From contig OY740807.1 in the NCBI GenBank assembly GCA_963514005.1, positions 1,860,001-1,924,000 on the forward strand: a stretch of DNA of 64,000 nt, written 5' to 3'. Shown piece after piece: positions 1 to 64,000 of this stretch. The DNA comes from Raja brachyura. Its lineage: Eukaryota. Below the pieces are notes generated by a model. The model saw only the letters and a list, made by a program, of their open reading frames with translations, was not told the DNA's origin and ran no database searches. The position numbers and the translations under genes are program-made. Position 1 is the stretch's first letter. Each line of letters starts with the position of its first letter.

Positions 1-959
1 CCTGTTGTAATGTTTGACAACAATCTGACATTGACCAGTGGCTCTGGCAGTACAGATTCCACCGAGGCTTCTACACTGAGGAATTCGGGTGCCTGGGGAT
101 TATGCGGCAGCGACGTGGAGAGAGTCACCCGTGATTGTAGCAAGTGAAGGAACAGGCCCATTGTTGCTCTTCTCTGATGTGACCTGGAATGAAGCATTGA
201 CTGAATTCCTTGGATCACCGTTATGTCCATCGGTGAGCGCGGAGTGTGCGAGTGAGGTGTCCGTGGATAGAGGCCATGAGCCCCTGATCCCCCCCCCCCC
301 CCCCCCCCCCGGGTCGTTGTGATATCCTAATATTTCCCTGCTGCTGATCCCAGTCCCCGCTCCTCCCGAATATTATATATTTATCACAGCTGGAAACCTC
401 GGCGATTTCTCCCTCCCGCAGCGAGCTCTTTCGCAATTATTATCTAATCAACTTACTATCAATTAAAATATTGAAGTTCGTCGCTTGAAAGAGCAATGAA
501 CTGCAATTAATGAAAATATTTTTTAAAGGCTACATTTCAGGTTCATCGTCTTCCGGAGATTGCAGTTTCTTAATGTTAAATCATTTTTCAAAATGCTCCC
601 CCACGACTCCCTCCTCCCTCACAGGGTCCCAGCGACCGCGACACCTGCACCGCTTCACAAACAACCAAAAACAGCATCGATTTGTATAACGGCAGCTAAA
701 TAAAGACCGCGCCAACACCGGCCGGGTCCCCGTGGGGAAATGACGAGAACGCAGCTGCATCAGCGCCGCTCAAACACACGGGCTGGCGCCTGGGCTGCTC
801 GGCCCATGGACCGTCGGCAATGTGGTGGTGACTGGACACAATGAGACTGATGGAGGGAGACATATTCCAGTTCATAATTCAACCGAGTTATCGATTTCAA
901 GTCCCAGCCCATCAGCTTCCACATCAATGCAATCCTTCTCAAAAACCTATGCTCTCTAA

Positions 960-1650
960 TACTTCATTTTCCCACCCCGGAATAAAGACTCTGCATTCAC
1001 ACTATCTATCCGCCTCATGATTATATAACTCTCTATAGGGTCACCCCTCAGCCTTTTGTGTTCCAAGGAATTTGGCCCTAACCTGCTCAACCTCTCCCTG
1101 TAACTCGGGCACTCCAGTTCTTCCAACACCCTTGTGACTCTCGATGCACCTTTTCCAGCTTAATTAACATGTTTCCAACATAAAAATGACCAAGTCTGGA
1201 CACGACTCACCTATTGTGGTCTCATCAACGTGTCTTGCAAATGTCAGATACTAACTTCTATACTTGACTGATGCAGGACAATGTTCCGAAAGCTTCCTTG
1301 ACCACCCAGTCTACTTGTGACAATACTGTTATGGAACCATGTACCTGTACTCCCTCTGCTCAACAACACTTCATATTTACCGGTTACACCAATTTTAAGG
1401 AATTGTGCTCTCCAACCACCCCCCACCACCCCCAACCCCCGGGCCTTCATTGTGAACCTCCTGCCCTAGATGGTCTTCCCAAAATGCAACGCATTGCAGT
1501 TATGTACATTGCGCTCCATTTGAAGTTCTTCAGAGCATTTGACAAGTTGATCAAGATCCTGTTTAAACCCCTGATAACCCCCTCAATGTCAGCATTACCA
1601 GCTATTTTGTGGCATCTGCAATGTGACTAATCATGCCTTATACATTCCTA
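960..1650 (-). mobile_element. Old, degenerate CR1-type LINE 3' fragment
   Basis: Recognisable antisense similarity to the CR1 RT/3' regions elsewhere in the window. No open frame. Confidence 0.65.
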
Positions 1651-2272
1651 TGCATATTTGACAACTCCGACACCGAGGCACGAGAGAACACAGAGTGTTT
1701 GGGACAAGCTTCTAACATACCCTAAACTGCAATAGGTTAAGAGAGACTATTTAATCAATCAAGACGACCCAAGCTGCTTTGTTGTTATCGGGAAATGCGG
1801 GTGCCAGGACACACGGGAAGGCACCCGAACAGTTTACCAAACGCTCCGGTCGAAATGTGGTCTCAAAGAGTATGTTACTGGAACACAGGGAGGTGCAGAG
1901 GTTAAGAAAACTCAAGGGCTCACGACTATCTCAGCCGAAGGCAGGAACGCTCATGGCGGCCGCGGTTAGATTTGGGACCCAATCATTGTGAATGAGGCGA
2001 AGCGGAGGTGTTGGTGCTTGTGGGGCTGCAGGAGGGAGGTTCCTGGGTCTGGGTCGGGGGTTCTGTGGAGGGCTGAGGACAATGGGTGCGGTACTCCCGA
2101 TAATTAACTGTAGGGAACTTCACTCATGATGATCGCATCATGATGTTCATCCATCGGTATAGAGATGGTGAAGGGGTGGTGGTGATTCACGGAGTTACGG
2201 TGAAAACCGAAACACAGTTGTCCAAGTGTAACGGCTCTTCTCAGAATAGACGACTGGCTCTCAGAACAACCC

Positions 2273-2485
2273 GTTCTCTGCCACAGAAGGTAGTTGAGGC
2301 CAGTTCATTGGCTATATTTATGAGGGCGTTAGATGTGGCACTTGTGGCTAAAGGGATCAGGGGATATGGAGAGAGGGCAGGTACGGGATACTGAGTTGGA
2401 TGATCAGCCATGATAACATTGAATGGCGGTGCAGGCTCGAAGGGCCGAATGGCCTACTCCTGCACCTATTTTCTATGTTTCTATG
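2273..2485 (+). mobile_element. CR1/HER1-type LINE 3' end
   Basis: SLPQKVVEASSLAIF...GTGY* followed by a tttctatg tail. Near-identical to 63460-63680. Confidence 0.9.
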
Positions 2486-2531
2486 TACAAGAGCTGTCGT
2501 AATCCACCCGTTTTAATGATATATCTTGATC

Positions 2532-2827
2532 AGTTTAGATTCGTTCAGTTTAGAGATAAAGCGCAGCAACAAGCCCTTCGGCCCATTGGGTCCGCGCCGA
2601 CCAGCGATCTCCACTATCCTACACCCACTAGGGACAATTTTTACATTTACCAAGCCAATTAACCTACAAACATTTACGTCTTTGGAGTGTGGGGGGATAC
2701 CGAAGCTCTCGGAGAAAACCAATGCAGGTCACGGGGAGAACATACAAACTCCGTACAGACAGAACCCGTAGTCGGGATCGATCCCGGGTCTCCGGCAGGA
2801 ACTCTGCCGCTGCTACACCGTGAGTCC
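2532..2827 (-). mobile_element. tRNA-derived HE1-like SINE
   Basis: Minus strand has a B box (GGTTCGATCC-like), the central tctgtacggagtttgta domain, a CR1-derived 3' end and a ctaaa tail. Confidence 0.8.
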
Positions 2828-3139
2828 GTGGGCTGAGGACAATGGATGCGGTGCTCCCGCGCTCTTTTAGTGAGGAGGAACTTATTTCGTCATTTGTGGA
2901 ACTCCTTGCCACCGAGGGCTGTGGAGTCCATGTCCAGTGGGCATTTTTAAGGCAGAGGTTGACACATTTTAATTAGAATGGGTGTCAATGGTTATGGGGA
3001 AAAGGCAGGAAATGGGATTAGTAGGCAGACATCAGACTGGATTAAATGGCGGATTAGACTCGATGGGCCCAATGCCTTAAATTTATTCTGATAATTCATC
3101 TCCTTAATTCCAGCCCACGGGTGTGTAACATGAATATAT

Positions 3140-4590
3140 TCCAAGGTCTCTGCACCTGTGGATTGGAAGATAGCTACTGTTATCCCACTTTTTAAGAAGA
3201 GGGAGAGAGAAAACAGGACATTATAGAGCAGTTAGCCTGGCATCAGTGGTGGGGAAGATGCTGGAGTCAATGAATAAAGATGTAATAGCGGCGCATTTGG
3301 ATAGCAGTAACAGGATCGGTCCAAGTCACCATGGATTGATGAAGGGGAAATCTTGCTTGTGTAATTTTCTAGAATTTTTTCAGGATGTATCAAGAAATAT
3401 GGATAAGGGAGAGCCGGTGGATGTAGTGTATCTGGACTTTCGGAAAGGCTTTGACAGGGTCCTACACAGGAGATTAGTGGGCACAATTAGAACATAAGGT
3501 ATTGGGGGTAGGGTATTGACATGGAAAGAAAATTGGTTGGCAGACAGGAAACAAAGAGTAGGAATTAACGTGTCCCTTTCAGAATGACACGCAGTGAATA
3601 GAGGGGTGCCGCAAGGCTCTGTGCTGGGACCGCAGCTATTTGCAATATGTATAAATGAGTTAGATGAAGGAATTAAAAGTAACATTAGCAAATGTGCAGA
3701 TATCACAAAGCTGGGTGGCAGTGTGAACTGTGAAGAGGATGCTATGAGGATGCAGGGTGACTTGGATAGGTTGGGTGAGTGGACAGATGCAGTATAATGT
3801 GGATAAATGTGTGTTTATACACTTTGGTGGCAAGAACAAGAAGGCAGATTACCATCTGAATGTCGTCAGAATGTTGCAGGATAAGGGGAAGTGCAACGAG
3901 ACCTGGATGTCCTTGTACACCAGTCACTGAAAGTAAGCATGCAGACACATCAGGCAGTGAAGAACGCTAATGGCATGTTGGCCTACATAACGAGAGGTTT
4001 TGAGTATAGGAGCAAAGAGGTCCTCCTGCAGTTGTACAGGGCCCCTGTGAGACCACCCCTGGAGTATTGCGTGCAGTTTTGGTCTCCTAAATTGAGGAAT
4101 GCCATTCTTCCTAGTGAGTGCAGCGTAGGTTCACGAGGTTAATTCCCGGGATGGCGGGACTGTCATATGATGAAAGAATTGGACGACTGGGCTTGTATTT
4201 ACTGGAGTTTAGAAGGATGAGAGAGGATCTTATAAAAACATATACAATTATTAAGGGATTGGACAAGCTAGATGCAGAGAACATGTTCCCGATGTTGGGG
4301 GAGTCCAGAACCAGGGGCCACAGTTTAAGAATATGCGGTAGGTCATTTACACCGGAGATGAGGAAAAACGTTTTCACCCTGAGTGTTGCGAATTTGTGGA
4401 ATTCTCTGCCTCAAAAGGCAGTGGAGGCCGATTCACTGGATACATTGAAAATAGATTTATATAGGGCTCTTAGGTTTAACGGAATCAAGGGATATGGGGA
4501 GATGGGGAGAGAATGGGGAGAAGGCAGGAACGGGGTACTGAATATGGATGATCAGCCATGATCCCATTGAATGGCGGTGCTGGCTCGAAT
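3140..4590 (+). mobile_element. CR1-type LINE RT to 3' end, frameshifted
   Basis: ORF pieces 3246, 3594, 3891 and 4118 with [15 protein letters not shown] and CVQFWSP motifs. Confidence 0.92.
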
Positions 4591-4613
4591 TGCTTGGTTT
4601 ATACAATACATAT

Positions 4614-4898
4614 TTTAGTTAGTTTTCTTTAGAGACACGTCCCTTCGGCCCAGAGAGTCCGCACCGACCAGTGACCTCCGCACACTTACACTATCCTACA
4701 CACACTGGGGACAATTTACATTTATACCAAACCAATTAACCTACAAATCTCTATGCTTTTGGATTATGGGAGGAAACAAAAGATCGAGAGGAAAACCTAC
4801 GCAGCTCGTGGGGAGAACGTACTAATTCCGTACAGACAAGTATCCGTAGTCAGGATCGAACCCGGGTCTCTGGCAGTAGCTCAACTGCCACGCCACCC
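4614..4898 (-). mobile_element. HE1-like SINE
   Basis: Same family as 2532-2827. Confidence 0.8.
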
Positions 4899-4923
4899 CT
4901 GGATTGAATGGATTTTAGATATA

Positions 4924-7900
4924 CAGTGGCTTGCAAAAGTTTTCATACGCCTTGAACTTTTCCACATTTTGTCACGTTACAACCACAAACGTAAACGTAT
5001 TTTATTGGGATTTTATGTGATAGACCAACACAAAGTGGTGCATAATTGTGAAGTGGAAGGAAAATGATACATGGTTTCCAAATTTTATTACAAATATAAA
5101 ACTGAAAGTGTGGTGTGCAAAAGTATTCTGCCCCCCTGAGTCAATACTTTGTAGAGCCACCTTTCGCTGCAATTAGAGCTGCAAGTCTTTTGGGGGGTAT
5201 GTCTCTACCAGCTTTGCACATCTAGAGACTGAAATTTTTGCCCATTCTTCTTTGCAAAATAGCTCAAGCTATTGGATGGAGAGCGTCTGTGAACAGCAAT
5301 TTTCAAGTCTAGCCAGAGATTCTCAATTGGATTTAGGTCTGGACTTTGACTGGGCCATTCGAACACATGAATATGCTTTGATCTAAACCTTTCCATTGTA
5401 GCTCCGGCTGTATGTTTAGGGTCGTTGTCCTGCTGGAAGGTGAACCTCCGCCCCAGTCTCAAGTCTTTTGCAGACTCCAACAGGTTTTCTTCCAAGATTG
5501 CCCTGTAACCATGTAACCATATAACCATATAACAATTACAGCACGGAAACAGGCCCTCTCGGCCCTTCCAGTCCGTGCCGAACATTTATTTTCCCCTAGT
5601 CCCATCTACCTGCACTCAGACCATACCCCTCTATTCCCTTCCCGTCCATATACCTATCCACTTTACTTTTAAATGTTAAAATCGATCCTGCCTCCACCAT
5701 TTCTGCTGGAAGATCATTCCACACAGCCACCACTCTCTGAGTAAAGAAGTTCCCCCTCATGTTACCCCTAAACTTCTGTCCCTTCATTCTCATGTCATGC
5801 CCTCTTGTTTGAATCTTCCCTACCCTCAGTGGGAAAAGCTTATCCACGTCAACTGTCTATCCCTTTAATCATTTTAAAGACCTCAATCAAGTCCCCACTT
5901 AACCTTCTGCGCTCCAAAGAATAAAGACCTAACTTGTTCAACCTTTCTCTGTAATTTAGTTGCTGGAACCCAGGCAACATTCTAGTAAATCTCCTCTGTA
6001 CTTTCTCTATTTTGTTGACATCCTTCCTATAATTAGGCGACCAAAATTGTACACCATATTCCAGAATTGGTCTCACCAATGCCTTGTACAATTTTAACAT
6101 TACTTCCCTACTCCGATATTCAATGCTCTGATTTATAAAGGCCAGCACACTAAAAGCTTTCTTTACCACCCTATCTACATGCGATTCCACCTTCAGGGAA
6201 CTATGCACAGTTATTCCTAGATCCCTCTGTTCCACAGCATTCCTTAATTCCCTACCATTTACCATGTACGTCCTATTTTGATTTGTCCTGCCAAGATGTA
6301 GCACCTCACACTTATCAGCTTTAAACTGCATCTGCCATCTTTCAGCCCACTCTTCCAAATGGCCCAAATCTCTCTGTAGACTTTGAAAATCTACTTCATT
6401 ATCCACAACACCACCTATCTTAGTATCATCTGCATACTTACTTATCCAATTTTCCACCCCATTATCCAGATCATTGATGTACATTACAAACAACAGTGAA
6501 CCCAACACAGATCCCCGAGGCACCTCAATGTTCACCGGCTTCCAACCTGACAAACAGCCATCCACCATTACTCTCTGGCATCTCCCATTCAGCCAATGTT
6601 GAATCCATCTTGCTACTCCGCCATTAACAGCCCAAGATTGAACCTGCATAACCAACCTTCCATGAGGAAACTTGTCAAAGGCCTTACTGAAATCCATATA
6701 GACAACATCCAATGCTTTACCCTCATCAATTTCCCTAGTAACCTCTTCAAAAAATTCAAGAAGTTTTGTCAAACATGACCTTCCAGGCACAAATCCATGT
6801 TGACTGTTCCTGATCAGACCCTGTTTATCCAGATGCTTATATATATTATCTCTAAGTATCCTTTACATTAGGTTGCCCACCACTGACGTCAAACTAACAG
6901 GTCTATAATTGCTAGGTTTATTCTTTGAACCCTTTTTAAACAATGGAACAACATGCGCAGTACGCCAATCCTCCGGCACTATTCCCATTTCTAATGACAT
7001 TTGAAATATTTCTGTCATAGCCCCTGCTATTTCTACACTGACTTCCCTCAATGTCCTAGGGAATATCCTGTCAGGACCTGGAGACTTATCCACTTTTATA
7101 TTTTTCAAAAGTGTCAGTACTTCCTCCTCTTTGAATCTCATAGTTTCCATAGCTACTCTACTTTTTTCCCGTACCTCACAGAGTTCAATATCCTTCTCCT
7201 TGGTGAATACCAAAGAAAAGAAATTGTTTAATATCTCCCCCATCTCTTTTGGCTCTGTAGATAGCTGTGCATTCTGGCTCTCTAATGGTCCAATTTTATC
7301 CCTCGTTATCCTTTTGCTAATTATATAGCTGTAGAAACCCTTTGGATTTACTTTCAACTTTCTTGCCAAAGCAACCTCTTAGCTTTTCTAATTTCTTTCT
7401 TAAGATTCTTTTTATACTCTTTATGCTCCTCTAGCACCTCATTTAGTCCATGCCTCCTATAATAATTGTAGATATCTCTCTTTTTCGAACCAAGTGTCCA
7501 ATTTCCCTTGAAAACCATGGCTCTTTCCAATTTTTACTATTTCCTTTCAACCGAACAGGGACATAAAGATTCTGTACTCTTACAATTTCCCCTTTAAATG
7601 TCCTCCATTTCTCTTCTACATCCTTCCCATAAAACAAAATGTCCCAATTCACTCCTTTTAAATCATTATGCATTCCCTCAAAGTTAGCCTTTCTCCAATC
7701 AAAAATCTCAACCCTAGGTACAGTTCTGACTCTTTCCATAATTATATTGAAACTAATGGTATTGTAATCACTGGTCCCAAAGTGCTCACCAACGCATACC
7801 TCTGTCACCTGACCTGCCTCATTTCCTAACAGGAGGTCCAGCACTGCCCCTTCTCTGGTCGATACCTCTATGTATTGCTGCAAAAAACTATCCTGCACAC

Positions 7901-9291
7901 ATTTTACAAACTCCAAACCATCCAGCCCATTTACAGAATGTGTTTCCCAGTCTATTTTTGGAAAATTGAAATCTCCCACAATCACTACCTCGTGCTTACT
8001 ACTAATATCTGCTATCTCCTTACATATTTGATCTTCCAATTCTCGCTCCCCATTTGGCGGTCTATAATACACCCCTAAAAGTGTTGCTACACCGTTCCCA
8101 CTTCTCAGTTCCACCCAAATAGCCTCCCTAGACGAGCCCTCGAATCTATCCTGCCAAATCACTGCTGTAATATCTTCTCTGACAAGCAATGCAAAACCTC
8201 CACCTCGGGTCCCTCCAATTCTATCACATCTGAAGCAACGAAAATTGAAGTTTTTGGCCTAAATGCAAAACGCTGTGTGTGGCAGAAAACGAACACTGCA
8301 CATCACCCATATGTATTTGGCTCCATCCATCTTCCCATCAACTCTGACCAGCTTCCCTGTCCCTGCTGAAGAAAAGCATCCCCACAGCATTATGCTGACT
8401 CCACCATGTTTTACAGTGGGGATGGTGTGTTCAGGGTGATGTGCAGTGCTCGTTTTCTGTCACACATGGCGTTTTGCACCATCCTCCACATGTTTGCTGT
8501 GTCCTCCACATGGCCTGTGGCAAACTGCAAACAGGACTTCTTATGGCTTTGTTTCAACAATGGCTTTCTTCTTTCCACTCTTCCATAAAGGCCCGATTTG
8601 TGGAGTGCACGACTAATAGTTGTCCTGTGGACAGATTCTCCCACCTGAGTTGTGGATCTTTGTAGCTCCTCCAGAGTTAACATGGGCCACTTGGCTGCTT
8701 CTCTGATCAATGCTCTCCTTGCCCGGCCTGTCAGTTTAGGAGGACGGCCATGTCTTGGTAGGTTTGCAGTTGTGCATGCTCTTTCCATTTTCGGATGATG
8801 GATTGAACAGTGCTCCGTGCGATGTTCAAAGCTTGGGATTTTTTTTCAAACCTCACCCTGCTTTAAACTTCTCCACAACTTTATCCCTGACCTATCTGGT
8901 GTGTTCCTTGGGCTTCGTGATGCTGTTTGTTCACTAATGTTCTCTAACAACCCTCTGAGGCCTTCACAGAACAGCTGTATTTATACTGAGATTAGATTAC
9001 ACACAAGTGGACTCTATTTACTCGTGACTTCTGAAGGCAATTGGTTGCGCTGGATTTTATTTAGGGGTATCAGTGCAATGGGGGCTGAATACTTTTGCAT
9101 GCCACACATTTCAGTTTTTTATTTGTACAAAAATTTGAAAACCATTTTTAATTTTCCTTCCACTTCACAATTATGCGCCACTTTGTGTTGGTCTATCACA
9201 TAAAATCCCAATAAAATACATTTACGTTTGTGGATGTAACGTGACAAAATGTGGAAAAGTAAAGGGGTATGAAAACTTTTGCAAGCCACTG
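4924..9291 (-). mobile_element. Tc1-family DNA transposon with long TIRs, interrupted by a CR1
   Basis: TA|cagtggcttgcaaaagtt at 4922-4941 and aacttttgcaagccactg|TA at 9274-9293. Inverted repeats ~210 bp. Transposase N-part GRPPKL (8411-8788) and C-part FQQDNDPKH...[15 protein letters not shown] (5205-5504). Confidence 0.95.
5505..8240 (-). mobile_element. CR1-type LINE (EN + RT, 5'-truncated, frameshifted) nested in the Tc1
   Basis: ORFs 7443-8189 (GVYYRPP, GDFN), 6863-7369 and 5849-6790 (YADD). (ggttatat)n tail at 5505-5535. Confidence 0.95.
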
Positions 9292-9544
9292 TATTGTTGG
9301 ACGTGAAGGGAATTGATGCTCTGGGTTTCGTGCGGGAGGGTAGCACTCGGGTGAATGATCAGCCACCTTCACGTTGAACAAGGGCGAGCCGAGGCGCAAG
9401 CTCGGGGGAGTTGACCCCTCACCCACGTGGTTGCATCCCAACACACTGCTGATTCCTGGATCGTCTTCGGCCTAACCCGAAACAAATCTCTCGCCATATC
9501 ACCCTAGGCCTTTGGCCCTGGGATCGGGTAACATTCGTCACAGA

Positions 9545-9764
9545 GTAATTGAGTCACACAGCACAGTAACAGGCGCTTCGACCTAGCTGTGCCAACCACG
9601 ATGCCCCTTCTCCACTCGTCCCACCTACCTGCGTTGGGCCCAAATCTATCCGAAACTTTCCTATCCATGTACCTGTACAAATATATTTGAAATTCTACTC
9701 TCGTTCTGCCTCAACTATCTCCTCTGGCAGCGCGTTCCATAAACCCACCACTCTCTGTGTGAAA
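9545..9764 (-). mobile_element. CR1-type 3' tail fragment
   Basis: Antisense similarity to CR1 3' ends. Confidence 0.65.
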
Positions 9765-10319
9765 TATGATTGGCACATCTTGATTTAATTAATCCGGTTT
9801 AATTTATGGCCAATGGTCAGCTCTGGATGTTGATGGCGGTGGATTCTGTAGTGCTGTGTCATTGGGTATCACAGCTTGGTGGACAGACTCTTTGTTCAAA
9901 GAGGCGATTAATGGCACATGAACAGTAAATGGTTGTTCTGTGATCCTGCTGGATATATATTATATATTATATGGGAAGAATCCATTATATGGGAAGAATC
10001 GGATACAATTATGACTTTCGAAATATATGTATTTGAACAGCTATGTGGATTGAAAGGATTTAGAATGATGAGGGCTAAATGCATGCACTGGGACTCGCTG
10101 GCATGCGTTGACAAGGTGGGCCGAAGGGCTAGGGTTTCGCTGCTCTACAACTCGATATGGAAAGTACAATGAATACAACTGCCATGTGATCCCAGAATGG
10201 GCTGGTGGGATGGGAATGGTGAAAGTGCTGTAGATGTTGGGCAGTGCTCGCTATTTTGGGGAACTATGTGGATTGAACGGATTCAGAAAGAGGAATCCAG
10301 GCGTCACATCTCACAACAT

Positions 10320-10998
10320 ACTTGGTGCACCCTTGAAGTATCTTGGCATCAAATTGCGAATGATCTACGTTGGAATGGTCAGACTCATCATGTAACAGTG
10401 AAAGCATCAGGTGTCCTAAACTTCCAGAGGTGCAACTTCCATCATTATTCAGCTTCTGTCAAGGAGAAGTTGTATTTCACCCTCGTTAGACCTCATCTGG
10501 ACTATGCAGTTGCAGCTTGGGACCCATACACAGATAAAAACATTTCATCCATCGAACGTGTCCAAAGACAGGCCGCTTGATTTGTTACTAACACCTACGA
10601 GAGAGAAGTGAGTGTCACCAAACTTCTGAATTCTCTGGGGTGCAACCCTCTCCAAGACAGACGTGAAGCTCACCGTTTGACCTGTTTTTGCAAAATGTTA
10701 AATGGTCAGCTAGACATAGATCACAAGACCCCAAACCAATTAGGAGCAGACGAGGGCATTCGATCCAATTTGTGGTCCCAGCCTCAAAGACGGACGTATA
10801 CTGACATTAGTTCTTTCCACACACTATTAAAGCATGGAATAATCTCCACCAAGCCACGGTTGCCCAACCAGATGCAACTAAATTTAAAGTGGCACTTTCT
10901 TCCCAATAACCCTCTCTGGCTAAACCCCTCCCTTCACCACCTCCAGTTTAAATTCAAGTTGGAATATTTCGGAGGACCAAGTAACCAAGAACCAAGAA
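10320..10998 (+). mobile_element. Divergent CR1-group LINE 3' fragment (distinct family)
   Basis: KLYFTLVRPHLDYAVAAWDPY...IERVQRQAA and SVTKLL..LG...LQDRR motifs. Ends in an (accaaga)n tail. Confidence 0.8.
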
Positions 10999-11187
10999 CT
11001 CCTGCAGTGATGTACTGGGGCTGTGTGGATTAGCTTCCAAAAAACATTGAACAGGCCGATGCCTGGATTGTCAACTACAGTAAGAAATTTGAGCTACTTG
11101 GTTGCATTCTCTGAAACGCTGGGAGTTGCGGGGAATCCTAATGGACGTATATAAAGTTATGGGGCACAAATAAGATCAACAATCAGA

Positions 11188-12015
11188 ACATAAAACATAG
11201 AAACATAGAAAATATTTGCAGGAGGAGGCCTTTCGGCCCTTTGAGCCGGCACTGCCATTCGTTGTGATCATGGCTGATCGGCCCCTATCAATAACCCGTG
11301 CCTGCCTTCTCCCCATATCCCTTGATTCCACTAGCCCATAGAGCTCTATCTGACTCTCTTCTAAATCCATCCAGTGAAATGGCCTCCACTCCCTCTGGGG
11401 CAGAGAATTCCATAAATTCACAACTGACTGGGTGAAAACGTTTTTTCTCACCTCAGTCTTAAATGACCTACCCTTTATTCTAAGACTGTGGCCCCTGGTT
11501 CTGGATTCGCCCAACATTGGGAACATTTTTTCTTGCATCTAGCTTGTTCACTCCTTTTATAATTTTATATGTTTCTATAAGACCCCCCCTCATCCTTCTA
11601 AACTCCAGTGAATACAAGCCTGGTCTTTTCAATCTTTCCTCATATGACAGTCCCGCCATCCCAGGGATCAATCTTGTGGACCTACGCTGCTCTGCCTCAA
11701 TCACAAGGACGTCCTTCCTCAAATTAGGAGACAAAAATTGAACACAATACTCCAGATGTGGTCTCACCGCTATACAGCTGCAGAAGAACCTCTTTACTCC
11801 TATACTGAAATCCTTTTGTTATGAAGGCTAACATTCCATTAGCTTTCTTCACTGCCTGCTGTATCTGTAAGCCAACTTTCAGTGACTGGTGTACAAGGAC
11901 ACTCAGGTCTCGCTGTACCTCCCCCTTACCTAACCTAATCTCAGTGAGATAATAATAAAATGCCCCCTTGTTTTTGCCGCTAAAGTGGATAACCTCACAT
12001 TTATCAATATTATAC
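11188..12015 (-). mobile_element. CR1-type LINE 3' fragment
   Basis: ORFs 11724-12029, 11480-11767 and 11176-11538. (catagaaa)n tail. Confidence 0.9.
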
Positions 12016-13011
12016 GGTAGTGTACCCAAGTCAAATTGTATTATACTGTATTGTACTGTATTGTACCCAAGTCAAATACTAGAGGGTACATTTTTAAACG
12101 TGAGAGTGGCAAAGTATGAATCAAATGTGTGGGGCAGGGGTTTTACACAGAGGTTGGTGGATGCCTGGATCACGCTGCCGGGTGCGGTGGTTTAGACAGT
12201 GGCGTTTAAGAGACATTTGCATATCCGAGGAAATGTGGGATATGGATTATGTGCATGGAGAGGAGCTTTTGCCTTAGCGACTGGTCTGGCAGGCCGAAGG
12301 GTCTGTTCATGTGCTGTACTGATGTTTCTTCAATGTCCTAATAATCTTAGTTTGCGCAAAGCCTGACCCAACTGTTTGAGGCGAATCGCGATTCTCCAGG
12401 TTCGCGTTCCGGCTGCTCTTGGGAAACGGTCGCCAGTCAATTGGGTGTTATGCATTTTGGGGATTAGTTTTATTCTATATTTAAACAGGCAAAGTACAGA
12501 TGCGTCTGGTTTCCTGCAAGGTTTTCCCAATCCCAGATCTGAACCTGTTCATTGATGAGACAGTTTCGCTGCGGGCAGAGAGTGTTTGCGCGGGGTTGAT
12601 CAATATGATGCGGAGCAACTTTGATCTCATCGACCGGTGGGATAGAAGCGATGGACTGAATGGCCCGCCGGCTCAGACCACAATAGCCAATCCGAATGTC
12701 TGAAACCATTCTACCCTGATATTAATAAAATCTTCACCAGCCTGAAGCTGAAGCCGGAGATTAAACCTGTAGTTGAAGATTCAGAATTTGACGATTGGTT
12801 TATATTTAATCGCGGATACGAAATTTAGCGGTAAGAGACTTGTGCATTGCGGGCCGAAGGGCCTATTTCTGTGCTGCATTGTACTATGTTCTATGTCCAA
12901 CCAAAGATGAAACATTTTTAGGCTAGAGGTTGCTGTTTTGTTTTGTGTTTACTTGTATGTTTTTATAATCATATAATCATATAACAATTAGAGCACGGAA
13001 ACAGGCCTTAT

Positions 13012-14530
13012 CATAGAAAGATAGAAAAATAGGTGCAGGAGTAGGCCATTCGGCCCTTCGAGCCTGCACCGCCATTCAATGTGATCATGGCTGATCATCC
13101 AACTCAGTATCCCGTACCTGCCTTCTCTCCATACCCCCTGATCCCTTTAGCCACAAGTGCCACATCTAACGCCCTCTTAAATATAGCCAATGAACTGGCC
13201 TCAAGTACCTTCTGTGGCAGAGAATTCCAGAGACTCACCACTCTCTGTGTAAAGAATGTTTTCTTCATCTTTCCTAAAGGAATTCCCCCTTATCCTTAGA
13301 CTGTGACCCCTTGTTCTGGACTCCCCCAACATCGGGAACAATCTTCCAGCATCTAGCTTGTCCAACCCCTTAAGAATTATGTACGTTTCTATAAGATCCC
13401 CCCTCAATCTTCTAAATTCCAGCGAGTACAAGCCGAGTCTATCCAGTCTTTCCTCATATGAAAGTCCTGACATCGCAGGAATCAGTCTGGTGAATCTTCT
13501 CTGTACCCCCTCAATGGCAAGAAAGTCTTTCCTCAGATTTGGAGACCAAAACTGTACGCAATACTCCAGGTGTGGCATCGCCAAAACCCTGTACAACTGC
13601 ACTAGAACCTCCCTGCTCCTATACTCAAATCCTTTCGCTATGAATGCAAACATACCGTTTGCTTTCTGCACCACCTGCTGCACCTGCATGCCTACTTTCA
13701 ATGACTGGTGTACCATGACACCCAGGTTTCGTTGCATCTCCCCTTTTCCTAATCTGCCACCATTCAGATAATAGTCTACCCTCATGTTTTGCCACCAAAG
13801 TGGATAACCTCACATTTATCCACATTATACTGCATCTGCCATGCATCTGCCCATTCACTCAGCCTATCCAAATCACCCTGCAGCCTCCAAGCATCCTCCT
13901 CACACCTAACTATACCCCCCAGCTTGGTGTCATCTGCAAATTTGGAGATGTTACATTGATTTCCCTCGTCCAAATCATTAATATATATTGTAAATAGCTG
14001 GGGTCCCAGCACTGAGCCTTGCGATACCCCACTCGTCACTGCCTGCCATTCTGAAAAGTACCCGTTTACTCCTACCCTTTGCTTCCTGTCTGCTTGCCAG
14101 TTCTCTGTCCACATCAATACTGAACCCCCAATACCGTGTGCTTTAAGTTTGTATGCTAATCTCTTTAAGTTTGTATGCGGGACCTTGTCGAAAGCCTTCT
14201 GAAAGCCTATATATAAGATATAACACATCCACTGGTTCTCCCTTATCCACTCTACTAGTTACATCCTCGACAAATTCTATCAGATTTGTCAGACATGATT
14301 TACCTTTCGTAAATCCATGCTGACGTTGTCCAATGATTTCACCACTTTCAAAATGCGCTGCTATCCCATTTTTAATAACTGACTCTAGCAGTTTCCCCAC
14401 TACCGATGTTAGGCAACTGGTCTGTAATTCCCCGCTTTCTCTCTCCCTCCTTTTTTTAAAATGTGGGATTACATTAGCTACCCTCCACTCCTCAGGAACT
14501 ACTCCAGAATCTAAGGAATTTTGAAAAATT
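13012..14530 (-). mobile_element. CR1-type LINE RT to 3' end
   Basis: ORFs 14143-14559, 13782-14228 (FADD) and 13201-13785. Confidence 0.93.
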
Positions 14531-14539
14531 TCTAAGAAT

Positions 14540-14978
14540 TTCCAGGCCGTGCCGACCATTTATTTTTCCCTAGCCCCATCTACCTACACCCAGACCATAC
14601 CCCTCCATTCCCTTCCCGTCCATATACCTATCCACTTTACTTTTAAATGTTAAAATCGATCCTGCCTCCACCACTTCTGCTGGAAGATCATTCCACACAG
14701 CCACCACTCTCTGAGTAAAGAAGTTCCCCCTCATGTTACCCCTAAACTTCTGTCCCTTAATTCTCATGTCATGCCCTCTTGTTTGAATCTTCCATACTCT
14801 CAATGGGAAAAGCTTATCCACGTCAACTCTGTCTATCCCTTTCATCATTTTAAAGAACTCAATCAAGTCCTCCCTTAACCTTCTGCGCTCCAAAGAATAA
14901 AGACCTAACTTGTTCAACCTTTCTCTGTAACTTAGTTGCTGGAACTCAGGCAACATTCTAGTAAATCTCCTCTGTACA
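14540..14978 (-). mobile_element. CR1-type LINE 3' fragment, same family as 5505-8240
   Basis: ORF 14570-14983, near-identical to 5570-6000. Confidence 0.9.
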
Positions 14979-14979
14979 T

Positions 14980-15580
14980 ACATTTTTAATGTACATCCAT
15001 TTTGTATTATGTGGGGGGGGGGGGGGGGGGACCATTTTTTTAAATCTCTTTCCTCGACGGAGATGCGACTTTTTCAACGTATCTCGTCTGCACAACGGCT
15101 TTAACATCGCGGAGCTGGGAGAAAATTAGGGATAAGTTATTTGACTTCCATCACAGTGGGGAATGTGAGGTCGCCGGAAAAACAAGATGGACTTGCTGCC
15201 TGCACTGGTGAGGACTCGGAGGCAGTGCCGTGAGCTCAGTGATCTCGGTGTTTTGCAGGGACATGGCTCCGTGAGGACATCCCGGAGTCTGCGAGTGTGG
15301 ACGGGACGGTTCGGGCGGACAGGGACTGCAGAGAGAGTGACTGCGGTCGGTACAACTCTGGTCACATCACGGTGAAGGAGCGCGTGTGTGGCCCGGACAT
15401 TGAACCGGGACATTGAACCGGCTTTGGGTCTCCGCTTATGCTGTGGCCCTGGGGATTCTCACACGCCGCTGTGGTGGCTGTTTAAGTCGATGTGTAATTT
15501 GTATGTGGTTATGTTTTTTTGAATGATCGTTGGCAAATCAAATTCCTGGTATGTTTACATACTTGGCTAATAAATTAATT
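14980..15580 (+). repeat. Unclassified interspersed repeat with LINE-like 3' tail
   Basis: Poly-G, a CpG-rich body, a short tandem (ggacattgaaccg)x2 and a tail ending atacttggctaataaa. Family not determined. Confidence 0.4.
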
Positions 15581-15599
15581 TCAATAAGAATTAAACGAC

Positions 15600-15803
15600 A
15601 TTTAATTTGCCGTCAGCAGATTCTAAAGCGCCGGAAATCAATCTCCGCCCACACAGGTTTCATGGCCCCTCCCACTCATTACATTCCGGTTAATAAAGAC
15701 AACCAGAGGCTCTGGTTTCCAGACACTGGACCCCGAGCGGCTCCCGGACTTTGCAGTACAACACGAGTGGTTCTGAAGATTTGGTGTTCGCCTGTCCGGA
15801 AGA
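15600..15803 (+). promoter_or_regulatory. Putative IgL proximal promoter
   Basis: Unique sequence between an upstream repeat and the ATG. Contains TTAATAAA (15690), Ets cores CCGGAAAT (15631) and CCGGAAG (15796), GC box CTCCGCCC (15643) and degenerate octamer ATTTGCCG (15605). Confidence 0.5.
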
Positions 15804-15852
15804 ATGGCCCCAGCGCTGCACCTCCTGTGGCCTCTGCTGCTGCTCCCACCAG
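15804..15852 (+). CDS. IgL: Ig light chain exon 1, leader peptide (MAPALHLLWPLLLLPP-G)
   Basis: ATG at 15804 in agaATGG context, 16 hydrophobic codons plus 1 nt, then donor G|GTGAGA at 15853. This is the classic phase-1 split leader. Too short for the ORF track. Confidence 0.92.
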
Positions 15853-15984
15853 GTGAGACTCGGGTTGGTTCACGACTGTTTATCTGCAACGAGGCTCGTT
15901 AAAATCTCCACCATCGTCGGTGCTCTACGCGTGTCTAGCCTTCTGTGGGCTCCAGATCACCCAGTCGTTTCATCTGTCCATAAG

Positions 15985-16135
15985 TGATGGGCCATTCAAT
16001 CTCTATCTGATCTATCTCTTTCTCCTAACCCCATTCTCCTGCCTTCTCCCCATAACCCGTCACCCGTACGAAACACGGATCTATCTATCTCTGCCTTAGC
16101 TTGGCCTAAACCGCCGTGTGTGGCAATTAATTCGC
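15985..16135 (-). mobile_element. Decayed CR1 3' tail in the leader-V intron
   Basis: ctcctgccttctccccataaccc and tctatctatctctgcctta motifs match other CR1 tails. Confidence 0.6.
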
Positions 16136-16230
16136 CTCTTGAACTAAAGAAACTCGTCGTCATCTCATTCTAAAGGAATGTCCATTAGTTCTGAGGCTTT
16201 GATTAAGGTTTTCATTGTGTTTTGTTGAAG

Positions 16231-16590
16231 GATTCCTGGCGATCCCAGTCCTGAATCAGACCCCAACGTCCGGACCTGTCTCCGCGGCACAAACCGGCCG
16301 CTTAGAGTGTCGGATGCAGAACGGAAATGTTGCAAGTTACAGTGTATATTGGTATCGACAGCGTCCCGGGGAGAGACCAGAGCGGGTGATAACATATAGC
16401 ACGGGTAATGATATCTACCGTGGCAGTGGGTTCACAGACCGGTTCCAACCGTCCAGAGATACCTCCGCCAACAGCTACATCCTGACCATCGGCACCCTGG
16501 AGCCCAGAGACGCCGCCGTCTACTACTGTGCAGTGTGGGAAAACAACGTGGGATACACCTTCAGCCCTGGGAGTATCCTGGATATAAAGA
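16231..16590 (+). CDS. IgL: Ig light chain exon 2, germline-joined V-J (type I / NS5 / sigma-cart class)
   Basis: Acceptor tttgttgaag| at 16230. Reads (G)FLA-IPVLNQTP...LEC...YWYRQRPG...DRF...YILTI...DAAVYYCAVWENNVGYTFSPGSILDIK with both V-set Cys and the Trp. J is contiguous with V with no heptamer/nonamer. Donor A|GTAAGT at 16591. Confidence 0.96.
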
Positions 16591-17095
16591 GTAAGTGACT
16601 CCCTCGTTCTGTTCCCATGAATCCCCTTTGCAGTCGTTCTCATTCCCCAGTCCGGGAACGCTCTGGAAAAACTTGCTCTGCCTCTACTCGGCGCGGGAGG
16701 CCATTCAGCGGTCGGGAGAGTATTCCCGCCTGCGGGGAACGCTAGCCCGCGGGGATTCCTGCATCGTTAACACAAGTCGTAGTTTGCGACAATCAAACGC
16801 GTTAATGTTGGGGAAACAAGGAAGACAATTTGCAGGCATTCTGATGAATGACATTGAGGGAAATACTGTGCAGCGGGTTGGGCAAGTCGGTTAGAGAGTG
16901 TAGCGGGAAAGGACGTGTTGGTGCGGGCTCGGGGTGTAATCCGGGATGAACCGGTCGCTTCCTCGTCTCTTCACCTCTCAATGGTTTGCGGAGCCGCGCT
17001 GCGTCCCGCCGCTCCCCTTGCGTCACTTGACAGGGAGTGTTGGATATCCGGAGGCCTCTCCAGTACCGGTACTTCCCGCCATAACTCCTTAAAGT

Positions 17096-17405
17096 GGGTG
17101 CGGCACATTGGCTCAATGGTAGATATGTTGCCTCACTGCGCCAGATTCCCCGGTTCGAGCCTGACCTCGGGTGCTGTCTGTGTGGGGTTTGCAAGTTTTC
17201 CCTGTGACCCCCTGCGATTGTTCCGGTTCCCCCCCACATCCCAAAGACGTGCGGGTTTGGAGGTTAATTGCCCGACGGTGAATTGTCCCGAGTGTACGGG
17301 GAGTGGGTGAGAAGCGGGATATCATAGAACTAGTGTGAACGGGTGATAATGGTCAGTGTGGACTCGGTGGGCCGAAGGGCCAGTTTCCATGCTGTGTCTC
17401 CTAAA
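17096..17405 (+). mobile_element. HE1-like SINE in the J-C intron
   Basis: A box TGGCTCAATGG, B box GGTTCGAGCC and 3' end gtggactcggtgggccgaagggcc. Confidence 0.85.
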
Positions 17406-17696
17406 ATAGCTACATTCGCAAATTCACATTCAAGCGAATTCCAGAGCTGGGGAATTATTGAACCCCGCAATGAAATCGTCTCGACAGAGCGACGTAAAGC
17501 CGAGCGGCGCCAGGTGGAGGGACGGGGCCGGGGTGATGTTACTCAAGTGGGTTTAGAGCTCTCGGCCTGGTGTTGGCTGTAAGGCGACAGCTGCGATTAA
17601 CCTGGGCCAATCTTCATTAGCCGGCTTAGACCGGCTGGGTTCAATAGCCGCGTCCTTTTCCTCGACTTTCACGAATTGTTCGTGTCATCGACGGTC

Positions 17697-17900
17697 TTTT
17701 AGTTTTAGAGACAGCCCGAAAACAGGCCCTTCGGCCACCGAGTCCACACCGACCAAAGATCCCCGCAAACGAACACTCCCCTACAAACACTAGGGACTAA
17801 ACGTACAAACTCCGTACAGACATGCACCTGTGTTTAGGATCCGACCCGGCTCTCTGGCGCTGTAAGACAGTTGCTCCAGCGCTGCACCACCGCGCCGCCC
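17697..17900 (-). mobile_element. HE1-like SINE with internal deletion in the J-C intron
   Basis: Antisense gggcggcgcggtggtgcagcg 5' end and CR1-derived tail. Confidence 0.85.
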
Positions 17901-18017
17901 AGTCACTGACACTTTCCGTGGCCGAGTTCGTTTCTCTCGCGTTGGGGTCAGTGTGTGGCGCTGCCGACGGTCTCCATCAACTAATGTTTCTCTTCTCCTC
18001 CGCCTCTCCACACACAG

Positions 18018-18346
18018 GTAGCGAGTCTCGGAAGCCCTCACTTCTCCTGCTCCCTCCGTCTCCGGATGAAACTGGCACGGGCTCGGCCACACTCAGCTGC
18101 CTGGTGAGCGGCTTTAAGCCGGGCTTCGTGGCGCTGCGCTGGGCCGTGGACGGCGTGGAGACGGAGAGCGGGGTGACGTCGGGCGCCGTGTCCCCGGACG
18201 CCGAACAGACGTACAGGCTGAGCAGTTACCTGCGGGTCCCCGCCGCCGCATGGGACAAGGGCTCCAGCTATTCCTGCAGCGTCGGACATTGCTCGCTCAG
18301 CTCGCCTCTACGACACACCGTCTCGTCGTCCACCTGCGCGAACTGA
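18018..18346 (+). CDS. IgL: Ig light chain exon 3, constant C1-set domain
   Basis: Polypyrimidine tract and cacacag| acceptor at 18017, phase 1 matching the J donor. SESRKPSLLLLPPS...ATLSCLVSGFKPG...W...YRLSSYLRVPAAAW...YSCSV.H...SSTCAN* has the C-terminal interchain Cys and resembles shark type I C domains as I recall them. Spliced CDS 49+360+329 = 738 nt, 245 aa. Confidence 0.96.
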
Positions 18347-18612
18347 GTTCGTGCCATTGGCATCGGCTGCCAATTCTCTGCTATGTTTAACACAGAGAGA
18401 GCTTCACTGTGGTCTGCCGCCACCTTGAGCAATGTAACCTATAGCAATGTCCACTTCTGGGAACAACACGAATATGTAATTATCTCAGAGATCAGTGCGA
18501 ATTTCTTTGTTGATTTGTCCTCTGTGTTTTACTGCCTCTGTCTGTAGAGTGGGGGGAGATCCCATGTAGACAGTAACCGTGTTGTGATTGGATCTGGTGT
18601 ATCTCGGCTTTT

Positions 18613-18618
18613 AATAAA
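18613..18618 (+). terminator. Polyadenylation signal of the IgL gene
   Basis: AATAAA 267 nt after the C-exon stop, followed by a GT/T-rich stretch. Confidence 0.75.
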
Positions 18619-19054
18619 AATGAAAAACTGCGGTGTGATTCCATTGGTCTATTTTCACGCGGTTCCTCGCAGTACATTGAGGGGTTTGGCGCAAAGACCT
18701 GGCGATCAGGAGCCGCCTTACACACAACTACAACCAGTTCCGCTCAAACGGCTCATTCTGCTCCTCTTGATCAATAGCACTCTGTGTCCCGCACCGACCT
18801 CTTCCCCCCTCTCCCACCTGTCGCCGTCTGCCGGTCCCTCTATTCTGCGTCCCGACTCCCCTACCTCCATCGCAACCTCACGTGTCTATCCTGCTCCCCA
18901 TTTCCCACCTACCCCCCCCCCCCCCCACCCCGCCACCGCTCCCTCTGGATGCCAGATGCACAATCTCGCCGCTCTTTGGTCAAATTTGGGGGTGGGGACA
19001 CACACACATGAAACACGGTGCTGGACTCTTCCGCTCTGAACCATCCCTGGAACA

Positions 19055-19300
19055 CGTGGGTAGGTGAAAACTCGGGTAGAGACCCTTCTTCAGATTTAGC
19101 TCCGAACCTAAACGCTGAAGAAGGGTCTCGACCCGAAACGTCGCCTATCTGCTTCGCTCCGTAGATGCTGCTGCACCCGCTGAGTTTCTCCAGCCTTTTG
19201 TGTACCCCCGTCACCGATCCATGTTCTCCATGCATGCTATCCGACCCATTACCAATGCCTTTCCATGGTAAACCAGCATCTGCAGTTGCTTGTTTGCAGT
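19055..19300. mobile_element. Short Penelope terminal-repeat derivative (inverted pair) with hammerhead-like motif
   Basis: gacccttcttcag (minus strand) faces ctgaagaagggtctcgacccgaaacgtc (plus strand, 19115-19142). Confidence 0.7.
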
Positions 19301-19424
19301 TGCCGCTATAAATGCACGAAGTTCTCAGAACTCAGTAAGTGTGACGCTATCTCTCGGGAAGCATTCGCTACTGAGGGCCTAATGGGTGAACACTAAAGTA
19401 CACAAGAGCTGATCACCGGGTTGT

Positions 19425-21437
19425 GAAGGTTTAAGAATAAACTGCAGATGCTGGAAAATCGAAGGTAGACAAAAATGCTGGAGAAACCCAGCGGGTGCGG
19501 CAGCATCTTTGGAGCGAAGGCATAGGCAACGTTTCGGGTCCAGAGGGCGGGGGGGGGGGGGGGGGGGGGACAAGAAAGGAAGAGGCGAAGTCAGTAGGCT
19601 GAAAGAGAGCTGAGAAGGTGAGGAGAAAGCAGGGACTACCTGAAATTGGAGAAATGCAGTCTAGATAGCCATAGGGGTCAGTGGGTGTCGGCCAGTACAT
19701 CTACTTACTGACCGACATCTACTATAAACCCACTGAGTCCCATGGCTATCTGGACTAAGCTTCTTCCTACCCCGCTTCCTGTAAGGACTCCATCCCCCAC
19801 TCCCAATTCCTCCATCTACGCGGCATCTGCTCCCAGGATGAGGTGTTCTACTCCAGGGCATCTGAGATGTCCTCATTCGTCAGGGAACGGGGCTTCCCCT
19901 CTTCTACTATAGATTAGGCTCTCACCAGGGTCTCTTCTATACCCCGTAACTCTGCTCTCATTCCCCAACCCCCCACTCGTAACAAGGGCTGAGTCCCCCT
20001 TGTCTTCACCTTCCACCCTACCAGCCGTCACAAACAACAAATAGTGGGATAGAATATACAGGCATTTGGATGGGCAAGGGCTGATTAGGGACAGTCAGCA
20101 TGATTTTGTAAGTGGGAGGTCGTGTCTCACAAATCTGATCGATATTTTTGAAGACGTGACCAAAAAGGTTGATGAGGGCAGCGCTGGAGATGTAGTGTAC
20201 ATGGAGTTTAGTAAGGTGTTCGACAAGGTGCCGCATGGTAGGCTGCACTGGAAGGTTAGATTTCATGGGATCCAAGGAGAGATAGCTGAATGGAAGCAAA
20301 ATCGCTCCATAGAAGGAAGCAGAGGGTGATAGTGGAAGGTTGGTTATCAGAATGGAGGCATGTGACTGGTGGTGTGCCACAGGGTTCAGTGCTGGGCCCG
20401 TTATTGTTTGTCATCTACATCAATGATTTGGCAGTGTGAGAATTAAGGGACATAAGTTTAGGGGTAACATGAGGGGAACTTCTTTACTCAGAGAGTGGTG
20501 GCTGTATGGAATGAGCTTCCAGCAGAAGTGGTGGGGGCAGGATCGATTTTAACATTTACCAGGGTCTCACCAGGGTCTCTTCTATACCCTGTAACTCTGC
20601 TCTCATTCCCCAACCCCCCACTCGTAACAAGGGCTGAGTCCCCCTTGTCTTCACCTTCCACCCTACCAGCCGTCACAAACAACAAATAATTCTCCGACAT
20701 TTTCGCCACCTCCAACGGGATCCCAGCACTGGCCACATCTTCCCATCTCCTCCCCTGTCTGCTTTCCACAGAGACCGCACCCTCTGTAACTCCCTGCTCA
20801 ATTCATCCCTTCCCACCCAAACCGCTCCCTTTCCTGGCTCTTTCCCTTGCAACTGCAGGAAATGCTACACTTGTCGCTTTACCTCCCCCCTCGACTCCAT
20901 TCAAGGACCCAAGCAGTCTTTCCAGGTGCGGCAGAGGTTCACCTGCACATCCTCCAACCTCATCTATTGCATCCGCTGCTATAGGTGTCAGCTGCTCTCC
21001 ATCGGCGAGACCAAGCGTAGGCTTGGCGATCGCTTCACCCAACACCTCCGCTCGGTTCGCATTAACCAACCTTATCTCCCGGTGGATCAGCACTTCAACT
21101 CGCTCTCCCATTCCGAATCTGACCTTTCAGACCTTGGCCTCCTCCATGGCCAAAGTAAGGCCCACCGTAAATTGAAGGAGCAGCACCTCATATTTCGCTT
21201 GGGCAGTTTACACCCCAGCGGTTTGAACATTGACTTCTCCAGTTTCAGGCAGTCCCTGCTTTCTCCTCCCCTTCTCAGCTCTCCCTCAACCCACTGTCTC
21301 CGCCTATTCATTTCTTCTTCCCGCCCTCCACCCTCACATCAGTCTGAAGAAGGGTCTCGACCCGAAACTTTGCCTATCTCCTTTGCTCCATAGATGCTGC
21401 CTCACCCGTTGAGTTTCTCCAGCATTTTTGTCTACCA
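19425..21437 (+). mobile_element. Penelope-like element (GIY-YIG endonuclease), inverted 5' terminal repeat, interrupted at 20044-20564
   Basis: ORF 20926-21393 RQRFTCTSSNLIYCIRC..C..L.IGETKRRLGDRF..H. Terminal repeat inverted at 19425-19660 and direct at ~21340-21437. Confidence 0.9.
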
Positions 21438-21974
21438 CCGGGCTGGTAATAGTCCTATTAAAGACAGGGCTTTATTTCGTTAATACATGAGCATTTATTG
21501 ATCGGTTCATTAATTAGACACACTTGATCCGAGTTACAACCACAGACTCTCACAAATAATTCAATGAATGCCCACACAAAAGATCATGAGGTGAAATGGG
21601 TGTCTGAGGGGTTGGGCGAAGCCATTTCATTGGGGTTGATGATTGAGGAGAAGGTGGGAGCTGGAGATTGGGTGTAAAGAATAAGGAAAGTCAGGACCCC
21701 GAGTTTAATGCTGCATACCGATATTGTATGTGCCGTAAGTCTCAATGAATGGTTAGAGAAGTGTAAATAAAAATATGGAGATTGTCAGGGTGCAAAGGCT
21801 TGTGTCGTGAGGTAAGAAATTCCAACCGGATAAACAGCGTTTTTCATTGAGACCAGTCATTAAATTATAGAGCAGCACAGCACGGATACAGGCCCTTCAG
21901 GTCACCTTACCCCTCCGACCTAGTTGGCATGCCGGGCTAGTCACATTTGGTTGTAAGCTGTGGGCCGAGCATCG

Positions 21975-24102
21975 AAAATAGAAACATAGAAACATAGAAA
22001 TTAGGTGCAGGAGTAGGCCATTCGGCCTTTTGATCCAGCACCGCCATTCAATATGATCATGGCTGATCATCCAACTCAGTATCCCGTACCTGCCTTCTGT
22101 CCATACCCTCTGATCCCCTTAGCCACAAGGGCCACATCTAACTCCCTTTTAAATATAGCCAATGAACTGGCCTCAACTACCCTCTGTGGCAGAGAGTTCC
22201 AGAGACCCACCACTCTCTGTGTGAAAAAAGTCCTTCTCATCTCGGTCCAAAAGGATTTCCCCCTTATCCTTAAGCTGTGGCCCCTTGTCCTGGACCTCCC
22301 CAACATCGGGAACAATCTTCCTGCATCTAGCCTGTCCAACCCCTTAAGAATTTTGTAAGTTTCTATAAGATCCCCTCTCAATCTCCTAAATTCTAGAGAG
22401 TATAAACTGAGTTTATGCAGTCTTTGTTCATAAGACAGTCCTGACATCCCAGGAATCAGTCTGGTGAACCTTCTCTGCACTCCCTCTAAGGCAATAATGT
22501 CCTTCCTCAGATTTGGAGACCAGAACTGTACGCAATACTCCAGGGGTGGTCTCACCAAGACCCTATACAACTGAAGTAGAACCTCCCTGCTCTTATACTC
22601 AAATCCTTTTGCTATGAAAGCTAACATGCCATTTGCTTTCTTCACTGCCTGCTGCACCTGCATGCCTACTTTCAATGACTGGTGTACCATGACACCCAGG
22701 TCGCGCTGCATCTCCCCTTTTCCTAATCGGCCTCCATTTAGATAATAGTCTGTTTTCATATTTTTGCCACCAAAGTGGATAACCTCACATTTATCCACAT
22801 TATACTGCATCTGCCAAACATTTGCCCACTCACCCAGCCTATCCAAGTCACCTTGCAGTCTCCTAGCATCCTCCTCACAGCTAACACTGCCCCCCAGCTT
22901 AGTGTCATCTGCAAACTTGGAGATATTGCCTTCAATTCCCTCATCCAGATCATTAATGTATATTGTAAATAGCTGGGGTCCCAGCACTGAGCCTTGCGGT
23001 ACCCCACTAGTCACTGCCTGCCATTGTGAAAATGACCCGTTTACTCCTACTCTTTGCTTCCTGTTTGCCAGCCAGTTCTCTATCCACATCAATACTGAAC
23101 TCCCAATGCCGTATGCTTTAAGTTTATATACTAATCTCTTATGTGGGACCTTGTCGAAAGCCTTCTGGAAGTCCAGATACACCACATCCACTGGTTCTCC
23201 CCTATCCATGCTACTAGTTACATCCTCAAAAAATTCCACAAGATTCGTCAGACATGATTTACCTTTCGTAAATCCATGCTGACTTTGTCCAATGATTTCA
23301 CCACTTTCCAAATGTGCTGCTATCCCATCTTTAATAACTGACTCCAGCAGTTTCCCCACTACCGATGTTAGACTAACTGGTCTGCAATTCCCCGGTTACT
23401 CTCTGCCCCCCTTCTTAAAAAGAGGGGTTACGTTTGCTACCCGCCCATCCTCAGGAACTACTCCAGATTCTAAAGAGTTTTGAAAGATTATCACTAATGC
23501 ATCCACTATTTCCGGAGCTACTTCCTTAAGTACTCTGGGATGCAGCCTATCTGGCCCTGGGGATTTATTGGCCTTTAATCCATTCAATTTACCCAACACC
23601 ACTTCCCGACTAACCTGGATTTCACTCAAGTCCTCCTTTGACCCGCGGTCCCCTGCTATTTCCGGCAGATTATTTATGTCTTCCTTAGTGAAGACGGAAC
23701 CAAAGTAGTTATTCAATTGTTCCGCCATATCCTTGTTCCCCATGATCAACTCACCTGTTTCTGACTGCAAGGGACCTACATTTGTTTTAACTAATCTCTT
23801 TCTCTTCACATATCTATAAAACTTTTGCAGTCAGTTTTTATGTTCCCTGCCAGTTTTCTTTCATAATCTATTTTTCCTTTCCTAATCAAGCCCTTTGTCC
23901 TCCTCTGCTGGTCTCTGAATTTCTCCCAGTCCTCTGGTATGCTGCTTTTTCTGGCTACTTTGTACGCATCATCCTTTGCTTTGATACTATCCCTGATTTC
24001 CCTTGTTATCCACGGATGCACTACCTTCCCTGATCTATTCTTTTGCCAAACTGGGAGGAACAATTTTTGTAGTTCATCCATGCAGTCTTTAAATGTCTTC
24101 CA
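21975..24102 (-). mobile_element. Young CR1-type LINE, 5'-truncated (427-aa open RT + C-terminus)
   Basis: ORF 22076-23359 with FADD. Frameshifted upstream pieces. (catagaaa)n tail. Confidence 0.95.
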
Positions 24103-24263
24103 TTCTAGAAAATGTGTCTAGAATGTGTGTCACCCGTGTCTGGGAAATACTTGAAAGTTTGCACAGATTTAGATATAACATAATTGAGAAGGAAGTCATA
24201 ACTCGTCAGTGCAAACGGTTGCACATTCATTCATGAATCCAATTAGAATACGATGTCGAAAAA

Positions 24264-24301
24264 GTAGGCGCCATCTAGTGTCTAACGCCCATATTACTGC
24301 A
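24264..24301 (-). promoter_or_regulatory. CTCF-like binding site with upstream motif
   Basis: Minus strand reads TGCAGTAAT-atgggcgtta-GACACTAGATGGCGCC, in unique sequence between two LINEs. Confidence 0.6.
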
Positions 24302-24411
24302 TGGGAAGCCTAATTCTGTGCTGCTGTTTTAACATATATATATGCTTGTGAATATGAGTGTAATTATATATAATTATATTATATAAATATAATATAACAA
24401 ATATAATTTTG

Positions 24412-26148
24412 CATAGCCAAAAGAGACGGGGGAGATATTGAACAATTTATTTTCTCTATTCAGGATATTGAACGCTGTGAGGTAAGGGAAAAAAGTAGAG
24501 TAGCTATGGAAGTACGAGGTTCAAAGAGGAGGAAGTACTTTTGAAAAATATAAAAGTGGATAAGTCTCCAGGTCCTGACAGGTATTCCCTAGGACATTGA
24601 GGGAAGTTAGTGTAGAAATAGCAGGAGCTATGACAGAAATATTTCAAATGTCATTAGAAACGGGAATAGTGCCGGAGGATTGGCGTACTGCGCATGTTGT
24701 TCCATTGTTTAAAAAGGGTTCAAAGAATAAACCTAGCAATTATAGACATGTTAGTTTGATGTCAGTGGTGGGCAAATTAATGGAAAGGATACTTAGAGAT
24801 TATGTATATAAGCATCTGGATAACCAGGGTCTCATCAGGAACAGTCAACATGGATTTGTGCCTGGAAGATCATGTTTGACAAACCTTCTTGAATTTTTTG
24901 AAGAGGTTACAAGGGAAATTGATGAGGGTAAAGCTGTGGATGTTGTCTATATGGATTCCAGTGAGACCTTTGACAAGGTTCCCCATGGAAGGTTGGTTAA
25001 GAAGGTTCAATCTTTGGGTGTTAATGGCGGAGTAGCGAGATGGATTCAACAGTGGCTGAATGGGAGATGTCAGAGAGTAATGGTGGATGGCTGTTTGTCA
25101 GGTTGGAAGCTGGTGACCAGTGGGGCTCCTCAGGGATCTGTGTTGGGTCCACTGTTGTTTAGTCATGTACATCAATGATCTAGATGATGGGGTGGAAAAT
25201 TGGATAAGTAATTACGCAGACGATACTAAGATAGGTGGTGCTGTGGATAATGAAGTAGATTTTCAAAGTCTACAGAGAGATTTGGGCCATTTGGAAGAGT
25301 GGGCTGAAAGATGGCAGATAGAGTTTAATGCTGATAAGTGTGAGGTGCTACATCTTGGCAGGACAAATCAAAATAGGACGTACATGGTAAATGGTAGGGA
25401 ATTGAGGAATGCTGTGGAACAGAGAGGTCTAGGAATAACTGTGCATAGTTCCCTGAAGGTGGAATCGCATGTAGTTGGGTGGTAAAGAAAGATTTCGGTG
25501 TGCTGGCCTTTATAAATCAGAACATTGAATATAGGAGTAGGGAAGTAATGTTAAAATTGTACAAGGTATTGGTGAGACCAATTCTGGAGTATGGTGTACA
25601 ATTTTGGTCGCCTAATTATAGGAATGATGTCAACAAAATAGAGAGAGTACAGAGGAGATTTATTAGAATGTTGCCTGGGTTCCAGCAACTAAGTTACAGG
25701 GAAAGGTTGAACAAGTTAGGTCTTTATTCTTTGGAGCGCAGAAGGTTAAGGGGGGGACTTGATTGAGGTCTTCAAAATGATGAAAGGGATAGACAGAGTT
25801 AATGTGGATAAGCTTTTCCTATTGAGGGTAGGGAAGATTCAAACAAGAGGGCATGACATGAGAATTAAGGGACAGAAGTTTAGGGGTAACATGAGGGGAA
25901 CTTCTTTACTCAGAGAGTGGTGGCTGTGTGGAATGAGCTTCCAGCAGAAGTGGTGGGGGCAGGATCGATTTTAACATTTAAAAGTAAAGTGGATAGGTAT
26001 ATGGACGGGAAGGGAATGGAGGGGTATGGTCTGAGGACAGGCAGATGGGACTAGGGGAAAATAAATGGTCGGCACGGACTAGAAGGGCCGAGAAGGCCTG
26101 TTTCCGTGATGTAATTGTTATGTGGTTATTGTTATATGGTTATATGGT
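24412..26148 (+). mobile_element. CR1-type LINE RT to 3' end
   Basis: ORFs 24597, 25120, 25479 and 25759. (ggttatat)n tail. Confidence 0.93.
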
Positions 26149-26386
26149 GATATCATGACGTCGTTGGCTGTGTGACGTCATGAGGTCATATGCTTGCTGC
26201 AGGGCAAGTTATGTTTGTAAAAGTACTTTTTGTAAAATTTGTAATGTGAATAACTTGTAAAATATACCATCAATCTGAACAAAACTTTCATACACCACAC
26301 CACAGGACAATGGTAAGGTAAGCCAAAAATATTCGCGCTATCGTGTTGGCGTAATTTCAGGATCACTCTCATAGACAGACAAACAT

Positions 26387-26525
26387 NNNNNNNNNNNNNN
26401 NNNNNNNNNNNNNNNNNNNNNNNNNNNNNNNNNNNNNNNNNNNNNNNNNNNNNNNNNNNNNNNNNNNNNNNNNNNNNNNNNNNNNNNNNNNNNNNNNNNN
26501 NNNNNNNNNNNNNNNNNNNNNNNNN
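26387..26525. other. 139-nt N block (copy 1)
   Basis: Run of N. Confidence 0.99.
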
Positions 26526-27355
26526 TAGAGAGAGAGTAGGACCTCTCAGGAATAAAAGCGGTCACCTCTGTGTGGAGCCACAGCAGATGGATAAAGTCCT
26601 CAATGAGTATTTCTCCTCTGTATTTATTGATGAGAAAGAGAGTAGGATGGAGGAAATTGGAGCAGTCACTGGAAGTGTCACGAGGGCAGTCAGGGTTACC
26701 GTCGAGGAAGTACTGAAGGTACTGTCGTGTTTGAAGGTAGACAAATCTCTGGGGCCTGATCAGATATATCCGAGGATATTGCAGGAAATTGCGGGAGCCC
26801 TGGTTGAAATTTATGAGTCGTCCTTCAATACAGGAGAGGTGCCAGTGGATTGGAGGGTGGCAAATGTTGTGCCTCTTTTCAAGAATGACTTCAGGGAAAA
26901 TGTTGGGAACTATAGGCCGGTGAGCTTAACATCTGTAGTTAGTTAGTTAGTTACTGGAGAGTATTCTGTGGGATAGAATATACAGGCATTTGGATGGGCA
27001 AGGGCTGATTAGGGACAGTCAGCATGATTTTGTAAGTGGGAGGTCGTGTCTCACAAATCTGATCGATTGTTTTGAAGACGTGACCAAAAAGGTTGATGAG
27101 GGCAGCGCTGGAGATGTAGTGTACATGGAGTTTAGTAAGGTGTTCGACAAGGTGCCGCATGGTAGGCTGCACTGGAAGGTTAGATTTCATGGGATCCAAG
27201 GAGAGATAGCTGAATGGAAGCAAAATCGCTCCATAGAAGGAAGCAGAGGGTGATGGTGGAAGGTTGGTTATCAGAATGGAGGCATGTGACTGGTGGTGTG
27301 CCACAGGGTTCAGTGCTGGGCCCGTTATTGTTTGTCATCTACATCAATGATTTGG
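26526..27355 (+). mobile_element. CR1-type fragment truncated at the duplication junction
   Basis: ORFs 26572 and 26990. Confidence 0.9.
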
Positions 27356-27488
27356 CAGTGTGAGAATTAAGGGACATAAGTTTAGGGGTAACATGAGGGG
27401 AACTTCTTTATTCAGAGAGTGGTGGCTGTGTGGAATGAGCTTCCAGCAGAAGTGGTGGGGGCAGGATCGATTTTAACATTTACCAGGG

Positions 27489-28361
27489 TCTCACCAGGGT
27501 CTCTTCTATACCCCGTAACTCTGCTCTCATTCCCCAACCCCCCACTCGTAACAAGGGCTGAGTCCCCCTTGTCTTCACCTTCCACCCTACCAGCCGTCAC
27601 AAACAACAAATAATTCTCCGACATTTTCGCCACCTCCAACGGGATCCCAGCACTGGCCACATCTTCCCATCTCCTCCCCTGTCTGCTTTCCACAGAGACC
27701 GCACCCTCTGTAACTCCCTGCTCAATTCATCCCTTCCCACCCAAACCGCTCCCTTTCCTGGCTCTTTCCCTTGCAACTGCAGGAAATGCTACACTTGTCG
27801 CTTTACCTCCCCCCTCGACTCCATTCAAGGACCCAAGCAGTCTTTCCAGGTGCGGCAGAGGTTCACCTGCACATCCTCCAACCTCATCTATTGCATCCGC
27901 TGCTATAGGTGTCAGCTGCTCTCCATCGGCGAGACCAAGCGTAGGCTTGGCGATCGCTTCACCCAACACCTCCGCTCGGTTCGCATTAACCAACCTTATC
28001 TCCCGGTGGATCAGCACTTCAACTCGCTCTCCCATTCCGAATCTGACCTTTCAGACCTTGGCCTCCTCCATGGCCAAAGTAAGGCCCACCGTAAATTGAA
28101 GGAGCAGCACCTCATATTTCGCTTGGGCAGTTTACACCCCAGCGGTTTGAACATTGACTTCTCCAGTTTCAGGCAGTCCCTGCTTTCTCCTCCCCTTCTC
28201 AGCTCTCCCTCAACCCACTGTCTCCGCCTATTCATTTCTTCTTCCCGCCCTCCACCCTCACATCAGTCTGAAGAAGGGTCTCGACCCGAAACTTTGCCTA
28301 TCTCCTTTGCTCCATAGATGCTGCCTCACCCGTTGAGTTTCTCCAGCATTTTTGTCTACCA
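27489..28361 (+). mobile_element. Penelope-like element, duplicated copy
   Basis: ORF 27850-28317 identical to 20926-21393. Confidence 0.9.
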
Positions 28362-28898
28362 CCGGGCTGGTAATAGTCCTATTAAAGACAGGGCTTTATT
28401 TCGTTAATACATGAGCATTTATTGATCGGTTCATTAATTAGACACACGCGATGTGAGTTACAACCACAGACTCTCACAAATAATTCAATGAATGCCCACA
28501 CAAAAGATCATGAGGTGAAATGGGTGTCTGAGGGGTTGGGCGAAGCCATTTCATTGGGGTTGATGATTGAGGAGAAGGTGGGAGCTGGAGATTGGGTGTA
28601 AAGAATAAGGAAAGTCAGGACCCCGAGTTTAATGCTGCATACCGATATTGTATGTGCCGTAAGTCTCAATGAATGGTTAGAGAAGTGTAAATAAAAATAT
28701 GGAGATTGTCAGGGTGCAAAGGCTTGTGTCGTGAGGTAAGAAATTCCAACCGGATAAACAGCGTTTTTCATTGAGACCAGTCATTAAATTATAGAGCAGC
28801 ACAGCACGGATACAGGCCCTTCAGGTCACCTTACCCCTCCGACCTAGTTGGCATGCCGGGCTAGTCACATTTGGTTGTAAGCTGTGGGCCGAGCATCG

Positions 28899-31026
28899 AA
28901 AATAGAAACATAGAAACATAGAAATTAGGTGCAGGAGTAGGCCATTCGGCCCTTTGATCCAGCACCGCCATTCAATATGATCATGGCTGATCATCCAACT
29001 CAGTATCCCGTACCTGCCTTCTGTCCATACCCTCTGATCCCCTTAGCCACAAGGGCCACATCTAACTCCCTTTTAAATATAGCCAATGAACTGGCCTCAA
29101 CTACCCTCTGTGGCAGAGAGTTCCAGAGACCCACCACTCTCTGTGTGAAAAAAGTCCTTCTCATCTCGGTCCAAAAGGATTTCCCCCTTATCCTTAAGCT
29201 GTGACCCCTTGTCCTGGACCTCCCCAACATCGGGAACAATCTTCCTGCATCTAGCCTGTCCAACCCCTTAAGAATTTTGTAAGTTTCTATAAGATCCCCT
29301 CTCAATCTCCTAAATTCTAGAGAGTATAAACTGAGTTTATGCAGTCTTTGTTCATAAGACAGTCCTGACATCCCAGGAATCAGTCTGGTGAACCTTCTCT
29401 GCACTCCCTCTAAGGCAATAATGTCCTTCCTCAGATTTGGAGACCAGAACTGTACGCAATACTCCAGGGGTGGTCTCACCAAGACCCTATACAACTGAAG
29501 TAGAACCTCCCTGCTCTTATACTCAAATCCTTTTGCTATGAAAGCTAACATGCCATTTGCTTTCTTCACTGCCTGCTGCACCTGCATGCCTACTTTCAAT
29601 GACTGGTGTACCATGACACCCAGGTCGCGCTGCATCTCCCCTTTTCCTAATCGGCCTCCATTTAGATAATAGTCTGTTTTCATATTTTTGCCACCAAAGT
29701 GGATAACCTCACATTTATCCACATTATACTGCATCTGCCAAACATTTGCCCACTCACCCAGCCTATCCAAGTCACCTTGCAGTCTCCTAGCATCCTCCTC
29801 ACAGCTAACACTGCCCCCCAGCTTAGTGTCATCTGCAAACTTGGAGATATTGCCTTCAATTCCCTCATCCAGATCATTAATGTATATTGTAAATAGCTGG
29901 GGTCCCAGCACTGAGCCTTGCGGTACCCCACTAGTCACTGCCTGCCATTGTGAAAACGACCCGTTTACTCCTACTCTTTGCTTCCTGTTTGCCAGCCAGT
30001 TCTCTATCCACATCAATACTGAACTCCCAATGCCGTATGCTTTAAGTTTATATACTAATCTCTTATGTGGGACCTTGTCGAAAGCCTTCTGGAAGTCCAG
30101 ATACACCACATCCACTGGTTCTCCCCTATCCATGCTACTAGTTACATCCTCGAAAAATTCCACAAGATTCGTCAGACATGATTTACCTTTCATAAATCCG
30201 TGCTGACTTTGTCCAATGATTTCACCACTTTCCAAATGTGCTGCTATCCCATCTTTAATAACTGACTCCAGCAGTTTCCCCACTACCGATGTTAGACTAA
30301 CTGGTCTGCAATTCCCCGGTTACTCTCTCCCCCCCTTCTTAAAAAGAGGGGTTACGTTTGCTACCCGCCCATCCTCAGGAACTACTCCAGATTCTAAAGA
30401 GTTTTGAAAGATTATCACTAATGCATCCACTATTTCCGGAGCTACTTCCTTAAGTACTCTGGGATGCAGCCTATCTGGCCCTGGGGATTTATTGGCCTTT
30501 AATCCATTCAATTTACCCAACACCACTTCCCGACTAACCTGGATTTCACTCAAGTCCTCCTTTGACCCGCGGTCCCCTGCTATTTCCGGCAGATTATTTA
30601 TGTCTTCCTTAGTGAAGACGGAACCAAAGTAGTTATTCAATTGTTCCGCCATATCCTTGTTCCCCATGATCAACTCACCTGTTTCTGACTGCAAGGGACC
30701 TACATTTGTTTTAACTAATCTCTTTCTCTTCACATATCTATAAAACTTTTGCAGTCAGTTTTTATGTTCCCTGCCAGTTTTCTTTCATAATCTATTTTTC
30801 CTTTCCTAATCAAGCCCTTTGTCCTCCTCTGCTGGTCTCTGAATTTCTCCCAGTCCTCTGGTATGCTGCTTTTTCTGGCTACTTTGTACGCATCATCCTT
30901 TGCTTTGATACTATCCCTGATTTCCCTTGTTATCCACGGATGCACTACCTTCCCTGATCTATTCTTTTGCCAAACTGGGAGGAACAATTTTTGTAGTTCA
31001 TCCATGCAGTCTTTAAATGTCTTCCA
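28899..31026 (-). mobile_element. CR1-type LINE, duplicated copy
   Basis: ORF 29000-30283. Confidence 0.95.
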
Positions 31027-31187
31027 TTCTAGAAAATGTGTCTAGAATGTGTGTCACCCGTGTCTGGGAAATACTTGAAAGTTTGCACAGATTTAGATAT
31101 AACATAATTGAGAAGGAAGTCATAACTCGTCAGTGCAAACGGTTGCACATTCATTCATGAATCCAATTAGAATACGATGTCGAAAAA

Positions 31188-31225
31188 GTAGGCGCCATCT
31201 AGTGTCTAACGCCCATATTACTGCA
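31188..31225 (-). promoter_or_regulatory. CTCF-like binding site, duplicated copy
   Basis: Identical to 24264-24301. Confidence 0.6.
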
Positions 31226-31335
31226 TGGGAAGCCTAATTCTGTGCTGCTGTTTTAACATATATATATGCTTGTGAATATGAGTGTAATTATATATAATTA
31301 TATTATATAAATATAATATAACAAATATAATTTTG

Positions 31336-33071
31336 CATAGCCAAAAGAGACGGGGGAGATATTGAACAATTTATTTTCTCTATTCAGGATATTGAACGCT
31401 GTGAGGTAAGGGAAAAAAGTAGAGTAGCTATGGAAGTACGAGGTTCAAAGAGGAGGAAGTACTTTTGAAAAATATAAAAGTGGATAAGTCTCCAGGTCCT
31501 GACAGGTATTCCCTAGGACATTGAGGGAAGTTAGTGTAGAAATAGCAGGAGCTATGACAGAAATATTTCAAATGTCATTAGAAACGGGAATAGTGCCGGA
31601 GGATTGGCGTACTGCGCATGTTGTTCCATTGTTTAAAAAGGGTTCAAAGAATAAACCTAGCAATTATAGACATGTTAGTTTGATGTCAGTGGTGGGCAAA
31701 TTAATGGAAAGGATACTTAGAGATTATGTATATAAGCATCTGGATAACCAGGGTCTCATCAGGAACAGTCAACATGGATTTGTGCCTGGAAGATCATGTT
31801 TGACAAACCTTCTTGAATTTTTTGAAGAGGTTACAAGGGAAATTGATGAGGGTAAAGCTGTGGATGTTGTCTATATGGATTCCAGTGAGACCTTTGACAA
31901 GGTTCCCCATGGAAGGTTGGTTAAGAAGGTTCAATCTTTGGGTGTTAATGGCGGAGTAGCGAGATGGATTCAACAGTGGCTGAATGGGAGATGTCAGAGA
32001 GTAATGGTGGATGGCTGTTTGTCAGGTTGGAAGCTGGTGACCAGTGGGGTTCCTCAGGGATCTGTTTTGGGTCCACTGTTGTTTGTCATGTACATCAATG
32101 ATCTAGATGATGGGGTGGAAAATTGGATAAGTAATTACGCAGACGATACTAAGATAGGTGGTGCTGTGGATAATGAAGTAGATTTTCAAAGTCTACAGAG
32201 AGATTTGGGCCATTTGGAAGAGTGGGCTGAAAGATGGCAGATAGAGTTTAATGCTGATAAGTGTGAGGTGCTACATCTTGGCAGGACAAATCAAAATAGG
32301 ACGTACATGGTAAATGGTAGGGAATTGAGGAATGCTGTGGAACAGAGAGATCTAGGAACAACTGTGCATAGTTCCCTGAAGGTGGAATCGCATGTAGTTG
32401 GGTGGTAAAGAAAGATTTCGGTGTGCTGGCCTTTATAAATCAGAACATTGAATATAGGAGTAGGGAAGTAATGTTAAAATTGTACAAGGTATTGGTGAGA
32501 CCAATTCTGGAGTATGGTGTACAATTTTGGTCGCCTAATTATAGGAATGATGTCAACAAAATAGAGAGAGTACAGAGGAGATTTATTAGAATGTTGCCTG
32601 GGTTCCAGCAACTAAGTTACAGAGAAAGGTTGAACAAGTTAGGTCTTTATTCTTTGGAGCGCAGAAGGTTAAGGGGGGGACTTGATTGAGGTCTTCAAAA
32701 TGATGAAAGGGATAGACAGAGTTAATGTGGATAAGCTTTTCCTATTGAGGGTAGGGAAGATTCAAACAAGAGGGCATGACATGAGAATTAAGGGACAGAA
32801 GTTTAGGGGTAACATGAGGGGAACTTCTTTACTCAGAGAGTGGTGGCTGTGTGGAATGAGCTTCCAGCAGAAGTGGTGGGGGCAGGATCGATTTTAACAT
32901 TTAAAAGTAAAGTGGATAGGTATATGGACGGGAAGGGAATGGAGGGGTATGGTCTGAGGACAGGCAGATGGGACTAGGGGAAAATAAATGGTCGGCACGG
33001 ACTAGAAGGGCCGAGAAGGCCTGTTTCCGTGATGTAATTGTTATGTGGTTATTGTTATATGGTTATATGGT
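31336..33071 (+). mobile_element. CR1-type LINE, duplicated copy
   Basis: ORF 31521-32408 lacks the frameshift seen in copy 1. Confidence 0.93.
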
Positions 33072-33309
33072 GATATCATGACGTCGTTGGCTGTGTGACG
33101 TCATGAGGTCATATGCTTGCTGCAGGGCAAGTTATGTTTGTAAAAGTACTTTTTGTAAAATTTGTAATGTGAATAACTTGTAAAATATACCATCAATCTG
33201 AACAAAACTTTCATACACCACACCACAGGACAATGGTAAGGTAAGCCAAAAATATTCGCGCTATCGTGTTGGCGTAATTTCAGGATCACTCTCATAGACA
33301 GACAAACAT

Positions 33310-33448
33310 NNNNNNNNNNNNNNNNNNNNNNNNNNNNNNNNNNNNNNNNNNNNNNNNNNNNNNNNNNNNNNNNNNNNNNNNNNNNNNNNNNNNNNNNNNN
33401 NNNNNNNNNNNNNNNNNNNNNNNNNNNNNNNNNNNNNNNNNNNNNNNN
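33310..33448. other. 139-nt N block (copy 2)
   Basis: Run of N with the same length and flanks as copy 1. Confidence 0.99.
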
Positions 33449-34982
33449 TAGAGAGAGAGTAGGACCTCTCAGGAATAAAAGCGGTCACCTCTGTGTGGAG
33501 CCACAGCAGATGGATAAAGTCCTCAGTGAGTATTTCTCCTCTGTATTTATTGATGAGAAAGAGAGTAGGATGGAGGAAATTGGAGCAGTCACTGGAAGTG
33601 TCACGAGGGCAGTCAGGGTTACCGTCGAGGAAGTACTGAAGGTACTGTCGTGTTTGAAGGTAGACAAATCTCTGGGGCCTGATCAGATATATCCGAGGAT
33701 ATTGCAGGAAATTGCGGGAGCCCTGGTTGAAATTTATGAGTCGTCCTTCAATACAGGAGAGGTGCCAGTGGATTGGAGGGTGGCAAATGTTGTGCCTCTT
33801 TTCAAGAATGACTTCAGGGAAAATGTTGGGAACTATAGGCCGGTGAGCTTAACATCTGTAGTTAGTTAGTTAGTTACTGGAGAGTATTCTGTGGGATAGA
33901 ATATACAGGCATTTGGATGGGCAAGGGCTGATTAGGGACAGTCAGCATGATTTTGTAAGTGGGAGGTCGTGTCTCACAAATCTGATCGATATTTTTGAAG
34001 ACGTGACCAAAAAGGTTGATGAGGGCAGCGCTGGAGATGTAGTGTACATGGAGTTTAGTAAGGTGTTCGACAAGGTGCCGCATGGTAGGCTGCACTGGAA
34101 GGTTAGATTTCATGGGATCCAAGGAGAGATAGCTGAATGGAAGCAAAATCGCTCCATAGAAGGAAGCAGAGGGTGATGGTGGAAGGTTGGTTATCAGAAT
34201 GGAGGCATGTGACTGGTGGTGTGCCACAGGGTTCAGTGCTGGGCCCGTTATTGTTTGTCATCTACATCAATGATTTGGATGAGAACATACAGGGCAAGAT
34301 TAGCAAGTTTGCTGATGGTTAGCGGTTTTGCAGATAGTGAAGATGGTTGTGAACGATTGCAGCAGGATCTGGATCGATTGGCCAGATGGGCGGAGGAATG
34401 GTTGATGTAATTTAATACAGAGAAATGTGAGGTGTTGCATTTTGGGATGTCGAACAAGGGCAGGACCTACACAGTAAATGGTCGGCCTCTGGGTAGTGTT
34501 GTAGAGCAGAGGGATCTAGGAGTACAGGTGCATAGTTCCATGAAGGTCGAGTTGCAGGTAGATAAGGTGGTCAAAAAGGCTTTTGGAACTTTGTCCTTCA
34601 TCAGTCAGAGTATTGGGTATAGAAGTTGGGTGGTCATGTTGCAGTTATATAAGATGTTGGTGAGACTGCATTGAGAGTATTGTGTTCAGTTCTGGGCACC
34701 ATGTTATAGGAAAGATATTGTCAAGCTTAAAAGGGTTCAGAAAAGATTTACGAGGATGTTGCCAGGACTAGAGGGTGTGAGTTACAGGGAGAGGTTAAGT
34801 AGACTGGGTCTCTATTCCACGGAGCTTAGGAGGATGAGGGATCTTATAGAGGCATACAAAATCATGAGAGGAATAGATCAGTTAGATGCACAGTTTTTTA
34901 CCCAGAGTATAGGAATCGAGGACCAGAGGACATTGGATCAAGGTGAAGGGGAAAAGATTTAATACAAATCCGAGGGGTAACT
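33449..34982 (+). mobile_element. CR1-type LINE RT region lacking its 3' tail
   Basis: ORFs 33495, 33913, 34137, 34432 and 34756. Confidence 0.9.
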
Positions 34983-35563
34983 CGGTTATTCACATTTTAA
35001 ATTGTACGAAAACCACTTTGAAAAAAATCACTTCCACTTGTACAGCCCATTACCAGCGTATGACGGCACAATGCGATCCCGAAGCTCAATAACTTTAAAA
35101 AATGCTTTTTTCAAAAAAGAGATTTTACATTTGCATCAAAAATAGCAGAAAAAAAATTGTTTTAAAAAAAATCACGATTTTCATTGTGGGGGGCGGGATG
35201 GGGGGAGGTTTCCATTTCTATTTAAAAATAGCGGGAAAATAACTACCTTTTCAAAAAAAACATCGCGATTATCATTTTGAAGGGATGGGATAGGGGGGAG
35301 GTTTCATTTGGAAACATTGCGATTTTCATTGAGTGAGTGAGGGAGGGGAAATGAAAGGGAGGGAGAGGGGAGGGAGAGGCGAGGGTGGCAGTGGGGGAGG
35401 GGAGGAGGAGAGAAGAAAGAAGAGGGAGGGTGAAGAGTGAGGGGAGTTCTGCAGGATGAGGGAGAATGGAGGAGGAGAGGGGTAGAAGGAGGGATGGCGA
35501 GGTAATTGCGTTGGGGACCAGGCCTCCCGTGTGAAGGACCCAACGGGTCCCACTTGGTCGAGT
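34983..35563 (-). mobile_element. Non-autonomous Helitron/Helentron-like element, terminal part
   Basis: Minus-strand end actcgaccaagtgggacccgttgggtcc contains hairpin GGACCC-N3-GGGTCC (35536-35550), followed by a purine/pyrimidine tract. It cuts a CR1 reading frame sharply. Class is inferred. Confidence 0.45.
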
Positions 35564-36480
35564 GTATTTATAAAATCTTGTGAGATTATTTTTCATGCTA
35601 CCCACCAGAGCTATCTCCTGGCCTATTTTTGCCCTTCTGATCTCCTTTTTTATTTTGCTCCTTGCATCCCGAAACTTCTGAAGGGATGCACTTGATCCCA
35701 TCTGCCTATACCAGTCCCATGCATCCTTCTCGTTTTTGACTAACATCTCCATTTCCCTCGTCAGCCAAGTTTCCTTACGTTTGCCTGCTTTGCATTTCAC
35801 TCTTAACGGGACGTACACATCCTGAGTTCTCTTCATTACACTTTTGAAGACATCCCACTTGGCCGATGTCCCTTTTCATCAAATAACCTGCTCCAGTCAA
35901 CTTGAGCAAGACCTGCTCTCATACCCTCAAAGTTGGCCTTACCCCAGTTGGGCATTTTAACACGTGGACCCTCTCTGTCCCGACCCATAGCTATCTTAAA
36001 CCTAATCGAACTGTGGTCACATGTCCCAAAAGGCTGCTCCACACACACTTCATTAACTTGCCCTTCCCAATTTCCCAATACTAGATCCAGCGTTGTTCTC
36101 TCACGTGTGTGTGTGGGGGGGGGGTCTGTAGTACACTCCCAACAAGGTGATCATCCTTTTCTTGTTGCTCAGCTCCACCCACTAGACAAACTGTCCATAA
36201 TGTCACCTCTGAACACAGCCGTGACATCCTCCTTAACCACAATACAACTCTTTTTTCCTCGCCCTGTTTCCCCTGAAGCTCCTGTACCCCACAACATTGA
36301 GCTGCCAGTCCTGCCCCTCCCTTTTCCAGGTTTCAGTCATGGCTACAACGTCCCAGTCACTCATAGCTATCCACTCCCTAAGCTCATCTGCCTTACCCGT
36401 CAAGACCCTTGCATTAAAATACATGCAGTTTAACCAACCCTCCTTCCTCTCTATCCGCCTTTTTGCCTATTCTGTACATT
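35564..36480 (-). mobile_element. CR1-type LINE endonuclease/tether region
   Basis: ORFs 36233-36424 (YFNAR..., VAMTETW), 35836-36078 and 35564-35836. Confidence 0.88.
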
Positions 36481-36544
36481 AACCTTTCCCACACCACCCT
36501 CCATACCAACTTCTAGCCTCTCCTGTGCCTCTGTCCGTATAAGA

Positions 36545-36815
36545 TCCCTCATGACATTATCGTCACCTCCAATAGGATCCCACCATTAATCACATATTAA
36601 TGGCCTCCCTGTAGATGTGGCCTAGTGCACGTCAGCGAGACCAAGCATAGATTTGGCGACCACTTTACCGAACACTTGCTCTCAGTCCGCCAAGGCCCAC
36701 GGGATCTCTGGGTTGCTAACTGAACTCCGCTCCCTATTCCCACACTTACCTTGCTGGGCCTTCAATATTACCAGAGTGATGCCACACACAAATTGGAGGA
36801 ACTGCACCTCATATT
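36545..36815 (+). mobile_element. Decayed Penelope-like fragment
   Basis: gagaccaagcatagatttggcgacc and aaattggaggaactgcacctcatatttc match the GIY-YIG region. Confidence 0.65.
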
Positions 36816-50321: not shown

Positions 50322-53300
50322 ATGTCGGGCTGGAGGAGTCAAGAAGGCTACCCCAAAAAAAGCCACCCTAATAATAAAATGCAAGATATGAATGTAAGGA
50401 TTGGGGGTGATGGAATCACCTTCTGTAGTTGGAATGTTAAGGGAATTAATGAACCAGTTAAAAGGGGAAAGGTGTTAGCTCAGTTGAATAGATTGAAATC
50501 AGATGTTACGTTTCTTCAGGAGACACATCTTAAAAAAGATGCTCAATATAGATTAACAGCTAAGTGGATTTCAAAGGTGTATCACTCATCATTTATACAT
50601 AAATCTAGAGGAGTTGCAATAATTATTCGTAAAGGCATACCTTTTAAACCTAGTTCTATAATAGAGGATAAGGAGGGTAGATATTTAATAATTACAGGGG
50701 AATTACAGTCAAAAAAAGTAATTTTTATGAATATATATGCAGCAAATTTCGATAACCCATTATTTTTCAAGAAAATATTTAATAATATCCCTATATCCAC
50801 TCAATATAATTTAATAATTGGGGGTGATTTAAATTGTACTTTAGATAATTATTTAGATAGATCTTCCACGAAAAGGAAAGCTCTTTCTAAGTCAAGTAAA
50901 TTTATAAACTCTTTTATTACGACATCGAATGTTAAGGATATTTGGAGATTGGATAATCCAACTGGACGTGAATATTCATTTTTCTCACCGGTATTTGGAA
51001 CCTATTCAAGGATAGATTATTTTTTAGTCGATTCAAAATTACTTCCCTTCACGTATGATGCAAAATACCACAATATTATTATCTCAGATCATGCCCCGCT
51101 AACATTCAAGATAAAATTAAAAGATATAGTTAATAAAACTAACACTTGGAGATTTAACCCACAAATATTGAAGGACAAAGGCAGTTGTAATTATGTGGAG
51201 GAACAGATTAAATTATTTTTCGAAACTAATGATAAACCTGAGATTTCCCCATTATTATTATGGGATACATTTAAAGCATTTATGCGTGGTGCAATAATAT
51301 CAGCACAAGCATATTTTAATAAAGAAAATCGAAAGACGGAGCAAAAGTTAGAAAAGGAGATAAAACGATTAGATAGTGAAAATATAAGACATCCTTCTAA
51401 AGAGTTAGTTAATAAAATTGCAATATTAAAATATAGATTAAATAAAATATATTCTGACCAAGTTATTAAACTTTTTCAAAAAACCAAACAAGTACATTTT
51501 GAATTTGGAGATAAGCCACAAAATTTATTAGCACGACAACTCAGAAAATTAGACGATGAAAAAACTATACATAGCATTAGATCTATGCAGGGAAACATAC
51601 TGACTATACCAAAGGATATTAATGACACATTTTTACAATATTATCAAAATCTTTATTCATCAAAATCAACAGGGCAAACAGATGAAATGGAAATGTTTCT
51701 AGACAAATGTCATATTAATAGGCTAGATCTGGAAAGTAGGCAATTGTTAAATGCTGAAATATCAGTAAGAGATATTGAAGAATCAATTGGTTCGTTAAAA
51801 AATGGAAAAACCGCGGGCCCTGATGGCCTGAGTGCAGAATTTTATAAAAAATTTAATGATCTAATCTCACCAAGATTACAGATAGTGTATAGATATGCAT
51901 ATGAACTAGGAAAATTACCAGAATCCTTAAATGAATCTACAATTACACTCATCCCGAAGTTAGACAAGGATCTGGAAGATCCTGGATCATATAGAGCGAT
52001 TGCTCTTTTAAATACTGACCAAAAAATATTAACTAAAGTACTATCTCAGAGGCTAAGTTTAGTGATTTCTAAAATAATACATCACGATCAAACAGGTTTT
52101 ATTCCAAAACGTTATTCATCACACAATCTTAGGCGCCTGTTTAATATCATATATTCGAAAAGAAAAAGAGACACAGAATTAGCAGTTATATCGTTGGATG
52201 CAGAAAAAGCATTCGATCAGGTGGAATGGTCATATTTATTTAATATAATGGAAAAGTTTCAATTGGGGGATGGATTCTGTAAATGGGTAAGAATATTATA
52301 CTCTAATCCTACTGCAAGAATTTTAACTAATCAAATACTATCACCTAAATTTAAACTATTTAGGGGATGCAGACAGGGATGTCCGTTATCCCCTTTATTA
52401 TTTGCCTTGGTCATAGAGCCTTTGGCTGAAAGAATTAGATCTGAACCTGAAATATATGGTTATAATACTGATACACCAATTAATAAAATATCTTTATATG
52501 CAGATGATGTTTTGATTTATATTACAAGACCGGAATGCAGTATTCCCAAGTTATTTAATGTTATAAATGAATTTAGCATATTTTCAGGATATAGGATTAA
52601 CTGGAATAAAAGTGAAATTATGCCTATAACTGGCATAAATATAAATATATTGCAACAATATCCATTAAAAATAGTCACAGATAAATTTAAATATTTAGGA
52701 ATCAATGTACCTAAATCGTTTAAATTATTAATTAAATCTAATTATCCTCAATTATTAGATAAACTTATAAAAAATATTTCATATTGGAAAACACTTCCTA
52801 TATCTATGGTTGGTAGAATTAATGCTATAAAAATGATTTTTTTACCACAATTGTTATATTTGTTTCAGGCTATTCCTTTTTTTCTCCCGAAATTTTTTAA
52901 AAAGAAAATTGATAATATTGTTAATAGTTTTATTTGGGACTATAAAAGTCATAGAATAAGTAAAAAACACTTATGTAAGTCTAAGATAAATGGAGGGTTA
53001 GCACTTCCAAATTTTTTATATTATTTCTGGGCAGTCCAGATTAAGAATATGAATTTTTGGTGGATAAATCTGGATAATGAACCAATGTGGTTAAAGATGG
53101 AAAAGGAAGACTGTTTACCTTTTAATATAGGCTCGATTCTTTTTGCCCCAAAGGAAGTACAAAAAAAGATTTATAGGGATAACCCTATAATTTATAATAA
53201 TAGGCGTATATGGAAACAGATAGTTAAGACTTTACATCTGGATAATCTATCTTTCAGGTTACCAATTAGGAATAACCCATTGTTTAAACCCTCAATATTA

Positions 53301-54167
53301 GATGCGGGGTTTAGACTCTGGGAGGATTTAGGAATTAAAAGGGTAGGACACCTTTATAGAAATGGAAATTTTTTATTATTTGAAGAGTTGCAAGATATTT
53401 TTGGATTGCCTTCACAACATTTGTTTAGATATTTACAAATTAGAGATTACATTAAATGTAATACACAAGATTATAAAAATAAAGAACCAGGCTTATTAGA
53501 TGGTTTGTTTAATTTACATCCAAATACGGAAAAGTTAATAGCTCATACATATAATATTATTCTGGATAAAGAGACCCCAATAACTGAAACATATCGCCAA
53601 GCATGGGAAAATGAAATTGGATTACCTATAACAAAAGAAATTTGGGAAGAAAGCTTACAGAGAATAAATCGGTGTTCTTTAAATGCTAGACATATATTGA
53701 TACAATTTAAAGTACTATATAGATTACATTATTCGAAAACCAAATTAAATAGTATTTTTCCCAATCTCTCCTCTATTTGTGATAAATGTAAGAATCTAGA
53801 AGCAAACTTAATACATAGTTTTGTAACATGCCCTAAGTTGAATTATTACTGGACAGAATTTTTTAAAGTAATTTCTGAAGTTCTTAAAGTTAAACTGGAC
53901 CCTGACCCAAAATTAATAATATTTGGAATTCCGGAATCAAGTTTGGTTTTGACAGTAAATCAAAGAAATTTCTTTGATTACTGTTTGATAATAGGGAAAA
54001 AAATCATATTGAAATTTTGGAAGGGAACATTATCCCCAACAATTAAAATGTGGACAGTAGAGATGCTGGAGACGTTATATTTGGAAAGAATTAGATTTGT
54101 CCTATTGGACAGGTATAATTCTTTTGAACTGATATGGTCTCCATATATACAGTATCTAGAGAAGTAG
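50322..54167 (+). CDS. L1 ORF2p (APE endonuclease + reverse transcriptase + CCHC)
   Basis: 1281 aa uninterrupted. SWNVKG, LQETH, GGDLN, SRIDY, SDH, SLDAEKAFD, GCRQGCPLSP, YADD and CDKC-X8-H-X4-C. Confidence 0.97.
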   Translation: MSGWRSQEGYPKKSHPNNKMQDMNVRIGGDGITFCSWNVKGINEPVKRGKVLAQLNRLKSDVTFLQETHLKKDAQYRLTAKWISKVYHSSFIHKSRGVAIIIRKGIPFKPSSIIEDKEGRYLIITGELQSKKVIFMNIYAANFDNPLFFKKIFNNIPISTQYNLIIGGDLNCTLDNYLDRSSTKRKALSKSSKFINSFITTSNVKDIWRLDNPTGREYSFFSPVFGTYSRIDYFLVDSKLLPFTYDAKYHNIIISDHAPLTFKIKLKDIVNKTNTWRFNPQILKDKGSCNYVEEQIKLFFETNDKPEISPLLLWDTFKAFMRGAIISAQAYFNKENRKTEQKLEKEIKRLDSENIRHPSKELVNKIAILKYRLNKIYSDQVIKLFQKTKQVHFEFGDKPQNLLARQLRKLDDEKTIHSIRSMQGNILTIPKDINDTFLQYYQNLYSSKSTGQTDEMEMFLDKCHINRLDLESRQLLNAEISVRDIEESIGSLKNGKTAGPDGLSAEFYKKFNDLISPRLQIVYRYAYELGKLPESLNESTITLIPKLDKDLEDPGSYRAIALLNTDQKILTKVLSQRLSLVISKIIHHDQTGFIPKRYSSHNLRRLFNIIYSKRKRDTELAVISLDAEKAFDQVEWSYLFNIMEKFQLGDGFCKWVRILYSNPTARILTNQILSPKFKLFRGCRQGCPLSPLLFALVIEPLAERIRSEPEIYGYNTDTPINKISLYADDVLIYITRPECSIPKLFNVINEFSIFSGYRINWNKSEIMPITGININILQQYPLKIVTDKFKYLGINVPKSFKLLIKSNYPQLLDKLIKNISYWKTLPISMVGRINAIKMIFLPQLLYLFQAIPFFLPKFFKKKIDNIVNSFIWDYKSHRISKKHLCKSKINGGLALPNFLYYFWAVQIKNMNFWWINLDNEPMWLKMEKEDCLPFNIGSILFAPKEVQKKIYRDNPIIYNNRRIWKQIVKTLHLDNLSFRLPIRNNPLFKPSILDAGFRLWEDLGIKRVGHLYRNGNFLLFEELQDIFGLPSQHLFRYLQIRDYIKCNTQDYKNKEPGLLDGLFNLHPNTEKLIAHTYNIILDKETPITETYRQAWENEIGLPITKEIWEESLQRINRCSLNARHILIQFKVLYRLHYSKTKLNSIFPNLSSICDKCKNLEANLIHSFVTCPKLNYYWTEFFKVISEVLKVKLDPDPKLIIFGIPESSLVLTVNQRNFFDYCLIIGKKIILKFWKGTLSPTIKMWTVEMLETLYLERIRFVLLDRYNSFELIWSPYIQYLEK

Positions 54168-54567
54168 CTGTTCTTGGCATCACGGCTCGACGGGCACCCT
54201 ACGGAATCCGATGAGAATAACTTATTTACATATGGGATTAATGCGCATGTCCCATTGATATTATTGTTCGAAATAATTTCATGTATAATGTACTTAGTTG
54301 TTTTTGATTTATATATATATAATATATATATATTTTTTTTTAATTTGTATTTGTAGATTGTTTTCTATTTCTATCTCTTTTTTTCTTTTCCTCTTTATTA
54401 TATATCTTTTTCTATCTTTATTTCCAAAAAAACAGACGATATTAATTATCGATGTGCTATTTGTAGAAATATTGAATTAAGATGATAGTTTTAAATGAGT
54501 GTTATACATTGTAAATTGGTTACTTCAAATAAAAAAAAAAAATTAAAAAAAAAGATAACCGTAGTGC

Positions 54568-55070
54568 ACTCCAAAACAATGGGTGGGAAATGGTTAGCTT
54601 CCCCATCAGAGTCAGGGAGGGATCAGTCAGCCACTCTCCCCTGTCTTATTCGGATGCAGTTAAGAACCCTTTGCTAAATCCAACAGAAAATATGAGAACA
54701 GAAGAGGGGTGGCATTGCCAGGCAGTAGAGGCACTCAGATCAAAGCCTCCCTGTCCATGGATGATGTCGCCATCTTCTGCTTGGATCCACAGTTGGCCCA
54801 CACTTTGGTCAGCATCTGTGACCAGTTTGAGTTGACATTGGGAGCCGGAATAAACCGTAAGAAGAATGAGGCTCTACTCTTTGGCATCTGGGCCGACTGA
54901 TCTTCCGTCCCTTCACCATTAGGTCTGACTACCTGAAGGTGCTGGGAATCTGGTTCAGAGGAGCTGAGACAAGCGACAAGAATTGGCTGCAATAGAGAGC
55001 CAAGGGCAAACAAAATTTGAAAGCAGTGTTCTTTCAATAATCAGAAAAAATTGGTTATTGGGTGTGAGCT
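54568..55070 (+). mobile_element. Decayed Tx1-clade RT, 3' part
   Basis: IKASLSMDDVAIFC...ICDQFELTLGAGINRKK continues the RT of 48062-48472 across the L1. Confidence 0.8.
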
Positions 55071-55089
55071 GCTCTCGGGACTGCTGTTC

Positions 55090-55450
55090 TTTGAGGCATA
55101 CAACATGGGAACAGGACGTTCTGCCCAACTTGCCCATGCTAAACAAGACGCCCCATCTACACAAGGCCACTTCCCTGCCTTTGGGTGAATATCGCTCAAA
55201 TTCATTCCTATCCATGTGCCTGTACAAATGTCTTTTAAATGTTTTCATACCTGCCTCTGTGAAAAAGTTGCCCCACAGGTTCCTATTAAATCTTTCCAAT
55301 CTCACCTTAAACTCATGTCCTTTGATTCTCTAATCTGGGTAAAAGACTCTATGCCGTCACCCTATCTATCCACCTCATGATTTTATACACTTCTATAAGA
55401 TCATCCCTCAGCCTCTTGTGTTCTAAGTCTTAGCCTGCCCTACCCATCTT
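55090..55450 (-). mobile_element. Old CR1-type 3' tail
   Basis: ORF 54955-55305 ERFNRNLWGNFFT. Confidence 0.7.
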
Positions 55451-55560
55451 TGGGTTTTCTGGCACCTCACTCAAGTCCAATGATGATTCATTTTTCTCAG
55501 CAAGGCCCCCCACAATTTATTCTGTAGCTTTCCACAGTGTCCTTGGATATATCTGATCAG

Positions 55561-58440
55561 CAAGTCTCAAAATTAACGGTTGCCCGGGTGCCAATGGCCA
55601 CCTAAAGTACCGCCGGGCAACCTAAAAGCCGAGTCATTTTCCCTGGCTTGGCAAGCGAAGGAATGCTTGGCTGATGTGGACAGCGGATGGCCTGATGCAA
55701 ACTGTGCCGGTGTTTCTCAGAGAGCTCCTGTCTTATTCATGTTCCCTGCCTTGCCCTGTGGAGTTGCTGCTTGTTTGTGAACCAGCGGCTCAGGCAGCGG
55801 ATTGGCGCTCGACACCGCTGCAAATTGTTCTGTTGCTGTTGTTCCCTTAAAGGGCCTGAGCCACTTTGCGATTTTTTTTCGGCGACTGCGGAGCGTCAGT
55901 GATGGTTTTAAAAGGCGTCAGTCACTGACACTCCACAGTCATTAAAAAAATTGGAAAGTAGGGCAGGCCCTTTAAGGGAACAACAGCAACAGAACAATTT
56001 GCAGCTGTGTCGAGCGCCTGAGCCGCGTATTCCCTTCTTCCTGCAAGATTCAGTCCGTGTAGACTGAACTCCTCTCTCCCCTCCACCCCTCTTCCCCCTC
56101 CTGCCTCCTTCCCTACTCCCCCCTGCCCTTCTTCCTTCCCCACTCCCCCACTTCTTCCCTTCCCCCTCTTCCTCCCTTCTACCCACTCCACTCTTCTTCC
56201 CCTTCTCCACCTGCCCTCATGTCCCCTTCTCCCTCCCTTCTCCACCCCCCCCCCCCACCCCCACCCCCCCCAGCCCCCTTACCCGAACAGAGACGCAATC
56301 TTTGGAGTGCGGGAGGTAACCCTAACCCTAGGTTGATAGGCTTGGTATTTATAAATTATCCCTGGCGTGTGTGGGATAGTGTGTGGGTCGGTGCGGACTC
56401 GGTGGGCCGAAGGGCACTTTATCTCTGAGCTGAATGGGACACAGGTGACACAGGGGCCCCAGGGGTTCAACTCAAACGCCCAATATTCTGCACTAAACTG
56501 TTGGTCACGATTGTCCCAGAGACAGATCTTTCTTCCAATGGTTTCTCCAAAGCCCCAGAGACAGCGGGCTTTTCAACTGGGTACAGGCAATGTTGTCAAT
56601 GTACCAGTGCCACCCACCTGCTCCGGCCACTGAGTCTAAATACCCACCACCCATTTTGAAGCAAGGCGACGGGGCAGATGGCAGGGGTGGGGTGGGGGGG
56701 GTCGGGGGCGGGTGTTGTTCCCAAAGTCTGCATTTATCCCAGAGTCAATGTTACTAGAACAGATGTGGAGTAGGCTTTGTGCAGTACTATTAGTGGGATC
56801 TAGCTGTCACAGGCTGGGTCCACAAATGGGGTGCGTGGGGAAATTGGAAAATGGGAGAAGGGAGGGAGAGGGTTAGAAGGGGATATGAGGGGATGGGGGA
56901 AGTGGAGAAGGGGGAGAACAGTGGAGCGGGGAGGAGGAGGAAGAGGGGGCGAGGGAAGAAGGGGAGCGGAGAAGGGAGAAGGGTAGCAGGGGAGTGGAGA
57001 AGGAGGGATGGAGGCGGGAAGAGAGGGATGGAGGGGAGAGAGGCGTTCAGTCTACACTCTGTGAATCCATCCCTTCAAGATCCAAATCCCTGAGACGGTG
57101 ATTTGGATCTGGAAGCAGACCAATACAAAATAAATCTGACCGATTCAGACATCTTCTCATTTGCACAATTGATTTTATTGTGTTAATTTTAATATATTCA
57201 TGTTTAAAATCAATGCATTGAAGGAAGAATATTTTACAGCCCATCTGTGGACCCTAACCTTAACCCTAACCGGGCGTCACCCGCAGGACAGCATACGTCA
57301 GCCTGTGACAGGGTGCACGACATGATGAGACACACAAATGTCGCCCCTGGATTTTGAACCTTTCAAAATCCTGGGGCGACAGGGAGACACCGCGCGTCAC
57401 TACATGCGTCACAATGTGTCACGACCCGACCATGACACGACAACCTCTTTTCAGGCTATCGCCGAAAATATTGGAAATGCCCTTAAAACCCTCACCCCAC
57501 GGGAGGGGGCGAGAAGCTGCAAATTGACCTGCCCGCGTTTGGGCCATATCCCTCCAAACCTGACCTATCCATGTACCTGTCTCTGTTCTTGTATTTCTGT
57601 CTGCCTCTGTCTCTGCATCCATCTCTGTCTATCTCTGTCTCTGCCTCTGCTCTTTCTGTCTTTCTCTGTCTCTCGCTTACCAGTTCTCCCCCACTTTTTC
57701 ATCAGAACCCCCCCCCCCCCTGAAATTTGGGCATGGTAGCTCCCCCGAATGCTCCAGTGTAGTGCCAAGTAACAGACATGTTGCTGAAAGGGTTGTTGTG
57801 ATACAGCATGTGCAGCACTATTAGTGGGATCGAGCTGTCACAGGCTAGCTCTTCTGGTGTTCCTGAAGTCCCACACCAGAAGAGCTACCCAACATCTGCA
57901 CTCTCCTTGACCTCGTCCTTACCTCGTCAAGTTCAGCTGAGGCTGAGCGAAGCTTCAGCCGGCTGAAGCAGCTGAAGACCACCATCAGAAGTTCCCTCCA
58001 GGACGACCAGGTGACGGACCAGCTCCTCATCACACTGCATGCCAGTAACATCAAGGACCTTGATCCCCGGCCACCCATCAGCTTGTGGCATGCAGGAGGG
58101 ATGAGGGCAAGCAGGCCCGACACGGGAGAAGACCCAGCTGGAGCATCTGCTTCGGGACCTCACCCTGACAGTGACAAGTCTGATGAGGAGGATGCTCTGC
58201 TGAAGAGCGACTCAGGTGACAATTAAAGTGACTTTACATGTAGTTGAACAGCTTTGTCTTTACTTTGCTTTTCAGGAAATGGTTTAAATATCAAGCAGAA
58301 AAGTTACACAAGTTCTCACAAATATAATGTTTCTGTCCATTTAAAGTTGATATCCCCCCCCTCCCCCCCCCCCCCAAAAAAATAATAATAATAACCACCA
58401 ACCATTTTTATTGCCCTTCTGGGCAATCTCATTTGCCAAG
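55561..58440 (+). mobile_element. hAT-family DNA transposon relic with nested repeats
   Basis: hAT C-terminal dimerisation motif at 57867-58226. TIR-like start caagtctcaaaattaacggttgcccggg and ttgcccttctgggcaa near the right end. Boundaries tentative. Confidence 0.5.
57867..58226 (+). pseudogene. hAT transposase C-terminal dimerisation domain remnant
   Basis: PEELPNICTLLDLVLTSSSSAEAERSFSRLKQLKTTIRSSLQDDQVTDQLLITLH. Confidence 0.85.
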
Positions 58441-58973
58441 TTCCATGATTGATTCAATATAGTCATCTACTCCCATGATTCATCTTCTTAGTGGGCACAG
58501 AGTAAAAGAGGTACGATGTACATTCTAACGTATGGTATAGGACTGGTCAGGTAATAATAATACAGTAACAAGTGTTTTACAAGAAAAATAAAATCTACTT
58601 AAAATAAAAAGTGCACTTCCATTCTCTTTATTTCTTTTAAATTACAAAATCCTGGACCAGAAGGGATATATTATGTATCTACTTTTCCCCTCTTGATGTT
58701 GTTACTGTGTCTACCTTCAAAGGTGTCAAACAGATCGATTCAATTCTTTAGCAACTCACCTTGCTGTGACTGGGCACAACAGAGATTGATGATTGAAGAT
58801 TCAAGAGGAACAGACCCATGCTAATTTTCAGTCCTTCACAGAAAACATGCTTGCATCAATCTGTAGTGTGCATGGTTAAGCATAGATGTTACCATAGTCC
58901 AGGATTTATTGACACAGGTTGATTATACCCTCTATAATCCAACCACATTTTTGTTTGGAAGTGGAAAGAAATA

Positions 58974-60945
58974 ATAGAAACTTAGAAAATAGGTGCAGGA
59001 GTAGGCCATTCGGCCCTTCGGGCCTGCACCGCCATCAGTGTGATCATGGCTGAACATCCAACTCAGTATCCCGTACCTGCCTTCTCTCCATACCCCCTGA
59101 TCCCCTTAGCCACAAGGGCCATATCTAACTCCTTCTTAAATATAGACAATTAATTGGCCTCAACTACCTTCTGTGGCAGAGAATTCCAGAGACTCACCAC
59201 TCTCTGTGTGAAAAATATTTTCCTCATCTCGGTCCTAAAGGAATTCCCCCTTATCCTTAAACTGTGACCCCTTGTTCTGGATTTCCTCAACATCAGGAAC
59301 AATCTTCCTGCATCTAGCCTGTCCAATCCCTCAATAATTTTGTAAGTTTCTATAAGATATCCCCTCAATCTTCTAAATTCTAGCGAGTACAAGCAGAGTC
59401 TATCCAGTCTTTCCTCAGATGAAAGTCCTGACATACCAGGAATCAGTCTGGTGAACCTTCTCTGTACCCCCTCTATGGCAAGAATGTATTTCCTAAGATT
59501 TGGAGACCAAAGCTGTACGCAATATTCCAGGTGTGGTCTCACCAAGACCCTGTACAACTGCAGTAGAACCTCCCTGCTCCTATACTCAAATCCTTTTGCT
59601 ATGAATGTTAACATACCATTCGCTTTCTTCACTGCCTGCTGCACCTGCATGCCTACTTTCAATGACTGGTGTACCATGACACCCAGGTCTCGTTTCATCT
59701 CCCCTTTTCCTATTCCGATAAAAGTCTACCCTCCTGTTTTTGCCACCAAAGTGGATAACCTCACATTTATCCATATTATACTGCATCTGCCGTACCTTTG
59801 CCCACTCACCCAGCCTATCCAAGTCACCTTGCAGCCTCCTAGGATCCTCCTCACACCTAACACTGCCCCCCAGCTTCGTGTCATCCGCAAACTTGGAGAT
59901 GTTGCATTCAATTCCCTCATCCAAATCATTAATATATATTGTATATAGCTGGGGTCCCAGCACTGAGCCTTGCGGTACCACACTAGTCACTGACTGCCAT
60001 TCTGAAAAGGACCCGTTTGCTCCTACCCTTTGCTTCCTGTCTGCCAGCCAATTCTCTATCCACATCAATACTGAACCCCCAATACCGTGTCCTTTAAGTT
60101 TGTATACTAATCTCTTATGTGGGACCTTGTCGAAAGCCTTCTGAAAGTCCAGATATAACACATCCACTAGTTCTCCCTTATCCACACTACTAGATACATC
60201 CTCGAAAAATTCTATAAGATTCATCAGACATGATTCACCTTTTGTAAATCCATGCTGACTTTGTCCAATGATTTCACCACTTTCCAAATGTGCTGCTATC
60301 CCATCTTTAAAAACTGACTCTAGCAGTTTCCCCACTGCCAATGTTAGACTAGCTGGTCTGTTATTCCCCTTTTTCACTCTCCCTCCTTTATAAAAAAGTG
60401 GGGCTACATTAGCTACCCTCCAATCCTCAGGAACTACTCCAGAATCTAAAGAGTTTTGAACAATTACCACTAATGCATCCACTATTTCTGGGGCTACTTC
60501 CTTGAGTACTCTGGGATGCAGCCTATCTGGCCCTGGGGATTTATCAGCCTTTAATCCATTCAATTTACCCAACAGCACTTCCCGGCTAACCTGGATTTCA
60601 CTCAGTTCCTCCATCTTATTGGACCCCCGGTCCCCTGCTATTTCCAGCAGATTATTTATGTCTTCCTTAGTGAAGACAGAACCGAAGTAGTTATTCAATT
60701 GGTCTGTCATGTTCTTGTTCCCCATGATCAATTCACCTGTTTCTGACTGCAAGGGACCTACATTTGTTTTAACTAATCTTTTTCTCTTCACATATCTATA
60801 AAACCTTTTGCAGTCAGTTTTTATGTTCCCTGCCAGTTTTATTTCATAATCTATTTTTCCTTTCCTAATTAAGCCCTTTGTCCTCCTCTGCTGGACTCTG
60901 AATTTCTCCCAGTCCTCTGGTAGGTTGCTTTTTCTGGCTAATTTT
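58974..60945 (-). mobile_element. CR1-type LINE, 5'-truncated
   Basis: ORFs 59586-60959 and 59150-59698. Confidence 0.95.
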
Positions 60946-61039
60946 AAGACGGCTTGCATGACACGTGCGATAATGTGCTCGGACGAAGTGCGTAGTTACC
61001 AGTCGGAATTATGCAGACTTCCCAGTTTAGTGAAATGCT

Positions 61040-61336
61040 TCATATCCAAAACTCACCAAGGATCCAAGGAGAGATAGCAGAATGGATAGAAAATTGGCTC
61101 CAAGGAAGAAAGCAGAGGGTAATAGTGGAAGGTTGCTTCTCAGACCGGATACCTGTGTCTAATGGTGTGCCTCATGGTTTGGTGCTGGGTCCATTACTGT
61201 TTGTCATCTACATCAATGATTTGGATGAGAACATACGGGGCAAGATTAGCTAGTTTGCTTATGATACAAAAGTTAGTGGTTTTACAGATAGTGAAGATGG
61301 TTGTGAATGTTTGCAGCAGGATGTGGATCGATTGGC
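61040..61336 (+). mobile_element. CR1-type RT fragment
   Basis: ORF 61011-61253. Confidence 0.8.
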
Positions 61337-61453
61337 CGTGCAGTCACAGGGAGAACATACAAACTCTGTACAGACAGCACCCATAATCAGGATCAAACCC
61401 AGGTCTCTTGCAGTGTAAGGCAGCAACTCTACCAATGTGCAACCGTGCCGCCC
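61337..61453 (-). mobile_element. HE1-like SINE 5' half
   Basis: Antisense gggcggcacggttgcacattggtagagttgctgcc. Confidence 0.8.
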
Positions 61454-61559
61454 AGAGATGAGAAAAAAACACAAGGCTGCAAGTTAGAGAGAGAAGAGGC
61501 AAAAATCTGAAGCAAAAGGAATAGATCTTGTAAAGGGGATGAGGGAAGTGGCAAGTGTT

Positions 61560-62040
61560 GTTGGTTACCTAAAATTGGAGATTTGAACATGCATATTATT
61601 GGGTTGTAAGCTATGCAAGCGGAAGATACTGCTGTTCCTCCTGTTTGTGTGGGGCCACTCTGACAGTGGAGGATGCCCAGGACAGAAAGGTCAGTATGGG
61701 AAAGGGAAGGGGAATTAAAATGGTGTGCAACTGGGAGATCCAAAAGACCTTGGCAGACCAAGCACAAGTTTGGTGAAACATTCGCCTAACTATGCATGGT
61801 CTCGCCGTATAAAGGTCACATGGTGAGCACCAAATGCAGTAAATGAGGATGGAGGAAGTGCACATGAACCTCTCTTGCACCCGGAAGGGTTGCTGAGTTG
61901 CTGGGTTCCCTGGGTGGATGTGAGGGGGGAGGAATAGAGATAGGAGTTACATCTCCTGCAGTTGCAGGGGAAACTACCTGGTGTGGGGGTAGTTTGGGTG
62001 GGAAGGGCTGAGTGAACCAAGGAGCTGCGGATGGAGGGGG
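61560..62040 (-). mobile_element. Decayed Penelope-like element
   Basis: QERFMCTSSILIYCIWCSPC and PCNCRRCNS motifs. Confidence 0.85.
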
Positions 62041-62477
62041 GTTTGTAGAGCAGCACCTCATATTCCATGAGTATTCCACTTCCACTTCCATATTCCACTT
62101 GTCATATTCCACTTCCTCCGGTTCACATTTTGCACATCTTCTTTTCTTATCTCACATCCTTTTCTCTTCTTCCCACATCTGGTCTTCATCCACCCATCTG
62201 CTAATCAAAGCACCCCTCACCTGTATCACTCGCAAGGCTTTGTCCCGTCCCACGACCTCTGTTGGTCTGGCAGAATGGATAATTTAGAAAGGCTCTGGAA
62301 TAAGGATGCCGGAAGATTGGTGGACTGTATTATGTTCTGCTTTGCTCTCCTTGCTATAGGAGCAATATCATTAAACTCTAAATGGTACAGAAAAGATTTA
62401 TAAGGATTCAGCCAGGAATCTAGAGAATAAATTGTAAGGCGAGGTTGGGAAGGCGAGGAATTTATTTGTTGGAGCAT

Positions 62478-63679
62478 GTCAGACTTTCGACAAGGCTTTC
62501 GACAAGGTCCCGCATAAGAGATTAGCATACAAACTTAAAGCACACGGTATTGGGGGTTCAGTATTGATGTGGATAGAGAACTGGCTAGCAGACAGGAGGC
62601 AAAGGGTAGGAGTAAACGGGTCCTTTTCAGAATGGCAGGCAGTGACTAGTGGGGTGCCGCAAGGCTCAGTGCTGGGACCCCAGCTATTTACAATATATAT
62701 TAATGATTTGCACGAGGGAATTCAATGCAACATCTCCAAATTTGCAGATGATACCAAGCTGGGGGGTATAGTTAGGTGTGAGGAGGATGCTTGGAGGCTG
62801 CAGGGTGATTTGGATAGGCTGAGTGAATGGGCAGATGCATGGCAGATGCAGTACAATGTGGATAAATGTGAGGTTATCCACTTTGGTGGCAAAAACATGA
62901 GGGTAGATTATTATCTGAATGGTGGCAGATTAGGTAAGGGGGAGATGCAACGAGACCTGGGTGTCATGGTACACCAGTCATTGAAAGTAGGCATGCAGGT
63001 GCAGCAGGCAGTGAAGAAAGCAAATGGTATGTTAGCATTCATAGCGAAAGGATTTGAGTATAGGAGCAGGGAGGTTCTACTGCAGTTGTACAGGGTTTTG
63101 GTGAGGCCACACCTGGAGTACTGCGTACAGTTTTGGTCTCCAAATCTGAGGAAAGACATCCTTGCCATAGAGGGGGTACAGAGAAGATTCACCAGACTGA
63201 TTCCTGGGATGTCAGGACTTTCATATGAGGAAAGATTGGATAGACTCGGTTTGTACTCGATGGAATTTAGAAGATTGAGGGGGGATCTTATAGAAACCTA
63301 CAAAATTCTTAAGGGGTTGGACAAGCTAGATGCTGGAAGATTGTTCCCGATGTTGGGGGAGTCCAGAACAAGGGGTCACAGTCTAAGGATAAGGGGGAAT
63401 TCCTTTAGGACCGAAATGAGGAAAACATTCTTTACACAGAGAGTGGTGAGTCTCTGGAATTCTCTGCCACAGAAGGTAGTTGAGGCCAGTTCATTGGCTA
63501 TATTTAAGAGGGCGTTAGATGTGGCACTTGTGGCTAAAGGGATCAGGGGGTATGGAGAGAAGGCAGGTACGGGATACTGAGTTGGATGATCAGCCATGAT
63601 CACATTGAATGGTGGTGCAGGCTCGAAGGGCCGAATGGCCTACTCCTGCACCTATTTTCTATGTTTCTATGTTTCTATG
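62478..63679 (+). mobile_element. Young CR1-type LINE 3' part (338-aa open C-terminus)
   Basis: ORF 62564-63580 and (tttctatg)3 tail. Confidence 0.95.
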
Positions 63680-63699
63680 ACTGACGCATAATCTAACGG

Positions 63700-64000
63700 T
63701 GTTATGTAAAATCACTAATGGCATAGTGTCCCAGGGTAGAGGAATCATCAACTAATGCGCATCGGTTTAAAGTGCAACAGGAAAAATTTTAAATGAAATT
63801 GAGCACTGTTTTTGCACGCAGAGGGTTGTGGACATAAGGAACAAATATGACCACAGAACTTCCAGAGGAAGTAGTTGAGGCAGGTACAATAAAAGCATTT
63901 AAAAGAGACTTGGACAGGTATATAGGTAAGAAAGGTTTGGAGGGTATGGGGCAAAAATGAGTAAATTGGACTAGTTTAAATGGGACATATTGGTCGGCTT
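63700..64000 (+). mobile_element. Old CR1-type 3' fragment
   Basis: ccagaggaagtagttgaggcaggtacaata and related tail motifs. Confidence 0.65.

Follow-up and report, generated by a model that had tools for sequence, protein, structure and literature searches.

Is a light-chain gene whose V and J segments stand fused in an assembled genome inherited in that form, or does it record a rearrangement made in the B cells of one animal, and, if it is inherited, what kind of chain does it encode and is it still in use? Dozens of germline-joined light-chain genes are said to be on record for skates since 1995, a subject reportedly reviewed many times, and it was reportedly in skate type I that a lack of rearrangement was first demonstrated. 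The gene considered here lies in a 64-kb window (the whole stretch of DNA that was analysed), and an earlier note had read it, from the letters alone, as a light chain joined in the germline. We conclude that the locus is very probably a member of the skate type I/sigma-2 (sigma-cart, NS5) light-chain family, with V and J joined once in an ancestral germline and inherited since as a single exon.

Reading of the sequence, together with a scripted check of the exon borders, places a three-exon Ig light-chain minicluster on the + strand at window positions 15804-18618, with leader, fused VJ and C exons all within 2.8 kb:

15804-15852, + strand: leader exon, 49 nt; ATG at 15804, donor cag/gtgaga with its GT at 15853; encodes the signal peptide MAPALHLLWPLLLLPP and base 1 of a split Gly codon
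15853-16230, + strand: leader intron, 378 nt, with gt...ag ends
16231-16590, + strand: fused V-J exon (end of the leader, FR1-FR3, CDR3 and J), 360 nt; acceptor ttgaag/G, donor A/gtaagt
16320-16343, + strand: CDR1, 8 aa, set by the conserved Cys/Trp landmarks
16395-16415, + strand: CDR2, 7 aa, set by the conserved Cys/Trp landmarks
16530-16559, + strand: CDR3, AVWENNVGYT, 10 aa
16530-16590, + strand: CDR3 and J part with the V-J joint; J motif FSPGSILDIK
16591-18017, + strand: J-C intron, 1427 nt, gtaagt...cacag
18018-18346, + strand: C exon (C1-set), 329 nt including the TGA at 18344-18346; acceptor cacag/G; encoded end ...SSSTCAN
18347-18618, + strand: 3' UTR, ending with AATAAA at 18613-18618, the presumed poly(A) signal in use

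The exons add up to 738 nt, or 245 codons and a stop, and leader, VJ and C are each open in their own frame, with canonical splice sites. Both introns are phase 1, as is usual in Ig genes, and since they have been kept the minicluster is not a retrocopy. The leader intron holds a very high-copy repeat at about 16007-16058, where word depth is huge (bin 15955-16085), and word-depth bins mark further high-copy repeats in the J-C intron at about 17134-17395 and 17658-17919. The VJ exon itself is unbroken, passing from ...AVYYC through AVWENNVGYT into FSPGSILDIK. Pfam recognises a V-set domain on the VJ exon (4e-16) and a C1-set domain on the C exon (1e-20), and the encoded chain has what a light chain has: a V-set domain with a J strand, exactly one C1-set domain and a Cys near the C-terminus that is followed by the stop, with no membrane segment and no need of a further exon. 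The Cys pair of the C domain is C27/C86, the C-terminal residue is C106, and an extra Cys91 is encoded at 18290-18292. In these searches the exons were used one by one, or through the proteins of natural relatives, and never as a joined spliced protein.

Elements of a rearranging locus were looked for across the window. It contains no heptamer-spacer-nonamer, and bare CACAGTG heptamers occur four times vs 7.6 expected by chance, none of them adjoining V or J. Nor did tblastn with the V and C exons as queries reveal a second Ig exon anywhere in the 64 kb. The earlier note had claimed an in-frame V-J fusion with the CDR3 AVWENNVGYT and no RSS, canonical splice sites leading to 245 aa, an antibody light chain, and the only recognisable Ig cluster in 64 kb; all of this stands. 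LINE fragments surround the minicluster, and a tandem array of a 6.9-kb unit, at least 99% alike between copies, starts about 1.4 kb downstream of the poly(A) signal and runs from about 20022 to at least 34190; two masked runs of N (26387-26525 and 33310-33448) fall at an equal position within the repeat unit. An Rfam scan of the window gave no matches, and a tRNA scan of the window returned only a tRNA-Ala-like element at 9359-9433.

Sequence from other animals came from public sequencing runs, four of which were compared, from four samples in four studies, with library kind and tissue unrecorded. Several runs contain between one third and three fifths of the stretch's words; no run is exact for the window V exon, and the source animal is absent from them. 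The V-J joint is bridged without an indel by contigs of three samples from three studies, contigs whose V exon departs from that of the window at 10-15 bases and which may be alleles or the closest paralogue:

X3 contig, 16189-17181: bridges the V-J joint and goes on for 590 nt into the J-C intron
X1 contig, 16189-16588: bridges the V-J joint
X11 contig, 16332-16706: bridges the V-J joint and reaches 116 nt into the J-C intron

The public contigs are colinear with the window through the 5' flank and both introns to beyond the poly(A) signal, and since both introns are covered and none is skipped, they look like genomic DNA. Samples X1 and X3 carry a 26-nt insertion after 16704.

If the gene works as its structure suggests, a B cell would transcribe the cluster and splice leader to VJ to C with no recombination step, yielding a secreted 245-aa chain whose near-C-terminal Cys would bond the heavy chain. 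The fixed junction would deny this cluster any combinatorial or junctional diversity, and the diversity of skate light chains would come from many paralogous clusters, whose differences lie mostly in the CDRs, with somatic hypermutation as a probable further source. That joining occurred by RAG activity in germ cells, and that such genes are expressed and hypermutated, we infer from the literature: joined genes have been attributed to RAG activity in germ cells (PMC2193156), and the 1995 study reports expression of joined skate genes, possibly with somatic mutation (PMC2192082). The view in the earlier note of an inheritable light chain that requires no recombination survives, but the "fixed specificity" it added to that was too strong in light of this expression and possible mutation and of the many clusters.

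A germline-joined type I cluster could also have fallen out of use, leaving a silent or decaying copy that merely looks intact, and we consider this unlikely. Large Ig multigene families do contain silent or decaying copies, and several observations would fit one here. The public-run search found no RNA run holding the stretch, and contigs of the four samples contain no exon-exon joint. The octamer ATTTGCAT is absent from the 300 nt upstream of the ATG, the nearest one-mismatch match lies at 15497, and octamer matches across the window are no commoner than chance. The C domain carries the extra Cys91, the cluster sits amid LINE fragments and beside a recent 6.9-kb tandem repeat, and the V exon falls outside a well-supported group of other skate sequences in the V tree. 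However, the three exon frames are uninterrupted, and the gene retains canonical splice sites together with its conserved Cys, Trp and J residues; Cys91 is private to the window, with Ser in its place in all four public samples; and the differences from related copies are mostly replacements in or around the CDRs and not frameshifts or stops. We therefore retain the reading of an intact type I gene inherited in joined form. For the family at large, full 246-aa relatives are encoded by contigs of about 1 kb (P0061-P0067) that are too short to include the introns, and if these are taken for spliced transcripts, the family would be expressed.

The public contigs do not depart from the window evenly along the gene. 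At codon 91 of the C exon the window reads TGC, whereas the base at 18290 gives AGC (Ser) in 4/4 public samples, and every relative compared has Ser; the window Cys91 is unpaired, and either the assembled animal has a private allele or the assembly is wrong at this base. In the VJ exon the contigs of three public samples show 10-15 differences in 358 nt, mostly replacements in or around CDR1 and CDR2. X1 has 15 differences in the 358 nt of this exon (10 codons replaced, 2 silent changes) vs 2 in the next 592 nt of intron (Fisher p = 2e-5), and overall the V exon diverges from the public contigs about ten times as much as the adjacent intron does. Three sets of differences are runs of two to three adjacent bases (16232-3, 16393-4 and 16398-400), several VJ-exon differences in the public contigs shift towards published little skate chains, and the 3' UTR has a patch of ten differences. 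The public contigs may stem from alleles or from the closest paralogue, or may carry conversion tracts. It is a tentative and rather doubtful proposal that germline diversification of the joined VJ exon greatly outpaces that of its introns. Should the contigs be allelic to this cluster, inherited skate antibody genes would be reshaped between individuals, and the means would be conversion from paralogues or a mutation process resembling shark somatic hypermutation. The distribution of mutation motifs is only suggestive and was not relied on: WRC/GYW sites occur at 0.19 per nt in the CDRs vs 0.10 in the frameworks, WRCY/RGYW sites show no excess, and AGY serine codons occupy 3/3 CDR sites vs 4/8 framework sites.

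The isotype of the minicluster is supported by sequence comparison as type I (sigma-2, sigma-cart, NS5). A word search with the V exon alone led to one stingray protein, and repeating it with that protein and a thorny skate relative brought in the whole family, whose named members are AAA87170.1, AAA87171.1, Leucoraja erinacea and Amblyraja radiata gene models, the horn shark protein CAA33375.1 and the sawfish protein XP_051901911.1. The last of these is named "Prpe IgLS2", that is, sawfish IgL sigma-2, in PMC12227049. Chains of the other isotypes had no words in common with the queries and did not come up. Identity to AAA87170.1, deposited as "type I immunoglobulin light chain [Leucoraja erinacea]", is 83% over the V exon and 90% over the C exon; the highest values are 86% for the V exon (XP_055487192.1) and 94% for the C exon (thorny skate XP_032902325.1). 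In maximum-likelihood trees without kappa, lambda or sigma outgroups, the V exon lies inside a skate type I clade of 10 rows (support 98/99) and the C exon inside a skate clade of 11 rows (support 99/96). Sigma-2 chains of all species have CDR1 and CDR2 of 8 and 7 residues (PMC5985310), and the window has 8/7, on the assumption that our Cys/Trp delimitation is the same as the one used there.

It is very unlikely that the gene belongs instead to another isotype, lambda or type II, the latter also germline-joined in skates. Most relatives do bear the automatic NCBI name "lambda-1 light chain-like", and in a PDB search, which returned antibody chains, the top single-domain hit of the C exon was a human lambda-type constant domain. 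But sequences deposited as type I match the gene at 83-94% identity, its family includes the horn shark protein and a sawfish protein that specialists label sigma-2, and its CDR1 and CDR2 have sigma-2 lengths. We regard the automatic name as misleading, because authors have named some of the relatives type I or sigma-2 and the clade placement and CDR lengths agree with them. The claim that this is a skate type I chain thus finds support in its identity to the named little skate chains and its position within their clade in both trees.

The V-J joint of the minicluster is inherited DNA and not a captured somatic rearrangement. The joint of a single B-cell clone could neither recur in independent animals nor enter a consensus assembly, so the same indel-free joint in three independent samples, with the X3 and X11 contigs continuing into the J-C intron, makes it exceedingly improbable that the assembly took up the rearrangement of a B-cell clone while the true germline locus is split. 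Nothing speaks for that alternative apart from its being conceivable in general, as the earlier note pointed out. A rare clone cannot yield the assembly consensus, no RSS remnant was found, and all little skate type I genes examined so far are joined (PMC2192082; PMC5192425). The pattern among relatives points the same way. CDR3 has 10 residues in 13 of 14 skate sequences, counting the window V exon among the 14, and FSPG is present in 13 of 14, a near-uniformity that fits a single inherited joint. In 19 ray, manta and sawfish gene models and a spiny dogfish (Squalus) clone, CDR3 has 8 residues without exception (20/20), and in the remaining shark sequences it has 6 to 11. What had been claimed of the germline state is borne out by the continuity of the joint with the introns in the three public samples, and the comparison of CDR3s across relatives that had been proposed as a check gave a consistent length among skates.

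There is almost no chance that the product is something other than an antibody chain, namely an immune receptor of the non-rearranging VJ-C1 type such as an NKp30-like or UrIg-like one, given its single C1-set exon, a stop after the C-terminal Cys with no membrane or cytoplasmic exon, and its near-identity to cloned light-chain cDNAs.

The locus itself may be undescribed. Word searches of protein collections did not find the exact window product, and they brought up no protein more than 86% identical in V, so the suggestion that the locus is uncharacterised is plausible, but the family to which it belongs has been thoroughly described. The phenomenon was correctly called known: at least 89 type I clusters were counted in the little skate, every one of them joined and none split (Anderson et al. 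1995, PMC2192082). The minicluster is one more ordinary member of this family and departs from the published members in detail only. It has little importance beyond annotation, as a clean and complete example of a skate light chain that needs no V-J recombination. As a mapped, chromosome-placed member it can serve in a catalogue of the family, in dating the joining event and in a test for conversion between clusters.

The closest known system is type I of the little skate (Leucoraja/Raja erinacea; AAA87170.1 and AAA87171.1), which is likewise arranged as an L-VJ-C minicluster with V and J germline-joined (PMC2192082). The window shares with it the FSPG motif, the 10-aa CDR3, the leader and the constant region, at 81-83% identity in V and 90-92% in C, and the window leader is almost identical to the type I leaders of the little and thorny skates. 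It differs in having its own CDR2 and neighbouring residues (ERVITYSTGNDIY), a V exon outside the well-supported group that the other skate sequences form, a J segment that ends in DIK where most have EIN, and a C domain with the extra Cys. The thorny skate (Amblyraja radiata) protein XP_032902325.1 has the closest C domain, at 94%, and a predicted product that by exon arithmetic is also 245 aa, but its V domain is merely 84% identical. The horn shark (Heterodontus francisci) type I chain CAA33375.1 has the isotype and domain plan of the window; its CDR3 of 10-11 residues and its J motif FGPG are unlike the window's, and the type I genes of this shark are split genes with RSS that undergo somatic rearrangement (PMC5192425, PMC2193156). 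Nurse shark, coelacanth, gar and turtles possess sigma-2 genes, the isotype of the present gene, that are also germline-joined (PMC5192425, PMC5985310), but they have one to a few of these genes, whereas the skate family is large and has yielded no split member.

Divergence between the window and the contigs of the public samples is uneven along the light-chain gene. Across the VJ exon (16231-16590), the sole matching public-sample contigs differ from the window at 10-15 positions in 358 nt, while only 2 of 592 nt differ from these same contigs in the adjoining intron (16591-17181). Most of the exon differences change an amino acid in or near CDR1 and CDR2, and adjacent bases are affected in some cases; a second cluster of differences lies in the 3' UTR (18511-18621). 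The source of the VJ-exon differences could be an allele, a paralogue or a conversion tract. In the J-C intron, an insertion of 26 nt placed 3' of 16704 is present in runs X1 and X3 and absent from X6 and X11, the four public runs coming from four samples and four studies.

Codon 91 of the C exon (18290-18292) is TGC in the window and encodes an extra, unpaired Cys. Base 18290 is A in all four public samples, giving a Ser codon, and Ser occupies this position in every relative compared. Either the assembly is in error at the Cys91 codon or the codon belongs to a private allele.

Word depth marked very high-copy repeats in and near the gene:

16007-16058, leader intron
17134-17395, J-C intron
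17658-17919, J-C intron
19099-19200, downstream of the gene

In each of the four runs the word depths summed at these repeats climb as high as millions; the repeats also account for numerous false 'joints' to 19115. Further downstream, from about 20022 to at least 34190, lies a tandem array with a 6.92-kb unit and copies at least 99% alike. Other features of the array and the window are:

22076-23359 and 29000-30283, minus strand, LINE reverse-transcriptase ORF, in each tandem copy
26387-26525 and 33310-33448, masked N run, in each tandem copy at an equal unit position
50322-54167, plus strand, open LINE ORF2 of 1281 aa with AP endonuclease and reverse transcriptase
9359-9433, minus strand, tRNA-Ala(TGC)-like sequence (ARAGORN)

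The LINE at 50322-54167 may be a young element; the stretch that holds it is AT-rich (GC 0.28-0.31). The tRNA-like sequence may be a tRNA gene or else a SINE head.

CDR3 length and J motif were compared across P0001-P0078, the related proteins of the sigma-2 isotype, and CDR3 length proved constant inside lineages. Skates have a CDR3 of 10 aa and the J motif FSPG (each in 13 of 14 sequences, a set that includes the window's V exon). A CDR3 of 8 aa with FGPG or FGQG characterises 20 sequences: one clone from the spiny dogfish (Squalus) and 19 gene models from rays, mantas and sawfish. The remaining shark sequences range from 6 to 11 aa. The constancy of CDR3 length within lineages suggests that the sigma-2 genes of rays, like those of skates, are germline-joined, possibly through an event separate from the joining in skates.
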